16,909 nucleotides of DNA, taken from the UHGV virus genome UHGV-0043514. One strand, given 5' to 3'. This stretch comes from a virus. The notes under the pieces are model-generated. The model saw only the letters and a list, made by a program, of their open reading frames with translations, was not told where the DNA came from and made no database searches. The position numbers were made by a program, and so were the translations under genes. Shown one piece after another: positions 1 through 16,909 of this stretch; positions within the stretch are counted from its first letter, which is position 1; each line of letters opens with the position of its first letter.

Positions 1-1074
1 TCATTTGTCGATTTCAATTTTGTCCCATTCCCGTCCACGGCTGTCCCTATACCGCGCCGCCATTGAATCTGATTTATGCCCGAGAAGACGTTGAGCAAAC
101 TTATCGCCAATCTGGTTCCGGTATAGCCTCGCTGACAGGCTACGCAGTTCATGGAATGTTGGCGGGTCTCCATCAAATGAGAGTCCAGATGCATTTCTCG
201 CCTTTGTAAAATACTTCGATACTGTTTTAGGGGAAAGCGGATCGTGATGCTTTGATGCGATTATAGTTTCACTGCCGCTGGCCTCCCTGCATTTCTGTAG
301 TGTATCAGCCAATGAGATATTGAGCGCGTCAATCGTTAGCGTTAGCGGAATGGCGAGCTTAGCCCCTGTTTTACTCTGTTCAATGTGAAGATGGTTGTCG
401 TTTATGTCTGACCATTTCATTCTGCACAAATCGCCGACTCTCTGCCCTGTAACGACAGCCAAATCCATCGCCAGCCTTAGCCAGATTGGGAGAGGTTCGG
501 CTGCATGGTATATCTCGACATACTCATTAGCTGTCAGCCTTGAGCGCCTTACTTCTGACTTTGCTGTGCGGGTTGCTGTTACCGGATTCGTTGCCACATG
601 CCCCTCGGCTATTGCCTCACGAAAAACGTCAACAAGGGTTGACCTGATTAATTTTGCGGAAGCCGCTTTACCTTCTGCTACGTAGGTGTTTAGCATTGTT
701 GCCACCTCTTTCGTTGATATGTCAGCGAGCGGTTTGTCCGGCAATTTTCTTCGGATTGCCCTGATTTTGCTGGCGTAGTCGAGTAGAGTTTTCGGCCTGA
801 TACCCCTCTCGCTGAGGATTGTTTCATATCGGTCAAGCCACGCATGAAGAGTGACTACGTCAGCGCCTTTAATTCTGTCTATCAGTGACTCACGCCTGTT
901 CTCGGATAGCAACTCAATATTGGCCTGAATAGCCTCTGAAACTGCTATCCTTCTGTCTCTGCCTAATCCGAACTCTTTACCCGTCCTTGGGTCCCTGTAG
1001 CAGTAATATCCATTGTTTCTTATATAAAGGTTAGGGGGTAAATCCCGGCGCTCATGACTTCGCCTTCTTCCCAT
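1..1074 (-). CDS. int: Tyrosine site-specific integrase, lambda Int type (357 aa, complete; stop codon at 1-3)
   Basis: Translation begins MGRRRSHERRDLPPNLYIRNNGYYCYRDPRTGKEFGLGRDRR, which matches lambda Int as I recall it; C-terminal catalytic region with HELRSL and R..Y; 23-nt overlap with xis as in lambda. Confidence 0.93.
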   Translation of the reverse strand: MGRRRSHERRDLPPNLYIRNNGYYCYRDPRTGKEFGLGRDRRIAVSEAIQANIELLSENRRESLIDRIKGADVVTLHAWLDRYETILSERGIRPKTLLDYASKIRAIRRKLPDKPLADISTKEVATMLNTYVAEGKAASAKLIRSTLVDVFREAIAEGHVATNPVTATRTAKSEVRRSRLTANEYVEIYHAAEPLPIWLRLAMDLAVVTGQRVGDLCRMKWSDINDNHLHIEQSKTGAKLAIPLTLTIDALNISLADTLQKCREASGSETIIASKHHDPLSPKTVSKYFTKARNASGLSFDGDPPTFHELRSLSARLYRNQIGDKFAQRLLGHKSDSMAARYRDSRGREWDKIEIDK

Positions 1075-1270
1075 TTCTGATCCTCTTCAAAAGGCTACCT
1101 GTTACTGGTCGATTTAAGTCAACCTTTACCGCTGATTCGTGGAACAGATACTCTCTTCCATCCTTAACCGGAGGAGGGAATATCCTGCACTCGCGTACCC
1201 ATCGACGAACTGTTTCAAGGCTTCTTGGGCGCCGCTGGCGTGCGTTCCACTCCTGAAGTGTTAAGTACAT
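1052..1270 (-). CDS. xis: Excisionase (72 aa)
   Basis: MYLTLQEWNARQRRPRSLETVRRWVRECRIFPPPVKDGREYLFHESAVKVDLNRP is essentially lambda Xis from memory; position directly upstream of and overlapping int. Confidence 0.92.
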   Translation of the reverse strand: MYLTLQEWNARQRRPRSLETVRRWVRECRIFPPPVKDGREYLFHESAVKVDLNRPVTGSLLKRIRNGKKAKS

Positions 1271-1297
1271 CGCAAAGTCTCCGCAATTACACGCAAG

Positions 1298-1320
1298 AAA
1301 AAACCGCCATCAGGCGGCTT
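1298..1320 (-). terminator. Intrinsic terminator-like hairpin on the minus strand (CCGCC-UGAU-GGCGG followed by U6)
   Basis: Plus strand reads aaaaaaCCGCCatcaGGCGG; on the minus strand this is a GC stem followed by a T-run. It overlaps the stop of the 55-aa ORF upstream of xis. Confidence 0.45.
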
Positions 1321-1477
1321 GGTGTTCTTTCAGTTCTTCAATTTGAATATTGGTTACTTCTGCATGTGCTATCTGCGCCCATATCATCCAGTGGTTATAG
1401 CAGTCATTGATGTCCTCTGCTTCGATAACTCTGTTGAATGGCTCTCCATTCCATTCACCTGTGACTCGGAAGTGCAT
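1310..1477 (-). CDS. Small hypothetical protein (55 aa), not in the supplied ORF track
   Basis: ATG at 1477 preceded by GGAG with about 7-nt spacing; translation MHFRVTGEWNGEPFNRVIEAEDINDCYNHWMIWAQIAHAEVTNIQIEELKEHQAA; sits where lambda has a small ORF between ea8.5 and xis. Confidence 0.35.
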   Translation of the reverse strand: MHFRVTGEWNGEPFNRVIEAEDINDCYNHWMIWAQIAHAEVTNIQIEELKEHQAA

Positions 1478-1565
1478 TTATCATCTCCATAAAACAAAAC
1501 TCGCCGTAGCGAGCTCAGATAAAAGAAATCCCCGCGAGTGCGAGGATAGTTACTTGTTCATATTA

Positions 1566-1847
1566 TTAATCGTCAATGTATTTTGAGCATTGTGGGCAAT
1601 CATCAATCCCACAATACGATTCATATGCATCCTTTATTGCGTCGCGGGCTTCAGTAAGAGTATTGAATAAGTTGCAGCTATTATCTTTTTGATATAGGTA
1701 AGTTCCTAATTTATAAGCAGAAGAAGCATCATTTCCGCTGTCTAAAATTACATCGTTATGGATTCTGCACCTTGCAAGAACTCCTGATCCCATAAGGGTC
1801 TGCATAGCCCATTGCTCTTGATCTTCACACAAATCATGAATGCTCAT
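1566..1847 (-). CDS. Ea8.5-like protein (93 aa from the ATG at 1847; the track's 99-aa ORF starts at an upstream GTG)
   Basis: MSIHDLCEDQEQW...DDCPQCSKYIDD; Cys/His-containing C-terminus and the same size and position as lambda ea8.5 between ea22 and xis; GAGG Shine-Dalgarno 7 nt upstream of the ATG. Confidence 0.6.
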   Translation of the reverse strand: MSIHDLCEDQEQWAMQTLMGSGVLARCRIHNDVILDSGNDASSAYKLGTYLYQKDNSCNLFNTLTEARDAIKDAYESYCGIDDCPQCSKYIDD

Positions 1848-1946
1848 TTCAACACCTCTCTTCACGTTTCACACACGTTAAGATTAACAGTGTTTTTACA
1901 TGCTTTGGAAGATTTATTTTATAAAAACTCTTTTAATACAAATAGA

Positions 1947-1966
1947 TATAATAGTTCACTATTATA
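1947..1966. promoter_or_regulatory. 20-bp palindrome TATAATAG-TTCA-CTATTATA overlapping the stop codon of the Ea22-like gene
   Basis: 8-bp arms, 4-bp spacer; carries a TATAAT hexamer on both strands; lies in a 100-bp AT-rich gap upstream of the Ea8.5-like gene. Confidence 0.3.
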
Positions 1967-2573
1967 GCTCCTTTAATCGAGGCGGTTCTGGTAGAGGCAT
2001 CCAGTGTGATGGTATCCACGACGCACCAGGAATTATCCACCCATCATTAGCGTCAGGATGCCCAGGGATGTAAGTCGCCCATTTCATTCGCCAGTCACCT
2101 TTCCTGTCAAACTCCCTGGCAACAAGAACGGCTGTTTTGCTATCCGGCATTCGCTCACTACAGCTTATCCAACCATCCGGAGTTACCGGAGAGTTGCCCG
2201 ACAGCTCGTTCAACTTGTAAGTCTGGCTTACAAGTTCGGCTTCCAGTTCTGCTATGCGCTTCTCTGATGCTTCAAGTAACGCCTGCTTATCGCGTAGCGC
2301 TTCTTCCAGTTCAGCAACATGGCACTCACTATCAATAAGGTTGTTCTCTGCGGCTTCCAGCTCAACACGCAGCTTCCCTACCGTTAGCGCAATATCCTCG
2401 TTCTCCTGGTCGCGGCGTTTGATGTATTGCTGGTTTCTTTCCCGTTCATCCAGCAGTGCCAGCACAACCTGAGGTGTGACTTTCATACGAAATGCCAGCA
2501 ATTTTTGAGGCGTTGCTACTGTTTCAATTGCTACTGCTGCCTCACGCAGTACCTGATAGTCAATCTTGCTCAC
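1962..2573 (-). CDS. Ea22-like accessory protein with central coiled coil and C-terminal DUF551-like domain (203 aa from GTG 2573; track gives 210 aa from GTG 2594)
   Basis: Heptad-rich [44 protein letters not shown]; C-terminus [19 protein letters not shown]...[13 protein letters not shown] resembles DUF551; AGGAGG sits 6 nt upstream of GTG 2573, and the stop of the upstream ORF overlaps it as GTGA. Confidence 0.65.
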
Positions 2574-2736
2574 TGGTTGCCTCCTTTGCGCCACATCGCA
2601 TTCAGATATTTGTTTTTATTCACTGAAGGAAAAGAATTTCTCTTAAGCAATTCCTCTCTCGATGGCATTGGCTTTACGCGTTGGCGAATAATCATTTCTG
2701 CCGGAAGAATGCCGGGATTGTATGCAAGTCCTCTCA
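2570..2736 (-). CDS. Small hypothetical protein (55 aa), translationally coupled to the Ea22-like gene
   Basis: ATG 2736 preceded by AGAGGA with 7-nt spacing; [55 protein letters not shown]; not in the supplied ORF track. Confidence 0.3.
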
Positions 2737-2753
2737 TGGTAAATTCCTCTTTG

Positions 2754-3068
2754 TTAATTTATTCGTATGCCTGCTCTTTCTTCATCGAGTTTTTTTAGCT
2801 TGTATCGCATAGCCCTTACTGAATAAATTGAGCGGCAGGTTGCAATTGCTATTTCTTCTGCGGAGAACTTACCGAAAAGTGATACTTCGGCTCTTGTCCA
2901 GCGTCTTCCACGAAGTCGGCTAACAATGTCAGCGCCAATCCTTGTTGCTTTCGCCATTACTGCTTTTTCAGTCCTTTCCAGTTTTTCAGCGATAACTTCA
3001 ACTGGCATTGTCGCCGCCACTTCGCGCAAGAAATCGACTTCCCATTTCTCCCATGGAGTCTTTTTCAT
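2754..3068 (-). CDS. Hypothetical phage protein (104 aa) with two tandem Myb/SANT-like helical repeats
   Basis: Internal duplication [40 protein letters not shown] versus [35 protein letters not shown]; pattern W-T-x-x-E ... EEIA ... R ... A resembles homeodomain-like DNA-binding repeats. Confidence 0.45.
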
Positions 3069-3079
3069 AGGCGATACCG

Positions 3080-3562
3080 TTATTTGATAAGAAGTGAAGG
3101 TTTCCCAACTTTGAGTTGAGCGCCGGGGATATTTATTCCTGCTTTTAGTTGGTGTTTGATTGCCAGTTTGTCGGCTTTAATTGTCGTTTCAAACTCAACG
3201 TATTCAGAAGGAAGGGCGCTTGAGTCGATGATTTCTACAGTTTCTGACGGTTTGCGGATTGTTACCTGGTGAATACCTGCTCGAATCTTTTTCTTGCCAA
3301 CCATTTCAAGCGATGACGCTATATACGCCATAATGCTGTCAATCTTATTTTGAATTACTGCGGCTCGCTCATTCAGTGACTTTGCCTCTTCCTTGAGGCG
3401 TTCGGCATAACCAGATTCATTTTTAATGACGGAAAGAAGTTGCTCTATTTTATCGGTAAATTCTCCTTCCATGCCTTCTATTGTGTCAGCAATCATCTCT
3501 GGTTCTAAATCTGAATCCATCAATTTTGCGTATTCATTGGCAATTTCATACAGTTTGCTCAC
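3080..3562 (-). CDS. Mu Gam-like / Sipho_Gp157-like protein, putative DNA-end-binding host-nuclease inhibitor (160 aa from GTG 3562; track gives TTG 3568)
   Basis: N-terminal coiled coil, C-terminal KKKIRAGIHQVTIRKPSETVEIID...KLAIKHQLKAGINIPGAQLKVG resembles the Mu Gam family pattern; directly downstream of recT; GGAGG 6 nt upstream of the GTG. Confidence 0.5.
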   Translation of the reverse strand: MSKLYEIANEYAKLMDSDLEPEMIADTIEGMEGEFTDKIEQLLSVIKNESGYAERLKEEAKSLNERAAVIQNKIDSIMAYIASSLEMVGKKKIRAGIHQVTIRKPSETVEIIDSSALPSEYVEFETTIKADKLAIKHQLKAGINIPGAQLKVGKPSLLIK

Positions 3563-4448
3563 TGGCAACCTCCAGTTTCGCTTTGCATTCTGCGTAAATG
3601 GCTTGTACGTTCTGCTGCAATTTCATTCCAGATGTCAGGCGATATGCTTCTGCAAAATATCGCTTCAAATCATCCATGTTTTCAGCATGAGCCATTTCAT
3701 CACAAAGAAGTTGTGCTTTTTCCATTATTTCCTGCTGGCGTTTCCGTTCATCTTCGCGGATATCTTCCTCTGATTTGTGCGGCATAACTGGTTCCTGATG
3801 CATACCTTCATCTTCGTTAAGCAGGTGAATGGCATTATCCAGTCGCTGGGCTTTAGGCCAGTATTTGCTGGCGCGTTTAACTATTGTTTTACGTGCCATC
3901 TCTTCCCAGAATGTTTTCCACGGTCCATTCTTTGCCTTGCTCGTTGCTTCCACAGCTTTAATTTCTGCCAGACTCATTTCTTCAGTCAGGTAGTCACCAT
4001 CTGCTGTTTTAACCGTGCAATAACCTCCAACAATAGAGCCTCGCTCACCAAATGCGTTGTATTTGTGGGTTGGTGCTGAATCAAGGCCATTTGATTCATA
4101 GGTGTCGTTTGAGTACACCAGTTTGCATTGCCCCCACTTAATTGATCCTGTCGATTGCGCAAGATGAAGTAATCCCATGTAACTGATATCAAGGCACACC
4201 ATGCCGTCGCGAGGAACCAGATAAGCCAGTTTGCTGGCCGGGTTTAAGGTGATGCCGATCGCCGCAACATTGATGATGGCGTTCTGTGCGCTGGTTGGAT
4301 TTGCCAGTGCTGTTTTAGCCAGGTAATCGTTTTTCTGGAAATACTGAATTGCAAACTGGCTTTCCTTAGCCCATGTCACCGTCTGTTCAGTCAATGCTCC
4401 GCAGAATAACTGCTCTTGCTGTTTAACGAATTCAACGATATTGCTCAT
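3546..4448 (-). CDS. recT: RecT-family single-strand annealing recombinase (300 aa)
   Basis: Size and sequence character of RecT/Red-beta family proteins (VAAIGITLNPASKLAYLVPRDGMVCLDISYMGL...KTIVKRASKYWP); occupies the bet position of the pL operon. Confidence 0.8.
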   Translation of the reverse strand: MSNIVEFVKQQEQLFCGALTEQTVTWAKESQFAIQYFQKNDYLAKTALANPTSAQNAIINVAAIGITLNPASKLAYLVPRDGMVCLDISYMGLLHLAQSTGSIKWGQCKLVYSNDTYESNGLDSAPTHKYNAFGERGSIVGGYCTVKTADGDYLTEEMSLAEIKAVEATSKAKNGPWKTFWEEMARKTIVKRASKYWPKAQRLDNAIHLLNEDEGMHQEPVMPHKSEEDIREDERKRQQEIMEKAQLLCDEMAHAENMDDLKRYFAEAYRLTSGMKLQQNVQAIYAECKAKLEVASEQTV

Positions 4449-4756
4449 GCAGCTTCTCCATAAATATGTCTGCGTTTGAATATTGCGAAGGCATATTCAG
4501 CCTTAACTCTTTCGGTTATTGCATCCCAGAACCATTCAGCGGCTTTTTCCTGATAGTTACAGTCATCATCTTCCAGCCAGTCGATAGCGTCCTTAGTGTG
4601 TTCATCTGGTTTATATGAGCGAAGCATTTCGCTTATTGGGTCGCAACGTTTGCAGAGGCGATCAACTTCACTGTTGATTCGTTCGTAATCTTCATCAGTA
4701 AAACTTGCGATTATTTGCGATATTTCACGCTTATCATTCAGAGTCAGAATCATCAT
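4445..4756 (-). CDS. Hypothetical acidic protein (103 aa) at the position lambda uses for gam
   Basis: Strong AGGAG Shine-Dalgarno upstream of the ATG ATG start; stop overlaps the recT start as ATGA; Cys-containing (CKRCD, DDDCNY), Asp/Glu-rich; no family recognised. Confidence 0.55.
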   Translation of the reverse strand: MMILTLNDKREISQIIASFTDEDYERINSEVDRLCKRCDPISEMLRSYKPDEHTKDAIDWLEDDDCNYQEKAAEWFWDAITERVKAEYAFAIFKRRHIYGEAA

Positions 4757-4841
4757 CTTTCTCCTGTTCTTTGTGCTGATTGAGCATTTTGTTCATCTGA
4801 CGAATGAATTCTTCGTCTGACCAGTTATCTGTAAAACTCAT
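4725..4841 (-). CDS. Possible very small ORF (38 aa) overlapping the start of the 103-aa gene
   Basis: ATG 4841 overlaps the stop of the Kil-like ORF as ATGA; MSFTDNWSDEEFIRQMNKMLNQHKEQEKDDDSDSE; weak Shine-Dalgarno; may be non-coding. Confidence 0.2.
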
Positions 4842-4990
4842 TTCCTGCGATACCACGGAAGATTGATAGCTGATTTCATCGCTTTATTTGCTTCAAGCCA
4901 CATTTTTGAATCACCAATAAATCTGGCTATTACTGCTTTGTTTTGTGCAGCACGAAGCATCTGGTGATTAATGGCTATTTCATTGCGCAT
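4838..4990 (-). CDS. kil: Kil-like small protein (50 aa), possible host cell-division inhibitor
   Basis: MRNEIAINHQMLRAAQNKAVIARFIGDSKMWLEANKAMKSAINLPWYRRK; the FIGD-x-KM segment and the size and position (between cIII and the recombination genes, overlapping cIII) match my recollection of lambda Kil; not in the supplied ORF track. Confidence 0.45.
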   Translation of the reverse strand: MRNEIAINHQMLRAAQNKAVIARFIGDSKMWLEANKAMKSAINLPWYRRK

Positions 4991-5109
4991 AACGCCTCCA
5001 GTTGTTTCTTTGCTGCTCTGATTAATTGTTTAACTCGGCGTGATAATTCAGATTCGTGCGGGTAGAAAGCGGACATGACGCCGCTACCCGCGAGCTGAAA
5101 GTGCATCAT
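4975..5109 (-). CDS. cIII: CIII-like protein (44 aa from ATG 5109; the track's 79-aa ORF extends upstream)
   Basis: MMHFQLAGSGVMSAFYPHESELSRRVKQLIRAAKKQLEALCAMK resembles lambda CIII (MQYAIAGW...ESLLERITRKLR); AAGGAG 6 nt upstream of the ATG; overlaps the Kil-like ORF as in lambda. Confidence 0.65.
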   Translation of the reverse strand: MMHFQLAGSGVMSAFYPHESELSRRVKQLIRAAKKQLEALCAMK

Positions 5110-5175
5110 GGGTAACTCCTTATATTTGATTGCATAACGAAAACGCCTCGAGTGAAGCGTTATTGGTATGCATAT

Positions 5176-5199
5176 AAAAAGGCCCTCACATAGGAGGGC
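5176..5199 (-). terminator. Intrinsic terminator-like hairpin on the minus strand, upstream of cIII (tL-type)
   Basis: Plus strand aaaaaGGCCCTCacatagGAGGGC; on the minus strand a 6-bp GC stem followed by CUUUUUAU. Confidence 0.4.
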
Positions 5200-5259
5200 A
5201 AAGAAGATTTCCAATAATCAGAACAAGTCGGCTCCTGTTTAGTTACGAGCGACATTGCT

Positions 5260-5291
5260 CTGTGTATTCACTCGTTGGAATGAATACACAG
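5260..5291. promoter_or_regulatory. Perfect 11-bp inverted repeat CTGTGTATTCA-N10-TGAATACACAG
   Basis: Seen directly; lies 125 bp upstream of the SieB-like gene; candidate operator or RNA hairpin. Confidence 0.35.
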
Positions 5292-5350
5292 TGCAGTGTT
5301 TATTCGTATGCCTGTCTTTTAACCACATCAGGCTCGGTGGTTCTCGTGTA

Positions 5351-5400
5351 CCCCTACAGCGAGAAATCGGATAAACTCTATTCACCCCCTACAGAGAGAA
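5351..5400 (+). repeat. Two direct repeats CCCCTACAG(C/A)GAGAA, 35 bp centre to centre, immediately upstream of the SieB-like start
   Basis: 5351-5365 cccctacagcgagaa and 5386-5400 cccctacagagagaa (14 of 15 identical); the second ends 16 nt before ATG 5417. Confidence 0.4.
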
Positions 5401-5416
5401 TGATGGAGATTCACCG

Positions 5417-5956
5417 ATGAGTAACTGGTGGCAGGAACTATTACGTTTCTTCCTGCGTGGTCTTACGCTACAACAGTTAATTCATATGCTTATTATTTTA
5501 ATTGCCTTGATAATAATCACCCCTGCATCAATTAAAGAGTGGGTAGATATAAGGAACCCAGAAATACTTCCAGATCACTGGATGTATTACGCAATGCTTT
5601 TGTGTATCAGTTATGTTCTGAACAGGGTGATGGAGTTTATATTTCTGGCATCTTCAGACAGATATAAAAAATATCTCAGTAAGAGAGATGAGGCTAAAGT
5701 AATTGTGGAGACTGAGCGCCTGTTCAATTCTCTGAGTATTCAGGAAAAAGAGGTTTTAGCATTTGCTGTTATGGCAAATAACAAAATCGTACTTAAGCAC
5801 GGCGATCCGGTCGCTTTATCTCTTATGAGAAAAGGCCTTCTCCATCGCTCAGGTGTGACTTACAGCGCGTCAGGTAAAGAGAAATTTGTTATACCTGACG
5901 TCTGGTTCCATGAGTGTTATATGCGCTTTGCTGGTAAAGCTGATGAGCTAATTTAG
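5417..5956 (+). CDS. sieB: SieB-like superinfection exclusion membrane protein (179 aa)
   Basis: Two N-terminal hydrophobic segments (LIHMLIILIALIIITPASI; WMYYAMLLCISYVLNRVMEFIFLA) and a soluble C-terminal half; rightward gene convergent with N, as I recall sieB in lambda; GGAGA Shine-Dalgarno 7 nt upstream. Confidence 0.5.
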   Translation: MSNWWQELLRFFLRGLTLQQLIHMLIILIALIIITPASIKEWVDIRNPEILPDHWMYYAMLLCISYVLNRVMEFIFLASSDRYKKYLSKRDEAKVIVETERLFNSLSIQEKEVLAFAVMANNKIVLKHGDPVALSLMRKGLLHRSGVTYSASGKEKFVIPDVWFHECYMRFAGKADELI

Positions 5957-5977
5957 TTCCTCGACGGCGGGGGATCG

Positions 5978-6250
5978 TCACCTCGCTGTCAGTTGTTTTG
6001 ATTTCCGGTAGCCTGCCGCGTAAATAGCTACGTTTGGCAGGCAAATACTTCCACTGCATTCATCTGCCTTCTTGCAGCAAAGGCTTCCTAGTGATGCTGC
6101 TTTGTCTGCTCTGACGCAACCAGAGAGCTTTAGCGCAATTTTTCGCGCCAGTGCTTCATTACTGCGTCGCTCGGCAATAAGTTCTGCTCTGCGAGCTTTG
6201 TAGCGGCTTTTTGCCGTACCTTTGGATTCTTTCCAGACAATGGTTACCAT
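5978..6250 (-). CDS. N: N-family transcription antiterminator (90 aa from ATG 6250; the track's ORF starts upstream)
   Basis: Arginine-rich motif GTAKSRYKARRAELIAERR near the N-terminus; C-terminus LPNVAIYAAGYRKSKQLTAR resembles P22 gp24 / phage 21 N as recalled; AAGGAG upstream; first gene after pL and nutL. Confidence 0.8.
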   Translation of the reverse strand: MVTIVWKESKGTAKSRYKARRAELIAERRSNEALARKIALKLSGCVRADKAASLGSLCCKKADECSGSICLPNVAIYAAGYRKSKQLTAR

Positions 6251-6360
6251 GATGGTCTCCTTTAAGTGGCTTTGGCGCATGACGCGTCGAGGTGCTTATC
6301 TTCTCGATCGCTGTCTTGCAGCTGCAATTCGCGCCATCCCCAAAACCACTCAAGTTCTGG

Positions 6361-6401
6361 TCTCAACGGTTAGGTTGAGAGTCCGTCGATGTTAAAGAGC
6401 C
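6361..6401 (-). promoter_or_regulatory. nutL: boxA (GCUCUUUAACA) plus boxB hairpin UCUCAAC-CUAACC-GUUGAGA
   Basis: Reverse complement of 6390-6400 is GCTCTTTAACA (boxA consensus); 9 nt downstream a perfect 7-bp stem with loop CUAACC (plus 6361-6380). Confidence 0.55.
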
Positions 6402-6439
6402 TGCCAATCTGTTCCGTTTGGCTTCCAGCGTCCTGCTGA

Positions 6440-6530
6440 TGGCTTAAATTTAAGACTTCTTAATTTATTGGTCAAGTGCATTTTTGAAGAAAACTTAATT
6501 TTATGGACGTGAATTTAGTTTGTCTTTGAT
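6440..6530 (-). promoter_or_regulatory. OL/pL region: P22-type repressor operator(s) and leftward early promoter
   Basis: ATTTAAGACTTCTTAATT (6448-6465) has the same TTAAGA/TCTTAA half-site organisation as the OR sites; AT-rich; sits between the repressor gene and nutL/N. Confidence 0.5.
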
Positions 6531-6543
6531 TTTTAACGGGAAA

Positions 6544-6564
6544 TAAAAAAGGGGCGAAAGCCCC
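6544..6564 (-). terminator. Intrinsic terminator directly after the repressor gene (minus strand)
   Basis: Plus strand aaaaaaaGGGGCgaaaGCCCC; on the minus strand a 5-bp GC stem with a tetraloop followed by U6-7; abuts the cI stop codon at 6565-6567. Confidence 0.55.
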
Positions 6565-7215
6565 TTAAGGAAGGTTTGCTAGCTTGGCATCAACGACAAC
6601 GCCAATGATTTTACAGTTCCCATTGATTTCAATCATTGGGTATTGTGGATTGAGTGGTTTCAGGAATTTTCTACCGGCATCAATAACTAACTTTTTGAAT
6701 GTCGCCTCGTTTTCTCCTTCAAGTTTGGCGACTACCAGCTTTCCATTACGTGGTTCGACTTCTGGGTCGACGAGAATAATCATCCCCTCAGGAATACTCA
6801 GTCCTGCCGGGGCAGTCATTGAATCGCCTTTAACGTCGAGCCAAAAAGAGTCTTCAGAACAATCTACCGTTGTGTCGTACCAGTTATCTATTGCACGCCT
6901 ATGATATGGCTCTACAGCTTCCATCCAACATCCTGCGCTTACCCAACTAATTAGAGGATACGAACCTCTTGGATCATGCCTGCTGTGATAGGCAATGTTT
7001 GAAAGACTATCCTCTCCTTTCAACAGGTAATCAGGGGAGCACTGCAAAGCCTTGGCTAAGGCCAATAGGTTTTCGCCATTGGGCTCAGTTTCAGATCGCT
7101 CCCATTGGGAAATAGCAACATTAGACACGCCAACCATCTTGCCAAGGGCAGCCTGCCTAATCTTGAGTTCTTTTCTGCGAGCGCGAATACGCTCACCCAT
7201 CAGTTGTGTATTCAT
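6565..7215 (-). CDS. cI: Phage repressor, P22 C2 type (216 aa): N-terminal helix-turn-helix, C-terminal LexA-like autopeptidase domain
   Basis: MNTQLMGERIRARRKELKIRQAALGKMVGVSNVAISQWERSETEPNGENLLALAKALQCSPDYLL... matches P22 C2 as recalled; catalytic-domain motifs GDSM and KLVVAKLEGENEATFKKL. Confidence 0.93.
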   Translation of the reverse strand: MNTQLMGERIRARRKELKIRQAALGKMVGVSNVAISQWERSETEPNGENLLALAKALQCSPDYLLKGEDSLSNIAYHSRHDPRGSYPLISWVSAGCWMEAVEPYHRRAIDNWYDTTVDCSEDSFWLDVKGDSMTAPAGLSIPEGMIILVDPEVEPRNGKLVVAKLEGENEATFKKLVIDAGRKFLKPLNPQYPMIEINGNCKIIGVVVDAKLANLP

Positions 7216-7290
7216 AGTTAAGACATCTTAAATAAACTTGACTTAAGATTCCTTTGGTGGATAATTTAAGTGTTCTTTAATTTCGGAGCG
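7216..7290. promoter_or_regulatory. OR operators with divergent pRM/pR
   Basis: AGTTAAGACATCTTAAAT (7216-7233), a middle site around 7237-7254, and ATTTAAGTGTTCTTTAAT (7264-7281, which matches the P22 OR1 sequence as I recall it); between the divergent repressor and cro genes. Confidence 0.7.
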
Positions 7291-7295
7291 AGTCT

Positions 7296-7481
7296 ATGTA
7301 CAAAAAAGATGTTATTGACCACTTCGGAACCCAGCGTGCTGTTGCTAAAGCACTAGGCATTAGCGATGCAGCAGTCTCTCAGTGGAAAGAAGTTATCCCA
7401 GAGAAAGACGCCTATCGATTGGAAATCGTTACAGCTGGCGCCCTGAAGTATCAAGAAAGTGCTTACCGCCAAGCGGCATAA
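7296..7481 (+). CDS. cro: Cro repressor (61 aa)
   Basis: MYKKDVIDHFGTQRAVAKALGISDAAVSQWKEVIPEKDAYRLEIVTAGALKYQ; helix-turn-helix; divergent from the repressor gene; GGAG Shine-Dalgarno. Confidence 0.9.
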   Translation: MYKKDVIDHFGTQRAVAKALGISDAAVSQWKEVIPEKDAYRLEIVTAGALKYQESAYRQAA

Positions 7482-7486
7482 GCAAA

Positions 7487-7527
7487 TTGCTCTTTAACAG
7501 TTCTGGCCTTTCACCTCTAACCGGGTG
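7487..7527 (+). promoter_or_regulatory. nutR: boxA (GCTCTTTAACA) plus boxB hairpin with loop containing CUAACCG
   Basis: tGCTCTTTAACAg at 7486-7498; downstream UCACC-UCUAACCG-GGUGA; the same loop motif as nutL. Confidence 0.55.
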
Positions 7528-7596
7528 AGCAAACATCAGCGGCAAATCCATTGGGTGTGCCGCTATAACTCAATATCAATATAGGTAAATTAACAA

Positions 7597-7893
7597 ATGG
7601 CACAAGCAAGCTACAGCAAGCCAACACAGCGAGAAATTGATCGCGCAGAAACAGATTTACTCATCAACCTGTCAACGCTTACCCAGCGCGGTCTGGCAAA
7701 GATGATTGGCTGTCATGAATCGAAGATAAGCAGAACGGACTGGAGATTTATTGCTTCGGTCTTGTGTGCTTTCGGAATGGCATCAGACATCAGTCCGATT
7801 AGCAGGGCTTTTAAGTATGCGCTTGATGGACTCATCAATAAAAAACGCCCGGCGGCAACCGAGCGTTCTGATCAAATACAAATGGGATTTTAA
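7597..7893 (+). CDS. cII: CII-family transcriptional activator (P22 C1-like, 98 aa)
   Basis: C-terminus NKKRPAATERSDQIQMGF is nearly identical to the lambda CII C-terminus (KKRPAATERSEQIQMEF); helix-turn-helix in the centre; position after cro and nutR. Confidence 0.88.
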   Translation: MAQASYSKPTQREIDRAETDLLINLSTLTQRGLAKMIGCHESKISRTDWRFIASVLCAFGMASDISPISRAFKYALDGLINKKRPAATERSDQIQMGF

Positions 7894-7916
7894 CAACATC
7901 CAACGAGGTAATTATA

Positions 7917-8188
7917 TGCGAAACAAAGGCTTTAATCCACCTGATACACACAAAGAAGCTAAGCGTTTGCGCTTCCTTCGTTCCATTGATGAAAGAACTC
8001 AAATCTCTTTTGTGAAAGTTGCCAGAACTGAGCTTCTGAAGGCTGAGGCGAGGGCGTTGCTCCCGTCTCTACCGAAAGAGGATGGATATACGTTCATTCC
8101 AAACGCATTTCTGGAAAAGCTGCTCAAAGAAGACATATCCGTAAGTCAGTTTAACGATGTTCTTAAGGTCTTTCGTCAAGGCAGGTAG
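7917..8188 (+). CDS. Hypothetical protein (90 aa) between cII and the replication initiator
   Basis: ATG 7917 with GAGG 8 nt upstream; MRNKGFNPPDTHKEAKRLRFLRSIDERTQISFVKVARTELLKAEARALLPSLPKEDGYTF...; the track's 145-aa ORF overlaps cII, so the shorter start is preferred. Confidence 0.45.
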
Positions 8189-8190
8189 TT

Positions 8191-9138
8191 ATGAGCAATA
8201 CAGCAAAAATCTACGATTTCAGCGCCGCACACGAGCGCAGGAGCAACAGGATGGAGAACCAGAAAACTGGTTACATTCCGTTGTACCGGAGCATTCTGAA
8301 ACAGTCATGGGCGAAAGATGTTTATCTTCGCACCCTGTGGGAAAACCTTCTCCTGAATGCCGCCAGAAAGCCATACAAAGCGAATTTCAAAGGTCATGAA
8401 TGGCATCTGCAACCCGGTCAACTGGTTGTGACAGCAGCTGATTTAGGTCTTCAGTTATGCGACAGACATGGCAAGCCAGCAAGCCGTGATCAGGTTGAGC
8501 GGATGCTTCAGGTTTTTGTGAAAGAGGGGATGATCTCCATTGATGGAGAGAAGCAAAAAGGTCGTGTGATAACCATCACAAATTACCATGAATATGCTCA
8601 AAAAATGGACAATTTACCCGCACATGAAGCCGCACAAACAACCGCACATGATTCCGCACATGGAGAAGCCAGTAATGGCGCGGCTTTCAGCGCACATGCC
8701 GCACATGAAAGCGCACATGAAAGCGCACATGAAGCCGCACATCATGAACAAGAAGGTATTAACAAGAATATAAATAATACCCCCCTACCCCCCAATGGGG
8801 GAGGCGATGGGCAGGTTAAACCTGAACGTCGCAAGGCAGAACGAATCGACTACGAATCCTTCCTGAACGCCTACAACACCGAAGTAGGTGACAGACTGCC
8901 ACACGCTGTTGCGGTCAACGAGAAACGCAAACGCCGCCTGAAGAAAATCATCCCGCAACTGAAAACGCCAAACGTGGACGGTTTCAGAGCGTATGTCAGG
9001 GCGTTTGTGCATCAGGCCAAGCCGTTTTACTTCGGAGACAACGACACGGGCTGGACAGCTGATTTTGATTACCTGTTGAGGGAAGATTCGTTAACGGGAG
9101 TACGGGAAGGGAAGTTTGCAGACAGGGGGATTGCATGA
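8191..9138 (+). CDS. Replication initiator (lambda O / P22 gp18 functional type, 315 aa) with a repetitive His/Ala/Glu linker encoded by the iteron-like repeats
   Basis: Position immediately upstream of the DnaB-like helicase; N-terminal DNA-binding-like domain; linker [16 protein letters not shown]...[19 protein letters not shown] encoded by reiterated CGCACATGA units. Confidence 0.7.
8617..8800. repeat. Candidate replication origin: about nine CGCACATGA-type repeats at 12-bp periodicity, an AT-rich tract, and a CCCCC-AAT-GGGGG palindrome
   Basis: Repeats at 8619, 8631, 8643, 8655, 8691, 8700, 8712, 8724, 8736; AT-rich 8751-8780 (aacaagaatataaataata); palindrome 8783-8797; all inside the initiator ORF, as in the lambda ori/O arrangement. 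Confidence 0.5.
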
Positions 9139-10511
9139 GACAGGATATCGAAGCGAGCGTTATCGGTGGCCTGCTGATTGGTGGATTAACACCAACTGCC
9201 AGTGACGTTCTGGCAACGCTTGAGCCGGAAGCGTTTTCAATTCCGCTCTACCGGAAAGCCTTCGAGGTTATCCGCAAGCAGGCGCGAAACAGAAATTTAA
9301 TCGACGCGCTGATGGTTGCCGAGGCGTGCGGAGAGGAGCATTTCACGTCAATCCTGATGACCAGCAAAAACTGCCCGAGTGCCGCAAACCTGAAGGGATA
9401 TGCCGGAATGGTCGCGGATAACTTTCACCGCCGTCTGGTGCTGGAAATCATGGATGAAATGCGTGAACCAATTCAGAGCGGAACCATCGACGCATCGAGT
9501 CAGGCGATGGATGAACTTGTAAAGCGTCTTTCAGCCATCAGAAAGCCCCGTGACGAGGTTAAACCGGTACGGTTAGGGGAAATCATCACCGACTACACTG
9601 ACACGCTTGACAGGCGTCTGAGGAACGGAGAAGAGTCAGATACCCTGAAGACCGGAATCGAAGAACTTGACGCTATCACCGGAGGGATGAACGCGGAAGA
9701 CCTGGTGATTATCGCCGCTCGTCCTGGTATGGGTAAAACCGAACTGGCGCTGAAGATTGCCGAAGGCGTTGCAAGCCGCGTTATTCCTGGTTCTGACGTC
9801 CGGCGCGGGGTATTGATTTTCTCAATGGAAATGAGCGCATTGCAGATTGCAGAGCGAAGCATTGCCAACGCCGGGAGGATGTCGGTTAGCGTACTGCGAA
9901 ATCCTGCATCGATGGATGACGAGGGCTGGGAACGTGTTGCTAACGGCATGAGTCAGCTTGCAGATTTGGATGTATGGGTAGTCGATGCCTCGCGGTTATC
10001 GGTCGAAGAAATACGCTCAATCGCAGAACGGCACAAACAGGAAAATCCAAACCTGTCACTCATCATGGCGGATTATCTTGGCCTGATTGAGAAGCCGAAA
10101 GCAGACCGCAACGACCTCGCAATTGCTCACATCTCCGGAAGCCTGAAGGCGATGGCGAAAGACCTGAAAACACCGGTTATCTCCCTGAGTCAGCTTTCGC
10201 GCGATGTTGAGAAGCGACCAAACAAACGCCCGACAAACGCAGATTTGCGTGATTCAGGAAGCATTGAGCAGGACGCAGACTCAATCATCATGCTCTATCG
10301 GGAAGCTGTATATGACGAGAACAGTAGCGCCGCGCCATTTGCTGAAATCATCGTGACGAAAAACCGTTTTGGCTCGCTTGGTACGGTTTACCAGCGGTTC
10401 TGTAACGGACACTTTGTTGCATGTGACCAGGATGAAGCCAGACAGATTTGCACAGCATCAAATGCACCTGCTGCGCGTGGCAGACGATATGCACAAGGGG
10501 CTGACGTATGA
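9135..10511 (+). CDS. DnaB-family replicative helicase (P22 gp12-like, 458 aa)
   Basis: Walker [16 protein letters not shown]; DnaB-type C-terminal RecA-like domain ([42 protein letters not shown]); start overlaps the initiator stop. Confidence 0.9.
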
Positions 10512-10597
10512 CCATCTACATCACTGAGCTAATAACAGGCCTGCTGGTAATCGCAGGTCTTTTTATTTGGGGGAGAGTAAATCGTGGTTGAGTTAAT
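10508..10597 (+). CDS. Small hydrophobic peptide (29 aa), translationally coupled to the helicase gene (ATGA overlap)
   Basis: [27 protein letters not shown]; single predicted transmembrane helix; not in the ORF track (below its size cut-off). Confidence 0.3.
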
Positions 10598-10790
10598 TTT
10601 CTCTGCATTGAGGATTCTCGGTGCTATGTGGATGGTGTCGACGTTCATTGTGGTTGTCGGAAGTTTTGTCCGGTTGGTAGGCGAAGGTAAAGACCTGGTG
10701 GGTGTGCTTTTCGGTAGCATTTTCCTGTGGGTGATTATCGGTGTTATGCCTGTTGTCGTTGCAAAAGTGGCGTGGCGTTTTGTGAGTTGA
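10584..10790 (+). CDS. Small membrane protein (68 aa, two predicted transmembrane helices)
   Basis: GTG start with a GGGGGAGAG Shine-Dalgarno-like stretch upstream; [68 protein letters not shown]. Confidence 0.45.
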   Translation: MVELIFSALRILGAMWMVSTFIVVVGSFVRLVGEGKDLVGVLFGSIFLWVIIGVMPVVVAKVAWRFVS

Positions 10791-10807
10791 ACTGAGGGTA
10801 AGTACCG

Positions 10808-11185
10808 ATGGACGAATCAAGAAAGCAGTTTGAAGAAAGTTGGTTGCGACGTGGAGGCGAATCATCAGACCTTATCCGTTACCCTGAAAATTACCATGAA
10901 ATTGGCAGTGGTGATATTGGTGGTCAATACGTGATGGACGATGTTCAAGGCCACTGGCAAACGTGGCAGGCATCGCGAGCAGCTATTGAACTGGATATCG
11001 ACTGGCCCGAATCGAATGACGACTTTTGGAAAGATGGTGAAGAAGGTGCTTATGCGATGGGGCATGAGGATGGGAAGGACAAAACGGTAATTGCAGTGAT
11101 GAAAGCTATCAGAGCCGCTGGAATTAAAGAGAAGAATTTCGATGAAGCAAATATACATACTTCGCAACGAAGCAATCAGAAATAA
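10808..11185 (+). CDS. Hypothetical acidic phage protein (125 aa)
   Basis: ATG with GAGGGT upstream; Asp/Glu/Trp-rich (DIDWPESNDDFWKDGEEGAYAMGHEDG); overlaps the ninB start by 44 nt. Confidence 0.5.
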   Translation: MDESRKQFEESWLRRGGESSDLIRYPENYHEIGSGDIGGQYVMDDVQGHWQTWQASRAAIELDIDWPESNDDFWKDGEEGAYAMGHEDGKDKTVIAVMKAIRAAGIKEKNFDEANIHTSQRSNQK

Positions 11186-11588
11186 CGCCATAGACGCCAT
11201 TCTCTCACTACCCATCGACGACAAGTCACCCCACGAAGTCCACGTTAGAGAACCCAAACGCAGCAAAGCGCAGAATGACCGTATGTGGCCGATGCTGAAC
11301 GATGTTTCGCGTCAGGTGCTATGGCATGGTCAACGGCTGGCGCCGGAAGACTGGAAAGACCTGTTCACTGCCCTGTGGCTTAAGACCAAAAAAATGGAGC
11401 AAAGAAGTGCGCCTGGTATCGACGGTGGCGTTGTTATGCTTGGCGTGCGTACCAGCAAAATGCGAAAGGCCAGCATGACTGAGCTTATCGAAATCATGTT
11501 CTGGTTCGGCTCAGAGCGCAACGTGCGGTGGAGTGATGACTCCCGGCGAGAGTATGAATGGTCACAACGAAAAGGGAAGGCTGCATGA
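11142..11588 (+). CDS. ninB: NinB-family protein (recombination-associated, lambda orf146 type; 148 aa)
   Basis: QNDRMWPMLNDVSRQVLWHGQRLAPEDWKDLFTA...[21 protein letters not shown] parallels lambda NinB (QNRKLWACLGDVSRQVEWHGRWLDAESWKCVFTA...) as recalled. Confidence 0.85.
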   Translation: MKQIYILRNEAIRNNAIDAILSLPIDDKSPHEVHVREPKRSKAQNDRMWPMLNDVSRQVLWHGQRLAPEDWKDLFTALWLKTKKMEQRSAPGIDGGVVMLGVRTSKMRKASMTELIEIMFWFGSERNVRWSDDSRREYEWSQRKGKAA

Positions 11589-12112
11589 CTATCAAATCAA
11601 ATACGCCATCACACGACAAGGACTGCTGGCAAACGCCGCTTTGGCTTTTTGATGCGCTGGATATTGAGTTTGGATTCTGGCTGGACTCGGCAGCGAGCGA
11701 CAAAAATGCTCTGTGCGCTCACTGGCTAACTGAGGCCGACGACGCGCTAAATTCTGAGTGGATAAGCCACGGTGCAATCTGGAATAACCCACCGTACAGC
11801 AATATCAGGCCGTGGGTGGAAAAAGCCGCTGAGCAGTGCATACAACAGCGACAGACGGTAGTTATGCTTGTGCCAGAGGATATGTCAGTCGGATGGTTCA
11901 GCAAGGCTCTGGAGAGTGTCGACGAAGTTCGCATTATCACTGATGGACGGATTAATTTTATCGAACCATCGACAGGGCTGGAGAAGAAGGGAAACAGCAA
12001 AGGCTCCATGCTGCTGATTTGGCGACCGTTCATCAGTCCTCGACGGATGTTTACTACCGTATCCAAAGCGGCATTGATGGCGATCGGGCAGGGCGTCAGG
12101 AGGGCGGCATGA
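11585..12112 (+). CDS. dam: Phage orphan DNA N6-adenine methyltransferase (Dam-like; 175 aa from ATG 11585, the track's ORF starts at 11558)
   Basis: Catalytic NPPY motif (IWNNPPYSN); N-terminal [22 protein letters not shown] typical of phage Dam-type methyltransferases; ATGA overlap with the ninB stop; no restriction endonuclease partner seen. Confidence 0.8.
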
Positions 12113-12285
12113 GGCGACAGCGACGAAGTTTCACCGACATCATCTGCGAAAACTGCAAATACCTTCCAACGAAACGCTCCAGAAATAAACGCAAGCCAAT
12201 CCCAAAAGAATCTGACGTAAAAACCTTCAATTACACAGCTCACCTGTGGGATATCCGGTGGCTAAGACATCGTGCGAGGAAATAA
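12109..12285 (+). CDS. ninE: NinE-family protein (58 aa)
   Basis: [58 protein letters not shown], near-identical to lambda NinE as recalled; ATGA overlap with the methyltransferase stop. Confidence 0.8.
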
Positions 12286-12290
12286 GGGGA

Positions 12291-12320
12291 TTGACGCGAT
12301 GATTTATCCGGGGCTATATT
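12291..12320 (+). promoter_or_regulatory. Sigma70-like promoter (TTGACG, 17-bp spacer, CTATAT/TATATT) immediately after ninE
   Basis: -35 TTGACG at 12291-12296; -10 CTATAT at 12314-12319; predicted start near 12327. Confidence 0.5.
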
Positions 12321-12381
12321 CCCAGCATGCCAGCAAAATCTGGCGTCGGGATTGGCGTCCCGGATAGAGACCGCGACAGAC

Positions 12382-12404
12382 ACACGCCGCGAGCGTGTTT
12401 TTTT
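12382..12404 (+). terminator. Strong intrinsic terminator (ACACGC-CGCGA-GCGTGT followed by T7)
   Basis: 6-bp GC-rich stem, 5-nt loop, then tttttttatt; about 75 nt downstream of the predicted start of the 12291 promoter. Confidence 0.6.
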
Positions 12405-12565
12405 ATTGTCGAATGCACGCGCACATCTGAATTATGGTGGGCTGTGTGGGGGCGGAGAGATCCGCGCCGGTCGGTTTCCCGGTTACGCCAACCCTGCACA
12501 GTTCACCACCAGACGATTGGCGTCGTCGGTGGTGAGTTATTTAGAAACCACTCGAGGGCGTCATT

Positions 12566-13246
12566 ATGACAACTCAAATCTCTGTTGAAACTCTCTCCCC
12601 GATCACCCATAACCAGATTCCTGTTATTACCACCGAACTTTTGGCGCAGCTTTATGGCACAGAAATTCTGAACATCCAGGTTAACTTCACCAGAAACAAA
12701 GAGCGTTTTGTCGAAGGAAAGCACTTTTTTAAAGCATCTGGTGAGGAATTAAAAAATTTGCGACTTACTTTAAGTAAGTCACAAAACCCCATATCTCCCA
12801 AAGCCCGCTCCCTTATCCTCTGGACAGAACGCGGAGCAGCCCGTCATGCAAAAATGCTCGAAACCGATCAGGCGTGGGATGTGTTCGAAAAACTGGAAGA
12901 CTGCTATTTCAGCGAGTGCGAGAAAAATACTGGCAAACAAGAGAAGAAGCCCAACGGGCTTTCCGCAAAAGAAACAGACATCCTTGTATGGCTGTGGGAT
13001 TATGCCAACCGCTCACAGGCATTGTTCCGTGAGTTGTATCCCGCATTAAAACTGATTCAGTCTGGCTATTCCGGCATATGCCACGACTACGGCTATGAGT
13101 TCTCGTATATCATCGGGAGGGCGAGGGGCGTTTTAATTAATCACACGCGGGATATAGATATTTATGAGCCTGACGGGCCGACGAACCTTCTGGCATGGGA
13201 AAGGCTTAAGAACAAAGAGTTGCCGCCTTCACTGCATCGCTACTGA
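12566..13246 (+). CDS. ORF6N-domain (KilA-N-related) phage regulatory / antirepressor-like protein with an unassigned C-terminal half (226 aa)
   Basis: N-terminal half ([16 protein letters not shown]...[19 protein letters not shown]...[38 protein letters not shown]) fits the ORF6N pattern as I recall it; residues from about 120 to 226 match nothing I recognise; GAGGG Shine-Dalgarno 7 nt upstream. Confidence 0.6.
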
Positions 13247-13263
13247 CAATTGACAACTTAACA

Positions 13264-13288
13264 AACCCAGCTTCGGCTGGGTTTTTTA
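13264..13288 (+). terminator. Intrinsic terminator (AAACCCAGC-UUCG-GCUGGGUUU followed by T-run), bidirectional in form
   Basis: Perfect GC-rich stem with UUCG tetraloop, flanked by an A-run upstream and T6 downstream; 18 nt after the ORF6N gene stop. Confidence 0.6.
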
Positions 13289-13314
13289 TTGCTGAATTTT
13301 CAATGTGAGAGGAC

Positions 13315-14043
13315 ATGACAATGAATGAGCTGATAAATAACAATGCCATCAAAATGACAAGCATTGAAATCGCTGAGTTGGTGGGAAGCCAACACGGTAA
13401 TGTCAGAATATCAATAGAACGTCTGGCAAAGCGTGGGGTGATTCAACTTCCTCCAATGCAAAAAGTTGAAAATAAACAAACAATTAGCCCTAACAAATTC
13501 ACAAGCGTGTATATATTCGAAGGCGAACAAGGTAAGCGCGATAGTATCATTGTCGTCGCCCAGTTGTCGCCAGAGTTCACCGCTCGCCTTGTTGACCGCT
13601 GGCGAGAACTCGAAGGGGCAACCGCGAAAATCCCACAAACCTTCTCTGAAGCATTGCGCCTCGCGGCTGACCTTGAAGACCAGAAGGCTGAACTGGAGAA
13701 ACAGCTTGCTCTCGCAGCACCTAAAGTTGATTTTGCCGATCGCGTTGGCGAGGCCAGCGGAATTTTGATTGGAAACTTTGCAAAGGTTGTTGGAATTGGT
13801 CCAAACAAACTGTTTGCGTGGATGCGCGATCACAAAATCCTTATTGCTTCAGGTTCCCGGCGCAATGTGCCAATGCAGGAATATATGGATCGCGGCTATT
13901 TCACAGTGAAAGAAACAGCGGTCAACACAAATCACGGAATACAGATATCGTTCACTACAAAAATCACCGGACGTGGCCAACAGTGGCTGACCAGAAAGTT
14001 GCTCGATAACGGAATGCTGAAAGTAACAGGGGAGGCTGCTTAA
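13315..14043 (+). CDS. Phage antirepressor-type protein: Rha-family N-terminal domain plus KilAC C-terminal domain (242 aa; start may be ATG 13321 or 13354)
   Basis: N-terminus MTSIEIAELVGSQHGNVRISIERLAKRGVIQ (Rha-like); C-terminus DFADRVGEASGILIGNFAKVVGIGPNKLFAWMRDHKILIASGSRRNVPMQEYMDRGYFTVKE (KilAC pattern); GAGAGG Shine-Dalgarno suits ATG 13321. Confidence 0.8.
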   Translation: MTMNELINNNAIKMTSIEIAELVGSQHGNVRISIERLAKRGVIQLPPMQKVENKQTISPNKFTSVYIFEGEQGKRDSIIVVAQLSPEFTARLVDRWRELEGATAKIPQTFSEALRLAADLEDQKAELEKQLALAAPKVDFADRVGEASGILIGNFAKVVGIGPNKLFAWMRDHKILIASGSRRNVPMQEYMDRGYFTVKETAVNTNHGIQISFTTKITGRGQQWLTRKLLDNGMLKVTGEAA

Positions 14044-14333
14044 TGGCTAACCTACGCAAAGAAGCGCGTGGCAGAGAATGCCAGGTACGTATTTACGGCG
14101 TATGCAATGGTAATCCTGAAACTACAGTTCTGGCACATTACCGGATGGCTGGAATTTGCGGAACTGGAATGAAGCCTGACGACCTGATCGGCGCATGGGC
14201 TTGTAGCGCGTGTCACGATGAAATCGACCGACGTACCCATAACCTCGACAACAAAGACGCCAGACTTTACCACCTCGAAGGCGTGATCAGGACGCAGGCG
14301 ATACTGCTGAAGGAGGGGAAGATTAAGTCATGA
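14043..14333 (+). CDS. DUF1364 / YbcO-like zinc-binding protein (NinX-like, 96 aa)
   Basis: ARGRECQVRIYGVCNGNPETTVLAHYR...CSACHDEIDRR; four Cys plus His pattern typical of the YbcO family in lambdoid nin regions; GGAGG Shine-Dalgarno; TAATG overlap with the upstream gene. Confidence 0.7.
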   Translation: MANLRKEARGRECQVRIYGVCNGNPETTVLAHYRMAGICGTGMKPDDLIGAWACSACHDEIDRRTHNLDNKDARLYHLEGVIRTQAILLKEGKIKS

Positions 14334-14692
14334 ACGAATATCAGTTTGTGCTTCCATACCCACCGTCGATGAACACCTACTGGCGAAGACGGGGGAGTCA
14401 ATACTACATCAGCGATAAAGGCCAGAAATACCGAAAAGACGTTCAGCAAATCATCCGCCAACTCAAGTTAGACATTTTCACCAAATCACGACTCCGCATC
14501 AAAGTCATCGCAGACGTTCCAGACTCCCGCCGCCGCGACCTCGACAACATCCTGAAAGGTTTACTCGACTCCCTTATCCACGCCGGATTTGCGGAAGACG
14601 ACGAGCAATTCGATGACATTCGCGTAATTCGTGGTGTGAAAGTACCAGGCGGACGGCTTGGAATAAAAATCACCGAACTGGAGAACGTATGA
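14330..14692 (+). CDS. rusA: RusA Holliday-junction resolvase (120 aa)
   Basis: PPSMNTYWRRRG...DVPDSRRRDLDNILKGLLDSLIHAGFAEDDEQ...GGRLGIKITE parallels E. coli RusA (RRRDLDN motif); ATGA overlap with the upstream gene. Confidence 0.88.
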   Translation: MNEYQFVLPYPPSMNTYWRRRGSQYYISDKGQKYRKDVQQIIRQLKLDIFTKSRLRIKVIADVPDSRRRDLDNILKGLLDSLIHAGFAEDDEQFDDIRVIRGVKVPGGRLGIKITELENV

Positions 14693-14877
14693 ACGCCACA
14701 ATTCAAACGATACCAGAACTTCTTATCCAGACACGAGGCAATCAGACCGAAGTGGCAAGGATGCTTTCCTGCGCAAGAGGAACAGTGCTCAAGTACAACC
14801 GAGACAGCAAAGGTGAGCGTCACGTAATAGTTAACGGCGTCCTGATGGTCAAACAGGGCAAGAGGGGTAGACCATGA
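14689..14877 (+). CDS. ninH: NinH-like protein (62 aa)
   Basis: TIPELLIQTRGNQTEVARMLSCARGTVLKYNRD...VIVNGVLMV parallels lambda NinH (TIPDMLVEAYGNQTEVARRLKCSRGTVRKY...) as recalled. Confidence 0.75.
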   Translation: MNATIQTIPELLIQTRGNQTEVARMLSCARGTVLKYNRDSKGERHVIVNGVLMVKQGKRGRP

Positions 14878-15497
14878 GACTCGAAAGTGTAGCTAAATTT
14901 CATTCGCCAAAAAGCCCGATGATGAGCGACTCACCACGGGCTACGGCTTCTGACTCTCTTTCCGGTACTGATGTGATGGCTGCTATGGGGATGGCACAAT
15001 CACAGGCCGGATTCGGAATGGCTGCATTCTGTGGTAAGCACGAACTCAGCCAGAACGACAAACAAAAGGCTATCAACTATCTGATGCAATTTGCACACAA
15101 GGTATCGGGGAAATACCGTGGTGTGGCAAAGCTCGAAGGAAATACTAAGGCAAAGGTACTGCAAGTGCTCGCAACATTCGCTTATGCGGATTATTGCCGT
15201 AGTGCCGCGACGCCGGGCGCAAGATGCAGAGATTGCCACGGTACAGGCCGTGCGGTTGATATAGCCAAAACGGAGCAGTGGGGGAGAGTTGTTGAGAAAG
15301 AGTGCGGAAGATGCAAAGGTGTCGGCTATTCAAGAATGCCAGCAAGCGCCGCATATCGCGCTGTAACGATGCTAATCCCAAACCTTACTCAACCCACCTG
15401 GTCACGCACTGTTAAGCCGCTGTATGACGCTCTGGTGGTGCAATGCCACAAGGAAGAGTCAATCGCAGACAACATTTTGAATACGGTCACACGTTAG
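14874..15497 (+). CDS. Q: Late-gene antiterminator Q, lambda type (207 aa)
   Basis: MRLESVAKFHSPKSPMMSDSPRATASDSLSGTDVMAAMGMAQSQAGFGMAAFCGKHELSQNDKQKAINYL... matches lambda Q as recalled, including the Zn-finger region CRDCHGTGR...CGRCKG. Confidence 0.93.
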   Translation: MRLESVAKFHSPKSPMMSDSPRATASDSLSGTDVMAAMGMAQSQAGFGMAAFCGKHELSQNDKQKAINYLMQFAHKVSGKYRGVAKLEGNTKAKVLQVLATFAYADYCRSAATPGARCRDCHGTGRAVDIAKTEQWGRVVEKECGRCKGVGYSRMPASAAYRAVTMLIPNLTQPTWSRTVKPLYDALVVQCHKEESIADNILNTVTR

Positions 15498-15539
15498 CTG
15501 CATGATTGCCACGGATGGCAACATATTAACAGCATGATA

Positions 15540-15568
15540 TTGACTTTTTGAATAAAGTTGGGTAAATT
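15540..15568 (+). promoter_or_regulatory. Late promoter pR' (TTGACT, 17 bp, TAAATT) with the overlapping Q-utilisation (qut) region
   Basis: -35 TTGACT at 15540-15545, -10 TAAATT at 15563-15568; immediately downstream of Q, as in lambda. Confidence 0.75.
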
Positions 15569-15604
15569 TGACATCAACGATGGATAAATGCACTCGTTAA
15601 ATAA

Positions 15605-15633
15605 AGCCCTGAGTTAATAGCTCGGGGCTTTTT
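15605..15633 (+). terminator. tR'-type intrinsic terminator (AGCCCUGAG-UUAAUAG-CUCGGGGCU followed by U5)
   Basis: 9-bp stem (one G-U pair), T-run 15629-15633; would give a pR' leader RNA of about 60 nt unless Q-modified polymerase reads through. Confidence 0.65.
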
Positions 15634-15776
15634 GTGTTTTAAGCACGGCCTTTCTGAAAGCACATCAAACCAAATACCAGACAGACAAAAATAATCACCT
15701 TATCCGCTGTGGCTACGGTGCGGTGTGCTTTGCATAAAAGAAAACCAGCGCAATGGCTGGATTCGTGAAAGCGGGT

Positions 15777-15811
15777 GGCAAGAGGTTGCGCTAACAACCT
15801 CCTGCCGTTTT
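15777..15811 (+). terminator. Second terminator-like hairpin upstream of S (GGCAAGAGGTTG-CGCTAA-CAACCTCCTGCC followed by GTTTT)
   Basis: 12-bp stem with one mismatch followed by a short T-run; the sequence from about 15770 to S matches the lambda late-leader region as I recall it. Confidence 0.45.
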
Positions 15812-15910
15812 GCCCGTGCATATCGGTCACGAACAAACCTGATTACTAAACACAGTAGCCTGGATTTGTTCTATCAGTAATCGACCTTATTCCTAATTAA
15901 ATAGAGCAAA

Positions 15911-15940
15911 TCCCCTTATTGGGGGTAAGACATGAAGATG
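15911..15940 (+). promoter_or_regulatory. S dual-start regulatory structure (CCCC-TTATT-GGGG hairpin plus tandem ATG AAG ATG starts)
   Basis: tCCCCttattGGGGgtaagacATGaagATG; the known lambda arrangement giving S107 (antiholin) and S105 (holin). Confidence 0.7.
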
Positions 15941-16255
15941 CCAGAAAAACATGACCTGTTAGCCGCCATTCTCGCGGCAAAGGAACAAGGCATCGGGGCA
16001 ATCCTTGCGTTTGCAATGGCGTACCTTCGCGGCAGATATAATGGCGGTGCGTTTACAAAAACAGTAATCGACGCAACGATGTGCGCCATTATCGCCTGGT
16101 TCATTCGTGACCTTCTCGACTTCGCCGGACTAAGTAGCAATCTCGCTTATATAACGAGCGTGTTCATCGGCTATATCGGCACTGACTCGATTGGTTCGCT
16201 TATCAAACGCTTCGCTGCTAAAAAAGCCGGAGTAGAAGATGGTGGAAATCAATAA
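15932..16255 (+). CDS. S: Holin S (class I, lambda S107/S105; 107 aa)
   Basis: [67 protein letters not shown]... matches lambda S as recalled; three transmembrane segments. Confidence 0.93.
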
Positions 16256-16715
16256 TCAACGTAAGGCGTTCCTCGATATGCTGGCGTGGTCGGAGGGAAC
16301 TGATAACGGACGTCAGAAAACCAGAAATCATGGTTATGACGTCATTGTTGGCGGAGAGCTATTCACTGATTACTCCGATCACCCTCGCAAACTTGTCACG
16401 CTAAACCCAAAACTCAAATCAACAGCAGCCGGACGTTACCAGCTTCTTTCCCGTTGGTGGGATGCCTATCGTAAGCAGCTTGGCCTGAAAGACTTCTCTC
16501 CGAAAAGCCAGGACGCTGTGGCATTGCAGCAGATTAAAGAGCGTGGCGCTTTACCGATGATTGATCGCGGTGATATCCGTCAGGCAATCGACCGTTGCAG
16601 CAATATCTGGGCTTCACTGCCGGGCGCTGGTTATGGTCAGTTCGAGCATAAGGCTGACAACCTGATTGCAAAATTCAAAGAAGCTGGCGGAACGGTCAGA
16701 GAGATTGAGGTATGA
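16239..16715 (+). CDS. R: Endolysin R (lambda-type lytic transglycosylase, 158 aa)
   Basis: [55 protein letters not shown]... matches lambda R as recalled; overlaps the S stop. Confidence 0.93.
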
Positions 16716-16909
16716 GCAGAGTAACCGCGATTATCTCCGCTCTGGTTATCTGCATCATCGTCTGCCTGTCATGGGCTGTTAATCATTACCGTGATAACGC
16801 CATTACCTACAAAGCCCAGCGCGACAAAAATGCCAGAGAACTGAAGCTGGCGAACGCGGCAATTACTGACATGCAGATGCGTCAGCGTGATGTTGCTGCG
16901 CTCGATGCA
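16712..16909 (+). CDS. Rz: Spanin Rz (i-spanin), 5' portion only; continues beyond the window
   Basis: ATG 16712 overlaps the R stop (ATGA); [66 protein letters not shown] matches lambda Rz; the embedded Rz1 would start beyond the window end. Confidence 0.88.

Follow-up and report, generated by a model that had tools for sequence, protein, structure and literature searches.

The 104-aa protein (p104) encoded in the early-left (pL) arm of this lambdoid, P22-like prophage is probably an Abc1-like DNA-binding accessory of a Rec module, as judged from sequence comparison and structural modelling, and the 55-aa DUF2737 protein encoded directly downstream appears to be an unrelated neighbour with a predicted role as an adaptor. 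The window analysed here is a 16,909-nt stretch of viral DNA in which all genes from position 1 to approximately 5200 lie on the minus strand (Table 1), and the same DNA is found at 96–99% identity in the phages Gally, HK140, mEpX1, Kapi1, Louie and Dewey. The ATG of the p104 gene lies 11 nt past the Gp157 stop codon and the junction sequence holds no Shine-Dalgarno (SD) sequence of its own, consistent with coupled expression. The protein is a 'hypothetical protein' in RefSeq, and the phage Gally record names it 'Anti-RecBCD protein 1, similar to P22 Abc1'. An Ea8.5-like protein had been described as adjacent to it in the first-pass annotation; the Ea22-like gene in fact lies between the two.

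Table 1. Features of the early-left arm and other elements of the window referred to in the text.
Feature	Position	Strand	Details
Integrase	1-1074	-	
Excisionase	1052-1270	-	
Ea8.5-like gene	1566-1865	-	
Ead/Ea22-like + DUF551 gene	1962-2573	-	Pfam Ead_Ea22; SD + GTGA
Coupling junction	2570-2586	-	SD AAGGAGG 2580-2586; GTG 2571-2573 overlaps TGA 2570-2572 (GTGA)
55-aa gene, DUF2737 (P22 orf56/HK97 gp38 counterpart)	2570-2737	-	PF10930, phrog_1117, dN/dS, RefSeq
SD AAGAGGA of DUF2737 gene	2745-2751	-	7 nt before ATG
104-aa gene (p104)	2754-3068	-	Two predicted tandem tri-helical HTH (Myb/GcrA-DBD-like) repeats
Repeat 2 of p104, residues ~55-95	2784-2906	-	W57-T58, E61, L64, EEIA71-74, T77, R79-S80, R88; net charge +8
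Repeat 1 of p104, residues ~4-48	2925-3059	-	W6, E10, F13-L14, I26-A-E-K-L-E-R32, A41, G45; net charge 0
Rec module upstream of p104 (orf103, RecT, Gp157)	3080-4756	-	
Gp157/Mu-Gam-like	3080-3568	-	Pfam + PHROG matches
RecT	3546-4448	-	Pfam + PHROG matches
orf103	4445-4756	-	Pfam + PHROG matches
nin-region Dam	11558-12112		

The internal repeat of p104 is real despite a null pairwise self-alignment, in which the half-versus-half BLOSUM62 score of 21 was not above shuffles (mean 21.4). Homologues of 150 aa carry a third copy, and profile alignment with hhalign matches repeat 2 to repeat 3 at E=7e-11 and repeat 1 to repeat 2 at E=2.5e-4. When 1.84 billion representatives were searched with the family profile, 3282 proteins matched at E<1e-3, many of them long and with up to 10 matched stretches, and the AlphaFold2 model of p104 (pLDDT 82.4) is helical and consists of two equivalent three-helix units. 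Repeat 1 carries the motif W6..E10..VIAEKLER and repeat 2 the motif W57-T58..E61..EEIAIATCR, and the conserved columns of repeat 1 fit the canonical W-T-x-E-E-x-F-L..EIAE-LGRS..A-RA-LG pattern of multi-repeat relatives. That the gene itself is real is supported by a dN/dS of 0.066 against the copy in Salmonella SEN22. The first-pass annotation had described two Myb/SANT-like repeats and an internal duplication with W/T-x-x-E..EEIA..R spacing on the basis of the letters alone; the former is borne out by the predicted structure, its structural matches and the profiles of relatives, and the latter by the third copy, the hhalign results, the 10-stretch relatives and the model.

Assignment of p104 as Myb/SANT/homeodomain-like, supported by its modelled structure, is valid as a statement on fold and superfamily. 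The GcrA DNA-binding domain (DBD) is the best structural match, the close structural matches are without exception DNA-binding domains, and matches in BFVD include many phage proteins of ~100 aa together with 'Myb-like', 'GcrA' and 'D5' proteins. Relatives provide transitive links to named domains: P0172, which combines a helicase with nine copies of W-T-Q-E-E-D-x-F-L..EIAEHLGRS..RA..LGI, matches Pfam Myb_DNA-binding PF00249 at E=2e-41 (140 bits), and the multi-repeat relatives P0186, P0204 and P0274 match Pfam GcrA. Among PHROGs, p104 matches phrog_11492, a family with no assigned function, at E=4.6e-23 (the three-repeat homologue P0030 matches it along its entire length at E=8.5e-69), and phrog_323, 'transcriptional regulator, D5-like', at E=2.8e-20, with residues 2-99 aligned to positions 145-269 of a 319-column multi-repeat profile, which leaves the register ambiguous; as a functional label for p104, that of PHROG 323 is a transferred one.

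Direct searches with p104 itself gave little. Nothing in Pfam exceeded its threshold (HTH_12 scored 20.7 bits, just short of its 21.4-bit cut-off), PF00249 (cut-off 24.4 bits) matched neither the whole protein nor either repeat even at E<=10, PF07750 GcrA (cut-off 26.9 bits) had no match, and NCBIfam and PADLOC contained nothing relevant. Sequence searches of the PDB with the whole protein and with repeat profiles returned noise or weak NarL/HTH and Myb matches. A whole-chain Foldseek search against the PDB found no significant match, as expected of two flexibly linked domains, and its best hits were bipartite HTH proteins such as Pax, DUX4 and Tc3. A sigma factor identity was considered and rejected: p104 has no match to Sigma-70 region 4 (PF08281), a family whose cut-off of 25.7 bits is not reached by the 20-25 bits of its homologues, and p104 is far too short.

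The reading of p104 as a Rec-module accessory is based on four features shared with P22 Abc1, namely membership of the same PHROG, a two-HTH architecture, the best structural match, and the same slot at the promoter-distal end of the Rec module. BLASTP found no similarity between p104 and Abc1; Abc1 does match phrog_323 at E=1.3e-23. A p104-family HMM aligns collinearly with Abc1 over residues 12-93 at 18.2 bits (E=1.1e-7 as a single comparison), a score much of which could reflect generic HTH rather than specific kinship, and hhalign of the p104 family against Abc1 covers 76 columns with a probability of only 14%. The Abc1 family, at >=88% identity, is too narrow for a useful profile. We place p104 and Abc1 in one superfamily with a common architecture, and do not regard them as proven orthologues. 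Abc1 carries the NCBI label 'sigma-70 family sigma factor'.

Abc1 is reported to trigger a P4-satellite-encoded cell-death response in ECOR15 and to sensitise several hosts to phages (Silas et al.); neither p104 nor the DUF2737 protein is among the 200 accessory genes of that screen. A 2025 survey describes Abc1 as aiding recombination, as non-essential for it, and as having an unknown molecular function (PMC12315714). By analogy, p104 may aid phage recombination or counter host or satellite functions. From its fold, charge and conserved position we infer that p104 binds DNA, most likely double-stranded DNA as a bipartite reader, in which helix 3 of each repeat would lie in the groove in the manner of R2R3 Myb or of the bipartite domains of Tc3 and Pax. 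We take p104 to be what Abc1 is in P22, and to be expressed together with RecT and the Mu-Gam-like protein.

Further evidence for this reading is provided by genomic linkage. All 76 informative loci fetched via p104 have the order (orf103>)recT>gp157>p104; scanning with the p104-family alignment yields near-identical loci only, which are suited to counts and not to diversity. Distant homologues, down to 33% identity, likewise lie directly 3' of the last Rec gene, often with stop/start overlaps of 1-4 nt. Behind RecT and Gp157 these are P0257 (48% identity to p104; RecT>Gp157>homologue), P0177 (50%; Gam>RecT>Gp157>homologue>DUF2737) and P0305 (33%; RecT>Dam>Gp157>99 aa>homologue), and a RecT>YqaJ>homologue>DUF2737 arrangement occurs in Klebsiella P0175 (57%). 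P0030 (57%) and P0306 (34%) share the order Gam>phrog_21613>YqaJ>homologue>Dam, P0244 (41%) and P0205 (46%) the order exoVIII>phrog_11517>homologue, and P0283 (38%) has AAA_24 (Sak4-like)>104 aa>homologue. In Salmonella SEN22 (91%) the order is exoVIII>189 aa>homologue>DUF2737, and since this close homologue stands behind a different Rec module, the family is not co-inherited with any one recombinase. Abc1, whose identity to p104 is not detectable by BLASTP, occupies the corresponding place after erf in P22 (erf>abc1>abc2>orf56); Erf-type E. coli loci have SSB, HNH or exonuclease genes between erf and abc2 and no Abc1. In all, the family closes Rec modules of at least six kinds, the one exception being P0217, which is followed by Dam and a C5-methylase and shows no Rec module nearby. 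The adjacency could in part be positional coincidence, because the slot after the Rec genes is also where ea accessory genes begin. Besides this possibility, several observations run against the main reading: repeat 1 is not basic, p104 has no direct Pfam match, BLASTP does not connect it to Abc1 and the hhalign probability is low, the SEN22 homologue stands behind another Rec module, and P0217 lacks one.

A role for p104 as a regulator of host or prophage genes had been proposed in the first-pass annotation, and in a more specific form p104 would control transcription by recognising particular sequences at promoters of the phage, the host or a competing prophage. It would then be mechanistically separate from recombination, and its place behind the Rec genes would be incidental. 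The HTH/Myb-like fold and the phrog_323 label are both in keeping with this, as are the isolated P0217 homologue and the P4 response triggered by Abc1 expression, for which Silas et al. suggest interference with P4 transcriptional control. We nevertheless regard it as unlikely. The slot directly 3' of the last Rec gene is kept over at least six unrelated module types, often with overlapping codons, and for Abc1 an effect of mutants on homologous recombination is reported (PMC12315714). No target resembling an operator was found, and the Rec-module linkage and resemblance to Abc1 point rather to a Rec-module accessory.

SANT-type repeats often bind proteins and not DNA, and SANT domains are neutral to acidic. 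Repeat 1 is likewise neutral to acidic in most members of the p104 family, and an invariant E-K-L-E-R replaces the usual L-G-R-S turn in this repeat. Both features would suit a protein-interaction module, with a partner such as RecBCD, the single-strand annealing protein, the Gam-like protein or RNA polymerase. Such a role would also agree with the history of Abc1, which owes its original name to an anti-RecBCD phenotype and is encoded beside Abc2, a RecC-binding protein (PMC9836394). Repeat 2, however, is strongly basic and the overall pI is 10.0, the close structural matches noted above are uniformly DNA-binding, and affinity purification-mass spectrometry (AP-MS) of Abc1 yielded no clear partner (PMC12373910). 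We consider it quite improbable that the repeats serve as protein-interaction modules.

A more speculative idea is that the Abc1-like two-HTH family reads the state of DNA in the manner of GcrA, recognising adenine methylation, hemimethylation or recombination intermediates and steering the Rec module, or else early transcription, towards DNA that is foreign or has just been replicated. We hold this to be a long shot; if true, it would explain how P22 Abc1 works, a puzzle that dates from 1987. Some hints in this direction come from the best structural match, the GcrA DBD being methylation-sensing, and from gene order. Homologues overlap stop/start with a downstream phage Dam in three lineages, the P0305 lineage has Dam between recT and gp157, and the family is kept at the end of its several kinds of Rec module. 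Co-occurrence with the nin-region Dam of the window was considered as evidence and rejected, because this gene is common in phages without p104.

Whichever of these roles p104 has, the 55-aa frame downstream of it is a real gene under purifying selection. Against P22 orf56, to which its product is 77% identical and with which it shares position and GTGA coupling, dN/dS is 0.10 for this frame, compared with 1.0-1.7 for the two alternatives. Across 52 distinct alleles pairwise pN/pS is 0.11, and variable columns number 19, 11 and 33 by codon position. The protein is a full-length member of PF10930 (108.9 bits against a gathering score of 25 bits, E=1.1e-31, with residues 1-51 aligned to positions 1-51 of a 53-position model) and of phrog_1117 (E=4.8e-37), a highly conserved family limited to Escherichia, Salmonella and Shigella prophages. 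Its absence from the open reading frame list, pointed out in the first-pass annotation, is genuine and reflects the length cut-off alone, as the gene is already annotated in RefSeq (DUF2737 family protein) and in the HK140 record. As a catalogued DUF it adds nothing new. The good ribosome-binding site and the GTGA overlap with the Ea22-like start that had been described for it are both present. The K-G-G codons at the end of DUF2737 encode the SD of the Ea22-like gene, and this junction is kept in related loci. For the Ea22-like gene itself, the true start is most likely GTG 2573 and not the mechanically listed GTG 2594, given that the match to Pfam Ead_Ea22 starts only at residue 9 of the longer frame, that the SD and GTGA stand at GTG 2573, and that the HK140 record annotates a 4-nt overlap.

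The same signals mark the limits of a mosaic segment. Upstream similarity among DUF2737 loci ends at the DUF2737 SD, and GAGGAATTTACC-ATG is kept regardless of the gene that precedes it. At the other end the CAGTGA junction is kept in 84 loci, directly beyond which lie at least five unrelated genes. A constant junction followed by varying genes indicates that DUF2737 is a discrete mosaic module and also a coupling adaptor. More specifically, because its K-G-G codons double as the next SD and its stop overlaps the next GTG, we posit that DUF2737 acts as a fixed 'adaptor' translationally coupling varied ea genes, and the junction of its stop codon and the SD neatly illustrates a mosaic joint that stays fixed.

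Nothing points to DNA binding by the DUF2737 protein. It is small and basic (pI 11), a Pfam search found no match to an HTH family, and its AlphaFold2 model is of low confidence (pLDDT 62, three short helices). The 'pair of small DNA-binding proteins' envisaged in the first-pass annotation is thus not supported, and similarity to Abc2 was considered and rejected. The comparison shows that p104 and DUF2737 are independent mosaic modules and not an obligate pair. Among 76 DUF2737 loci with enough flanking sequence, 65 have erf..abc2 upstream and 11 have orf103>recT>gp157>p104, so that DUF2737 is about six times commoner without p104 than with it. In complete E. coli genomes the pair occurs in 291 of 5426 and DUF2737 alone in ~1266, some 975 more. 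Conversely, DUF2737 directly follows p104 in 42 of the 76 p104 loci and a DUF5405 gene is inserted first in the remaining 34. Although the order of a p104-family gene followed by DUF2737 is found repeatedly, namely in E. coli, in Salmonella SEN22, in Klebsiella P0175 and in the P0177 lineage, and P22 has the comparable abc1>abc2>orf56, a functional two-protein unit is the least likely of the rival explanations and very hard to reconcile with these counts, with the many family members that have no DUF2737 downstream, and with mosaic boundaries that coincide precisely with the SD and the stop codon of DUF2737.

Placing a RefSeq 'hypothetical protein' with P22 Abc1 in a bipartite Myb/GcrA-like HTH family has some value and offers a concrete handle on Abc1. 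Of modest interest, too, is the constancy with which the family accompanies Rec modules; a family that closes RecT, Erf, Sak4-like, exoVIII and Gam/YqaJ modules would be a widespread and overlooked candidate component of them.

Compared with known HTH systems, p104 resembles Myb/SANT proteins (PF00249; R2R3 Myb, CDC5L, SNAPC4) in its tandem three-helix repeats of ~45-50 residues that open with W-(T/S)-x-x-E or W-x-x-x-E. Myb repeats have three regularly spaced tryptophans each, whereas p104, a bacteriophage protein below the Pfam threshold, keeps the first tryptophan only and has I26 and I44 (repeat 1) and I73 and Y89 (repeat 2) at the later positions. With Caulobacter GcrA (PDB 5yiu; PF07750) it shares the fold of the N-terminal DBD, which for p104 is known here from a model. 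GcrA continues through a linker into a C-terminal sigma-70-binding domain, and its Pfam model spans 155 positions. Unlike GcrA, p104 consists of two DBD-like units, which together with an 11-residue tail take up all 104 residues and leave no sigma-70-binding domain, and there is no evidence that its binding depends on methylation. Abc1 (gp35, 94 aa) differs from p104 in having neither the W..E..FL opening of repeat 1 nor its EKLER motif, in being followed by Abc2, which is absent here, and in accompanying Erf where p104 accompanies RecT and the Mu-Gam-like protein. In overall design it resembles p104, being of about the same size, with a basic pI and two HTH repeats at the same spacing, and its second half, R-W-S-D-D-E-D..NVAKILGRSEESVKSRL, has the same layout. 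The supplement of Silas et al. describes Abc1 as two GcrA-DBD-like HTH domains, the same best structural match as for p104, and both genes occupy the slot that follows the annealing-protein genes and lies upstream of DUF2737/orf56.

Phage Dam-type N6-adenine methyltransferase genes lie directly 3' of homologues of the gene for the 104-aa two-repeat protein (p104) in three lineages, each with a 4-nt overlap; a fourth lineage has its Dam gene within the RecT/Gp157 module. As the fold resembles the GcrA DNA-binding domain, this arrangement is suggestive, albeit from few cases. The prophage itself carries a Dam gene in its nin region, and this same Dam is widespread among Stx and other lambdoid phages without the 104-aa gene.

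Profile searches also recovered tandem arrays of the p104-type ~45-aa repeat in uncharacterised metagenomic proteins, a single one of which can contain as many as 10 matched stretches; Pfam assigns them to Myb_DNA-binding, GcrA or Sigma70_r4_2, and one of these relatives fuses the array to a ResIII/Helicase_C helicase.

Several uncharacterised proteins encoded within recombination (Rec) modules occupy the slot expected for an annealing protein or its partner, including orf103, which always precedes RecT in the lineage of the window. Downstream of the 104-aa gene, 34 of the 76 related loci carry a DUF5405 gene inserted before the DUF2737 gene; its product resembles Sf6 gp24, and its annotation as a 'replication initiation protein' is PHROG-derived. 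The window lacks this gene. The mechanical ORF list begins the Ea22-like gene at GTG 2594 (window 2570-2594, minus strand); agreement among the Shine-Dalgarno sequence, the GTGA overlap, the start of the Pfam model and the HK140 annotation instead points to GTG 2573 as the probable start.

Features of the window and of related loci and proteins
Feature	Location or identifier	Details
P22 abc1	L004:26970-27254	named sigma-70 family
Other Abc1 entries	P0315-P0330	named sigma-70 family
Dam near p104 homologue	L089:4456-5007
Dam near p104 homologue	L093:4321-4815
Dam near p104 homologue	L176:3788-4315
Dam near p104 homologue	L181:2213-2710
Prophage Dam (PF05869)	window 11558-12112	+ strand
Array relative	P0172	807 aa
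Array relative	P0186	896 aa
Array relatives	P0178, P0204, P0274
phrog_21613, Rec module	L089:2881-3384	uncharacterised
phrog_11517, Rec module	L090:3414-3998; L094:513-1112	uncharacterised
phrog_3486 (orf103), Rec module	window 4445-4756	uncharacterised
DUF5405 gene	L001:3446-3727	93 aa; insertion point between window 2737 and 2754

Homologues of Abc1, the P22 protein likened to p104, are named 'sigma-70 family RNA polymerase sigma factor' at NCBI from a region-4 HTH match. This looks like over-annotation, since no protein consisting of 94 aa and two HTHs can be a sigma factor. In P22, Abc1 fills the space between erf and abc2, whereas Erf-type E. coli loci (L005-L084) carry SSB, HNH-endonuclease or DnaQ-like exonuclease genes there instead.

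What the first reader, a model, noticed from the sequence alone, without database searches (positions are those of the whole stretch)
5214..5956. Rightward SieB-like membrane protein convergent with N, with an elaborate upstream region
A 179-aa protein with two N-terminal transmembrane helices is encoded on the opposite strand to the pL operon, ending 21 bp from the N stop. It is therefore probably expressed in the lysogen from its own promoter. The architecture and position match superinfection exclusion SieB (abortive-infection type), but the assignment rests on architecture and synteny, not on a verified alignment. The 300-bp region that lambda fills with ea10/ral contains no ORF here, only structured DNA.
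Basis: partly seen in the sequence, partly recalled or inferred. Interest (0 to 1): 0.5.

Follow-up and report, generated by a model that had tools for sequence, protein, structure and literature searches.

The report
SieB exclusion gene with antisense-RNA switch
This is an ordinary, already-annotated phage "superinfection exclusion B" gene sitting where it sits in phages P22 and lambda, and the odd DNA in front of it is its known promoter plus the known antisense-RNA (sas) region, which turns out to be a reusable cassette placed in front of many unrelated prophage genes.

Summary
A 179-aa ORF lies at 5417-5956(+), not from 5214. It has one strong and one weaker N-terminal hydrophobic helix and ends 21 nt from the stop of the convergent N gene.

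The protein matches Pfam SieB (E=3e-20) and PHROG 1301 (E=3.6e-94). It is 49% identical to P22 SieB. The same allele occurs at 98-99% identity in E. coli prophages annotated as SieB.

The "elaborate upstream region" has two known parts:
- 5310-5416 is about 98% identical to the P22 segment holding the mapped sieB promoter, the RNA start and the sas antisense RNA.
- 5142-5300 is a conserved leftward hairpin and terminator block, annotated as a terminator in HK97.

Met24 aligns with the P22 Esc start. The best model is therefore the P22 sieB/esc/sas self-immunity switch.

The finding itself is already known. The cassette generalisation is the only possibly new point.

The parts
5417..5956 (+). 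sieB coding sequence (179 aa plus stop), a SieB-family membrane protein
   Evidence: ORF list. Pfam PF14163 E=3e-20 and PHROG 1301 E=3.6e-94. 49% identity to P22 SieB. 129 PF14163 homologues, the same allele at 98%. Hydropathy.
5486..5956 (+). Probable Esc-equivalent in-frame product starting at Met24 (156 aa)
   Evidence: Met24 aligns with P22 Met25, the annotated esc start in NC_002371.2. It is present in at least 90% of 42 SieB homologues. No obvious Shine-Dalgarno sequence precedes it. The assignment is inferred, not shown.
5347..5377 (+). sieB promoter by homology to the mapped P22 promoter; -10 hexamer TAAACT at 5372-5377
   Evidence: Alignment A3 to P22 29690-29720, annotated 'sieB promoter' in NC_002371.2. 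The segment is identical in sequence. The consensus promoter scan does not pick it up, so it is a weak promoter.
5384..5416 (+). Predicted sieB 5' UTR: RNA start equivalent to the P22 start, C/A-rich motif copy 2 (CCCCCTACAG, 5385-5394), SD GGAG at 5405-5408
   Evidence: The P22 'sieB RNA start site' at 29727 was mapped through alignment A3. The motif duplication was analysed.
5341..5365 (-). Hairpin 1: arms TTCTCG (5341-5346) and CGAGAA (5360-5365); the loop carries C/A motif copy 1 (ACCCCTACAG, 5350-5359) on the + strand, read as CUGUAGGGGU in the antisense RNA
   Evidence: 43 distinct Watson-Crick stems occur across 106 elements. 8 of 10 pairs change on both sides, with 88% of cells paired against 47% or less for slid controls. 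RNAalifold predicts the hairpin only in the antisense orientation.
5310..5340 (.). Conserved 31-nt box GCCTGTCTTTTAACCACATCAGGCTCGGTGG. It may form interleaved helices GCCUG/CAGGC and CCAC/GUGG, and it lies at the 3' end of the sas-like RNA.
   Evidence: It is unique in the window. It is nearly invariant in lambda, P22, VT1-Sakai and others. More than 100 copies occur in Enterobacterales genomes. Compensated variants exist in Rac (GCCCGG/CCGGGC), ABTNLsp11242 (GCCGGG/CCCGGC) and IMG/VR (CCGC/GCGG), but several uncompensated variants also exist.
5293..5421 (-). sas-equivalent antisense RNA region; the ends are transferred from P22 and are approximate
   Evidence: The P22 sas read cluster (AF217253 11387-11513, minus strand, 127 nt; PMC13397905 Table 2) runs from 5 nt inside sieB to 17 nt past the box. 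Window 5309-5398 is 97.8% identical to that P22 segment.
5963..6000 (+). Intrinsic terminator of sieB: 10-bp hairpin at 5963-5990 followed by AGTTGTTTTG. It overlaps the 3' end of N.
   Evidence: Terminator scan. The + strand folds at -25 kcal/mol (z=-2.8) against -13 kcal/mol (z=-0.8) for the minus strand.
5978..6280 (-). N antiterminator gene, convergent neighbour. pL transcription through it is the likely source of RNA antisense to sieB.
   Evidence: Pfam PF25694 E=3.6e-16 and PHROG 271 E=1.1e-34.
5142..5300 (-). Conserved leftward hairpin and terminator block: 13-bp hairpin at about 5261-5294, terminator hairpins at 5182-5199 and 5142-5161, each followed by a T-run, just upstream of cIII
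   Evidence: Terminator scan. Fold z=-6.4. 95-98% identity in 327 phage records, and the 5182-5199 hairpin equivalent is annotated 'terminator' in HK97.

Best explanation
The region is a complete sieB/esc/sas superinfection-exclusion module of the P22 type, inserted antisense in the pL operon of a lambdoid prophage.

In the lysogen, a weak constitutive promoter (-10 TAAACT, 5372-5377) makes a short-leader mRNA. Two products are translated from it. SieB is full length: two N-terminal membrane helices, a long helix and a C-terminal winged-helix-like domain. Esc probably starts at the conserved internal Met24.

SieB aborts lytic growth of superinfecting phages that lack the antidote. When this phage itself grows lytically, N-antiterminated pL transcription runs antisense through sieB. 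This produces a sas-like RNA covering the start codon, SD, leader, promoter and the conserved box (about 5421 to 5293). The RNA pairs with the sieB mRNA 5' end, blocks SieB initiation but not Esc initiation, and Esc then neutralises SieB.

Shown here: family membership, synteny, near-identity of the promoter and sas segment to P22, conservation of Met24, the covarying hairpin and the sieB terminator. Inferred from P22 genetics (Ranade & Poteete 1993, as summarised in PMC12197685): the exclusion phenotype, the Esc product, the translational switch and the origin of the antisense RNA.
For: - Family membership: Pfam SieB and PHROG 1301 hits; 49% identity to P22 SieB with Met24 aligned to P22 Met25, the annotated esc start.
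- Prior annotation: the same allele at 98-99% identity is annotated as SieB in E. coli RefSeq genomes.
- Upstream identity: window 5309-5398 is 97.8% identical to the P22 DNA that carries the annotated sieB promoter and RNA start. The same DNA is covered by the P22 sas small-RNA read cluster.
- RNA structure: the hairpin covaries, and its consensus structure is better in the antisense orientation.
- Source of the antisense RNA: sigma-70-like antisense promoters are not enriched in the first 110 nt of cassette cargo genes (12 of 93 elements against 30 +/- 4 in shuffles). None is found in the window, so read-through from the leftward operon is favoured.
- Context: most cassettes have leftward ORFs on both sides (56 of 97).
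- Terminator: a strand-specific terminator follows sieB.
Against: - No expression or phenotype data exist for this allele.
- The promoter is not detected by a consensus scan.
- No Shine-Dalgarno sequence precedes Met24.
- Single-sequence folding of the sas-like RNA is not better than shuffles (z=-0.9 for the window, -1.8 for P22).
- G.T and A.C counts within ungapped stems do not favour either strand (32 against 36).
- The two helices proposed inside the box have only a few compensated variants, alongside several uncompensated ones.
- I could not read the primary 1993 papers. The sas 5' end and its promoter or processing origin are therefore not verified.
Confidence: 0.8

Rival explanations
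1. The conserved 31-nt box and hairpin act at the DNA level. They would be a promoter or operator module for the rightward gene, bound by RNA polymerase or a host factor, rather than a structural domain of an antisense RNA.
For: In 'short-type' cassettes the box supplies a plausible -35 (TTAACC or TTCACC). It is followed after 16 nt by an extended -10 (TGgTATNCT), with the gene's ATG 35-43 nt further on. The box is conserved mainly in sequence and shows little covariation. The two C/A motif copies flank the mapped -10 roughly three helical turns apart, as repressor sites might.
Against: In long-type cassettes, including the window, lambda and P22, the first -10 is degenerate (TTCTCG) and the mapped start is about 45 nt downstream of the box. 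The box is nevertheless equally conserved. Promoter spacers are not normally invariant across genera. The hairpin stems covary as Watson-Crick or G.U pairs, and their 5' arm (on the + strand) lies upstream of the mRNA start, so the hairpin can only exist in the antisense transcript. Compensated variants of the GCCNG/CNGGC helix exist in Rac and ABTNLsp11242. P22 small-RNA reads cover exactly this segment on the minus strand.
Confidence: 0.25
2. The ORF is a SieB-family homologue that does not perform superinfection exclusion. It could be a decaying moron, or a membrane-tethered winged-helix protein with another role.
For: Only P22 and lambda SieB have genetic evidence, and this allele is 49% and 20% identical to them. 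The phage collection holds no record above 80% DNA identity for this coding sequence. The SieB mechanism is unknown.
Against: The ORF is intact and full length against the family profile. The allele recurs at 98-99% identity in many E. coli prophages (P0001 cluster of 245 members). The promoter, sas segment, Met24 and terminator are all retained. The AF2 C-terminal domain is confidently folded (pLDDT 87-93).
Confidence: 0.1
3. The upstream region encodes a small protein: the 48-aa minus-strand ORF at 5239-5385 or the 52-aa plus-strand ORF at 5262-5420.
For: Both ORFs exist mechanically.
Against: The plus-strand ORF has no Pfam or PHROG match. The conserved box has a 1-nt indel (GCCTGTC against GCCTGC) among otherwise near-identical homologues. 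Flanks diverge completely between phages while the box stays invariant, which does not fit a conserved reading frame.
Confidence: 0.03

Closest known systems
Salmonella phage P22 sieB / esc / sas (Ranade & Poteete 1993; annotation NC_002371.2)
   Same: - Same Pfam and PHROG family.
- Same position and orientation, convergent with the N homologue (gene 24).
- Identical promoter -10 and RNA-start context.
- About 98% identical 90-nt upstream core that is covered by sas RNA.
- Conserved internal Met (the Esc start).
   Different: - Only 49% protein identity; 179 aa against 192 aa.
- The C-terminal part of the coding sequence has no DNA match in the phage collection.
- P22 has ral, orf78, orf87 and gene 17 between the cassette and c3. 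The window instead goes straight into a terminator block and cIII.
- No experiments exist for this allele.
Phage lambda sieB (git) and E. coli K-12 Rac prophage sieB (b1353)
   Same: Both belong to the same Pfam family (lambda SieB tested; Rac sieB by its RefSeq annotation only). Both genes run rightward between N (or its equivalent) and ral or kil. Both have the same upstream cassette: lambda's core is 95% identical, and Rac has the same hairpin and motifs.
   Different: Lambda SieB is only 20% identical to the window protein. In Rac the box has diverged, with compensated helix changes (GCCCGG/CCGGGC). Rac also has an annotated sRNA, KilS, further left, which has no counterpart in the window sequence.
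Other cis-antisense controls in temperate phages (P22 sar/ant, lambda OOP/cII, BTP1 STnc6030)
   Same: A short antisense RNA controls a prophage or early gene. A structured hairpin loop is complementary to the single-stranded target.
   Different: In P22, sas does not simply silence the gene. It switches initiation between two in-frame starts. The window's element also belongs to a modular cassette shared by unrelated cargo genes, which has not been described for the other systems.
Membrane-associated abortive-infection systems of prophages (lambda RexAB)
   Same: Both are expressed from the prophage, act from the membrane, and abort infection by heterologous phages rather than block entry.
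   Different: There is no sequence or predicted fold relationship. SieB is a single small protein with a predicted winged-helix domain. Its self-immunity comes from a truncated isoform plus antisense RNA.

Membership tests
SieB family (Pfam PF14163 / PHROG 1301) | Profile-HMM match above the curated threshold over most of the protein | tested here: met
   PF14163 scores 72.8 bits against a cut-off of 26, E=3e-20, residues 23-154. PHROG 1301 matches at E=3.6e-94 over residues 1-179. A profile search returned 129 proteins, nearly all carrying PF14163.
SieB family (Pfam PF14163 / PHROG 1301) | N-terminal hydrophobic membrane segments | tested here: met
   Kyte-Doolittle peaks of 2.65 (residues 18-37) and 1.72 (residues 56-79). 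AF2 models helices 18-34 and 55-104. The second segment is borderline.
P22-type sieB/esc/sas module | Gene on the strand opposite to pL, between the N homologue and the ral/cIII block | tested here: met
   Window ORF map compared with the P22, VT1-Sakai, lambda and Rac annotations.
P22-type sieB/esc/sas module | Own promoter and RNA start homologous to the mapped P22 sieB promoter | tested here: met
   Window 5347-5377 is identical to the P22 segment annotated as the promoter, and the RNA-start context is conserved. Promoter activity was not tested.
P22-type sieB/esc/sas module | In-frame internal start giving Esc | tested here: inconclusive
   Met24 aligns with P22 Met25 and is present in at least 90% of homologues. 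No SD sequence precedes it, and a conserved Met within a membrane helix is not proof of initiation.
P22-type sieB/esc/sas module | Antisense RNA (sas) overlapping the sieB translation start | tested here: inconclusive
   The sequence is 97.8% identical to the P22 sas region. The hairpin covaries and fits the antisense orientation. Transcription of this strand in the window phage is inferred from the pL operon layout and has not been observed.
P22-type sieB/esc/sas module | Abortive exclusion of heterologous phages and self-protection by Esc | not testable with these tools
   This needs expression and phage-challenge experiments.
Any Rfam RNA family | Covariance-model match to the upstream element | tested here: not met
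   There is no hit at gathering threshold in the window or in 16 related loci. No relevant hit appears at E<=10 in 5050-6050.
Winged-helix fold (SieB C-terminal domain) | Structural similarity of the predicted domain to solved winged-helix proteins | tested here: inconclusive

The most novel reading that the evidence does not exclude
The DNA in front of sieB may be one copy of an undescribed, horizontally mobile 'expression plus antisense-switch' cassette, that is, a sas-like RNA family. The cassette consists of a near-invariant 31-nt box, a hairpin with freely covarying stems and a conserved G/U-rich loop in the antisense RNA, and a matching C/A-rich 5' end on the mRNA. In long-type copies the C/A motif is duplicated and the two copies co-vary. 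The cassette sits antisense inside leftward early operons of prophages throughout Enterobacterales, from Escherichia to Xenorhabdus, Proteus and Arsenophonus. It drives at least 15 unrelated accessory-gene families, most of unknown function. The inferred effect is that each cargo gene is expressed in lysogeny and silenced or re-programmed when the early operon fires.
Probability: 0.45. Interest if true: 0.6.

Novelty: already known. Interest (0 to 1): 0.35.

Why it matters
As a SieB gene it matters little. The family, the position, the promoter and the antisense control have been known since 1993, and this allele is already annotated in RefSeq.

Two by-products could matter.

First, the promoter and sas segment looks like a portable cassette in front of many unrelated prophage genes of unknown function. 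If real, it would mark those genes as lysogeny-expressed cargo and therefore as candidate exclusion or defence genes. It would also define an RNA family that is missing from Rfam.

Second, the SieB mechanism has been unknown for 50 years. The predicted membrane-tethered winged-helix domain gives it a testable handle.

Tried and rejected
- **Rfam.** Gathering and permissive scans of the window and of 16 related loci found nothing on the element.
- **Small ORFs in the upstream region.** No family hits, and the box carries an indel among homologues.
- **Own sigma-70 promoter for the antisense RNA inside the cargo 5' end.** Such sites are depleted rather than enriched, and none is found in the window.
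- **Strand assignment from G.T against A.C counts in ungapped stems.** The counts are balanced (32 against 36), so this is uninformative.
- **Single-sequence folding significance of the sas-like RNA.** It is weak, with z of -0.9 and -1.8.
- **Covariation test of the two putative pseudoknot helices inside the box.** I ran five IMG/VR scans that required a non-canonical base at one stem position. There are few compensated variants (CCGC/GCGG in three sequences, plus Rac and ABTNLsp11242 for GCCNG/CNGGC) and several uncompensated ones. The pseudoknot is therefore only a possibility.
- **Resemblances recalled from memory.** I considered boxA/nut-like, Chi-like, ops-like, IHF, LexA and alternative-sigma readings of the box. 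All were rejected as poor matches and none was tested further.
- **AgvB-type anti-sRNA idea for the C/A-rich motif.** There is no Rfam support.
- **Primary literature.** The 1993 Ranade & Poteete papers could not be retrieved. A literature search for the box sequence found only the P22 small-RNA paper.
- **KilS sRNA of Rac.** It lies in the analogous interval but is not homologous to the window sequence.

Full report
**1. Observation**

The window is the early region of a lambdoid prophage. Reading along it, the genes are int/xis, recombination genes, cIII, N, a CI-type repressor, cro, cII, replication genes, the nin region, Q and the lysis genes.

The finding's ORF is real. It spans 5417-5956 on the + strand, has an ATG start and encodes 179 aa. 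The stated start of 5214 includes about 200 nt of non-coding DNA.

Hydropathy analysis gives one strong hydrophobic helix at residues 18-37 (peak 2.65). A weaker one lies at residues 56-79 (peak 1.72).

The sieB stop is at 5954-5956 and the stop of the convergent N gene is at 5978-5980, so they are exactly 21 nt apart. N matches Pfam N_peptide at E=3.6e-16. cIII is the short ORF starting at ATG 5109 on the minus strand (Pfam cIII E=7.9e-30).

**2. The protein is a bona fide SieB**

- Pfam PF14163 (SieB) scores 72.8 bits against a cut-off of 26 (E=3e-20).
- PHROG 1301 ('superinfection exclusion; inhibits SieB') matches residues 1-179 at E=3.6e-94.
- The protein is 49% identical to SieB of P22 and VT1-Sakai, and 20% identical to lambda SieB.

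No record in the phage collection matches the coding DNA above 80% identity. Only nt 10-207 align, at about 70%. However, the same allele is present at 98-99% identity in E. coli chromosomes and is annotated there as 'super-infection exclusion protein B'. A 90%-identity cluster for it holds 245 members. A profile search returned 129 proteins, nearly all carrying PF14163. The gene is therefore already known and annotated.

**3. Esc**

The P22 RefSeq record annotates esc as an in-frame product of sieB starting at Met25. Window Met24 aligns with that residue. It is invariant among the window, P22, VT1-Sakai and lambda proteins, and present in at least 90% of 42 homologues.

No Shine-Dalgarno sequence precedes it. 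The Esc product is therefore inferred, not shown.

PHROG 37662 (108 aa) matches residues 72-179. It probably reflects truncated gene calls that start at Met72.

**4. The upstream region has two modules**

*Module A, 5310-5416.* The coding sequence is divergent, yet 5200-5420 is about 95% identical in roughly 400 phage records. An 85-90-nt core is nearly invariant among the window, P22, VT1-Sakai and lambda.

In P22 this core carries the annotated sieB promoter (29690-29720) and the sieB RNA start (29727). Transferred to the window, these give:
- a -10 hexamer TAAACT at 5372-5377;
- an RNA start near 5384;
- a 33-nt leader with SD GGAG at 5405-5408.

The consensus promoter scan does not detect this site, which fits a weak promoter.

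The same P22 DNA, on the opposite strand, is covered by the sas small-RNA read cluster. That cluster spans AF217253 11387-11513, is 127 nt long, and runs from 5 nt inside sieB to 17 nt past the conserved box (PMC13397905). A review lists sas as a 105-nt cis-antisense RNA that switches translation between the two sieB products (PMC12197685). By my own arithmetic, 105 nt from the same 5' end would finish at the end of the box.

*Module B, 5142-5300.* On the minus strand this segment folds into a 13-bp hairpin, a second helix and two terminator-like hairpins followed by T-runs (z=-6.4). It is 95-98% identical in 327 phage records. The equivalent of the 5182-5199 hairpin is annotated as a putative terminator upstream of cIII in HK97. 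It belongs to the pL operon, not to sieB.

*sieB terminator.* sieB has its own strand-specific terminator at 5963-5990, followed by a T-run. The + strand folds at -25 kcal/mol (z=-2.8) and the minus strand at -13 kcal/mol.

**5. Mechanism**

The best-supported model is the P22 one.

- In the lysogen, the sieB promoter gives an mRNA translated into SieB and Esc.
- During this phage's own lytic growth, pL transcription passes N and continues antisense through sieB and its leader.
- A sas-like RNA covering the start region then blocks SieB initiation but not Esc initiation, and Esc antagonises SieB.

Two results support a read-through origin for the antisense RNA.
- Sigma-70-like antisense promoters are not enriched in the first 110 nt of cassette cargo genes. 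They occur in 12 of 93 elements, against 30 +/- 4 in shuffles, and none is found in the window.
- Most cassettes are flanked by leftward ORFs on both sides (56 of 97, from a crude ORF heuristic).

I could not read the 1993 primary papers. How sas is made in P22 is therefore not verified here.

**6. Structure lead**

AlphaFold2 with a 42-sequence alignment gives a mean pLDDT of 75. The C-terminal domain, about residues 100-175, reaches pLDDT 87-93.

SieB is thus predicted to be a membrane-tethered winged-helix protein. This is a hint at nucleic-acid or protein recognition at the membrane, and nothing more.

**7. Beyond the finding: a reusable cassette**

*Distribution.* A pattern from the 5' part of the core (CTTTTNNCCACNNCAGGCNNGGTGG) hit at least 120 genome contigs. 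Nearly all are Enterobacterales: Escherichia, Salmonella, Klebsiella, Enterobacter, Citrobacter, Kluyvera, Pantoea, Serratia, Edwardsiella, Hafnia, Proteus, Providencia, Morganella, Xenorhabdus, Photorhabdus and Arsenophonus. The rest are identical lambda fragments in unrelated assemblies and a few chance matches.

*Architecture.* On the + strand, the element reads as follows:
- the box GCCTG(T)CTTTTnnCCACnnCAGGCnnGGTGG;
- a hairpin whose stems vary freely but stay complementary, with 43 distinct stems of at least 5 bp (79% of elements reach 5 bp, against 36% when arms are cross-paired);
- a C/A-rich loop motif;
- then one of two arrangements.

In the 'short type', the SD and ATG follow directly. 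Here the sequence right after GGTGG reads as an extended -10, TGgTATNCT. In the 'long type', which includes the window, lambda, P22 and Rac, there is a spacer holding the mapped -10 and a second copy of the C/A motif at the mRNA 5' end.

*Motif co-variation.* The two motif copies co-vary between lineages: CCCCTACAG, CCCCAACAAC, TTCCACAGTCAA, CCCCAGCAA and CCCCCACAA. The mean shared substring is 8.7 nt within elements, against 5.8 nt across elements.

*Cargo.* The genes downstream are unrelated. They include SieB, phrog_1244 (as in HK629 and HK620), GhoS-like and YdiH-like proteins, small zinc-ribbon proteins and others. At least 15 PHROG families are represented, mostly of unknown function.

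**8. Which strand is structured?**

The 5' arm of the hairpin (on the + strand) overlaps the -10 and lies upstream of the mRNA start. The hairpin can therefore exist only in the leftward transcript.

- RNAalifold on 45 long-type elements gives -9.26 kcal/mol in the antisense orientation (12 pairs, 6 with compensatory changes). The sense orientation gives -3.79 kcal/mol (4 pairs).
- For a named structure on the long-type alignment, 8 of 10 hairpin pairs change on both sides. 88% of cells are paired, against 47% or less for slid controls. The covariation score is 0.225 against 0.124 (0 of 500 shuffles reach it). About 55 G.U cells would be mismatches on the sense strand.
- Short-type elements behave the same way: 5 of 6 pairs change on both sides, and the score is 0.170 against 0.083.

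Against this, an ungapped-stem count gave balanced G.T and A.C numbers. Single-sequence fold z-scores are also weak.

*The box.* It could form two interleaved helices, GCCUG/CAGGC and CCAC/GUGG. In the antisense sense this gives short loops and an A-rich third loop. Support from covariation is thin.
- Compensated variants occur in Rac (GCCCGG/CCGGGC), in phage ABTNLsp11242 (GCCGGG/CCCGGC) and in three IMG/VR sequences (CCGC/GCGG).
- Several uncompensated variants also occur.
- The stems were fixed by my own search pattern in most of the data.

The box may equally be a sequence-specific DNA or RNA recognition site.

*Prior description.* No Rfam family matches the element in the window or in 16 related loci. 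The only paper found that contains the box sequence is the P22 small-RNA study.

**9. Verdict**

The finding is a known, annotated gene in its canonical place, so it scores low on novelty.

What lifts it slightly is the cassette generalisation and the winged-helix prediction. Both are computational and need the experiments listed under next steps.

Noticed in passing
window 12314-12513 (+): Rfam gathering-level hits to c4-a1b1 targets (12314-12366), isrK Hfq-binding RNA (12327-12403) and C4 antisense RNA (12430-12513). They lie just upstream of a 226-aa ORF (12566-13246) and a 242-aa ORF (13315-14043). This looks like a P1/P7- or Gifsy-type C4/IsrK antisense-controlled antirepressor module in the nin/late-regulatory region.
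   Followed up: no
L010 (HK629) 1311-1805; L007 1303-1872; L006 1304-1819; L009 1303-1797: In several lambdoid phages, including HK629, the slot that sieB occupies in the window holds an unrelated rightward gene behind the same promoter and antisense cassette. The gene belongs to phrog_1244 (about 165-190 aa, coiled coil plus CxxC zinc ribbon, unknown function). It is a candidate alternative exclusion gene.
   Followed up: partly
L037, L040, L041, L044, L055, L056, L058, L064, L073, L079, L083, L089 and others: Identical fragments of the phage lambda sieB upstream region occur on short contigs of unrelated genome assemblies, including Nocardioides, Lacrimispora, Shewanella, Chromatium, Vibrio, Paenibacillus, Enterococcus, Pseudomonas, Neobacillus and Leeuwenhoekiella. 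This is almost certainly lambda DNA contamination of those assemblies.
   Followed up: no
L159 (E. coli K-12 Rac prophage) 3906-4003 (-) and 4066-4171: K-12 Rac sieB carries the same long-type cassette, with a diverged but helix-compensated box. An annotated sRNA, KilS (b4833, kilR 5' UTR), lies about 60 nt further left. KilS is not homologous to the window's 5142-5300 block.
   Followed up: partly
window 5142-5300 (-): An exceptionally stable and conserved leftward hairpin and terminator block (fold z=-6.4; 95-98% identical in 327 phage records, including HK97, HK620, 434 and Stx phages). It occurs with or without sieB next to it. It is longer and more conserved than a simple terminator needs to be.
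   Followed up: partly
window 4975-5214 (-): The mechanical ORF list shows a 79-aa TTG-start ORF. The Pfam cIII match covers only residues 37-73, and an SD (GGAGTTA) precedes the ATG at 5109. The real cIII is therefore about 44 aa. The Rfam cIII thermoregulator model hit HK629 but not the window at gathering threshold.
   Followed up: no
window 5630-5956 (+): PHROG 37662 (108 aa, unknown function) matches SieB residues 72-179 at E=1.2e-73. Some phage annotations appear to call a truncated gene from Met72, which is preceded by AGGGTG. This could be an annotation artefact or a third in-frame product.
   Followed up: no

Follow-up and report, generated by a model that had tools for sequence, protein, structure and literature searches.

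Paired direct repeats upstream of a prophage sieB gene lie in a homologue of the P22 PsieB/sas/esc control region and may match two loops of an antisense RNA

SieB-type genes kill or abort the infections of rival phages, and a phage that carries such a gene must therefore switch it off during its own lytic growth. To our knowledge, the sas switch of phage P22 is the only described solution to this problem, and it has hardly been studied since 1993. The PsieB promoter, the sas RNA and the sieB/esc translational switch of P22 were reportedly described in that year by Ranade and Poteete, and the start site of the P22 sieB message was reportedly mapped by RNase protection. A related principle is known from IS10, where the loop of the antisense RNA-OUT pairs with the 5' end of the short-leadered mRNA, RNA-IN, and covers the ribosome-binding site.

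According to reviews, the P22 sas antisense RNA causes Esc to be translated from the sieB message in place of SieB. In the curated P22 record (BK000583), the sieB promoter is annotated at 29690-29720 (TGTACCCCTACAGCGAGAAATCGGATAAACT), the 'sieB RNA start site' at 29727 and the internal in-frame esc start at 29830. A sequence named 'P22A-sas' is also present in a 2026 small-RNA data set (PMC13397905), where it occurs only in infected cells. Its reads are the exact complement of BK000583 29636-29762, a span that begins 5 nt within sieB, takes in the leader with its start site, the promoter, the two repeats considered here and a conserved 32-nt block, and ends 17 nt past that block. An antisense RNA of P22 thus covers both repeats.

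The DNA analysed here (the window) is a stretch of 16,909 nucleotides from the virus genome UHGV-0043514, and its relevant features are collected in Table 1. The cI-like repressor, N, sieB and cIII follow one another as in lambda and P22, and the locus represents a lambdoid prophage's left early (pL) operon, within which sieB points the other way. Since the N gene lies on the minus strand, leftward transcription of the pL type reads antisense through sieB and the repeats. This arrangement resembles the morons of lambdoid prophages, in that sieB has its own promoter and terminator, opposes the early operon in which it lies and is prophage-expressed; however, a shared 32-nt block with a covarying hairpin in front of about 45 genes, as described below, is absent from the moron concept. 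The N gene converges on sieB, and its 3' end overlaps the terminator-like hairpin behind sieB.

Table 1. Features of the sieB locus, with positions numbered along the window
Feature	Position	Strand	Description
RecT	3546-4448	-	
cIII	within 4975-5214	-	
Intrinsic terminator-like hairpin with U run	5182-5199	-	between the 32-nt block and cIII
Sas-like antisense RNA region	5309-5421	-	homologue of the P22A-sas reads; putative in this phage
Conserved 32-nt block	5310-5341		GCCTGTCTTTTAACCACATCAGGCTCGGTGGT; single occurrence in the window
Hairpin 1, adjoining the block	5341-5365	-	sense TTCTCG-TGTACCCCTACAG-CGAGAA; antisense UUCUCG C UGUA GGGG UACA CGAGAA
sieB promoter	5347-5377	+	homologous to BK000583 29690-29720; -10 hexamer TAAACT at 5372-5377, identical in P22
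Repeat copy 1	5351-5365	+	CCCCTACAGCGAGAA; forms the loop and 3' arm in hairpin 1; by homology, positions -34 to -20 in the sieB promoter
Second antisense stem-loop	5366-5416	-	over copy 2 and the ribosome-binding region; prediction only
Inferred sieB 5' leader (33 nt)	5384-5416	+	start A5384 corresponds to P22 29727
Repeat copy 2	5386-5400	+	CCCCTACAGAGAGAA; +3 to +17 of the inferred sieB mRNA leader
sieB coding sequence	5417-5956	+	179 aa; Pfam SieB PF14163, E 3e-20
Esc internal in-frame start	5486	+	Met24, invariant across five SieB proteins
Terminator-like hairpin directly after the sieB stop	5963-5990	+	closes the sieB transcription unit
N-type antiterminator gene	5978-6280	-	
cI-type repressor	6565-7215	-	

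From the block to the ATG, the window and P22 are identical at 98 of 107 positions (92%), and the sieB and esc start codons of P22 align with those of the window. The region lies upstream of a sieB gene that opposes the leftward operon, it has homologues of the P22 promoter and start site, and the gene contains the internal Esc start. Judged by these sequence features, it is the known PsieB/sas/esc control region of P22 and lambda, so that the original prediction, which recognised no known operator in the motif, had treated a described region as an unfamiliar one. As in P22, it opposes the pL operon and has gene 24/N on one side and ral/cIII on the other, and the two phages share the -10 hexamer, the start-site context, the esc methionine and both repeat copies. 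Unlike P22, the window has a different 3' part of the leader (GAATGATGGAGATTCAC versus GTAAAAAGAGAATCGC) and one extra C in copy 2, and its left flank consists of an inverted repeat, a terminator and cIII in place of ral. The homology also confirms the proposed placement of the repeats in the promoter or 5' UTR: copy 1 falls in the promoter and copy 2 in the leader, where it starts at +3 in the window and at +2 in P22. A simple sigma-70 promoter scan of 5000-6400 on both strands returned nothing, so the promoter assignment rests on the P22 homology; on the leftward strand, no convincing sas promoter was seen.

The repeat search of the window found a single 15-nt family with exactly two members, which match at 14 of 15 positions (93% identity) and start 35 bp apart, with 16 nt between the end of copy 2 and the ATG (local sequence ...GGTGGTTCTCGTGTACCCCTACAGCGAGAAATCGGATAAACTCTATTCACCCCCTACAGAGAGAATGATGGAGATTCACCGATG). 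The two near-identical copies, their distance and their position before the start codon were therefore correctly predicted. The search for the motif elsewhere in the prophage, which had been proposed along with them, yielded only these two copies: nothing else in the 16.9 kb is a good match, the single hit with three mismatches, at 7621, being at chance level. No other 15-mer in the entire window is directly repeated within 60 nt with one mismatch or none. Nevertheless, 11 of 200 dinucleotide shuffles gave at least one such repeat, and from the window alone chance would still be possible with so weak a significance. The reality of the repeat rests instead on conservation, since the copies are invariant where their flanks have diverged.

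Absence of the repeats from homologous loci had been named as part of what would speak against the original prediction, and both copies are in fact kept in relatives. They are found at a spacing of 34-35 bp in lambda, P22, SPN9CC, Lambda_2E9, Yersinia pekkanenii and two Arsenophonus genomes; copy 2 of the window has five C (ACCCCCTACAG), while most relatives have four and hence a spacing of 34 bp. In lambda, Lambda_2E9, SPN9CC and P22, the sequence from GCCTGTC to the first repeat is base-for-base identical, and the second copy retains at least CCCCTACAG. A search of genome contigs for distant SieB loci yielded only four. In the Yersinia pekkanenii locus and the two Arsenophonus loci, the copies are 34 bp apart and the sequence between and around them has diverged. 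Megablast matches to the sieB 5' flank, at 89-93% identity, are spread over 378 phage records and 988 of the 5,426 complete genomes of E. coli. This prophage, lambda and phages of Yersinia and Arsenophonus thus have one control region in common, two-copy target motif included, and both copies are invariant in the sieB loci of E. coli, Salmonella, Yersinia and Arsenophonus. Within the gene, the first 24 codons up to the esc start (5417-5490) are unusually conserved at the nucleotide level among phages of E. coli, Salmonella, Yersinia and Arsenophonus, and the proteins diverge beyond codon 24; this conservation hints at an overlapping regulatory signal in the sequence.

The block and the adjoining hairpin are not confined to sieB. 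A collection anchored on 20 nt of the invariant stretch comprised 119 viral contigs with 94 distinct contexts, all of which share the 32-nt block GCCTGTCTTTTnACCACnTCAGGCTCGGTGGT. Directly after the block comes a hairpin whose stem varies from locus to locus and yet stays Watson-Crick, as in TTCTCG/CGAGAA (window), TACTGG/CCAGTA, TGCTGG/CCAGCA, TTCTTGG/CCAAGAA and TCCTTTTA/TAAAAGGA; at least 10 fully Watson-Crick stem types occur. A covariance model was built on the antisense strand, and 79 matches (72 distinct) were aligned. Among the six pairs of hairpin 1, five change on both sides, with 98.3% of cells paired, and the covariation score of 0.247, compared with 0.072 in shuffles (0/500), is well above all slid controls. 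This alignment was fitted to the antisense model, which favours structure, and the independent listing of stems agrees with it. The block-proximal hairpin therefore covaries. A consensus rich in C and A emerges when the loops from all families are aligned.

The hairpin around copy 2 is weaker. In the window, it is predicted to have an outer stem (5366-5370 with 5412-5416) and an inner stem (5382-5403), and compensated changes are seen between families: CTCT/AGAG here, CTCTTAC/GTAAGAG and TCTCAC/GTGAGA elsewhere. Within the block itself, a helix ACCAC/GTGGT has compensatory variants in diverged blocks (CTACC/GGTAG, CCTCA/TGAGG, CCACA/TGTGG and CCACC/GGTGG), whereas a second possible helix, GCCTG/CAGGC, shows uncompensated variants only. 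Because one helix covaries and the other does not, we do not claim an H-type pseudoknot for the block. Comparison of positions 5060-5480 with the families of Rfam 15 gave no match at gathering level and only chance matches at E up to 10; likewise, a gathering-level Rfam scan of the entire window revealed nothing near the repeats beyond chance. We also considered the block as a plain promoter alone. The single-unit families do show TGGTATnCT after the block, but the would-be -35 contains a variable position, the supposed spacer is invariant, and the two-unit families keep the block though the mapped promoter lies downstream of it. This candidate was rejected.

Two types of loci can be distinguished. 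Most have a single unit consisting of the block, the hairpin, a Shine-Dalgarno sequence and the ATG, the start codon following the block at a distance of approximately 36-40 nt. The TG-n-TATnCT element of such loci is part of GGTGGTATnCT, and their mRNA is predicted to start in the hairpin loop. The two-unit loci, to which sieB belongs, are without the TAT and have instead a -10-like hexamer between the units (TAAACT, TAAAAT, TAAGCT, TAGACT, TAATCT/GATAAT, TATAAT or TATAGT), the second copy beginning at +1/+2. Five such families were found, with the motifs CCCCTACAG, TTCCACAGTCAAA, TCCCCAACAACAA, TCCCCAA and CACCACAACATC. Each repeats its own motif exactly over 7-14 nt, always 33-36 bp apart, and between families the motifs match at a mean of only 4.7 nt. 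In all of them, copy 2 lies 6-7 nt after the -10-like hexamer and coincides with the predicted mRNA start. The two copies have thus changed in concert in five families, and a common rule holds for one-unit and two-unit loci: the loop of the block-proximal hairpin has the sequence of the first nucleotides of the sense mRNA.

The strand on which the structure would act can be approached from these comparisons. In P22, the sieB mRNA starts too far downstream to include hairpin 1 or the 5' arm of hairpin 2, and complete hairpins could therefore be present only in a leftward RNA. In the ACCAC/GTGGT helix, C faces A at several places when the sense strand is read, and these become G.U pairs on the antisense strand; the opposite case is absent within the helix. 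In the hairpin, five wobbles are of the antisense type and two of the sense type. This G.U asymmetry, behind which stand few lineages, favours the antisense strand. Diverged blocks without an obvious rightward gene (L132, L134 and L138) also fit a function on the leftward transcript. The folding energies of the antisense RNA are modest (MFE z-scores -1.0 to -2.3). As for the original suggestion of an RNA-level element, a role at the RNA level is now better supported, by P22 sas and by the covariation of the hairpin, but an element acting in the 5' UTR of the sense strand is unlikely in view of the mapped P22 start.

The best reading of the repeats, which we place just on the probable side, is that a leftward antisense RNA presents two stem-loops, each of which matches the start of the sieB mRNA. 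Read along the sieB strand, copy 1 would lie in the promoter and copy 2 would form the first nucleotides of a short sieB mRNA. Transcription from pL would pass in turn through N, the antisense strand of sieB, the repeats and the 32-nt block, and this prophage would thereby make a sas-like antisense RNA, in which the complements of copy 2 and copy 1 would each be held in a stem-loop, and beyond these the block would give rise to a structured domain at the 3' end. Such an RNA would pair with the 5' end of the sieB mRNA and its ribosome-binding region. As in P22, translation of SieB would be shut off while the internal Esc start would still be used, and the phage would escape its own exclusion in lytic growth. 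The duplication itself may exist because both antisense loops, including that of copy 1, must match one target, the mRNA 5' end; the concerted change of the two copies in sister families would follow from this. We infer that the mRNA start moved by one unit away from the block and that the block-proximal loop stayed matched to it. Two points speak against a strict need for a second loop, namely that an antisense RNA encoded in cis is by nature complementary to the whole leader and that single-unit families work with one hairpin.

As regards known antisense systems, the proposed RNA would resemble the RNA-OUT/RNA-IN pair of IS10, at the level of complementarity, in having a stem-loop whose loop is complementary to the very first nucleotides of the mRNA: copy 2 is at +2/+3 and the complements of both copies lie in predicted loops. 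Unlike IS10, with which there is no sequence relationship, two loops of the same sequence and an additional conserved 3' block are present here, and the antisense RNA is probably part of a long operon transcript instead of being initiated at a promoter of its own. It would also be comparable to lambda OOP, P22 sar and P1/P7 C4, short antisense RNAs by which lysogeny or immunity functions are adjusted, but the targets and structures of these are different, and the Rfam models, including that of C4, which has matches elsewhere in the window, miss the region.

A serious rival, if an unlikely one, is that the repeat is the relic of a tandem duplication. A leader unit of about 35 bp, made of the hairpin and the trailing GAGAAATCGG, would have been duplicated, and no pairing between the complement of copy 1 and the mRNA would take place; copy 2 would be the mRNA 5' end, and copy 1 would be kept only as the -35/spacer part of the promoter and as the loop of a structural hairpin. 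The two units are in fact alike beyond the 15-mer (TCTCG..CCCCTACAGCGAGAAATCGG compared with CTCT..CCCCTACAGAGAG..GAGAATCGCC), copy 1 overlaps the annotated P22 promoter, and single-unit relatives exist for several loop types, which makes independent duplications plausible. Folding predictions likewise give no special exposure to the copy 1 loop, both antisense sites being equally accessible with about 0.5 unpaired each. On the other hand, promoter spacers are not normally conserved base for base, whereas five families keep their copies identical at 33-36 bp while the flanks diverge, and from E. coli to Arsenophonus both copies of the sieB motif are invariant although the spacer and the 5' arm differ.

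The two remaining explanations dispense with an antisense RNA. In the one, which we regard as very unlikely, a longer rightward transcript would carry the block and hairpins as a sense-strand leader that sequesters the ribosome-binding site, in the manner of a thermosensor or riboswitch. The block does resemble a compact conserved domain, in single-unit families the hairpin's 3' arm borders on the Shine-Dalgarno sequence or extends into it, and a few G.U pairs are found on the sense strand (L016 and L161); in general, however, the G.U pairs favour the antisense strand. Moreover, the P22 start site lies downstream of hairpin 1 and inside hairpin 2, every family has a -10-like hexamer before the last copy of its motif, the window contains no rightward gene or promoter upstream, and Rfam offers no match. 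In the other, which also appeared in the original prediction and seems to us most improbable, the repeats would be tandem sites for a DNA-binding protein, a repressor or an activator of sieB transcription. Centred at about -27 and +10, they bracket the promoter core, so that a bound protein could block RNA polymerase, and their spacing is fixed at 33-36 bp. Yet the motif occurs only here in the window and is thus not an operator of the immunity repressor or Cro; it has no dyad symmetry, and the covarying stems around copy 1 point to a nucleic-acid structure rather than to a site in duplex DNA. Sister loci in related prophages carry unrelated motifs such as CACCACAACATC and TTCCACAGTCAAA, unreadable by a single protein, in front of adjacent genes that are themselves unrelated and mostly without a Pfam match, which makes a common regulator unlikely.

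The antisense reading can be extended beyond sieB, since the block and hairpin lie upstream of about 45 unrelated families of small ORFs (viral contigs L004-L162). Where flanks are available, these ORFs are found 0.5-0.9 kb to the left of an opposite-strand repressor gene of the HTH-S24 type, beyond which follow cro-like genes. Most have no Pfam match, the exceptions including SieB, one BssS and zinc-ribbon fragments. In L042, L122, L133, L145 and L150, two block-hairpin elements follow each other in the same orientation at 0.8-1.3 kb, which suggests tandem accessory-gene cassettes, each with its own element. We tentatively propose, as a possibility that is less likely than not, that the repeat is the sign of a portable and undescribed control cassette of lambdoid prophages, which silences the genes of a slot by means of a loop matching the mRNA 5' end. 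If so, the cassette would consist of the 32-nt block and a covarying stem-loop on the leftward transcript, and it would mark a hypervariable slot beside the immunity repressor that is filled with prophage-expressed genes, in some cases as a tandem array. At least 45 unrelated families would occupy this slot, SieB being only one of them; in every case the antisense loop would match the first nucleotides of the sense mRNA, so that firing of the early leftward promoter would silence the slot gene, and two-unit versions such as sieB would keep a second matching loop. Sas would then be the first known example of a large family of antisense switches through which prophages gain immunity to their own defence genes.

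The sharing of the region among these phages, and of its core before dozens of genes, turns the one-off P22 switch into a testable general rule for how prophages protect themselves from their accessory or defence genes. Furthermore, the 32-nt block can serve as a simple sequence flag for prophage-expressed genes of unknown function. The searchable literature contained no description of the block apart from the sas sequence (P22 OMV paper), which is weak evidence of novelty, and nothing relevant on a lambdoid hotspot. The conserved two-copy design, its recurrence in five families and the block shared before many genes appear to be new, and as far as could be checked the architecture of the repeats and their generality lie outside the published description of P22.

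Several further RNA elements were noted in and around such loci. Between the 32-nt block and cIII, the minus strand of the window has an inverted repeat with 22-nt arms (5252-5299), followed by the terminator at 5182-5199; they may represent a terminator of the tL type or else mark where a longer sas-like RNA of about 240 nt ends. There is a resemblance between the terminator and the 3' end of the STnc100 consensus in Rfam, and in contig L005 a genuine match to the STnc100 sRNA (3043-3265, minus strand; 49.1 bits, gathering 47) lies directly leftward of the block at 3277-3308. A 2026 preprint has linked STnc100 to the prophage sRNA PasD. As an explanation of the repeats, STnc100/PasD was rejected, the window having only the terminator that resembles the STnc100 3' end. 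Far from sieB, Rfam matches on the plus strand between 12314 and 12513 comprise the c4 a1/b1 target element (12314-12366, 49.8 bits), isrK (12327-12403, 73.6 bits) and the C4 antisense RNA (12430-12513, 66.7 bits). This stretch is an antisense immunity module of the P1/P7 type in the late-regulatory part of the prophage.

Follow-up and report, generated by a model that had tools for sequence, protein, structure and literature searches.

Replication origins that lie within the gene for their own initiator raise a particular question when that gene contains tandem repeats, namely, whether the repeats are sites on the DNA or merely the code for a repetitive stretch of protein. Here, we address this question for the early region of a lambdoid prophage or phage, a stretch of 16,909 nt (source, UHGV-0043514; hereafter, the window), in which short repeats followed by an AT-rich tract and a palindrome occupy the middle of a replication gene. 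The initial annotation of this DNA had likened the arrangement to the lambda origin and had left open whether the His/Ala/Glu-rich linker encoded by the repeats is simply tolerated or has a function of its own.

Judging from sequence comparisons, we consider it very likely (probability of roughly 0.85) that positions 8617–8801 are the replication origin of a lambdoid prophage of the P22/HK97/CUS-3-like kind, placed in the linker-coding part of an O-like initiator gene. Under this interpretation, the N-terminal winged-helix domain of the initiator would bind the eight direct repeats of 12 bp (core CCGCACAT), probably with a single subunit on each repeat and in head-to-tail order, given that the repeats have no dyad symmetry and that blocks of three units occur. 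The resulting nucleoprotein complex would stress and then open the adjacent AT-rich tract, and the C-terminal domain would bring in the phage's own DnaB-like helicase, the product of the next gene. The binding, its stoichiometry, the unwinding, and the recruitment of the helicase are steps that we infer.

Genomic context and predicted architecture of the initiator

The best overall matches of the window are the Escherichia phages Gally, Kapi1, JEP4, HK97, and CUS-3, all of them mosaic, with 42–70% covered. The repeats sit downstream of cI, cro, and cII and upstream of the gene for the DnaB-like helicase (Table 1), which overlaps the stop codon of the initiator gene. Phage_rep_O is the sole Pfam match of the initiator, and in phages HF4s, CUS-3, Gally, and JEP4, as well as in dozens of Stx2a-converting phages, genes 97–98% identical to it bear the annotation replication protein O. 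Thus, the repeats and the elements that follow them are indeed embedded in a replication initiator gene, as had been proposed from the reading frames, and they fall within the part that encodes the linker between its two domains. A search with the initiator sequence against all PDB chains gave no match.

An AlphaFold2 model of the initiator, of modest quality (18-sequence alignment, mean pLDDT 59, and 65–84 in the N-terminal domain), places in the N-terminal domain a helix at residues 44–58, strands at 63–80, helices at 82–88 and 99–111, and wing strands at 115–129. The third helix, residues 99–111, is the predicted recognition helix; in the same model, helix 2 begins with residue 82, and residue 100 occupies the second position of helix 3. 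When the model was compared with the PDB using Foldseek, the top matches were all winged-helix DNA-binding regulators, generic and weak (E ≥ 0.03), and no closer structural relative could be named from this search. The repeat-encoded linker between the domains is predicted to be disordered; residues 143–204, which are encoded by the candidate origin, all fall within a segment with pLDDT below 50, and the repeats themselves encode residues 143–185. The helical C-terminal domain would recruit the helicase, and the DNA encoding this domain is ~90% identical to that of HK97, ST104, and Nil2, all three of which carry a 458-aa DnaB-like partner.

Table 1. Features of the window that bear on the candidate origin (positions counted from the first nucleotide of the window)
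Feature	Position	Strand	Evidence or remark
cI	6565–7215	minus	Pfam Peptidase_S24/HTH_3
cro	7296–7481		Pfam P22_Cro
cII	7597–7893		Pfam Phage_CII
O-like replication initiator gene, 315 aa, contains the whole candidate origin	8191–9138	+	Pfam Phage_rep_O, aa 20–132, E = 3.3e-15
Coding region of the predicted N-terminal winged-helix DNA-binding domain	8248–8601	+	Pfam match, AlphaFold2, co-variation
Iteron block 1, four 12-bp direct repeats: CCCGCACATGAA, GCCGCACAAACA, ACCGCACATGAT, TCCGCACATGGA	8617–8664	+	
Spacer, 33 bp, centre CCAGTAATGGCGCGGCT at 8669–8685	8665–8697	+	
Ninth copy CGCACATGC, inside the spacer, off-register	8691–8699	+	Precedes the next core by 9 bp
Iteron block 2, four 12-bp direct repeats: GCCGCACATGAA, AGCGCACATGAA, AGCGCACATGAA, GCCGCACATCAT	8698–8745	+	Abuts the AT-rich tract
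AT-rich tract GAACAAGAAGGTATTAACAAGAATATAAATAATA, 34 bp	8746–8779	+	~21% GC
C-run/G-run inverted repeat CCCCCCTACCCCCCAATGGGGG, arms 8789–8793 and 8797–8801	8780–8801		
Coding region of the predicted helical C-terminal domain	8836–9117	+	AlphaFold2 residues 216–309, pLDDT 79–89
DnaB-like replicative helicase gene (P22 gene 12 type), 458 aa	9135–10511	+	DnaB_C, E = 6e-78; DnaB, E = 4.5e-13

Anatomy of the candidate origin

Eight units keep a strict 12-bp register, with starts at 8617, 8629, 8641, and 8653 in the first block and at 8698, 8710, 8722, and 8734 in the second. The motif CGCACATGA occurs exactly at 8619, 8643, 8700, 8712, and 8724, with one mismatch at 8655, 8691, and 8736, and with two mismatches at 8631 (CGCACAAAC). 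The initial annotation had counted about nine copies of a unit of this length in two blocks, and nine copies were found, but only eight of these are in register. The copy at 8691 is not, and its site varies among close relatives, which have GTACATGCC, GTACGTGCC, GCACATTCC, and other variants there, with GTACAT or GTACGT in most, so that this ninth copy is probably incidental. Tandem Repeats Finder reports two period-12 arrays (8618–8662 and 8700–8742). Across the whole window, CGCACATGA is matched with at most one mismatch 13 times, compared with an expectation of 5.06 ± 2.16 (none of 200 shuffles reached 13), and 8 of the 13 matches fall within 126 bp; a second cluster of cores was found nowhere in the 16.9-kb window. 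The repeats are direct, without dyad symmetry beyond CATG. Each unit encodes x-Ala-His-x, except for the one that starts at 8629, where Gln (CAA) replaces His.

The AT-rich tract, presumed to be the site of first strand opening, starts immediately after the last iteron. It had been correctly located by the initial annotation, although it measures 34 bp rather than 30, and the 40 bp from 8740 to 8779 (22.5% GC) are the GC minimum of the gene. The CCCCC-AAT-GGGGG palindrome is present as described, with a 5-bp stem and a 3-nt loop. As a hairpin, it is weak and not unusual for its composition (–6.6 kcal/mol, z = –1.5, with equally good folding in 18 of 200 shuffles); counterparts with other loops are found in P22, inside the annotated rep_origin, as well as in Enterobacter phage ENT1 and in L020.

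Silent sites of the repeat core are frozen across relatives

Relatives of the locus were gathered from one genome per species, from viral contigs, and from annotated phages, and 257 loci could be parsed. A first scan of the viral contigs returned only copies 99–100% identical, which inform on polymorphism and not on diversity; the diversity was obtained by scanning the viral contigs with two diverged members of the family. The two-block design is present in 255 of the 257 loci. These loci comprise 168 distinct arrays, namely, 122 of 150 nt (4 + 4 units), 44 of 126 nt (3 + 3), and 2 of 57 nt with a single block of three, and the spacer has a constant length of 33 bp in 166 of them.

The position weight matrix of the units was derived from 24 representative lineages, defined as those with N-terminal domains less than 92% identical. 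The core, xCCGCACAT, carries 1.3–2.0 bits per position, with 1.7–2.0 bits at unit positions 3–8, and positions 1, 10, and 12 carry 0.1–0.4 bits, including 0.1–0.2 bits at position 1, which determines an amino acid. The silent third-codon positions of the core, 3 and 6, reach 2.00 and 1.91 bits in the 92 units of the GCACA type and 1.78 and 2.00 bits in the 68 units of the GCGCA type, against a background that averages 0.52 bits at 13 four-fold sites of invariant residues in the adjacent N-terminal domain. Within the window, all 8 Ala codons of the repeats are GCA, compared with 34% of the Ala codons elsewhere (p about 1.6e-4). Thus, the silent sites of the core are frozen and the amino-acid-determining sites are free, which is indicative of selection at the DNA level. 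Beyond the repeats, the sequence CATGAACAAGAAGGTAATAAC... in the AT-rich tract is kept in all 24 lineages, whatever C-terminal domain follows.

The repeat core co-varies with the predicted recognition helix

Within this family, the core is either GCACA(T/A) or G(C/A)GCAT; these two types differ by the silent exchange of GCA for GCG, and the state is common to all six to eight units of any given array. Gene conversion among repeats could contribute to their uniformity. In all 84 distinct N-terminal domains, the GCACA core is accompanied by Asp100 and the G(C/A)GCA core by His100; residue 82 tracks the core type as well (Ala versus Ser/Thr), again without exception in the 84 domains. Parsimony on a neighbour-joining tree, built without bootstrap, calls for at least two changes of the core/residue state. 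Given that the core and residues 82 and 100 are tightly linked sites, the co-variation supports recognition of the core by the N-terminal domain, short of proving it. The association of Asp with A and of His with G would agree with common base-contact preferences.

Sister classes, copy number, and modularity

More distant initiators keep the layout, whereas the core, the recognition helix, and the encoded peptide all change. A 63%-identical class has the recognition helix SPQAVTRM, units of the form CA(C/T)(C/G)CGAT(G/A)AAC in a 3 + 3 arrangement, and the peptide PDEPCDKPSD. Enterobacter phage ENT1 (47% identical) has GTCGAAGGTAGT / GACGAGCCTCCA units of the G(T/A)CGA(A/G) type, which went undetected by Tandem Repeats Finder and were recovered by a separate repeat search; they are likewise arranged 3 + 3, with block starts 69 bp apart (36 + 33 bp) and with an AT tract and a C/G inverted repeat downstream. 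In Lactobacillus phage phiAT3 (32% identical), five 11-bp tandem units come right after the N-terminal domain.

Comparison of related initiator genes, which had been suggested as a check on the origin interpretation, showed that the number of repeats does vary, from 3 to 16 or more units in one to four blocks among near-identical genes. The forms that are ~90–100% identical outside the array include single blocks of 3, 4, or 5 units (264–292 aa), three blocks (326 or 346 aa), four blocks (357 aa), and one form with an eight-unit first block, and the two-block form (295 or 315 aa) makes up by far the most abundant clusters. Gain and loss of blocks proceed via a 93-bp higher-order repeat. Given that single-block variants exist, one block adjoining the AT-rich tract may be enough.

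Such variation is what one would expect if the repeats were a slippage-prone, low-complexity tract that encodes a linker and has no function at the DNA level, the origin being located elsewhere in the phage. The predicted disorder of the encoded segment fits this possibility, too, as does block 2 of the window, which differs from that of most relatives by the replacement of one unit. Slippage, however, would homogenise whole units, whereas only the 8-bp core is conserved, silent positions included (about 2 bits), and the rest of the unit differs within one and the same array, which argues against such homogenisation. Furthermore, the array measures 150 or 126 nt in 166 of the 168 distinct cases, with its spacer of constant length, changes of the core go together with changes in the predicted recognition helix, and the annotated origins of lambda and P22 occupy the same position. 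A mere coding tract is, therefore, very improbable.

The origin interpretation is also consistent with the way in which the locus has been assembled. Homology to Klebsiella and Yersinia phages extends over the N-terminal domain, the repeats, and the AT-rich tract and ends at ~8774; homology to HK97, ST104, and Nil2, at roughly 90% identity, runs from ~8764 through the C-terminal domain into the helicase gene, so that the mosaic joints lie at about 8764–8774. In the Klebsiella/Yersinia group, the initiators have lambda-type C-terminal domains and are encoded beside Phage_lambda_P proteins, and in HK97, ST104, and Nil2, the same C-terminal domain and helicase are joined to another N-terminal domain with its own repeats. 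The N-terminal domain, the repeats, and the AT-rich tract are inherited as one module. This pattern is the classical lambdoid rule, whereby the N-terminal domain and its sites set the specificity for the origin, and the C-terminal domain sets the specificity for the partner.

A conserved spacer between the two blocks

In every class, conservation of the first ~22 bp of the spacer clearly exceeds the background, whereas positions 24–33 are poorly conserved. Its centre, CCAGTAATGGCGCGGCT, is kept in all repeat classes, namely, the class with CGAT units, ENT1, and Salmonella phage L, and the spacer is missing from the single-block variants. Silent changes occur within the conserved part (AGT/AGC, AAT/AAC, and GCG/GCT), so that selection could be acting on a DNA site or, alternatively, on a short peptide motif (S-N-G-A-A). 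Comparison by eye of the spacer and the core with the consensus sequences of the DnaA box, IHF, and Fis yielded no convincing match. A hairpin within the spacer (AAGCC...GGCTT or GCCA...TGGC) was also considered, with one apparently compensatory change in Klebsiella, but was rejected because it is not kept in Sodalis, in Scandinavium, or in the CGAT class.

Comparison with known origins

The window shares with lambda, P22, and HK97 the location of the candidate origin midway along the initiator gene, the succession of repeats, AT tract, and, as a weak candidate in the window, inverted repeat, the Phage_rep_O N-terminal domain, a C-terminal domain matched to the partner replication protein, and an exchangeable module of N-terminal domain and repeats. 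At the place of the inverted repeat with its 5-bp arms, lambda has a palindrome with 12-bp arms. The likeness to the lambda origin put forward in the initial annotation is thus supported by position, silent-site conservation, co-variation, and modularity and by the origin annotations of P22 and phage L at the same place. The iterons of lambda are annotated as such, and the rep_origin of P22 is annotated in gene 18 by similarity.

The sites themselves are of another kind. Lambda, P22, and HK97 have four dyad-symmetric units of 18–20 bp, with spacings of 20, 24, and 23 bp that are identical in all three phages, whereas the eight repeats of the window are direct, lack dyad symmetry, and form two blocks on either side of a conserved spacer. 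The unit is, then, not only much shorter than that of lambda, as had been pointed out before, but also direct rather than dyad-symmetric. Lambda O binds as dimers, and the geometry of the window suggests a different binding mode. Direct, non-dyad repeats beside an AT-rich unwinding region are shared with plasmid iteron replicons of the RepA, pi, TrfA, and RepE type, in which the iterons, of about 17–22 bp, lie outside the rep gene and the winged-helix initiators are believed to act as monomers. By analogy, the geometry of the window repeats suggests monomer-like binding. The possibility that the locus is a plasmid Rep-family (Rep_3/RepA/pi) replicon was examined and rejected, given that Phage_rep_O is the only Pfam match, that no PDB chain is matched, and that the 12-bp units are inside the gene; the likeness is limited to the direct-repeat geometry.

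The closest known counterpart is the origin of phage L (MW013502, rep_origin at 31649–31725 in gene 18), which is labelled 'putative' and is itself a sequence-based prediction. It consists of three copies of TGTCCAACGGA, a spacer of ~33 bp, three more copies, and the AT tract AAACAATAATATAAATAATA, in an O-like gene followed by a gene for a DnaB-like helicase. The phage L spacer carries CCAGTAATG(A/G)CGCGGCT; it reads CCAGTAATGACGCGGCT where the window has CCAGTAATGGCGCGGCT, a difference of one base over 17 bp. The units differ, 11 bp in a 3 + 3 arrangement in phage L versus 12 bp (xCCGCACATxxx) in a 4 + 4 arrangement in the window, and so do the C-terminal domains. The two initiators are distant homologues, with phage L gp18 showing 22% identity to that of the window over the full length (BLASTP, E = 8e-10). 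The six imprecise 11-bp repeats of phage L have been described as its likely origin (bioRxiv 10.1101/2020.10.05.325894 / PMC8022706), with the two-block design and the conserved spacer unmentioned in that paper (PMC8022706). Another phage L record, AY795968, is a fragment with head genes, and the replication region is contained in MW013502.

Among Stx phages, 933W and P27 have six lambda-type iterons (PMC7466680), and, as in the family of the window, related phages differ in how many initiator sites they have. Unlike the window, 933W and P27 encode genuine lambda O and P proteins, and their iterons are 19 bp long. In the Stx origins, sites distal to the AT tract may bind weakly and yet still contribute (PMC7466680). 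The combination of a Phage_rep_O protein with a DnaB-like helicase has been designated 'Eru2' (PMC8044961), and the module of the window corresponds to a variant of this type, for which we found no description of binding sites in the literature searched.

The Stx and lambda systems also bring up the possibility that the repeats are initiator sites that serve control, through autoregulation, titration, or pairing, comparable to plasmid handcuffing or to the 'inhibition phenotype' of lambda, and not initiation. Indeed, cloned lambda iterons inhibit the replication of an incoming phage (PMC3349717), the extra iterons of Stx phages are bound weakly and yet required for replication (PMC7466680), and the window has two blocks, whereas many intact genes make do with one. 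In the window, however, the blocks directly adjoin the AT-rich tract, as in functional origins, and there is no other cluster of cores in the 16.9 kb that could act as the true origin; a role in control would most likely be additional, not alternative, so that control in place of initiation is a highly unlikely reading.

Hardly credible, finally, is the possibility that the repeats are maintained by an independent function of the His-rich peptide in metal binding, regulation, or docking: although the peptide encoded by the repeat region of the window contains ten His in 45 residues and most units of both the GCACAT and the GCGCAT class retain His, this residue follows from the conserved CAT of the core, gives way to Gln, Leu, Asn, or Arg in some of the units, and is left at only three or four places in single-block variants, Ala alternates with Glu in one class (GCG/GAG), sister classes of the same layout encode PDEPCDKPSD, VEGSDEPPVE, and CPTDVQRMS, with little or no His, and the silent positions are more conserved than the amino-acid-determining ones. 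Since the peptides of the different classes are unrelated, the His/Ala/Glu composition follows from the core and is not a conserved property. The peptide is probably a by-product of reading GCA-CAT repeatedly and is tolerated because no particular sequence is required of the linker. Of the two options that had initially been considered for the linker, mere tolerance is favoured, given that the peptide changes across classes of the same layout and is predicted to be disordered.

Implications

An origin inside the initiator gene is of a textbook kind, and the window represents a new specificity class, which we group with the putative origin of phage L. The short-repeat subtype has been noticed before, in phage L, and is poorly characterised. 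The literature that we searched, which mostly did not extend to older subscription papers such as the 1984 report of the P22 gene 18/12 sequence, contained no description of this repeat set, and none of the inspected records carrying the module annotates an origin. Given that the kind of element is textbook, the main value of the analysis lies in annotation: the origin of a widespread type of initiator can now be placed to the base. The module of N-terminal domain and candidate origin occurs in 280 of 5,426 complete E. coli genomes and in 48 records of Stx2a-converting phages in the collection, as well as in phages CUS-3, HF4s, Gally, and JEP4.

Beyond annotation, the comparison yields candidate rules of specificity, Asp100 with A in the core and His100 with G, along with at least three further core classes, and defines a two-block design that is common to the family of the window and phage L. 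A tentative model, which we consider doubtful, is that initiator subunits arranged head to tail on the 12-bp repeats form two short filaments that flank the near-invariant 17-bp CCAGTAATGGCGCGGCT, which persists between initiators only 22% identical. This element might be a site for a common factor, for example, a host DNA-bending protein, or might encode a shared docking motif in the linker (S-N-G-A-A), and expansion and contraction of the array in 93-bp steps might tune replication and, in Stx2a phages, the dosage of the toxin gene. Speculatively, if the spacer binds a host factor, or if the number of blocks affects replication, this would have a bearing on the induction of Stx phages and on toxin dosage.

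Repeat array and inter-block spacer

Initiator genes that are otherwise near-identical are nonetheless polymorphic in the copy number of the origin array, which comprises either 1-4 blocks or blocks of 3-8 units, with changes occurring in steps of a 93-bp higher-order unit. The set in which this polymorphism was observed includes the window array (8617-8745), the related initiator proteins P0001, P0013, P0014, P0034, P0039, P0042, P0047, P0049, P0063 and P0064, and the loci L267 and L268. Unlike in most relatives, a CGCACAAACAAC unit is replaced in block 2 of the window. The centre of the inter-block spacer, CCAGTAATGGCGCGGCT, is near-invariant between initiator classes and encodes the peptide S-N-G/D-A-A; in phage L, it differs from the window element by a single base, even though gp18 is only 22% identical to the window initiator. 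Natural single-block variants of the array lack this element.

In Lactobacillus phage phiAT3 (L271), five tandem 11-bp units following the N-domain are accompanied by two further exact copies of TGACAATCAA, located upstream, which may represent auxiliary initiator sites.

Coordinates of the elements, RNAs and small gene discussed in the text
Feature	Location	Strand	Remarks
Central spacer element CCAGTAATGGCGCGGCT	window 8669-8685; L274 3683-3699; L265 ~2952-2970; L270 ~1593-1612		
Extra exact TGACAATCAA copies, phiAT3	L271 1407-1416, 1472-1481		65-130 bp upstream of tandem units, within N-domain coding part
Small conserved gene between cII and initiator gene	window ~7900-8188; L265 2238-2498; L267 1166-1438	+ (window)	
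c4-a1b1 target	window 12314-12366	+	Rfam match above gathering score
isrK	window 12327-12403	+	Rfam match above gathering score
C4 antisense RNA	window 12430-12513	+	Rfam match above gathering score

Neighbouring genes and a database record

The product of the small gene preceding the initiator gene is 86-90 aa long in relatives and is without a Pfam match on record; in the window ORF list, the gene is visible only within a longer, TTG-started ORF (7751-8188). Farther downstream, the segment 12314-12513 (+) is, judging from its Rfam matches, a P1/P7-type antisense immunity cassette, which presumably controls an antirepressor downstream.

The enterobacterial initiator region is also matched by GenBank record OR850084.1 (database matches H62 and H139; 2,692 bp), labelled 'Staphylococcus phage SA 1298 Kay', with an identity of 87% at the DNA level in the C-terminal part and of 46% at the protein level in the N-domain. 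The record looks mislabelled or contaminated.

Initiator start

Many database entries for the initiator begin at MENQK. A predicted translation start at 8191 is supported instead by the N-terminal extension (window 8191-8250), which is similar to the first residues of lambda O (MTNTAKILNFGRGNF...) and is retained in Yersinia and sister-class proteins. The N-terminus of lambda O is a ClpX recognition signal; thus, given the similarity of the two N-termini, the window initiator may, like lambda O, be unstable.

Follow-up and report, generated by a model that had tools for sequence, protein, structure and literature searches.

The short reading frame NinA has been present in the literature on lambdoid phages since 1982, and ninA is annotated in the phages P22, Sf6, HK620, HK630, and Lahn2. 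In P22, Sf6, HK620, and Lahn2, the terminator tR2 is annotated inside 'ninA' at the homologous position. Reporter work on lambda by Li et al. 2016 (PMC4824070) rated the NinA start beside tR2 as 'not weak' and described terminated transcripts as acting as non-stop mRNAs. An active NinA start beside tR2 halved the expression of the upstream reporter, which was restored when the start was silenced, and silencing shifted the termination efficiency by only about 10% (PMC4824070). Attenuators of the pyrBI type likewise carry an intrinsic terminator inside a short translated ORF, where a ribosome could in principle hinder the hairpin (PMC4824070). Unlike these attenuators, tR2/NinA shows only this small effect of translation on termination (PMC4824070), and its readthrough is controlled by N antitermination rather than by ribosome position.

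The window, i.e., the whole stretch of viral DNA that was analyzed (UHGV virus genome UHGV-0043514; 16,909 nucleotides), contains a comparable locus (Table 1). A 283-nt stretch of it, occupied by two small reading frames (ORF1 and ORF2), is where the replication module of a lambdoid prophage meets its nin region; profile searches of the window's ORFs placed the helicase gene 5′ of tR2, and NinB and other nin genes 3′ of it. ORF1 is the NinA reading frame of lambdoid phages, which has been known for decades: its residues 1–26 align with positions 1–26 of the 27 in profile phrog_5907 (E = 1.3e-18), and its exact sequence is that of the 'NinA protein' of phage HK630 (UniProt K7P6R4). ORF2 aligns over residues 1–68 with positions 1–68 of the 68 in phrog_1165 (E = 7.1e-35). 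Both PHROG matches run from end to end, and neither frame appears to be a chance feature. The ORF listing gives ORF1 27 residues, so that the 29 residues assigned to it in an earlier sequence-only reading of this DNA do not hold; the ATGA overlap with the stop of the DnaB-like gene, described there as well, is correct (ATG at 10508–10510, TGA at 10509–10511).

ORF1 displays the family-wide NinA architecture, with ATGA at 10508–10511 and GTGGTTGA at its 3′ end. As in the known lambdoid tR2/ninA loci, it lies between the last replication-region gene upstream and the first nin gene downstream, shows the same ATGA overlap with the upstream stop, and shares the block ATGACCATCTACAT(C/T)ACTGAGCTAATAACAGGCCTGCTGGTAATCGCAGG(C/T)CTTTTTATTTGGGGGAGAG. 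In contrast to lambda, the upstream gene encodes a P22-gp12-type DnaB helicase instead of ren, and the downstream gene is ORF2 instead of ninB; thus, the peptide of the window ends in RVNRG and not in RGKS. In the reading that we regard as highly probable, ORF1, the NinA frame across tR2, serves mainly as a translated relay, and ORF2 encodes an optional accessory membrane protein.

Table 1. Features of the replication/nin junction and related elements in the window
Feature	Position	Strand	Description
N-like antitermination protein gene	5978–6280	−	phrog_271 (anti-termination protein N-like), 1.4e-34
nutR-like site between cro and cII	7488–7529	+	boxA-like TGCTCTTTAACA; boxB-like hairpin TCACC-TCTAACCG-GGTGA
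DnaB-like replicative helicase gene (P22 gp12 type)	9135–10511	+	458 aa; DnaB_C 6e-78, DnaB N-terminal 4.5e-13, phrog_19
Weak SD-like AAGGGG	10495–10500	+	7 nt 5′ of the ORF1 ATG, within the helicase coding sequence
ORF1 (ninA ORF)	10508–10591	+	ATG start, 27 aa; spans tR2 between the helicase stop and the ORF2 start; phrog_5907
Conserved lambdoid module-boundary block	10508–10577	+	ATGACC...GGGGGAGAG; links replication genes to the nin region
Intrinsic terminator tR2	10537–10568	+	Stem 10537–10544 / 10553–10560, 8-nt loop, T-tract TTTTTATTT at 10560–10568
ORF2 Shine-Dalgarno GGAG	10572–10575	+	8 nt 5′ of the GTG, in the GGGGGAGAG end of the conserved block
Stop/start overlap GTGGTTGA	10584–10591	+	ORF2 GTG start and ORF1 TGA stop (8 nt)
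ORF2	10584–10790	+	GTG start, 68 aa, two-helix membrane-type; phrog_1165; first gene after tR2

The boundary block of about 70 nt is nearly invariant between at least eight upstream and at least eight unrelated downstream gene types. Among 113 unique loci, the majority-base fraction is 0.91–1.0 inside the block versus about 0.5–0.65 in the flanks, and the span of high conservation reaches from −33 to +40 around the hairpin. The block is annotated in Sf6 as 'bsq6; boundary sequence', and the GGAG at its end serves whichever gene comes next. HK022-type phages have an HNH endonuclease gene inserted in the block and still carry ORF2. The 'long NinA' peptides of these phages were discarded as independent evidence for a hydrophobic peptide, as they are the product of this insertion.

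A terminator scan identified the intrinsic terminator within ORF1 as AGGCCTGC-TGGTAATC-GCAGGTCT followed by TTTTATTT, with an 8-bp stem containing five G-C pairs. The isolated hairpin folds at −13.0 kcal/mol (z = −3.34), compared with −15.7 for the lambda version; the significance is limited to the isolated hairpin, the fold of the whole 101-nt region being non-significant (z = −0.40). The hairpin and T-tract show one mismatch to the lambda copy, a C-to-T change at 10557 in the 3′ stem arm that produces a G·U pair and occurs in 2 of 106 unique copies. Lambda-type stem variants mostly keep their pairing through G·U. In IME10-type loci, the 5′ half of ORF1 is joined to a different hairpin and T-tract, and the locus L141 has a compensatory C-G in place of a U-A pair of the IME10 type. 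These pairings were taken from separate folds, since a single ungapped alignment cannot hold both hairpin types and its pair counts understate IME10/L141 pairing. Such patterns suggest that the 3′ half of ninA is constrained at the RNA level. Neither the terminator inside ORF1 nor the 8-nt overlap between ORF1 and ORF2 figured in the sequence-only reading.

The window also contains an N-like gene, whose product would be expected to override tR2, and a nutR-like site, which we take to be a nutR of the phage 21 type. Without N, transcripts from pR would end in the U-tract near 10566–10568. This 3′ end would fall inside ORF1 and some 16 nt short of ORF2, so that synthesis of neither protein could be finished, and ribosomes that had started on ninA would run off the stop-less 3′ end. 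With N supplied and acting through the nutR-like site, polymerase would read through tR2; ribosomes that finish the helicase gene at AUGA would start anew on ninA, cross the hairpin, and stop at the UGA (10589–10591), which overlaps the GUG of ORF2, itself provided with its own GGAG. NinA would then be mainly a translated relay in a 'chain of interlinked genes' and not a membrane effector, and ORF2 would be a small inner-membrane helical-hairpin protein belonging to a delayed-early accessory cassette. The translational coupling proposed in the sequence-only reading gains support from the overlaps, from the conservation of Shine-Dalgarno (SD) motifs across contexts, and from the published lambda reporter work (PMC4824070).

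The overlap of ORF and terminator may itself be a selected regulatory device that ties the decay of the replication-gene message via tmRNA to the absence of N. Since tR2 ends transcripts inside a translated ORF, all N-independent pR transcripts would be non-stop mRNAs, and ribosomes close behind the polymerase could also modulate termination. The halving of upstream reporter expression by an active NinA start, reversed on silencing, is consistent with such a device (Li et al. 2016, PMC4824070). So are the distance from ATG to hairpin, which is 30 nt and invariant across all hairpin types, and the ORF remaining open across three different hairpins. However, HK022-type phages are without the arrangement, we know of no phage phenotype, and a by-product of tight gene packing fits the data equally well. 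The change in termination efficiency caused by NinA translation is also only about 10% (PMC4824070). It is thus considered unlikely that tR2 was placed inside a translated, doubly coupled ORF as a selected device rather than by an accident of packing. If it was, tmRNA-dependent rescue and decay would limit the synthesis of replication proteins without N, and after N, ninA would relay ribosomes into whichever accessory gene had recombined behind the block.

For ORF2, the two-helix protein of 68 residues with its own ribosome-binding site proposed from the sequence was borne out. The GGAG is present, hydropathy gives two hydrophobic helices, and the AlphaFold2 model is a helical hairpin (residues 2–33 and 38–67, pLDDT 92.8). 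The median dN/dS in frame is 0.34, compared with 0.73 and 1.05 for the two alternative frames; diversity decreases from codon position 3 to position 1 to position 2. The alignment contains 19 invariant columns across subfamilies, the position of the GTG/ATG start is conserved, and codons 2–14 show coding periodicity. By these substitution patterns, ORF2 is a real gene under purifying selection at the protein level.

ORF2 is an already catalogued small protein, predicted to be of the two-helix membrane type. It has the same length, the same start 43 nt past the hairpin anchor, and the same 8-nt ninA overlap as the family of phrog_1165 members, 'ORF69' of Lahn2, and RefSeq 'membrane protein' entries of the WP_032199564 type, and nothing of substance distinguishes it from that family. 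The exact sequence occurs on 161 contigs as 'hypothetical protein', and the annotation is either hypothetical or membrane protein. Homologues extend down to 42% identity and are also found in nin-like regions of other phages. ORF2 represents one allele of the HK022/mEpX1-type subfamily, to which its identities are 82–96%; those to the HK620 and Salmonella types are 53–59% and 42%, respectively. The 42%-identical Salmonella homologues show the same 8-nt overlap in the form of ATGGTTAA. In other phages, a homologue of the window's next gene follows directly after tR2, indicating that ORF2 is optional. Its persistence in HK022-type phages, where the HNH gene splits the block, indicates that it does not need ninA translation. 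ORF2 is therefore best placed as an optional cassette after tR2, for which N antitermination is expected to be needed.

The size of ORF2 (68 aa) and its predicted two-helix topology would also suit a lysis-timing or holin-like protein (class II or pinholin-like) or a superinfection-exclusion protein, and three of the eight alternative genes at its slot also begin with a hydrophobic helix. However, phrog_1165 is its sole family match, with no holin family among the Pfam and PHROG profiles and no exclusion or defence family matched. Foldseek comparison of the model with BFVD and PDB returned nothing beyond generic helical hairpins, and no match reached E ≤ 0.001. ORF2 is not in the lysis cassette, which lies 5 kb away and has its own lambda S-type holin (phrog_126, 15932–16255). 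Moreover, ORF2 follows tR2 in the pR operon and is therefore expected to stay off in lysogens, in contrast to the exclusion genes of prophages. A role in lysis timing or exclusion is accordingly judged distinctly unlikely. A separate reading, likewise of low probability, is that ORF2 and the other hydrophobic-start proteins at this slot constitute an unstudied class of delayed-early membrane effectors.

More generally, the toxin, exclusion, or modulator roles suggested for both small proteins in the sequence-only reading found no evidence in PADLOC, Pfam, NCBIfam, PDB, or fold searches. Pfam, NCBIfam, and PDB sequence searches gave no match for ORF1 or ORF2, and PADLOC models gave 0 families for ORF1, ORF2, and the next ORF (E up to 1). 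No Rfam match was obtained within 10400–10900 (E up to 1), and no type I toxin-antitoxin system was indicated.

ORF1 might be untranslated, i.e., a frame that happens to stay open across a terminator, with the block owing its conservation solely to its roles as recombination linker and terminator. The block is indeed conserved at the DNA level whatever the flanking genes, and an open frame of 27 codons from a given ATG is not rare ((61/64)^27, about 0.27); PGAP makes no call here, and the SD of the window is weak. Against this, GGAG or GAGG is located 5–10 nt upstream of ninA in seven of eight unrelated upstream gene ends, versus a background of 5%. The P22-gp12-type context of the window is the sole one of the eight without a GGAG/GAGG core at this spacing; because its AAGGGG is weak, initiation of ninA here may depend wholly on re-initiation. 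At the other end, every one of the eight downstream families has its start codon overlapping or directly adjoining the ninA stop, as does IME10 with a 14-nt overlap, and in one of the eight families the ninA frame extends for eight extra codons through unrelated sequence to an ATGA, although these junctions are partly non-independent, as the NinB and MNLDEQ types share GGGAAGTCATGA and the ORF2 and Sf6 gp46 types share GTGGCTGA.

Within codons 2–10, seven of ten variants are synonymous versus 21 of 81 possible (p = 0.002), a bias that comes from only 10 distinct variants in recombining, non-independent sequences. In the same codons, second-position variation is absent from the hairpin-anchored set; this set was relied on because a separate diversity comparison was partly biased, the 5′-half search pattern having fixed codon positions 1 and 2. 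The lambda reporter, in which the start site affects the expression of the upstream mRNA, also argues for translation (PMC4824070). Collectively, ORF1 looks translated, and an untranslated frame is regarded as quite improbable. By p-value, an antisense ORF that shares third codon positions did equally well in the test of synonymous bias, but it was rejected because its start is not conserved and stops interrupt it in other phages.

The apparent hydrophobic helix of ORF1 arises because the frame is written across the tR2 hairpin and U-tract, which codons 10–21 match exactly; GC-stem codons and a U-tract are read as G/A/L/V/I/F, and an ORF across a terminator may consequently look transmembrane. 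The GRAVY value of the whole peptide is 1.14, whereas it is 0.10 in the IME10 type, in which a different hairpin at the same site changes 7 of the 11 core residues. Since the hydrophobic core, encoded by the terminator, is lost when the hairpin is swapped, ORF1 is better explained as a relay ORF than as the single-helix membrane effector of the sequence-only reading. Natural ninA variants include a nonsense change (W21-stop), a frameshift, a Leu-to-Gln change (L13Q in the core, 4 loci), and an insertion, as where the HNH gene of HK022-type phages interrupts the ORF; the uninterrupted hydrophobic run L8–W21 comprises only 14 residues. Furthermore, the stretch missing from lambda nin5 is ren-ninA-ninI, and the nin genes are described as dispensable under laboratory conditions. 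Natural in-frame NinA-ORF2 fusions do exist, in which ORF1 could sometimes supply a real third helix. Although these fusions, the hydrophobicity itself, the conserved translation signals, and the mostly synonymous variation of the N-terminal decapeptide agree with a functional single-helix membrane micro-protein (toxin, exclusion factor, or modulator) that overlaps the terminator incidentally, the above observations, together with the missing PADLOC and Pfam matches, make such a protein very improbable. ORF1 is most plausibly a translated ORF that acts as a relay and contains the terminator, rather than a membrane effector.

A short hydrophobic ORF at a gene end may thus owe its 'transmembrane helix' to a terminator, and a search for terminators is advisable before such ORFs are called membrane micro-proteins. 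Throughout hundreds of mosaic phages, NinA retains all the marks of a translated frame, while RNA structure determines the sequence of its core; it thus illustrates cleanly, in a natural setting, how an ORF can relay translation past a terminator. The expectation that such tiny ORFs are missed in annotation holds in part: PGAP leaves ORF1 uncalled in E. coli genomes, but NinA is annotated in the five phages named at the outset. As about 10% of complete E. coli genomes carry the ORF1-ORF2 pair, ORF2 is a reasonable, not urgent, target for functional work. A scan of genome contigs (596 Gb) with the 17-mer hairpin core was set aside, since most of its 120 matches arose by chance; 20 were true matches, most of them lambda DNA contaminating unrelated assemblies.

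The window, in which ORF1 and ORF2 lie, is the early part of a lambdoid prophage with mosaic structure; the nearest phage records (Gally, Kapi1, JEP4, HK97, CUS-3 and HK140) cover only 45–70% of the window. The sequence-only reading had taken them for two tiny hydrophobic proteins coupled to the 3' end of the helicase gene. Both ORFs were found as described, and the ATG of ORF1 does overlap the helicase stop as ATGA, but ORF1 has 27 aa, not the 29 given to it. Within ORF1, a terminator scan detected a canonical intrinsic terminator, AGGCCTGC-TGGTAATC-GCAGGTCT followed by TTTTATTT, whose isolated hairpin folds with −13.0 kcal/mol (z −3.3; lambda version, −15.7 kcal/mol). A tblastn search with the 27-aa peptide matched 398 phage records. 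NinA is annotated in HK620 and HK630; P22 has an 81-nt 'ninA' with 'terminator L2; similar to phage lambda' inside it; Sf6 gene 45 is 'similar to phage 21 NinA', with 'bsq6; boundary sequence' and 'tR2'; and in Lahn2, ninA with tR2 precedes 'ORF69', which is ORF2. In lambda, the same codons sit between the ren stop and ninB, and the exact ORF1 peptide is UniProt K7P6R4, the 'NinA protein' of HK630. The hairpin and T-tract make up codons 10–21 (GGC CTG CTG GTA ATC GCA GGT CTT TTT ATT TGG), and the supposed hydrophobic helix is thus the coding product of a GC stem and U-tract read in frame. It is well established that NUN codons stand for hydrophobic residues. Reading ORF1 simply as a hydrophobic peptide overlooks the terminator: it is the already known NinA/tR2 boundary element, and ORF2 is also already catalogued. 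The identity of the elements is virtually certain.

Features of the window in gene order
Feature	Position	Strand	Remarks
RecT, Gam-like genes			
cIII-like gene			
sieB-related superinfection-exclusion gene	5417–5956	+	phrog_1301
N-like gene	5978–6280	−	
cI-type repressor, cro			
nutR, phage-21-like (presumed)	7488–7529	+	boxA TGCTCTTTAACA; boxB hairpin TCACC...GGTGA
cII			
O-like gene	8191–9138		
DnaB-like helicase gene	9135–10511		
ORF1 (ninA)	10508–10591	+	ATG start; phrog_5907
tR2 hairpin	10537–10560	+	within ORF1
ORF2	10584–10790	+	GTG start; phrog_1165
125-aa ORF	10808–11185	+	phrog_343, no assigned function
NinB, Dam			
Promoter-like site	12291–12320		
c4-a1b1 targets	12314–12366	+	Rfam
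isrK	12327–12403	+	Rfam
Terminator-like site	12382–12398		
C4 antisense RNA	12430–12513	+	Rfam
Two anti-repressor (Ant-like) genes	12566–13246 (one)		
RusA, Q			
Lambda S-type holin gene			last in order

With the hairpin core as anchor, 116 loci (113 unique sequences) were collected from IMG/VR contigs and annotated phages; their majority-base fraction is 0.91–1.0 from −33 to +40 of the anchor and ~0.5–0.65 just outside. The upstream flank alternates among at least eight gene ends, including Ren and two DnaB types, and the downstream flank among eight unrelated protein families: NinB, the ORF2 family, the Sf6 gp46 type, a 92-aa homologue of the 125-aa ORF, and four more. The block is a classic lambdoid module junction. 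Among complete E. coli genomes, the block by itself is found in ~1,850 of 5,426. Assemblies of unrelated bacteria (Pseudomonas, Oceanobacillus, Bradyrhizobium, Psychrobacter, Pseudoxanthomonas, Shewanella and Nocardioides; loci L158, L189, L193, L196, L199, L206, L213, L221, L227 and others) also contain lambda ren-tR2-ninB in its exact form; several of these contigs are short or covered only about 1x, and contamination by lambda DNA is almost certainly the source.

A second search was anchored on the 5' half of the block, leaving the hairpin unconstrained. This half (ATGACC...AATAACA) joins three arrangements besides the tR2 hairpin. An alternative hairpin, GGGGCTAT...GTAGCCC followed by T6, is found in IME10, Stx2_5044 and four contigs, and locus L141 carries a variant of it in which C-G replaces a U-A pair, a compensatory change. 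In HK022-type loci, an ORF for a 203-aa HNH-type endonuclease separates the ninA 5' half from the tR2 hairpin at their exact junction; a homing endonuclease seems to have inserted there, within the block. All hairpin versions have fold z values between −3.3 and −4.0. Among lambda-type stem substitutions, three of four variants keep pairing as G.U, and two more variant positions are in the loop. The hairpin swap alters seven of the 11 core residues, to GAIYTVALFYW, and lowers the whole-peptide GRAVY from 1.14 to 0.10; a loop change produces L13Q in four loci. NinA copies with W21-stop or frameshift also occur. Collectively, these changes indicate that the constraint on the hydrophobic core acts on RNA, not on protein. 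The alternative terminator takes the tR2 position behind the same 30-nt ninA 5' half in L131, L132, L136, L138, L143, L145 and L141, and in the last the ninA frame continues in frame into the ATG of the downstream gene. In L008 (HK022; region 457–1205, with the endonuclease ORF at 539–1150), and also in L017, L093, L125 and L201, the HNH insertion creates a 34-aa NinA-like ORF, and the endonuclease TAA stop lies 2 nt before the hairpin.

ORF1 nevertheless looks translated. GGAG or GAGG lies 5–10 nt before the ninA ATG in seven of the eight unrelated gene ends upstream, where it falls on codons for different amino acids, against a background of 5% at arbitrary ATGs of the same loci; the window's own upstream context, with AAGGGG, is the weak exception. 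For each of the eight downstream families, the stop of the ninA frame either overlaps the start codon that follows or lies directly against it: five families have an ATGA or GTGA overlap, two an overlap of 8 nt and one the arrangement TAA-ATG. Some of these junction types have a few nucleotides in common and are not fully independent. In one ATGA family, the frame crosses eight additional codons of unrelated sequence before it meets the ATGA, and in IME10 ninA and the next gene overlap by 14 nt. Codons 2–10 in the hairpin-anchored set show zero second-position variation, and seven of 10 distinct variants are synonymous versus 21 of 81 possible (p 0.002). An antisense frame sharing the third positions gave a comparable score, but its start is not conserved and stops interrupt it in other phages. 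ninA is probably a translated relay. Without N, transcripts would end near 10566–10568, inside ORF1 and ~16 nt short of the ORF2 start; if N acts from the presumed phage-21-like nutR (an N-like gene is present), polymerase would read through, and ribosomes would then pass from the helicase gene to ninA and on to ORF2. When lambda tR2 and its natural upstream 48 bp were placed between two reporters, the NinA start was judged 'not weak', tR2-terminated transcripts had no stop codon and upstream reporter expression was about halved; silencing the start restored expression, with termination efficiency up by only ~10% (Li et al. 2016, PMC4824070, where Kroger & Hobom 1982 and ribosome profiling of lambda are cited for NinA). 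According to the paper on the phage L genome, ATGA motifs link nin genes in all lambdoid phages, and ninA needed manual addition there. Phages can dispense with NinA: the lambda nin5 deletion takes out ren-ninA-ninI, P22 strains with a ninA-ninH deletion have been constructed, and under laboratory conditions nin genes are described as non-essential.

ORF2 encodes 68 aa and, as the sequence-only reading had proposed, has its own ribosome-binding site (GGAG 8 nt before the GTG); GTGGTTGA is the overlap between its start and the stop of ORF1. The match to phrog_1165 is full-length (7.1e-35), and RefSeq labels ORF2 'hypothetical protein' or 'membrane protein'. For 32 unique coding sequences, median dN/dS was 0.34 in frame versus 0.73 and 1.05 in the other frames, and nucleotide diversity decreased from codon position 3 to 1 to 2. 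Codons 2–14 show coding periodicity, supporting the GTG/ATG start. The in-frame dN/dS, codon-position diversity and periodicity indicate that ORF2 is a real gene. Even homologues with no more than 42% identity keep the start at this position, with ATGGTTAA as the overlap. Conserved residues are W16, T20-F21, G53 and P56, a loop L31-V32-x-x-G-K36-D37 and a C-terminal A-K-x-A-W-x-F. The AlphaFold2 model (pLDDT 92.8) predicts the suggested two helices (2–33 and 38–67), and the product is very probably a membrane protein. Codons 61–68 (10764–10790) are nearly invariant (π 0.07, 0.015 and 0.06 at the three positions) while the rest of the gene varies, which may reflect a second recombination junction or constraint from the initiation region of the next gene.

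The ORF2 family is small: two word-indexed searches returned 183 and 32 clusters, all unnamed, and a profile search only 26 representatives among 1.84 billion proteins, including 63–66-aa relatives that adjoin NinX, Lar, phiTE_015 and DUF1367 genes in nin-like regions of other temperate phages. Pfam, NCBIfam, PADLOC and PDB-sequence searches gave no match, and the fold search no significant one. Since a homologue of the next window gene directly follows tR2 in other phages, ORF2 is an optional cassette. It occurs in about a quarter of NinA-bearing phage records (107 versus 398), and the ORF1–ORF2 pair (≥80% of 283 nt) in 531 of 5,426 complete E. coli genomes. The sequence-only reading had pointed out that small membrane proteins of early operons are often toxins, exclusion factors or modulators of host membrane proteins. 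The place of ORF2 downstream of tR2 in the pR operon speaks for expression in the delayed-early lytic phase and makes a role in exclusion by the prophage less likely, and confidence in any specific function is low. Four Salmonella prophage proteins (P0121, P0123, P0125, found in 47 contigs, and P0128) are 93–94-aa in-frame fusions of NinA residues 1–21 to an ORF2-family protein, presumably arising from indels in the T-tract or G5 run of the tR2 block.

Two further observations concern the genes downstream. The 92-aa homologues (MNDSYRQF...) of the 125-aa ORF have a GTGA/ATGA overlap at the tR2-side junction, and the conserved part of that ORF is its C-terminal half (WQASRAAIELDIDWPESNDD...AAGIKEKN). 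Rfam detected a P1/P7-type immunity-I RNA module at 12314–12513 (+), directly 5' of an anti-repressor gene and near promoter-like and terminator-like sites; these RNAs and the gene look like an antisense-RNA-controlled ant cassette inside the nin region.

Follow-up and report, generated by a model that had tools for sequence, protein, structure and literature searches.

An antirepressor cassette of the C4/IsrK type, probably RNA-controlled, beside a separate roi gene in the nin region of a lambdoid prophage

The window, a stretch of 16,909 nucleotides of viral DNA (UHGV virus genome UHGV-0043514), carries two open reading frames between ninE on the upstream side and a YbcO/DUF1364-RusA-NinH-Q block on the downstream side (Pfam). 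These are ant (12566..13246, 226 amino acids) and roi (13315..14043, 242 amino acids, or 240 from the ATG at 13321), which, like the other elements of the two modules, lie on the plus strand. A motif scan and Pfam searches located the promoter, both terminators, the two reading frames and the flanking genes where an initial sequence-only reading had placed them. The predicted sigma-70 promoter of the cassette (12291..12320) is composed of a -35 box TTGACG (12291-12296), an 18-nt spacer and a -10 box TATATT (12315-12320), with 10 of 12 matches and a predicted transcription start near 12327. It is followed by a first intrinsic terminator (12382-12404; stem 12382-12398, U-run 12399-12404), whose stem has exactly the sequence found in the IsrK terminator of Gifsy-1. 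A second intrinsic terminator (13263..13290) closes the ant cassette, with a stem of 9 pairs (13263-13284, 5 of them G-C), a subsequent U-run and a fold z of -3.9.

Early on, the whole region was described as an insertion, in which each gene was bracketed by terminators and both formed an autonomous, conditionally expressed cassette. Comparison with related prophages confirmed the indel and resolved it into two separable modules, the ant cassette (12296-13299) and roi (13300-14040). The left breakpoint of the ant module falls at 12295/12296, inside the -35 box, and the right one at 13299/13300, just past the terminator; alternative alleles at this site are ninF, or ninF together with a hypothetical gene. 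Among 5426 complete E. coli genomes, the ant cassette occurs in 444 and roi in 973. By the criteria for a moron (own promoter, own terminator, presence/absence polymorphism) the ant cassette is one and roi is not. The bracketing by terminators and the autonomy thus hold for the ant unit, with its breakpoints at promoter and terminator, and have to be given up for roi, after whose stop no terminator was found.

In other prophages roi lies directly behind ninF without any terminator, and it is therefore placed outside the autonomous unit. As a mosaic module in its own right, it adjoins the nin genes downstream and belongs to the nin operon as an ordinary gene; its stop overlaps the start of the next gene (TAATG, 14041-14045). 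The position between ninE/ninF and ninG or DUF1364 is the same in E. coli 5283 and N39, and E. coli 5283 has roi without the ant cassette. The product combines a Rha-like N-terminus (a weak match to Rha, 26.4 bits, below the cut-off of 29.9) with a KilAC (ANT) domain (Pfam ANT, PF03374, 6.4e-33), and it is 98% identical to the annotated Roi of the Stx phage Min27. Judged from its sequence, it is homologous to Roi, a DNA-binding protein of HK022 and the Stx phages, and the N-terminal 125 amino acids have been reported as shared with HK022 Roi (PMC3430580). The possibility raised at the outset, that both genes are ordinary ones with an assigned function, largely applies, as both correspond to genes that carry the names ant and roi in many lambdoid phages of the Stx type.

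One may ask whether ant, too, is a passive part of the delayed-early pR/nin operon, so that the sites resembling a promoter and terminators would be incidental. Such is truly the behavior of roi, N-antiterminated transcription from pR would pass both terminators, and promoter-like sites as a class are not enriched within 10500-16909 (6 found vs 6.8 expected), the site at 12291-12320 being the best-scoring one in this interval. However, the promoter and both terminators keep their positions across distant hosts and fall on the mosaic breakpoints by which the ant module is delimited, and beyond nin regions, too, antirepressor-like genes follow this leader (PA2, phiV10, Gifsy-1, P1), which renders a purely passive role very improbable. 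In alignment, the promoter falls on P1c4/P51b, a promoter annotated in P1, and on the sequence ahead of isrK in Gifsy-1, where the isrK promoter would be expected. Matches to P22-type operators cluster at OL and OR only, with none at the cassette promoter (12286-12330).

The first transcribed element of the cassette is an IsrK-like / c4-a1b1 short RNA (12327..12404), built from two hairpins, a spacer and the first intrinsic terminator, and recognized by two Rfam models, isrK (RF01394, 73.6 bits, gathering score 50, full length 1-77) and c4-a1b1 (RF03163, 49.8 bits, gathering score 46.7, 12314-12366). It contains the putative decoy sites a1 (12352-12358, TTGGCGT, 7 nt) and b1 (12367-12373, GAGACCG, 7 nt with one G-U pair), the naming of the a and b sites being fixed by the P1 annotation. 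The loop of IsrK hairpin 1 (GCAAAAUC) was considered as a C4 target and dropped, the C4 loop covarying instead with the spacer site 12367-12373. Between the promoter spacer (12306-12314) and the a1 hairpin, on its 3' side (12357-12365), a further conserved stem can form, but only in transcripts starting upstream, for example from pR.

The stretch 12405-12565, first treated as an empty spacer, contains a C4-type antisense RNA (12430..12513; Rfam C4, RF01695, 66.7 bits, gathering score 45) and its target sites; a tRNA scan of the window found no genes, so that this structured spacer is not a tRNA. All three Rfam matches (isrK, c4-a1b1, C4) thus exceed their gathering scores and follow each other in the order known from Gifsy-1. 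The C4 fold, a long closing stem with two hairpins inside it, has a minimum free energy of -44.5 kcal/mol (z = -4.2) and leaves two recognition segments unpaired, b' (12472-12478, CGGTTTC) in the loop of hairpin 2 and a' (12485-12491, ACGCCAA) in the junction. Over 16 loci, 97.2% of the cells are paired in this fold, with compensatory changes in 13 of the 27 pairs. Of 20 distant loci with ORF6N, 17 have a C4 or sRNA-Xcc1 RNA that ends 35-52 nt ahead of the gene.

Both C4 segments are complementary to the upstream decoy copy (a1/b1) and to a second copy ahead of the gene, namely a2 (12517-12523, TTGGCGT, a 7-nt complement of a') and b2 (12544-12549, GAAACC, a 6-nt complement of b'), after which comes the ant Shine-Dalgarno sequence (12554-12558, GAGGG). 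For a1-a' and for a'-a2 alike, 95.5% of the cells are paired across the 16 loci and 5 of 7 pairs show compensatory changes; with the partner slid along, only 21-48% are paired, and none of 500 shuffles matched the observed score. The b sites change along with the a sites across loci, with weaker support than for a (mean b'-b2 match length 7.4 nt for cognate vs 4.9 nt for non-cognate partners). The two codes also occur in mixed combinations, phi419 having the a but not the b of the window, and PA2 its b but not its a. The end of b2 lies 4 nt ahead of the Shine-Dalgarno sequence without overlapping it, whereas the b2 of P1 does overlap; since b2 is only 6 nt long and stops short by this distance, direct occlusion of the ribosome is less certain.

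Superimposed on these elements is a uORF (12434..12535, 33 codons, with a conserved AUG in the 5' strand of C4), the counterpart of Gifsy-1 orf45. Its stop (TGA, 12533-12535) precedes the ant AUG by 30 nt, in contrast to the overlap found in Gifsy-1; across the 16 loci its length ranges from 14 to at least 49 codons, and its stop from 93 nt before the downstream gene to past the start of that gene. The uORF is probably not a conserved coding gene, and a role of orf45 as a conserved small protein needed here was rejected, as frame, length and stop position are not conserved. In an alternative hairpin (12503..12535, fold z = -3.1), TCACCACC, the 3' strand of the C4 stem, is paired with GGTGGTGA, exposing a2 close to the tip; nearly all of the 16 loci retain the outer helix of 8 bp, in which covariation is slight.

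On this uORF would depend an explanation by positive control only, as in Gifsy-1: the read-through mRNA would adopt an inactive fold, IsrK would open it, the uORF (orf45) would be translated and Ant produced by translational coupling, while C4 would not repress in trans as a free RNA. For Gifsy-1, the closest relative, it is this model that has experimental support (PMC4825925), and the conservation of the uORF start codon and of the cis-pairing partners, together with the conserved alternative hairpin, which overlaps the end of the uORF, is consistent with it. It is difficult to reconcile with the distance between uORF stop and ant start and with the variable length noted above, with the P1 counterpart of the uORF, which ends inside C4, with the covariation of a2/b2 with C4 independently of the uORF frame, and with the existence of a stable processed RNA, STnc1160, in Gifsy-1. 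Positive control as the sole mechanism is therefore considered doubtful, and control by a C4 repressor with an IsrK-type decoy is preferred.

As for the protein under this control, Ant comprises an N-terminal ORF6N domain and a C-terminal P22_AR_C domain (Pfam). The C-terminal half had been left unassigned; a profile search matched residues 126-198 to P22_AR_C (PF10548, 2.8e-23), and the last 104 amino acids are 81.7% identical to P22 Ant. The N-terminal 118 amino acids are 71% identical to AnrP of Gifsy-1, while the C-terminal halves of these two proteins are unrelated. The protein is 81% identical to Min27 Ant and matches PHROG 377 'anti-repressor Ant' (1.8e-82); Pfam gave no match to a P22_AR_N domain in Ant, and sequence searches against solved structures returned no meaningful matches for Ant or Roi. 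The prophage's own repressor, encoded at 6565-7215, is of the P22 C2 type, with P22-type operators at OL and OR. By analogy, this C2-type repressor of the same window is likely to be the target of Ant.

The immunity that P1 and P7 derive from c4, a determinant conferring heteroimmunity (PMC8198154), points to yet another possible role, in which the cassette would mainly serve anti-phage or superinfection immunity in the lysogen, either through C4 silencing an incoming ant of the same class or through the ORF6N protein as a defence factor, with no aid to induction of its own prophage. The existence of many a/b classes that reassort (phi419, PA2) would fit such a role, as would the matches PADLOC gave for Ant to a candidate system, PDC-S05. 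The latter are weak, though (scores of at most 29 bits), and concern the generic ORF6N domain only, and the cassette as a defence system was not retained on this basis; PADLOC gave no match for Roi. Moreover, superinfection was unaffected by the ant gene of Phi24B (PMC3064807), and expression of AnrP induces its own prophage (PMC4825925). Immunity as the main function is thus judged unlikely; it complements rather than excludes the explanation of an RNA-controlled antirepressor.

In view of these features, 12296-13299 is assigned, with a probability of roughly 0.8, to a self-contained, RNA-controlled, promoter-to-terminator antirepressor cassette of the P1 immI / Gifsy-1 isrK type. What was observed directly comprises the RNA families, the complementary segments and how they covary, the domains and identities of the proteins, and the limits of the indel. 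In the mechanism proposed for this cassette, C4 processing, translational repression, decoy action and repressor binding are taken over from its homologues. The strong operator-free promoter would be active in the lysogen, and most transcripts would end at the first terminator, yielding a 77-nt IsrK-like RNA with the decoys a1 and b1. The C4 RNA would be part of read-through transcripts, from which, as judged by the homologous P1 system, it may be excised as a stable RNA. In P1, C4 is released from the primary transcript by RNase P and acts in trans. The junction segment a' and the loop segment b' of C4 could then anneal to a2 and b2, which lie immediately before the ribosome-binding site, and switch off Ant translation. 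With the decoy in excess over C4, or with more target transcripts, as upon read-through from pR, a2 and b2 would be freed and Ant be made. Ant, which has a C-terminal domain of the P22 Ant type, might then inactivate either the prophage's own repressor of the P22 C2 type or the repressor of a co-resident prophage, whereby induction would be promoted or accelerated. The a and b sequences would serve as address codes, setting which C4 RNAs control which ant genes, and roi would be expressed only by transcription passing the cassette terminator.

Several published results bear on these steps. In Gifsy-1, IsrK supplied in trans activated AnrP translation more than 100-fold, and AnrP induces the prophage (PMC4825925); transcription of IsrK and STnc1160 in lysogens of Gifsy-1 is high in every condition examined (PMC7067206). 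In P1, ant expression is blocked by C4 (PMC8198154), and the idea of a1/b1 as decoys goes back, according to the supplement of PMC2864571, to Citron and Schuster (1990). Deletion of ant from Phi24B lowered late-promoter (pR') activity after induction, and Phi24B Ant is not known to bind CI (PMC3064807). Co-expression of STnc1160 in the Gifsy-1 work made IsrK toxicity stronger, not weaker (PMC4825925), for which reason a simple model of C4 repressor and IsrK decoy fits poorly. Furthermore, icd is absent here and the uORF ends ahead of the ant start, so that neither of the coupling steps, that of P1 or that of Gifsy-1, can be adopted unchanged.

The kind of module is already known: a C4-type antisense RNA and an IsrK-type decoy that hold an antirepressor gene in check are real, not new. 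The appropriate annotation is a C4/IsrK-controlled antirepressor cassette plus roi, not an unknown system, and it matters mainly as a correction; in such prophages, an annotation restricted to proteins overlooks the RNA genes in which the logic of regulation resides. P1 c4, Gifsy-1 IsrK and the ant gene of Stx phages are separate stories in the literature found, yet by sequence they form one architecture. This shared architecture suggests that antisense RNA, with specificity codes that can be exchanged, controls the Ant-dependent acceleration of induction in Stx phages. Tentatively, and with considerable reserve, one may go further and envisage the C4/IsrK-decoy pair in Stx-type and other lambdoid prophages as a combinatorial RNA address system, in which independently reassorting a and b codes decide which co-resident prophages trigger each other's antirepressors, and hence Stx-phage induction in polylysogens, the decoy moreover being folded differently in lytic and lysogenic transcripts by way of the 12306-12314 stem.

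The sequence-only reading had considered the layout not assignable to a described system, a view that no longer holds, since an antirepressor under C4 / a1b1 (IsrK) control is on record for P1/P7 immI as well as for the isrK-orf45-anrP locus of Gifsy-1. The latter (isrK-orf45(STnc1160)-anrP-isrJ of Salmonella; Hershko-Shalev et al. 2016, PMC4825925) has the promoter, IsrK, the terminator, the C4-type RNA and the a/b sites in common with the window, at about 90% identity over the aligned leader and the start of ant. It differs in its location downstream of Q, as opposed to the nin region upstream of Q; in the orf45 stop, which overlaps the anrP start (AUGA), the uORF of the window being frame-shifted to 33 codons and free of overlap; in the AnrP tail, which has no Pfam match, in contrast to P22_AR_C; and in its end, which in the window is a plain terminator, with no isrJ match at the gathering threshold.

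The immI region of P1/P7 (c4-icd-ant1/2; Citron and Schuster 1990) shares the C4 fold, an antirepressor as cargo and the promoter aligned with P51b. The annotated spacing of a1, b1, C4, a2 and b2 in P1 is close to that in the window (4 nt between C4 and a2 in both; 27 nt between a2 and b2 in the window vs 29 nt in P1), and in both cases the next gene starts soon after b2. In P1 this gene is icd, located between b2 and ant, whereas in the window ant itself follows b2 directly with no open reading frame between. The P1 promoter is under the main repressor (Op51), unlike the window promoter with its lack of a repressor operator, and P1 Ant ends in a KilAC domain, as opposed to the ORF6N and P22_AR_C domains found here.

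The ant-roi pair of Stx phages (Phi24B/Min27, 2851, 1717, and antA/roi of Nil2) consists of the same genes in the same order and at the same ninE-side position, and in several of these phages the leader is 95-96% identical to that of the window. They have ninG downstream in place of DUF1364-rusA-ninH, the window prophage differs from them by its P22-type immunity, and the first 27 residues of its Ant are closer to Gifsy-1 AnrP. Finally, Ant of P22 immI, which is controlled by Mnt, Arc and sar RNA, has the C-terminal P22_AR_C domain in common with the protein described here and differs from it in the N-terminal domain, which in the window is ORF6N. There is no room for arc or mnt next to ant, because ant abuts the terminator, which is followed by roi. 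Control in P22 is exerted by the overlapping antisense sar RNA, whereas in the window it would be exerted by a co-oriented C4 RNA.

The insertion in the nin region proposed by the sequence-only reading is real, but related E. coli strains and BLAST breakpoints resolve it into two modules instead of one. E. coli N39 has the same layout as the window, E. coli 5283 carries roi without the ant cassette (ninE-ninF-roi-DUF1364), and E. coli A26 has neither gene (ninE-ninF-hypothetical-DUF1364). The ant module spans 12296-13299, from the -35 box to just past a terminator, and roi spans 13300-14040; with breakpoints at the promoter and past the terminator, the ant cassette is built like a moron, unlike roi. 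At a coverage of at least 80%, 444 of 5426 complete E. coli genomes contain the ant module and 973 contain roi; a 99.9% identical copy is present in one complete E. coli genome. An identical Ant protein is encoded on 21 contigs, where its neighbours vary, and 157 records of the phage collection, mostly Stx phages annotating ant and roi, cover at least 80% of 12200-14100. At other places in phage genomes, the same leader is found ahead of further antirepressor-like genes: an ORF6N-only protein in the early region of PA2, a Bro-N protein in phiV10, a gene downstream of Q in Gifsy-1, and an antirepressor-like gene in P1.

Re-reading of 11800-14400 and a site scan of 10500-16909 recovered every element claimed earlier: the promoter TTGACG-18-TATATT (12291-12320), terminator-like hairpins at 12382-12398 and 13263-13284, the ORFs of ant (12566-13246) and roi (13315-14043), and the nin flanks, identified by Pfam as Dam, NinE, YbcO/DUF1364, RusA, NinH and Q. 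The promoter matches at 10/12 positions, the best in the scanned range, where promoter-like sites are not above chance (6 vs 6.8 expected). The idea that terminators bracket each gene did not hold, as none lies behind roi, whose stop codon overlaps the next start codon. A further 13-bp hairpin followed by a T-run (12757-12785, minus strand) lies within the ant coding region and is terminator-like for antisense transcription; it coincides with the stretch (about residues 64-73) where Ant diverges most from Min27 Ant and AnrP. Downstream of Q, the promoter-like TTGACT-17-TAAATT at 15540-15568 and a 13-bp terminator at 15603-15631 correspond to the late promoter pR' and the terminator tR' expected there, a pair that would yield a short constitutive RNA.

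The "promoter/terminator unit" and the 160 nt that follow it are better described by Rfam, which at gathering thresholds gave three matches in the window, all on the plus strand: c4-a1b1 (RF03163, 12314-12366; 49.8 bits, gathering score 46.7), isrK (RF01394, 12327-12403; 73.6 bits, gathering score 50) and C4 antisense RNA (RF01695, 12430-12513; 66.7 bits, gathering score 45). Thus, the first two identify the unit as an IsrK-type short RNA, and the seemingly empty ≈ 160 nt ahead of ant are, as judged from sequence, C4-encoding. A tRNA scan found no tRNA genes in the window. In the predicted C4 fold (-44.5 kcal/mol, z = -4.2), the junction is single-stranded, as is the hairpin 2 loop. Named after the P1 annotation, the plus-strand sites comprise the upstream decoys a1 (TTGGCGT, 12352-12358) and b1 (GAGACCG, 12367-12373, one G-U pair), the C4 recognition segments b' (CGGTTTC, 12472-12478) and a' (ACGCCAA, 12485-12491), and the targets a2 (TTGGCGT, 12517-12523) and b2 (GAAACC, 12544-12549), followed by the Shine-Dalgarno sequence (GAGGG, 12554-12558) and the AUG of ant at 12566.

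These pairings are maintained in an alignment of 16 leaders (window, Gifsy-1, P1, six E. coli phages and seven other Enterobacterales). The a sites co-vary, with eight different 7-mers (TTGGCGT, TTAGCAC, TTCGAAC, TTTGCAC, TTGGAAC, TTGGTCT, TTGAGAC and, in P1, TTGACAG); for both a1-a' and a'-a2, pairing holds in 95.5% of cells with 5/7 pairs compensatory, a score matched by 0/500 shuffles, while slid controls reach 21-48% pairing and the sole breaks are P1 cells misaligned by MAFFT. The b sites align less well, so that longest complementary runs were compared: the mean b' run is 6.9 nt with b1 and 7.4 nt with b2 for cognate pairs, against 4.6 and 4.9 nt for non-cognate ones. Across loci, b2 is always found at the ribosome-binding site or start codon of the gene that follows, or immediately ahead of it. 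In the C4 fold, 97.2% of cells are paired and 13/27 pairs are compensatory. E. coli phages also show reassortment of the a and b codes.

Two further pairings were observed. The promoter spacer 12306-12314 (ATCCGGGGC) shows complementarity to the 3' arm of the a1 hairpin, 12357-12365 (GTCCCGGAT). Most of the 16 loci keep this pairing, which holds in 86.8% of cells, with four pairs changed on both sides; the P1 version is TTCAGGC/GCCTGAA. Such a stem would be possible only in RNA begun upstream of the cassette promoter, e.g., by pR read-through; a 'third stem' of this sort is mentioned by Weinberg et al. 2010 (PMC2864571). An alternative partner for the 3' strand of the C4 stem is GGTGGTGA (12528-12535); the resulting hairpin, within 12503-12543 (z = -3.1), presents a2, and GUUAUUU comes directly after it. 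This hairpin might serve as a weak attenuator, but relatives do not conserve the U-rich tail.

Among 80 loci encoding ORF6N-domain relatives, collected from one genome per species, 20 were scanned with Rfam; in 17/20, C4 or the related sRNA-Xcc1 ends 35-52 nt before the gene, in an eighteenth (L024) both RNAs lie several hundred nucleotides further upstream, and in many isrK/c4-a1b1 is found ≈ 100 nt further upstream. In Pectobacterium, Photorhabdus, Serratia, Arsenophonus and others, sRNA-Xcc1 (RF02221) takes the place of C4 (loci L007, L008, L012, L015-L017, L019, L020, L022 and L025, at ≈ 2370-2465 of each excerpt). These loci follow the same two-site logic, with a first site upstream and a second at the ribosome-binding site (CTCGTTGA with TCAACGAG in L008), so that sRNA-Xcc1 seems to be functionally equivalent to C4. 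Some genomes contain two complete IsrK-plus-C4 modules ≈ 1-2 kb apart (L009, 1246-1446 and 2250-2451; L004, 38-226 on the minus strand and 2251-2449).

The C-terminal half of Ant, earlier called unassigned, carries Pfam P22_AR_C at residues 126-198 (E = 2.8e-23). Along its entire length Ant matches PHROG 377 "anti-repressor Ant" (1.8e-82), and it is 81% identical to Ant of Min27, a Phi24B-type phage, with a nearly identical C-terminal half; its last 104 residues share 81.7% identity with P22 Ant. The repressor encoded in the window (6565-7215, minus strand) has a match to the N-terminal domain of P22 C2 (1.9e-39), so that the same prophage encodes the archetypal target of a P22-type Ant; P22-type operators, among them ATTTAAGTGTTCTTTAAT, are present at OL and OR. 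The immunity region of this E. coli lambdoid prophage (6450-7481) is of P22 type, including cro, and is accompanied by lambda-type int/xis, sieB, a DnaB-like replication gene and a PF03589-family Q. Roi is 98% identical to annotated Min27 roi, and its KilAC domain is also the C-terminal domain of P1 Ant1. Two in-frame ATG codons, 13315 and 13321, lie 6 nt apart; the second (240 aa) is used by RefSeq and by gene calls in related loci, and the Shine-Dalgarno-like GAGAGGA at 13305-13311 is compatible with either.

By analogy, the cassette is read as an antirepressor switch that would be repressed by C4 and activated by decoy RNA, because these functional steps are published for its relatives P1, Gifsy-1 and Phi24B. 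In P1, C4 keeps ant off and defines P1/P7 heteroimmunity (PMC8198154); a1/b1 were proposed as competitors of a2/b2 already in 1990, as quoted in PMC2864571. The P1 record annotates promoter P1c4 (P51b), a1, b1, C4 RNA, a2 and b2, then icd and ant1/2. The C4-to-a2 gap is 4 nt in both, and a2-to-b2 measures 27 nt in the window vs 29 nt in P1. Unlike P1, the window has no icd, and C4 would therefore act on ant directly; b2 ends 4 nt short of the Shine-Dalgarno sequence. Deletion of ant in Phi24B lowered pR' late-promoter activity after induction and left superinfection unchanged (PMC3064807).

In Gifsy-1 (NC_010392), STM2616 (anrP) is likewise preceded by the three Rfam elements, ordered as in the window and lying in a leader ≈ 90% identical to that of the window with compensatory differences within the C4 stems; AnrP shares 71% identity with Ant over the first 118 residues and is unrelated beyond. 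There, anrP is transcribed from the isrK promoter, yet the mRNA is untranslated; IsrK in trans raises AnrP translation >100-fold, and AnrP induces the prophage (PMC4825925). STnc1160, a stable processed RNA overlapping the C4 position (PMC4825925), is, like IsrK, highly expressed in Gifsy-1 lysogens (PMC7067206); its co-expression raised IsrK toxicity (PMC4825925), which does not fit a simple repressor/decoy model. The counterpart of orf45 has 33 codons in the window and ends 30 nt before ant; in relatives its length ranges between 14 and at least 49 codons, and its end may fall within C4, past the start codon or anywhere in between. It looks like a by-product of a conserved AUG in the C4 stem and not a conserved gene; the Gifsy-1 authors noted that the orf45 nucleotide sequence is conserved and the peptide sequence is not (PMC4825925). 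The lack of icd, the position of b2 and the divergent orf45 counterpart limit the transfer of detail from these models.

Although the layout had seemed unassignable to a described system, the RNA families, both genes and the ant-roi pair are already known, and Rfam-based lists include C4 and isrK copies in EDL933. No link tying Stx-phage ant to C4/IsrK control was found in the accessible literature, and a 2025 review treats c4 and IsrK as entries unrelated to each other. Compared with the described systems, only this link and the reassortment of the a/b codes are mildly new.

Follow-up and report, generated by a model that had tools for sequence, protein, structure and literature searches.

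An IsrK-type small RNA upstream of a C4-type antisense RNA and an antirepressor gene in a lambdoid prophage of Escherichia coli

RESULTS

Organisation of the locus

The window, by which we mean the whole stretch of 16,909 nt of DNA that was analysed, contained in its nin region, between ninE and the Q gene (14874-15497), a module composed of a putative promoter, a short RNA ending in an intrinsic terminator, a C4-type RNA gene and an antirepressor gene (ant). Its features, all of them on the plus strand, were the following:

12291-12320 (+): putative sigma-70 promoter, with the -35 hexamer TTGACG (12291-12296), an 18-nt spacer and the -10 hexamer TATATT (12315-12320); 10 of 12 positions match the consensus
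12327-12404 (+): predicted IsrK-family small RNA of about 77-78 nt (Rfam isrK match), also the 5' leader of read-through transcripts
12327-12346 (+): hairpin 1, a 7-bp stem with the loop CAAAAU (predicted fold)
12347-12362 (+): hairpin 2, with the stem CGGG/CCCG, which shows site a1 in its loop (predicted fold)
12351-12358 (+): site a1 (AUUGGCGU) in the loop of hairpin 2, complementary to segment a' of C4
12368-12373 (+): site b1 (AGACCG) in the single-stranded spacer, which pairs with b' in the loop of C4 hairpin 2, with one G-U pair
12382-12404 (+): intrinsic terminator (terminator scan), with the stem ACACGC/GCGUGU, the loop CGCGA and six U
12430-12513 (+): C4-type antisense RNA gene (Rfam C4 match), 26 nt downstream of the IsrK terminator
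12434-12535 (+): 33-codon ORF overlapping C4, whose AUG falls within the 5' side of the C4 stem; positional equivalent of orf45 of Gifsy-1
12472-12478 (+): C4 segment b' (CGGUUUC), loop of C4 hairpin 2 (folds and alignments)
12485-12491 (+): C4 segment a' (ACGCCAA), single-stranded C4 junction
12516-12523 (+): site a2 (AUUGGCGU) in the ant leader, an exact repeat of a1
12544-12549 (+): site b2 (GAAACC), separated by 4 nt from the Shine-Dalgarno sequence of ant downstream of it (GAGGG, 12554-12558)
12566-13246 (+): AnrP-like antirepressor gene ant, 226 codons, with ORF6N and P22AR_C domains (Pfam)
13263-13284 (+): intrinsic terminator closing the isrK-C4-ant unit (9-bp stem and T run in the terminator scan)

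An earlier note on this DNA had listed a promoter, a hairpin and a terminator, all three of which were recovered; hairpin 1, site b1, the C4 gene and the repeat of the a1 loop at 12515-12524 had been overlooked.

The ant product matched the Pfam domains ORF6N (2.3e-21) and P22_AR_C (2.8e-23), and its N-terminal 118 amino acids were 71% identical to those of AnrP (STM2616) of the Salmonella prophage Gifsy-1. No icd-like ORF was found between C4 and ant, which begins 53 nt past C4, no isrJ homologue was found downstream of ant, and the window had no tRNA genes. A separate late promoter-terminator unit was located after Q, at 15540-15631, and a likely holin ORF starts at 15932. The 371-bp region carrying the module matched 1532 of 5426 complete genomes, at up to seven places per genome, as well as 427 phage records, and was found in many Shiga-toxin-converting and other lambdoid E. 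coli prophages. In one relative of the ant gene (L100), sar takes the place of C4.

The ORFs at 12327 and 12352 were discarded as genes because they run through the terminator and C4, in agreement with the earlier note, which had seen no real ORF within the RNA. The 33-codon ORF at 12434 was also rejected as a gene: its equivalents in 17 relatives ranged from 3 to 119 codons and the frame was not conserved, it stops 30 nt short of the ant AUG, and no obvious Shine-Dalgarno sequence was seen within 14 nt upstream of its start codon. [quoted passage not shown]

The promoter is conserved across genera

The promoter scan found the promoter at the place proposed in the earlier note, although in a register displaced by one base, with an 18-nt spacer and TATATT as the -10 hexamer instead of TTGACG-17-CTATAT. 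Only two sites in the 16.9-kb window scored as high as this one. Since promoter-like sites as a class were not enriched (14 found versus 22.8 expected), the case for this promoter lies in its conservation and in its homology to the isrK and P51b promoters, and not in its match to the consensus. The 18-nt register was kept, with TATATT or TATAGT as the -10 hexamer, in Gifsy-1, Izhakiella, Pectobacterium, Limnobaculum and the annotated P51b promoter of phage P1, and the hexamers together with their spacing were also conserved in Salmonella and P1, where the equivalent site is annotated as promoter P1c4/P51b. As judged from these sequence comparisons, the 12291-12320 element is the homologue of the isrK promoter of Gifsy-1 and of P51b (P1c4) of P1. 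An AnrP-like gene follows downstream. In Gifsy-1, loss of the isrK promoter by deletion abolishes downstream transcription (PMC4825925). By analogy, we infer that it is also active in this E. coli prophage, with a transcript start at about 12327 as deduced from the position of the -10 hexamer and from the Gifsy-1 numbering.

The promoter-to-terminator unit is an orthologue of IsrK

In a covariance-model search, the sequence matched the Rfam family isrK (RF01394) with 73.6 bits (cut-off 50, E = 2e-14) over model positions 1-77 of 77, the family c4-a1b1 (RF03163) with 49.8 bits (cut-off 46.7) and, at 12430-12513, the family C4 (RF01695) with 66.7 bits (cut-off 45). Matches to isrK, c4-a1b1 and C4 occur in the same order in Gifsy-1, followed by AnrP. 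By hand count the RNA was about 91% identical to Gifsy-1 IsrK, with the differences clustered in b1. The predicted fold had the layout of the IsrK family, in which two hairpins at the 5' end are followed by a spacer and a Rho-independent terminator; the Rfam description of this family includes Hfq binding, which is a statement at the level of the family. The unit at 12291-12404 corresponds, in an E. coli prophage, to the small RNA IsrK of Salmonella, and the element belongs to an already known family, the P1-type C4 antisense switch controlling an antirepressor, with no new type of element involved. We consider it likely that the IsrK unit is here the first component of an RNA switch of the P1 immI type, made up of IsrK, the C4 antisense RNA and the antirepressor gene.

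These results gave substance to several proposals of the earlier note. The full-length isrK match predicts an RNA of about 77-78 nt, in line with the small plus-strand transcript of roughly 78 nt that the note had placed from near 12327 onwards, and the small hairpin placed at 12346-12363 was present in the predicted fold at 12347-12362. The note had left the choice between a small RNA and a leader, and had linked read-through with the downstream antirepressor gene; in Gifsy-1, where the orthologue has been studied experimentally, one RNA has both roles, as a small RNA and as leader of the isrK-anrP transcript, which bears out this link (PMC4825925). The covariation analysis in relatives that the note had suggested as a check showed compensatory changes in hairpin 1 and recognition sites that change together, both described below.

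Hairpin 1 had compensatory changes in five of its seven pairs, and 97.5% of the alignment cells were paired. The stem of hairpin 2 was nearly invariant (a single G-U change in 17 sequences) and was therefore uninformative for covariation, and its loop was variable. Folding energy was unremarkable, the 78-nt RNA being no more stable than its shuffled versions (z = -0.88); the structure is backed by the covariance-model score and by the covariation of hairpin 1.

The terminator was found as described in the earlier note with regard to its stem and loop (ACACGC-CGCGA-GCGTGT, 12382-12398); of the seven U proposed, six correspond to the T residues at 12399-12404 and the remaining one closes the stem. 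A run of at least five T, used as a proxy for a terminator at this position, was present in all of the 111 loci of the survey; the stems had several different sequences. As these differ between lineages, the terminators could not be aligned in a reliable register, so that the 82% pairing obtained for it is an understatement. The terminator is predicted to end IsrK and to limit transcription into C4 and ant; that of Gifsy-1 IsrK shows partial read-through (PMC4825925).

The fold energy, together with the fact that promoter-like matches were no commoner in the window than in shuffled sequence, would fit a chance association of a promoter and a terminator, or a mere nin-region terminator for early transcription, in neither case with a discrete RNA function. 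We regard this as highly improbable in view of the full-length match to a curated RNA family, the promoter register kept across genera, the compensatory changes in hairpin 1 and the recognition sites covarying in three copies.

A C4-type RNA is complementary to sites in both IsrK and the ant leader

The predicted fold of the sequence at 12430-12513 had the architecture of C4 RNAs: a long closing stem encloses two hairpins and a junction that is left single-stranded; its folding energy was -44.5 kcal/mol (z = -4.2) and all three stems covaried. In P1, C4 is released from a longer precursor through RNase P processing. The mature RNA is predicted here to extend approximately from 12436 to 12510, after the annotated ends of P1 C4. 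A separate C4 promoter in the 12405-12430 interval was discarded, as our reading of the sequence gave no acceptable -10 hexamer for a start upstream of the C4 stem. The Gifsy-1 equivalent is STnc1160, a stable downstream RNA that depends on the isrK promoter (PMC4825925).

Two exposed segments of C4, a' and b', were complementary both to a1 and b1 in IsrK and to a2 and b2 ahead of the ant ribosome-binding site. The 10 nt around a1 formed a direct repeat with 12515-12524 and an inverted repeat with 12485-12494. The complementarity of hairpin 2 to the region equivalent to orf45 of Gifsy-1 consisted here of the same UUGGCGU/ACGCCAA pair, which covaries in relatives. The b1 and b2 pairings in the window were short (6 bp), that of b1 including the G-U pair. 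In every class examined b2 abutted or overlapped the ant Shine-Dalgarno sequence or AUG, the overlap being seen in relatives.

Hairpin 1 was considered as a C4 target, as the name c4-a1b1 would suggest, and was rejected because the C4 loop varies from one E. coli specificity class to another and the sequence of hairpin 1 does not change in any of them. Hairpin 1 is not a specificity element. According to the P1 annotation, which puts b1 at the same relative position as here, the true second target of C4 is the site b1 in the spacer, and hairpin 1 was dropped as a target. A pairing of a1 (GGCGU) with the terminator (ACGCC), which could have acted as an antiterminator, was also dropped, being absent from the other specificity classes in our reading of the alignment.

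The cI repressor gene was noticed to contain a third copy of ATTGGCGT, followed at a distance of 21 nt by a b-like AAACC. We judged this copy a coincidence and not a functional site: it encodes the conserved peptide IIGV, and its absence from a phage with an identical C4 and a different cI allele supports this judgement.

The recognition sites change together in IsrK, C4 and the ant leader

Covariation was evaluated in 17 sequences obtained by anchor-based extraction, spanning seven or more genera, and in an independent, motif-anchored survey of 111 loci. In the a1:a' helix (7 pairs) 100% of the pairs were formed and five had changed on both sides; the corresponding values for the a':a2 helix (6 pairs) were 99% and four. 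The sites a1 and a2 and the reverse complement of a' were the same 5-mer in each of the 17 sequences, with 11 types and one G-U exception. In the survey, the reverse complement of a' was equal to a1 in 110 of the 111 loci and to a2 likewise in 110 of 111. Nine a types and 20 b' loops were present among the surveyed loci and occurred together in 27 combinations, and each of the 20 loops was matched by its own b1 and b2.

The duplex energies of b1 were -11.1 kcal/mol within the own locus versus -5.9 kcal/mol across loci for 13 types, and -10.8 versus -5.4 kcal/mol for 20 types. None of 100000 permutations was as good as the own-locus energies of b1 and b2 in either of the two data sets; for b2, an unconstrained duplex search sometimes gave equally good cross-locus sites. 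At the level of sequence, the complementarity and covariation together demonstrate the pairing of C4 with IsrK and with the ant leader.

DISCUSSION

Relation to known RNA switches

The module closely resembles that of Gifsy-1 (RF01394; Hershko-Shalev et al. 2016, PMC4825925) in the -10 region of the promoter, the context of the start and the two hairpins, has an identical a1 loop (UUGGCGU) and terminator sequence, and is followed by a C4-type RNA 25-26 nt downstream and by an ORF6N antirepressor with the same protein start. It differs in the b sequences (CGGUUUC with GAAACC and AGACCG here; CGGUGAU with AUCACCG and UCACCG in Gifsy-1), in its location upstream of Q and after ninE instead of downstream of Q, in the C-terminus of the antirepressor (P22AR_C here), in having no isrJ homologue after ant, and in the orf45 equivalent, which has 33 codons and stops before ant.

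The order of the parts is also that of the immI region of P1 and P7 (RF01695, RF03163), annotated in P1 as P51b-a1-b1-c4-a2-b2 followed by icd and ant. In both, a1 occupies the loop of hairpin 2 and b1 the spacer that follows; C4 folds alike, exposing b' in the loop of a hairpin and a' in its junction; a2 comes immediately after C4, and b2 is placed at a ribosome-binding site. A sub-threshold isrK match, terminator-like hairpin included, was obtained for P1 itself, which also has a second promoter and operator under repressor control (P51a/Op51). In contrast to P1, icd is absent here and b2 lies at the ribosome-binding site of ant itself, the antirepressor has 226 codons instead of the approximately 347 of ant1 (a comparison of lengths only), the terminator is strong (six U) instead of weak, and the prophage is lambdoid and not a plasmid.

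Other phage RNAs were more distant. [quoted passage not shown] The 6S RNA of lambda and StxS share a constitutive promoter, a terminator within about 80 nt and the presence of a small RNA in lysogens, but their place is between Q and the lysis genes, and it is Q-modified polymerase that reads through them. IsrK does not lie directly after Q and before the lysis genes, the place of this class of short RNAs from Q-dependent late promoters, and we detected no relation between it and the 15540-15631 unit, which is of the 6S/StxS type.

This comparison bears on the suggestion of the earlier note that N- or Q-modified RNA polymerase overrides the terminator of a leader and thereby gates the antirepressor genes. 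The module does lie between ninE and Q, N-modified early rightward transcription would be expected from lambda biology to pass the terminator during lytic growth, and one paper calls IsrK the product of an antitermination-regulated promoter. Even so, the phage has its own late promoter and terminator after Q, the position of the module relative to N and Q is not conserved, because in Gifsy-1 it functions downstream of Q and in P1 on a plasmid, and the covariation identifies RNA-RNA pairing as the conserved control. The evidence thus left such a gate for transcripts from this promoter unsupported, and quite improbable, and favoured C4, 26 nt downstream, in its place.

Proposed mechanism and alternatives

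We favour a mechanism in which the 12291-12320 promoter would fire from about position 12327, activity having been experimentally shown for the homologous promoters of Gifsy-1 and P1. Most transcripts would end at 12382-12404, giving an RNA of about 77 nt with a1 in a hairpin loop and b1 in the single-stranded spacer, and some would read through and carry the C4 RNA (12430-12513) and the ant mRNA. The a' and b' segments of C4 would then pair with a2 and b2 and, because b2 is located just upstream of the ant ribosome-binding site, block ant translation, as in P1. As the short IsrK carries the same two sites, an excess of it would compete for C4, leaving the ant leader free so that the antirepressor is made. 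Finally, the antirepressor would inactivate a prophage repressor and favour induction, as has been shown for AnrP of Gifsy-1. By analogy with that phage and P1, ant is the regulated output of the switch, and the direction of the regulation is taken from the work on both. We think it probable, on the whole, that C4 produced by terminator read-through blocks ant translation and that terminated IsrK is its matched decoy.

Several data from Gifsy-1 can be compared with this proposal. IsrK supplied in trans raised anrP translation 139-fold (about 140) and transcription only 8-fold; IsrK G31A lost binding, G28A and G31A lost activation, and C159U and C162U derepressed (PMC4825925). Sequence comparison mapped G28 and G31 to a1, and C159 and C162 to the a' segment of C4. 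The pairing of IsrK with C4 is shown by these mutants as well. One result is left unexplained by the decoy: the a1 mutation G28A in cis lifted basal anrP translation from 4 to 93 units (PMC4825925), which counts against a pure decoy because such a model predicts a fall. Additional STnc1160 worsened the toxicity of IsrK rather than easing it (PMC4825925).

The authors of that work favoured a structural switch in cis with coupling through orf45 (PMC4825925). [quoted passage not shown] In Gifsy-1 this model is backed directly by mutants, gel shifts and 30S footprints (PMC4825925); it accounts for the cis phenotype of G28A, and the window has the same a1:a' complementarity and an AUG at the equivalent place, 12434. 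It faces the lack of conservation of the orf45 equivalent and of an obvious Shine-Dalgarno sequence for it, leaves unexplained why a2 and b2 track a' and b', and has to accommodate a region that scores as a C4 RNA with covarying stems, as well as the Gifsy-1 double mutants, which regained repression only partly (PMC4825925). We consider the unchanged model rather unlikely.

A control similar to that of phage P4 was also contemplated, in which C4 would pair with nascent a1 and b1 and alter the efficiency of the IsrK terminator, so controlling its own synthesis and that of ant, IsrK being mainly a by-product. The P4 CI/seqA/seqC system can be likened, by description only, to a processed antisense RNA with complementary sites on either side of it; this analogy comes from the Gifsy-1 authors, who took seqA as a structural homologue of IsrK and raised the corresponding control, which in P4 is premature transcription termination and governs replication genes (PMC4825925). 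In the window b1 ends 8 nt ahead of the terminator stem, and among the relatives the T run at the terminator position always lay between b1 and C4. Nevertheless, no conserved alternative pairing competing with the terminator was found, and the effect of IsrK in trans in Gifsy-1, 139-fold on translation, was only 8-fold on transcription. Such control seems improbable to us.

Implications for co-resident prophages

The decoy reading, if extended to the relatives, tentatively suggests that IsrK-type RNAs are address-matched decoys for their own C4, with a two-site combinatorial code reshuffled by recombination among lambdoid and Shiga-toxin prophages; we give this extension slightly less than an even chance. 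If it is true, co-resident prophages would be insulated or coupled for antirepressor release, and hence for induction, purely by RNA pairing, and what has been published as an action of IsrK on its own mRNA would have to be understood as a lifting of the repression by C4.

Antirepressors are able to induce prophages even when the DNA is undamaged; with a Shiga-toxin phage, this would also mean toxin release. A switch with three RNA sites and exchangeable specificity would give testable predictions on which co-resident prophages induce each other. The analysis joins two bodies of work, that on Salmonella IsrK and that on P1 C4, which a 2025 review lists as separate entries; the Gifsy-1 paper draws only the analogy with P4 seqA/CI (PMC4825925). 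One contig holds two modules that have the same a and different b.

Identification of an IsrK/C4 module upstream of ant

A scan of the window with Rfam at curated thresholds gave three plus-strand matches, and we regard the identity of the element as an IsrK/C4 module as practically certain. The element is already known, because it is covered by curated families, has a studied orthologue and had previously been listed from Rfam in E. coli O157:H7, where the annotation of strain EDL933 contains isrK twice and C4 once. The 371-bp module region was found in 427 phage records, including many of Shiga-toxin-converting phages, and 1532 of the 5426 complete genomes of E. coli had it as well, at up to seven places each. 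The names of the a and b sites follow those of phage P1.

Features of the module in the window
12291-12296 and 12315-12320, plus strand: predicted sigma-70 promoter, TTGACG, 18-nt spacer, TATATT (promoter scan, 10/12 match)
12314-12366, plus strand: c4-a1b1, RF03163 (Rfam, 49.8 bits, cut-off 46.7)
12327-12403, plus strand: isrK, RF01394 (Rfam, 73.6 bits, cut-off 50, full model length)
12351-12358: site a1, AUUGGCGU
12368-12373: site b1, AGACCG
12382-12398, plus strand: terminator ACACGC-CGCGA-GCGTGT, then a T-rich stretch (terminator scan)
12430-12513, plus strand: C4 antisense RNA, RF01695 (Rfam, 66.7 bits, cut-off 45)
12472-12478: segment b', CGGUUUC, in the loop of C4 hairpin 2
12485-12491: segment a', ACGCCAA, in the C4 junction
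12516-12523: site a2, an exact repeat of a1; the repeat runs to 10 nt
12544-12549: site b2, GAAACC, 4 nt ahead of the ant Shine-Dalgarno sequence GAGGG
12566-13246: ant, antirepressor-type protein (ORF6N plus P22AR_C), the next gene after C4

The neighbouring genes were those of a lambdoid prophage. The module was preceded by genes for a CI-like repressor, a replicative DNA helicase (called by its identity with an annotated locus, L001), NinB, Dam methylase and NinE, and was followed by a second antirepressor, YbcO, RusA, NinH, Q, a late promoter-terminator unit and likely lysis genes, the last called from the homologous locus L001. The second antirepressor-type gene (13315-14043), with a Rha-like N-terminus and a KilAC domain, lies outside the IsrK-C4 unit, because it is located beyond a terminator at 13263-13284. 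The late unit (15540-15631; TTGACT-17-TAAATT upstream of a 13-bp stem and T run), found directly after the Q antiterminator gene and before a likely holin ORF, is the late promoter to be expected, with its short terminated RNA resembling lambda 6S or StxS.

Promoter, predicted transcript and terminator

The 10/12 promoter score was reached at only two sites in the window, where promoter-like sites were not enriched (14 found against 22.8 expected). The earlier note had proposed a promoter feeding directly into a terminator, and its coordinates and sequences were correct except for the spacer register, which in the conserved form is 18 nt with TATATT, and for the U run, of which six T were read directly after the stem. 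The predicted fold of the transcript starting at 12327 had two adjoining hairpins (12327-12346 and 12347-12362), separated from the terminator by a 19-nt spacer. This fold was not more stable than those of shuffled sequences (z = -0.88), so that thermodynamics alone would not pick out the element; the C4 stretch folded at -44.5 kcal/mol (z = -4.2).

The helix of hairpin 1 covaried at 5 of its 7 pairs, and it is not a specificity element, because all specificity classes in E. coli share the same hairpin 1 sequence. Its loop (GCAAAAUC; GCAAAUUC in P1, L128 23231-23250) is kept from P1 to E. coli, Salmonella (Gifsy-1), Serratia and Izhakiella though C4 does not target it; as to its role, we can only guess at Hfq binding or protection of the 5' end. 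The stem of hairpin 2 was essentially invariant and its variable loop is a1.

Covariation of the recognition sites with C4

The region was present in all 80 viral-contig loci of a first data set gathered via the antirepressor protein (from its first base in 76), which collapsed to 35 distinct sequences and 8 distinct C4 cores. A second data set comprised 46 loci, one genome per species, in which Rfam placed the isrK and C4 pair upstream of an ant-like gene in Izhakiella, Salmonella, Serratia, Pectobacterium, Limnobaculum, Celerinatantimonas and Escherichia. From 17 sequences across these genera the a sites were extracted with fixed anchors: for a1, the 5 nt that follow GGGATT; for a2, the 5 nt that follow the first GATT beyond C4; and for a', the 5 nt preceding AAC in the C4 junction, taken as their reverse complement. 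The three copies were the same 5-mer in 17/17 sequences, with 11 different 5-mers and a single G-U exception. The a1:a' helix (7 pairs) was paired in 100% of cells, with 5 pairs changed on both sides, and the a':a2 helix (6 pairs) in 99%, with 4 changed on both sides; when the partner was slid by 1 to 3 columns, for either helix, whole-structure pairing fell to 34-43%.

Because their length varies, the b sites were compared by the energy of the duplex that each C4 loop forms with the target region of its own locus or of a foreign one. Means were -11.1 kcal/mol for own-locus against -5.9 for cross-locus duplexes at b1, and -12.9 against -9.1 at b2, and in neither case was the own-locus mean reached in 100000 permutations. 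An independent survey, anchored on the hairpin-1/hairpin-2 motif and not on ant, gave 119 loci, 111 of them parsable, with 9 a types, 20 b' loops and 27 combinations. Both a1 and a2 fitted a' in 110/111, the b-site permutation tests again gave 0/100000, and a run of at least five T was present between a1 and C4 in 111/111; the conserved T run between b1 and C4 was taken as the terminator. Selection keeps a1/b1 and a2/b2 complementary to C4, and b2 is located at the ant ribosome-binding site, overlapping in relatives the Shine-Dalgarno sequence or the AUG itself (TCACCATG in contig L034, TCACAATG in Izhakiella).

Outside the module, a third exact a-site copy, ATTGGCGT, was found at the 3'-end of the cI repressor mRNA (6572-6606, minus strand), with AAACC 21 nt later, at a spacing like that between a2 and b2; this copy codes for the conserved peptide IIGV. 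It is probably due to chance, since it is absent from a prophage whose C4 is identical but whose cI allele differs.

Comparison with Gifsy-1 and P1

Gifsy-1 (NC_010392) had the same three Rfam matches in the order and spacing of the window, followed by AnrP (STM2616), and the antirepressor N-termini were 71% identical. By our own count IsrK differed at 7 of 77 positions, 5 of them in the spacer site b1, whereas the -10 region, both hairpins, the a1 loop UUGGCGU and the terminator were identical. In Gifsy-1, one promoter drives both the short RNA and a translationally silent read-through transcript, and STnc1160, the stable RNA downstream of IsrK, depends on the isrK promoter (Hershko-Shalev et al. 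2016, PMC4825925); STnc1160 is the C4 homologue. IsrK supplied in trans binds the C4 region and raises anrP translation about 140-fold, binding is lost with G31A and activation with G28A and G31A, C159U and C162U derepress, and prophage induction results from AnrP (PMC4825925). Placed on the C4 a/b scheme via the published numbering, G28A and G31A map to the a1 loop and C159U and C162U to the junction segment ACGCCAA, which implies that the published 'helix b-I' is the a1:a' pairing of the C4 system.

The P1 GenBank record annotates, in this order, promoter P51b, a1, b1, c4, a2, b2 and icd-ant. In the P1 sequence, a1 lies in the second-hairpin loop and b1 in the spacer that follows; c4 has a terminator-like hairpin ahead of it and a2 directly behind it, and b2 is at the icd ribosome-binding site; the isrK match was sub-threshold (Rfam, 35 bits).

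We infer that C4 would bind at a2 and b2 and so repress ant, an action that the P1 record annotates for icd-ant, and that terminated IsrK would titrate C4 and relieve this repression. Control in this direction seems reasonably probable to us, and it accounts for the covariation of all three copies. The published model, in which IsrK refolds its own read-through mRNA and opens orf45, does not require such covariation. Moreover, orf45, whose first AUG (Gifsy-1 position 107) falls within the 5' strand of the C4 stem, is not conserved, ranging from 3 to 119 codons in relatives, and titration of C4 is independent of it. However, titration leaves unexplained that G28A in cis raised basal expression from 4 to 93 units, and IsrK toxicity was not relieved by extra STnc1160 (PMC4825925); these two results make it likely that cis folding of the precursor also contributes. 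By analogy with lambda, N-modified transcription from the early promoter should also pass the IsrK terminator in lytic growth; such read-through would, however, be a property of the location and not of the IsrK promoter's own transcripts, and the module works at other positions too, in Gifsy-1 and P1. What is added here are refinements: the IsrK experiments are mapped explicitly to the a/b scheme of C4, b1 is placed in the IsrK spacer, orf45 is shown not to be conserved, and the range of two-site specificities among E. coli prophages is described.

Related arrangements

An alternative 8-bp helix could form between the 3' strand of the C4 closing stem (12503-12510, UCACCACC) and a copy of the C4 5' strand that lies downstream (12528-12535, GGUGGUGA), placing a2 in the loop. 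Across 17 relatives this helix was 98.5% paired, and 3 of its 8 pairs had changes on both sides; in P1 a similar helix containing one mismatch could be read. The helix may act as a switch in precursor folding or as a signal for processing.

Viral contig L141 carried two complete IsrK-C4-ant modules (3965 and 7227) 3.2 kb apart, with a common a type (GGCGT) and different b types. Contig L221 (7959) carried a module truncated immediately after C4; an a2 of another type came next, and ant was missing. The Rfam family sRNA-Xcc1, without an isrK match, occupied the C4 position about 120 nt upstream of relatives of the same antirepressor gene in Pectobacterium, Entomohabitans and Desulfovibrio (L084, L087-L092, L096, L112 and L113), and Pectobacterium locus L100 had instead a P22-type sar RNA on the opposite strand (1384-1455). 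It seems that antirepressor genes have repeatedly come under the control of different small RNAs.

Follow-up and report, generated by a model that had tools for sequence, protein, structure and literature searches.

Two copies of a repeated 10-mer as very probable a1 and a2 sites of a C4-type antisense RNA module upstream of an ORF6N antirepressor gene in a lambdoid prophage

The window, by which we mean the whole 16,909-nucleotide stretch analysed (UHGV virus genome UHGV-0043514), carries a 10-mer repeated upstream of an antirepressor gene. Very probably, these copies serve as recognition sites a1 and a2 in a C4-type antisense RNA module of the P1/P7 immI kind, in which a1/b1 mimic the a2/b2 target. 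The 10-mer acquires this meaning because a C4 gene lies between the copies, with a segment a′ complementary to their core. The system is already known: the cassette is an ordinary copy of the P1 c4 / Salmonella Gifsy-1 IsrK system.

RESULTS

The 10-mer and its two hairpins

The 16.9-kb window contains the 10-mer GATTGGCGTC exactly twice, each time on the + strand: at 12350-12359 (not 12351-12360, as the earlier note had it) and at 12515-12524 (where that note had placed it). The flanks diverge and the shared stretch is limited to 10 nt. Exact string search and predicted folds agree with the former claim that the 10-mer occurs twice in hairpin loops. Each copy consists of the a site and two base pairs that close its hairpin. 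What is functionally repeated is a 7-8 nt core, (A)UUGGCGU; the outer G and C are stem positions that match by coincidence. The features around the two copies are as follows.

12347-12362, + strand: a1 hairpin, CGGGA[UUGGCG]UCCCG, holding copy 1 of the 10-mer (predicted fold and Rfam alignment)
12352-12358, + strand: a1 core UUGGCGU, counterpart of the 'a1 target site for C4 RNA' in P1 record NC_005856
12504-12534, + strand: long a2 hairpin, outer stem CACCACC (12504-10) / GGUGGUG (12528-34), predicted
12512-12527, + strand: inner a2 hairpin, GACGA[UUGGCG]UCGUC, holding copy 2 of the 10-mer
12517-12523, + strand: a2 core UUGGCGU

The nested structure described earlier for copy 2, with CACCACC and GGUGGUG enclosing the inner hairpin, was both predicted and covarying. 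Its 5′ arm doubles as the 3′ strand of the C4 closing stem, and 31 nt separate the end of the hairpin from the ATG at 12566. Folding and covariation analysis, which the earlier note had proposed as a check, showed both hairpins kept with compensatory changes in homologues. The outer a2 stem forms in 23/23 distinct homologous loci, and compensatory changes in the long hairpin include CCAUCACC/GGUGAUGG and CCGCCAC/GUGGCGG. For the inner a2 stem, 72% of cells pair versus 48% in shuffles (0/500 shuffles as high), and two of its base pairs show 8 double changes each among the homologous loci. The a1 stem keeps 4-5 of its 5 pairs in 26 of the 27 loci compared below.

Direct pairing of copy 1 with copy 2 was also considered and rejected, the copies being identical and the loop UUGGCG not self-complementary. 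Self-pairing is limited to GGCGUC, through wobbles, and is a property specific to this a class.

A C4 RNA gene between the two copies

Three Rfam families match at their gathering thresholds within 12314-12513, on one strand and in the expected order: c4-a1b1 (RF03163) at 12314-12366, + strand, with 49.8 bits versus a gathering threshold of 46.7; isrK (RF01394) at 12327-12403, + strand, with 73.6 bits versus 50 and the full model covered; and C4 (RF01695) at 12430-12513, + strand, with 66.7 bits versus 45 over the full model, 1-87. The two-hairpin c4-a1b1 motif was defined by Weinberg et al. 2010. The cassette is composed of the following elements, in addition to those given above.

12291-12320, + strand: promoter-like site, TTGACG-18-nt spacer-TATATT (consensus scan, 10/12 matches)
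12327-12405, + strand: short terminated RNA, predicted IsrK homologue, with hairpin 1, the a1 hairpin, b1 and a terminator
12327-12346, + strand: hairpin 1, loop GCAAAAUC (Rfam alignment, RNAfold)
12367-12373, + strand: b1, GAGACCG, pairing 7/7 with b′ including one G.U wobble
12382-12405, + strand: intrinsic terminator, stem ACACGC / GCGUGU (12382-12398) and U run, separating a1b1/IsrK from C4 (terminator scan)
12430-12513, + strand: C4 antisense RNA gene (Rfam RF01695)
12472-12478, + strand: b′, CGGUUUC, in the loop of C4 hairpin 2, predicted 94% unpaired
12485-12491, + strand: a′, ACGCCAA, in the C4 single-stranded segment, predicted 96% unpaired
12544-12549, + strand: b2, GAAACC, pairing 6/6 with b′
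12554-12558 and 12566-12568, + strand: Shine-Dalgarno GAGGG and start codon ATG (sequence, ORF list)
12566-13246, + strand: antirepressor-type protein of 226 aa with ORF6N and P22AR_C domains
13263-13290, + strand: intrinsic terminator closing the cassette (terminator scan)

The promoter-like site aligns with the Gifsy-1 isrK promoter, and the transcription start predicted at A12327 agrees with the published IsrK numbering. Judged from its position, this site would drive an a1b1 - C4 - antirepressor transcript. The loop of hairpin 1 (GCAAAAUC) is kept across specificity classes.

Mature C4 is predicted at about 12436-12510, with ends set by homology with the 77-nt C4 annotation of P1. Its predicted fold (-44.5 kcal/mol, RNAfold) agrees with that of the family: a long closing stem, two internal hairpins and, 3′ of hairpin 2, a segment left unpaired. 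In the window C4, CCA (12509-12511) comes after an acceptor-like stem. The segment a′ is the exact complement of the UUGGCGU core in both 10-mer copies, so that it pairs 7/7 with a1 and 7/7 with a2. The a1-b1 spacing resembles that of P1 and the other loci; b2 lies 20 nt past a2 and 4 nt short of the Shine-Dalgarno, and the start-to-start distance from a2 to b2 is 27 nt versus 29 nt in P1.

The regulated gene and its prophage setting

The product of the 12566-13246 gene matches Pfam PF10543 at 2.3e-21 and PF10548 at 2.8e-23, and its N-terminal domain shares 71% identity with Gifsy-1 STM2616 (AnrP) over 118 aa. The ORF list holds no icd-like ORF between C4 and the antirepressor gene, the ATG following directly after the leader; with icd missing from the window, C4 would presumably act directly on the antirepressor gene.

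The window represents a lambdoid prophage, with the cassette in its nin region. Two features were assigned to the opposite strand.

1-1074, - strand: integrase-sized ORF (ORF list)
6565-7215, - strand: cI-like S24 repressor (Pfam / ORF list)

Other genes identified by Pfam or in the ORF list are O-like and DnaB-like replication genes, a Dam methylase and NinE, and also a Rha/KilAC antirepressor, YbcO, RusA and the antiterminator Q. Hundreds of phage records contain related sequence, as do nearly half of the complete E. coli genomes.

Covariation of the a and b sites in 27 loci

Our scan took one genome per species and used a pattern fixed on conserved C4 positions, with a′ left free. It gave 35 matches, consisting of 24 real loci (22 from Enterobacterales, one from Pseudomonas and one from a Thiodictyon MAG) and 11 chance matches in unrelated phyla. 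The 24 loci, the window, P1 and Gifsy-1 together form the 27-locus set. Six a′ variants were found among these loci: ACGCCAA, CUGUCAA, GUUCCAA, GUAGCAA, CUACCAA and GUUGCAA. They form specificity classes, in the way that P1 differs from P7. In 27/27 loci an exact 7-nt complement of a′ lies upstream of C4, at 65-117 nt, and another downstream of it, at 20-23 nt, while complements of a′ flanking it on both sides were seen in 0/11 of the chance pattern matches. The b′, b1 and b2 segments covary likewise, which results in 20 distinct a′+b′ combinations in the 27 loci. Across loci b1 is positioned 13-17 nt past a1, and b2, 8-15 nt in most of them, mostly overlaps the Shine-Dalgarno (GGAGG) or the start codon; b2 of the window is the shortest of the set (6 nt) and weaker than that of most members. 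The earlier note would have counted lack of conservation in homologous cassettes against a role of the repeat; the motif or a covarying equivalent stood at both positions in every cassette examined.

These comparisons bear on the possibility that the repeat arose by chance and has no function. The bare 10-mer repeat is indeed within chance, dinucleotide-shuffled windows averaging 4.7 identical 10-mer pairs at most 250 nt apart, and TTGGCGT occurs at four more places in the window. Examination of these four further copies as extra C4 targets in the window revealed no convincing b partner: among the TTGGCGT sites, a correctly spaced one accompanies only the two 10-mer copies. Far beyond chance is the a1 / a′ / a2 trio and its covariation between loci. 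Three Rfam families, moreover, put the copies at defined functional positions, and the complement of a′ recurs at the same two positions in the whole set and in none of the chance matches. We therefore regard a functionless chance repeat as scarcely credible.

One of the four further TTGGCGT sites, at the 3′ end of the cI-like gene, is a marginal case as regards a b partner.

A second possibility is that both loops bind one RNA-binding protein, for example Hfq or a phage protein. Rfam includes IsrK among the RNAs that bind Hfq, and identical loops on different stems resemble protein sites. The loops nevertheless come in six variants, and a′ of C4 changes with each of them, base for base, which is a signature of RNA-RNA pairing and not of a conserved protein site. 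Binding of a common protein is accordingly very improbable as the reason for the repeat, although a chaperone assisting the pairing may be compatible with the covariation. The earlier suggestion of one trans-acting factor at two loops hence holds as a general idea but not for a protein: the factor we propose is the C4 RNA encoded between the copies, which the first reading had missed.

Comparison with P1

C4 repression of icd/ant has been demonstrated in P1. The order in the P1 record NC_005856 is a1, b1, c4, a2, b2, icd, ant, and both order and spacing are the same in the window. One P1 copy of the a sequence, UUGACAG, occupies the second 5′ hairpin loop (a1), and the other (a2) comes immediately after C4 on its 3′ side; the partner of this sequence is a′ (CUGUCAA), which follows C4 hairpin 2 and is unpaired. 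The b sequence of P1, GUUAGUGA, overlaps the icd Shine-Dalgarno and pairs with the hairpin-2 loop. The two systems are also alike in the placement of a′, single-stranded 3′ of hairpin 2, and of b′, in the hairpin-2 loop, and the target is in both cases beside the ribosome-binding site of the first gene of the antirepressor operon.

The a and b sequences of the window are unlike those of P1 and represent a different specificity class, and the hairpin-2 loop and b2 are shorter than in P1. The window has neither the icd gene, which in P1 stands between C4 and ant and is translationally coupled to ant, nor the C1 operator of P1. Gifsy-1 and the loci L002, L014 and L031 likewise have no icd, so that icd is specific to P1 and not family-wide. 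The host elements differ as well, the window being a lambdoid prophage and P1 a plasmid prophage.

Comparison with Gifsy-1 and the published activation model

Among the closest known systems is the Gifsy-1 cassette isrK - STnc1160 ('orf45') - anrP, which has the same layout, the same a-site class, the 10-mer twice and the same a′, ACGCCAA. As in the window, an IsrK terminator and a C4-type RNA are present, isrK, c4-a1b1 and C4 are all recognised by Rfam, and the product of the regulated gene is an ORF6N antirepressor. Between the two cassettes b′, b1 and b2 differ, in a compensatory manner. Further differences concern the C-terminal domain of the antirepressor, which is not that of Gifsy-1 AnrP and is P22AR_C in the window; the location of the module, upstream of Q between ninE and a second ant gene in the window but downstream of Q in Gifsy-1; and isrJ, for which Rfam gives no match in the window, unlike Gifsy-1.

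In Gifsy-1, anrP translation rises more than 100-fold when short IsrK is provided in trans (Hershko-Shalev et al. 2016, PMC4825925), and a transcriptional fusion goes up 8-fold (PMC4825925). The same study showed a1:a′ pairing, with compensatory pairs G28-C162 and G31-C159 (PMC4825925). In the paper's numbering, with IsrK nt 1 placed by Rfam alignment, G28A and G31A map into the a1 core U26-U32, and the partner changes C162U and C159U map into a′ (A158-A164 of the Gifsy-1 transcript). A107, the 'orf45' start, corresponds to the AUG at the C4 5′ end. Processing of the Gifsy-1 read-through transcript yields an RNA of about 80 nt, STnc1160 (PMC4825925), and its source region is the one that Rfam calls C4. 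Constitutive STnc1160 failed to counteract IsrK in a growth assay (PMC4825925). The name 'IsrK-C4 immunity system' was given by Barquist 2013, who related it to P4, P1, P7 and N15; P1 c4 is uncited in PMC4825925.

The earlier note had envisaged small RNA-leader pairing. Control of the downstream gene in trans by the short RNA stands, as shown for the Gifsy-1 homologue. The pairing itself does not: the copies are identical, not complementary, and so do not mediate pairing between short RNA and leader; the short RNA would instead mimic the leader and compete for C4.

For activation, the Gifsy-1 authors invoke a switch in the structure of the long transcript together with translational coupling from 'orf45' (PMC4825925). 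Applied to the window, the a1 region of the long transcript would pair in cis with the 'orf45' region into a locked, inactive structure, and short IsrK in trans would displace it and open the ribosome-binding site of the ORF beginning at AUG-12434, from which antirepressor translation would be coupled; the intervening RNA would be an mRNA and not an antisense repressor. Mutations of the orf45 start codon and a stop-codon mutation cut activation in Gifsy-1, 30S binding and native-gel evidence for the structures point the same way (PMC4825925), and in the MFE fold of the complete window transcript the a1 region is likewise paired to the a′ region. The region in question nevertheless scores as C4 RNA with covariation of the RNA type, and a processed species of about 80 nt exists in Salmonella. 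The orf45 mutations fall in the C4 closing stem or at its 5′ end and may act via RNA structure. The small ORF itself varies widely: 'orf45' has 45 codons and a stop overlapping the anrP start as AUGA, whereas the ORF of the window (start 12434, 33 codons) is broken in frame and stops 30 nt upstream of the ATG at 12566, and across the 27 loci the ORF opening at the C4 AUG ranges from 3 to 416 codons. It is not a conserved gene. Since its length and end vary, the translational-coupling step of the Gifsy-1 model cannot be general. Finally, such a switch offers no reason why a2/b2 should track a′/b′ in every locus. Taken as the explanation of the repeat in place of C4 pairing, this model appears unlikely to us.

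Comparison with P4 and N15, and possible control by termination

In P4 (seqA - CI RNA - seqC) and N15 (CB RNA / antC) a processed small RNA is likewise flanked by complementary sites on the same transcript, and these RNAs were called structural homologues by Barquist 2013 and by the Gifsy-1 authors (PMC4825925). The outcome in P4 is premature transcription termination of replication genes and not translational repression of an antirepressor; the likeness is that of the published description.

Termination control of the P4 style can thus be imagined for the window: C4 bound to nascent a1/b1 would promote a stop at 12382-12405 and, bound to a2, a stop downstream, and the two copies would be attenuation sites comparable to seqA and seqC. 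The analogy with CI, seqA and seqC was drawn both in PMC4825925 and by Barquist 2013. One strand of the C4 closing stem also belongs to the a2 hairpin, a place where Weinberg 2010 pointed to possible cis-regulatory terminators. In 26/27 loci b1 is followed, ahead of C4, by a terminator-like element, and the 8-fold rise of the transcriptional fusion with IsrK in trans in Gifsy-1 would fit as well. In most loci, however, the a2 hairpin has no proper U run after it, and b2 lies over the ribosome-binding site, which points to translational control. Relief of polarity upon resumed translation is familiar from the P1 literature, and the 8-fold effect may equally be explained in this way once translation resumes. 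We give control by termination a limited chance, on the low side, as the main role of the two sites. Both this scheme and the switch proposed for Gifsy-1 are partly compatible with a C4 decoy account.

Predicted binding of C4 at the two site pairs

Net binding energies, the sum of accessibility and duplex terms that ignores kissing-loop geometry, were -6.8 kcal/mol for a1 and -7.7 kcal/mol for b1. The corresponding values in the isolated leader, where a2/b2 are predicted to be largely paired, were -2.6 kcal/mol for a2 and +2.2 kcal/mol for b2. The stronger binding of C4 predicted at a1/b1 than at a2/b2 fits an effective decoy. The weak values at a2/b2 nevertheless count against the C4 account, as do the short b2 of the window, the absence of icd, the different explanation given by the Gifsy-1 authors and the growth assay in which constitutive STnc1160 left the IsrK effect standing. 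No intermolecular pairs appeared when C4 was co-folded in RNAcofold with either the short RNA or the leader, loop-loop contacts being pseudoknotted in that model.

DISCUSSION

Following P1 and Gifsy-1, the cassette would work in the window as follows. A single promoter (about 12291-12320) would drive it as a whole. Transcripts that stop at 12382-12405 would yield a short RNA of about 77 nt carrying a1 and b1, and read-through transcripts would continue into C4 (about 12436-12510), the a2/b2 leader and the antirepressor gene. C4 would be cut out of the read-through RNA; in P1, RNase P reportedly excises C4 from its precursor, a result ascribed to Hartmann and colleagues in 1995. Folded C4 would expose b′, in the hairpin-2 loop, and a′ as single strands, and their pairing with b2 and a2 beside the ribosome-binding site would block translation of the antirepressor. 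As mimics of the a2/b2 target, a1/b1 would compete for a′/b′ of C4 and relieve the repression, in cis within the precursor and in trans as free IsrK-like RNA. Its expression and processing, and the sign and magnitude of the regulatory effect, are transferred here from the homologues, and for the window they are expectations.

Weinberg et al. 2010 credit Citron & Schuster (1990) with the proposal that a1/b1 and a2/b2 compete for C4 and that ant can thereby be expressed. The idea of competition therefore dates from 1990, and the repeat as such opens no new question. What the present comparison adds is a table of strict three-way covariation at both site pairs, and the finding that the small ORF of Gifsy-1 is unconserved.

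A broader reading may be put forward tentatively, as a possibility to which we give somewhat less than even weight. In the family as a whole, the terminated a1/b1 RNA could be a dedicated anti-antisense RNA that acts as a C4 sponge and shares one promoter with C4 and the target of C4, and the fraction of read-through would set the antirepressor switch; 'orf45' of Gifsy-1 would be the C4 RNA itself and not a gene. The terminator present in 26/27 loci, the unconserved ORF, the greater accessibility predicted for a1/b1 and the published mutations, which lie on a1:a′, are all consistent with it. Only the generalisation of the sponge as a separate RNA and the reinterpretation of orf45 would be new in this proposal. 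If it is true, the published translational-coupling model for IsrK needs revision.

For annotation, the region 12291-12565, usually given as 'hypothetical protein' or left blank in prophage records, can be read as a three-RNA immunity switch made of a decoy, an antisense RNA and a target. Such a cassette would control the antirepressor, and hence prophage induction, in a lambdoid element resembling Stx phages.

Overlap of the long a2 hairpin with C4

The C4 target site a2, located between the C4 antisense RNA and the antirepressor start codon, belongs to a long hairpin that overlaps C4 itself, as does an ORF opening at the C4 5′ end:

12504-12534, + strand: long a2 hairpin, with an equivalent position also in the homologous C4 loci L001-L037
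12434-12535: ORF of 33 codons opening at the AUG of the C4 5′ end, equivalent of the Gifsy-1 'orf45'

One strand, CACCACC, serves both structures: it is the 5′ arm of the a2 hairpin and also the 3′ side of the stem that closes C4. In the unprocessed transcript, C4 folding and formation of the long a2 hairpin therefore exclude each other. This alternative hairpin was kept with compensatory changes in all distinct loci (23/23), and a comparable remark is already found in Weinberg 2010. For the long a2 hairpin, possible roles are processing signal, attenuator and a means of presenting a2. Among homologous loci, the length of the 'orf45' equivalent varied from 3 to 416 codons; the ORF of the window appears to be a chance by-product of the RNA sequence and not a gene.

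The GGCGTC motif, capable of self-pairing via G·U wobbles, occurs four times within 12342-12562 (starts at 12342, 12354, 12519 and 12557). In the isolated leader, RNAfold predicted pairing of a2 (12518-12524) with 12557-12563, directly after the Shine-Dalgarno. This feature is common to Gifsy-1 and the window but absent from other a classes.

Upstream and downstream elements of the C4 module

The loop of hairpin 1, GCAAAAUC (12334-12341), has the same position in all loci and is almost invariant between specificity classes, whereas the a and b sites vary across them. A hairpin followed by a U run was also observed between the upstream target site b1 and c4 in P1-class loci (L001, which is P1, 8270-8345; L007-L009, L017, L020 and L033); the loops, at 10-12 nt, are unusually large. 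Judging from this arrangement, P1 may also make a terminated a1b1 RNA; no mention of such an RNA was found in the literature consulted.

The first gene downstream of C4, regulated by the C4 module, is of at least three kinds (L005, L006, L008, L009, L018, L023, L032, L036 and other loci):

Kind 1: icd-like ORFs, 63-81 aa, MATTPTQ...
Kind 2: ORF6N-type antirepressors
Kind 3: Rha-type proteins

Evidently, the C4 RNA cassette recombined with differing effector genes.

Repeats and a further a-type site in the window

Repeats of the CGCACATGAA type are clustered at 8618-8732, inside the O-like replication gene (8191-9138), and resemble the iterons of lambdoid origins. An extra exact a-type site was found in the repressor gene:

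6605-6570, − strand: cI-like repressor gene (6565-7215), stretch at its 3′ end with TTGGCGT

This TTGGCGT lies in the sense orientation of the repressor mRNA, with AAACC 21 nt further on, near the a2-b2 spacing (20 nt). The window carries seven TTGGCGT against 2.5 expected. This is probably due to chance (roughly p = 0.04, post hoc); if real, it would tie C4 to the main repressor.

Follow-up and report, generated by a model that had tools for sequence, protein, structure and literature searches.

An antirepressor-family gene behind an IsrK/C4-type leader in a mosaic lambdoid prophage of Escherichia coli

The locus considered here raises two questions: what the C-terminal half of a phage protein with an ORF6N-type N-terminus is, and whether the gene that encodes it is regulated on its own. 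The gene lies in UHGV virus genome UHGV-0043514, a stretch of 16,909 nucleotides (referred to as the window) that represents a mosaic lambdoid E. coli prophage. A first-pass annotation, made from the sequence alone, described an open reading frame (ORF) with an ORF6N-type N-terminal half, a C-terminal part of about 110 residues matching no domain, and a terminator-bounded transcription unit of its own that suggested independent regulation. The ORF itself was confirmed: it starts with ATG, lies on the plus strand and encodes 226 residues, with the C-terminal protein sequence exactly as quoted. Taken together, the evidence points to a probable prophage antirepressor gene (ant) that is controlled by its own RNA-based cassette, and the mechanism set out below is included in that estimate.

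Both halves of the product correspond to Pfam families, as judged by the curated gathering thresholds (27.8 bits for ORF6N and 22.4 bits for P22_AR_C). The N-terminal assignment was borne out by a match to ORF6N (PF10543) at residues 12-97 (nucleotides 12599-12856; 76.3 bits, E 2.3e-21). The C-terminal region is not without a domain, as had been claimed, but matches the full P22_AR_C model (PF10548, model positions 1-73) at residues 126-198 (nucleotides 12941-13159; 82.2 bits, E 2.8e-23), and residues 123-226 (nucleotides 12932-13243) show 82% identity with the C-terminal end of phage P22 Ant (85/104, without gaps and up to the last residue of both proteins). A confident profile match of this region to a known domain, which the annotation had itself named as evidence against its reading, is for the most part what P22_AR_C provides. 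The structure prediction that had been proposed as a check yielded a model of the C-terminal domain (pLDDT 77) with three helices, arranged as a long antiparallel helical hairpin and a short helix, yet fold comparison of this model returned only generic helical bundles and no informative fold. A full-length AlphaFold2 model built from a 29-sequence alignment was discarded (pLDDT 48); the family is too uniform to supply a deep alignment.

Along its whole length the product matches PHROG 377, 'anti-repressor Ant' (E 1.8e-82), and the C-terminal 106 residues suffice for a match to the same family (E 2.9e-34). The exact 226-residue sequence is already present at NCBI as 'phage antirepressor Ant [Escherichia coli]', and proteins of this kind are labelled 'P22AR C-terminal domain-containing protein' by PGAP. 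Identity over the full length is 81% to Ant of the Stx2 phage Phi24B, and identity to the ant product of VT2-Sakai is 92%. P22_AR_C is an unusually narrow and conserved domain: 1.84 billion proteins yield only 26 clusters of it at 50% identity. It is C-terminal among all domain partners examined, and identity stays at about 80% even though it is joined to at least four different N-terminal partners. Within ant, an inverted repeat with a 13-bp stem (12757-12785) resembles a terminator on the minus strand. It sits in the variable middle of ORF6N, where the VT2-Sakai protein carries an 18-residue insertion, and it may be a chance occurrence or a recombination scar.

Homology with P22 starts at codon 123 ("GKQEKK") and continues through the stop codon into the terminator, whose core hairpin and T run are identical to the annotated P22 ant terminator (NC_002371, 16012-16035). 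Residues 1-118, the ORF6N part, are 71% identical to AnrP of the Salmonella prophage Gifsy-1. As the P22 homology is confined to the segment from codon 123 through the terminator, and the leader and ORF6N are of AnrP type, ant is a chimera; by sequence comparison, an AnrP-type leader and ORF6N module are joined to a P22-type C-terminal module and terminator. A terminator scan of the window found no overall enrichment (5 sites compared with 3.7 +/- 2.1 in shuffled sequences); the two hairpins that flank ant both match defined terminators, the upstream one that of the isrK model and the downstream one that of P22 ant. The coordinates of the gene and its associated features are compiled in Table 1.

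Table 1. Features of the ant locus and related stretches (window coordinates unless a comparison record is named)
Feature	Position	Strand	Basis or content
Promoter-like site	12291..12320	+	-35 TTGACG, 18-nt spacer, -10 TATATT; 10/12 consensus matches (scan)
c4-a1b1	12314-12366	+	Rfam RF03163, 49.8 bits; overlaps the isrK match
IsrK-like small RNA	12327..12403	+	Rfam RF01394 isrK, 73.6 bits (gathering 50), full-length model
Box b1 in IsrK	12352-12358	+	UUGGCGU
Box a1 in IsrK linker	12367-12373	+	GAGACCG
IsrK intrinsic terminator	stem 12382-12398 + U run	+	Terminator scan; corresponds to the hairpin in Rfam isrK
C4-type antisense RNA	12430..12513	+	Rfam RF01695 C4, 66.7 bits (gathering 45), full-length model; 52 nt 5′ of the ant ATG
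Leader ORF, 33 codons	12434..12535	+	AUG aligned with the first AUG of Gifsy-1 orf45; stop 30 nt before the ant ATG
Alternative GTG leader ORF, 41 codons	12444-12569	+	Ends in ATGA overlap with ant
C4 loop a'	12471-12478	+	UCGGUUUC; pairing core GGUUUC
C4 single-stranded element b'	12485-12491	+	ACGCCAA
Target region on ant mRNA	12515..12558	+	Box b2 UUGGCGU 12517-12523, box a2 GAAACC 12544-12549, Shine-Dalgarno GAGGG 12554-12558
ant ORF	12566..13246	+	ATG start, 226 aa, antirepressor-family protein
ant intrinsic terminator	13263..13290 (hairpin 13263-13284)	+	ACCCAGCTTCGGCTGGG + T run; terminator scan
Resident immunity repressor	6565..7215	-	HTH_3 + Peptidase_S24 (Pfam); 93% identical to P22 C2 over 215 aa
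Immunity region ORFs	6565-7215 (-), 7296-7481 (+), 7597-7893 (+), 5417-5956 (+)
Comparison-record stretches bearing on leader annotation	L001 4110-4283; L004 18262-18330; L008 1438-2097; L007 1971-2426

The 280-bp interval between ninE and ant holds matches to three Rfam families above the gathering score, isrK, c4-a1b1 and C4, all on the plus strand. The start predicted from the promoter-like site, at about 12327, coincides with the first base matched by isrK. Both promoter hexamers are conserved in VT2-Sakai, Phi24B and Gifsy-1 and slightly altered in PA2, JLK-2012 and IdasGreatGrand, and the hexamers and the IsrK terminator of the window align with those of Gifsy-1, where the isrK promoter is required for anrP transcription (PMC4825925, Table 1A). 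By analogy, the site would act as a promoter in the window; promoter activity and RNA processing are both expected there by homology. Neither a LexA box nor a P22 operator was seen near the promoter when the leader was read by eye. Of the terminator-bounded unit, the two hairpins are indeed present, but the upstream one is the IsrK terminator and lies inside the ant transcription unit rather than at its boundary. Independent regulation is probably correct all the same, for a different reason, namely the promoter-like site, the IsrK-like small RNA and the C4-type RNA that the gene has of its own.

A leader ORF begins at a conserved AUG at the 5′ end of C4, and across 10 loci it extends for 15-48 codons with neither its length nor its frame conserved. 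A conserved AUGA coupling of this ORF to the antirepressor start was considered and rejected, as the overlap occurs only in Gifsy-1 among the ten loci; in the window the ATGA overlap is reached in frame from the GTG at 12444 alone. A coding role of the 33-codon ORF is doubtful, and a role in translational coupling might be supposed by analogy with Gifsy-1. Two longer plus-strand ORFs that overlie the isrK and C4 RNAs (12327-12569, 80 residues; 12352-12588, 78 residues) are probably spurious. In VT2-Sakai (orf34), Phi24B and phiP27, hypothetical proteins are annotated over the corresponding stretch; in phiP27, L16 joins the leader to a Rha-like ORF, and the Bro-like gene of a Klebsiella phage probably starts about 235 nt 5′ of its annotated start. 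The leader interval thus holds two or three RNA genes, for which many phage records give hypothetical proteins or no entry.

The boxes within this leader are mutually complementary. The b' element of C4 is complementary to b1, which lies in IsrK, and to b2, which lies just 3′ of C4; the a' core (GGUUUC) is complementary to a2 (GAAACC), located 4 nt 5′ of the ant Shine-Dalgarno sequence, and also to a1 if one G-U pair is included. The Shine-Dalgarno sequence, as placed by motif mapping, is itself 7 nt 5′ of the ATG. The trio of isrK, C4 and c4-a1b1 also precedes ant in Phi24B and VT2-Sakai, anrP in Gifsy-1, and other Bro-network genes in six further phages (phiV10, the Klebsiella phage, phiP27, PA2, JLK-2012 and IdasGreatGrand), and the leader alignment comprised these loci and the window (10 loci). 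In this alignment the b':b1 and b':b2 helices are paired in 70/70 cells, and four of the seven pairs are changed on both sides (15 doubly changed cells). None of 500 shuffles reached the covariation score of the b helices, and when the helices were slid as a control, just 19-51% of the cells were paired. Joint changes of the a' and a2 boxes are seen in Phi24B, phiV10, the Klebsiella phage, phiP27, PA2 and Gifsy-1, at positions where the alignment is not in register, and in phiP27 the a2 box overlaps the Shine-Dalgarno sequence. Box b falls into five sequence classes among the 10 leaders, with the cores GGCG, AGCA, GGUC, GGAA and CGAA, and at least three of these classes occur among Stx phages (VT2-Sakai and the window; Phi24B and JLK-2012; PA2). 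A matrix of longest contiguous pairings between non-cognate C4 RNAs and targets proved too noisy when G-U pairs were allowed, and in-register covariation was used in its place.

The genes that stand behind this type of leader are varied. They include a Bro-N gene in phiV10, a Rha-like gene in phiP27, a gene in PA2 that combines ORF6N with a third type of C-terminus, and one in IdasGreatGrand that combines Bro-N with P22_AR_C. In phage JLK-2012 (1542-3255) the leader is followed by a truncated ORF6N-P22_AR_C gene (179 residues), and behind it stand an Arc-like repressor gene and a second ant, so that a pair resembling P22 immI is placed in the nin region.

The closest systems are ant of the Stx2 phage Phi24B (vB_EcoP_24B, HM208303, ADN68426.1), ant of VT2-Sakai/Sp5 and antA of phage 2851. 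They have the same ORF6N and P22_AR_C composition, isrK/C4 leader and terminator as the window gene and the same position, between ninE and roi and 5′ of Q. Phi24B and the window differ in the RNA class of the leader (box b UUAGCAC/GUGCUAA in Phi24B, UUGGCGU/ACGCCAA in the window), in the repressor (CI as against a P22 C2-type protein) and in the genes 5′ of Q (ninG as against ybcO/rusA); VT2-Sakai Ant differs from the window protein by the insertion in ORF6N noted above. In a Phi24B ant knock-out, pR'-lux output after norfloxacin falls to about 27-31% of wild type and is largely restored by a plasmid copy, and deletion of ant leaves superinfection unaffected (PMC3064807). The authors concluded that Ant accelerates derepression during induction and cautioned that an action on CI was unproven (PMC3064807).

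P22 Ant (NP_059643, immI region) resembles the window protein in its C-terminal 104 residues and its terminator, and the P22 repressor C2 in turn resembles the repressor resident in the window. The N-terminal domain is P22_AR_N in P22 Ant and ORF6N in the window, and the setting differs as well: P22 ant belongs to a late operon under the control of Mnt, Arc and the sar antisense RNA, whereas the window gene lies in the nin region behind an IsrK/C4-type leader. No arc, mnt or sar flanks the window gene, which has ninE and the isrK/C4 leader upstream and roi downstream, and what the locus shares with P22 is only the 3′ part of ant and the terminator. P22 Ant binds repressor non-covalently and thereby abolishes operator binding; it inactivates C2 as well as the repressors of the phages L, lambda and 21, although P22 induction does not need it (PMC3121763).

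The isrK-orf45-anrP locus of Gifsy-1 (Hershko-Shalev et al. 2016, PMC4825925) shares with the window the promoter, the IsrK small RNA, a C4-like segment (STnc1160) and ATGA at the antirepressor start. There, short IsrK supplied in trans acts on the read-through transcript and raises translation of orf45 and anrP more than 100-fold, and expression of AnrP raises antQ transcription and induces Gifsy-1 (PMC4825925). Unlike the window protein, AnrP (187 residues) lacks P22_AR_C and has an unrelated C-terminus; comparison of the P22_AR_C alignment with this C-terminus by hhalign showed no relation. The Gifsy-1 locus lies 3′ of Q and is followed by isrJ, whereas that of the window lies 5′ of Q, and a search of the window for isrJ found nothing, either at the gathering score or at E<=5. 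The orf45 equivalent, which overlaps the AUGA in Gifsy-1, is out of frame in the window and ends at 12535.

A further parallel is the immI region of phages P1 and P7 (c4 antisense RNA - icd - ant1/ant2), in which a C4-family RNA is likewise co-transcribed 5′ of the antirepressor gene, complementary target boxes stand on both sides of C4 with the downstream ones at the ribosome-binding region, and the boxes fall into covarying specificity classes that in P1/P7 are the basis of heteroimmunity. In P1 the C4 RNA represses antirepressor synthesis, and the C4 segment is processed to a free antisense RNA. P1/P7-type control also involves icd, an upstream ORF on whose translation ant expression depends; of the small ORFs in the window leader, the 33-codon one and the GTG one, neither keeps its frame or length across the 10 loci. 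In the window, unlike in P1/P7 immI, the first element is also a terminated small RNA (IsrK), and the locus lies in a lambdoid nin region, not in a plasmid prophage.

The surroundings of ant are those of a lambdoid prophage. The gene order ninB-dam-ninE-ant-roi, followed by recombination genes, ninH and Q, is common to the window, Phi24B and VT2-Sakai; the neighbours of ant in the window are ninE, roi, ybcO, rusA, ninH and Q. The gene directly 3′ of ant (13315-14043, plus strand) is of Roi type, with a weakly Rha-like N-terminus and a KilAC/ANT C-terminus, and two Bro-network genes are therefore adjacent, as in Stx phages. The NinE ORF (12019-12285, plus strand, 88 residues, TTG start) exceeds the NinE family model, which spans residues 31-88, and its real start is probably an internal ATG overlapping the end of dam. 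For a 125-residue ORF (10808-11185, plus strand) between the gene for a DnaB-like helicase and ninB, Pfam gave no match at E<=0.001. A mosaic is formed by the nin, Q and lysis regions, common to other E. coli prophages, and the immunity region is of P22 immC type, with a C2-like repressor, a Cro of the P22_Cro family, a CII homologue and an exclusion gene of the SieB family. The resident repressor shares 93% identity with P22 C2, so that the natural target of a P22-type C-terminal domain is present in cis, and it is presumed, by analogy with P22, to be the target of Ant.

The following mechanism is proposed. Transcription would begin at the IsrK-type promoter, or at pR under N antitermination after induction, and most transcripts would end at the IsrK terminator. 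On those that read through, a' and b' of C4 would pair with a2 and b2 beside the ant ribosome-binding site and switch translation off, and the decoy boxes b1 and a1 of IsrK would lift this block, in the way described for IsrK and anrP of Gifsy-1. In the manner of P22 Ant, the protein would then bind the resident C2-like repressor non-covalently, and such binding would speed derepression and lytic development. The biochemical role of P22_AR_C would carry over from P22 Ant; the domain is most likely the module that contacts the repressor, and this is the least supported step of the scheme. Binding of the repressor by the window protein is suggested by P22 Ant and by the near-identity of the resident repressor to C2, and promotion of derepression or induction by Phi24B Ant and by AnrP with its shared ORF6N. 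Several observations count against the mechanism: AnrP works without P22_AR_C, P22 Ant is dispensable for P22 induction, the C-terminal model resembles generic helical bundles only, and the stop-start coupling seen in Gifsy-1 is not kept from the homologous AUG in the window.

The first of these bears on the division of labour within the protein. Ant may instead act on the repressor through ORF6N, with P22_AR_C, a helical hairpin, as only an oligomerisation or stability module; we regard this reading as improbable but deserving of weight. AnrP, with the same ORF6N and an unrelated C-terminus, still induces its prophage, and the predicted hairpin of the C-terminal model has a shape common in oligomerisation domains. 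P22 Ant, conversely, inactivates C2-type repressors with P22_AR_N in place of ORF6N; P22_AR_C is the sole part that it has in common with the window protein, whose prophage has a C2-type repressor, and the conservation of this domain over its diverse N-terminal partners suggests a conserved partner surface.

N-terminal modules of the Bro/KilA-N network are predicted to bind DNA, and Ant could accordingly be imagined as a sequence-specific regulator of KilA-N/ORF6N type that promotes late genes directly without touching the repressor. This is unlikely, even though ORF6N is a member of that network of domain-swapping phage regulatory proteins (PMC10111431) and the Phi24B data record reduced pR' output only and no repressor binding. 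The C-terminal domain and terminator are common to a biochemically defined antirepressor, the control cassette is common to P1 ant and Gifsy-1 anrP, and the protein has no known DNA target. Over-expression of some KilA-N-type proteins is toxic, which, together with weak PADLOC matches to the candidate family PDC-S05 through ORF6N alone (E 1.5e-7), could be taken to indicate a gene for host killing or phage exclusion, a reading implied by the checks proposed in the annotation. Such a defence role is very improbable: PADLOC gave no match over the C-terminal domain, no defence-system partner genes were found among the neighbours of ant, and toxicity, if any, could reflect prophage induction. That the C-terminal half constitutes a new, unassignable domain has next to no likelihood, as it is refuted by the Pfam match and the identity with P22 Ant and is at odds with the PGAP naming; what speaks for it is that a PDB search by sequence found no match, and so no solved structure for P22_AR_C, that no NCBIfam model matches this half, and that the fold comparison was uninformative. 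The reading of ant as an RNA-controlled antirepressor gene, with P22_AR_C in contact with the repressor, is preferred to all of these.

The gene is thus an already known antirepressor gene that is widely annotated and of which one orthologue has been studied experimentally, and the IsrK/C4 leader is also a known kind of element, represented by Rfam families, P1 immI and Gifsy-1 isrK. Matches to the stretch 12286-13314 were obtained from 280 phage records, of which most are Stx-converting phages, and from 1374/5426 complete E. coli genomes, with the annotation "phage antirepressor Ant", "P22AR C-terminal domain-containing protein" or "ORF6N domain-containing protein"; an antirepressor of this type is standard equipment, carried by roughly one in four complete E. 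coli genomes and by the majority of Stx phages. As such antirepressors affect the speed with which Stx prophages switch to lytic growth, they influence toxin release. Some single E. coli genomes contain up to 7 matches to this stretch, and action in trans between co-resident prophages is accordingly conceivable. We put forward, tentatively and as a possibility rather than an expectation, that the IsrK/C4 leader and its exchangeable Bro-network antirepressor form a portable second layer of immunity in lambdoid and Stx prophages, with at least five RNA classes, in which P22_AR_C recognises S24-type repressors. If this were true, C4-like RNAs could repress, and IsrK-like RNAs could activate, the same-class antirepressors of co-resident prophages, and both cross-induction and Shiga toxin output would be tuned by RNAs of the same class.
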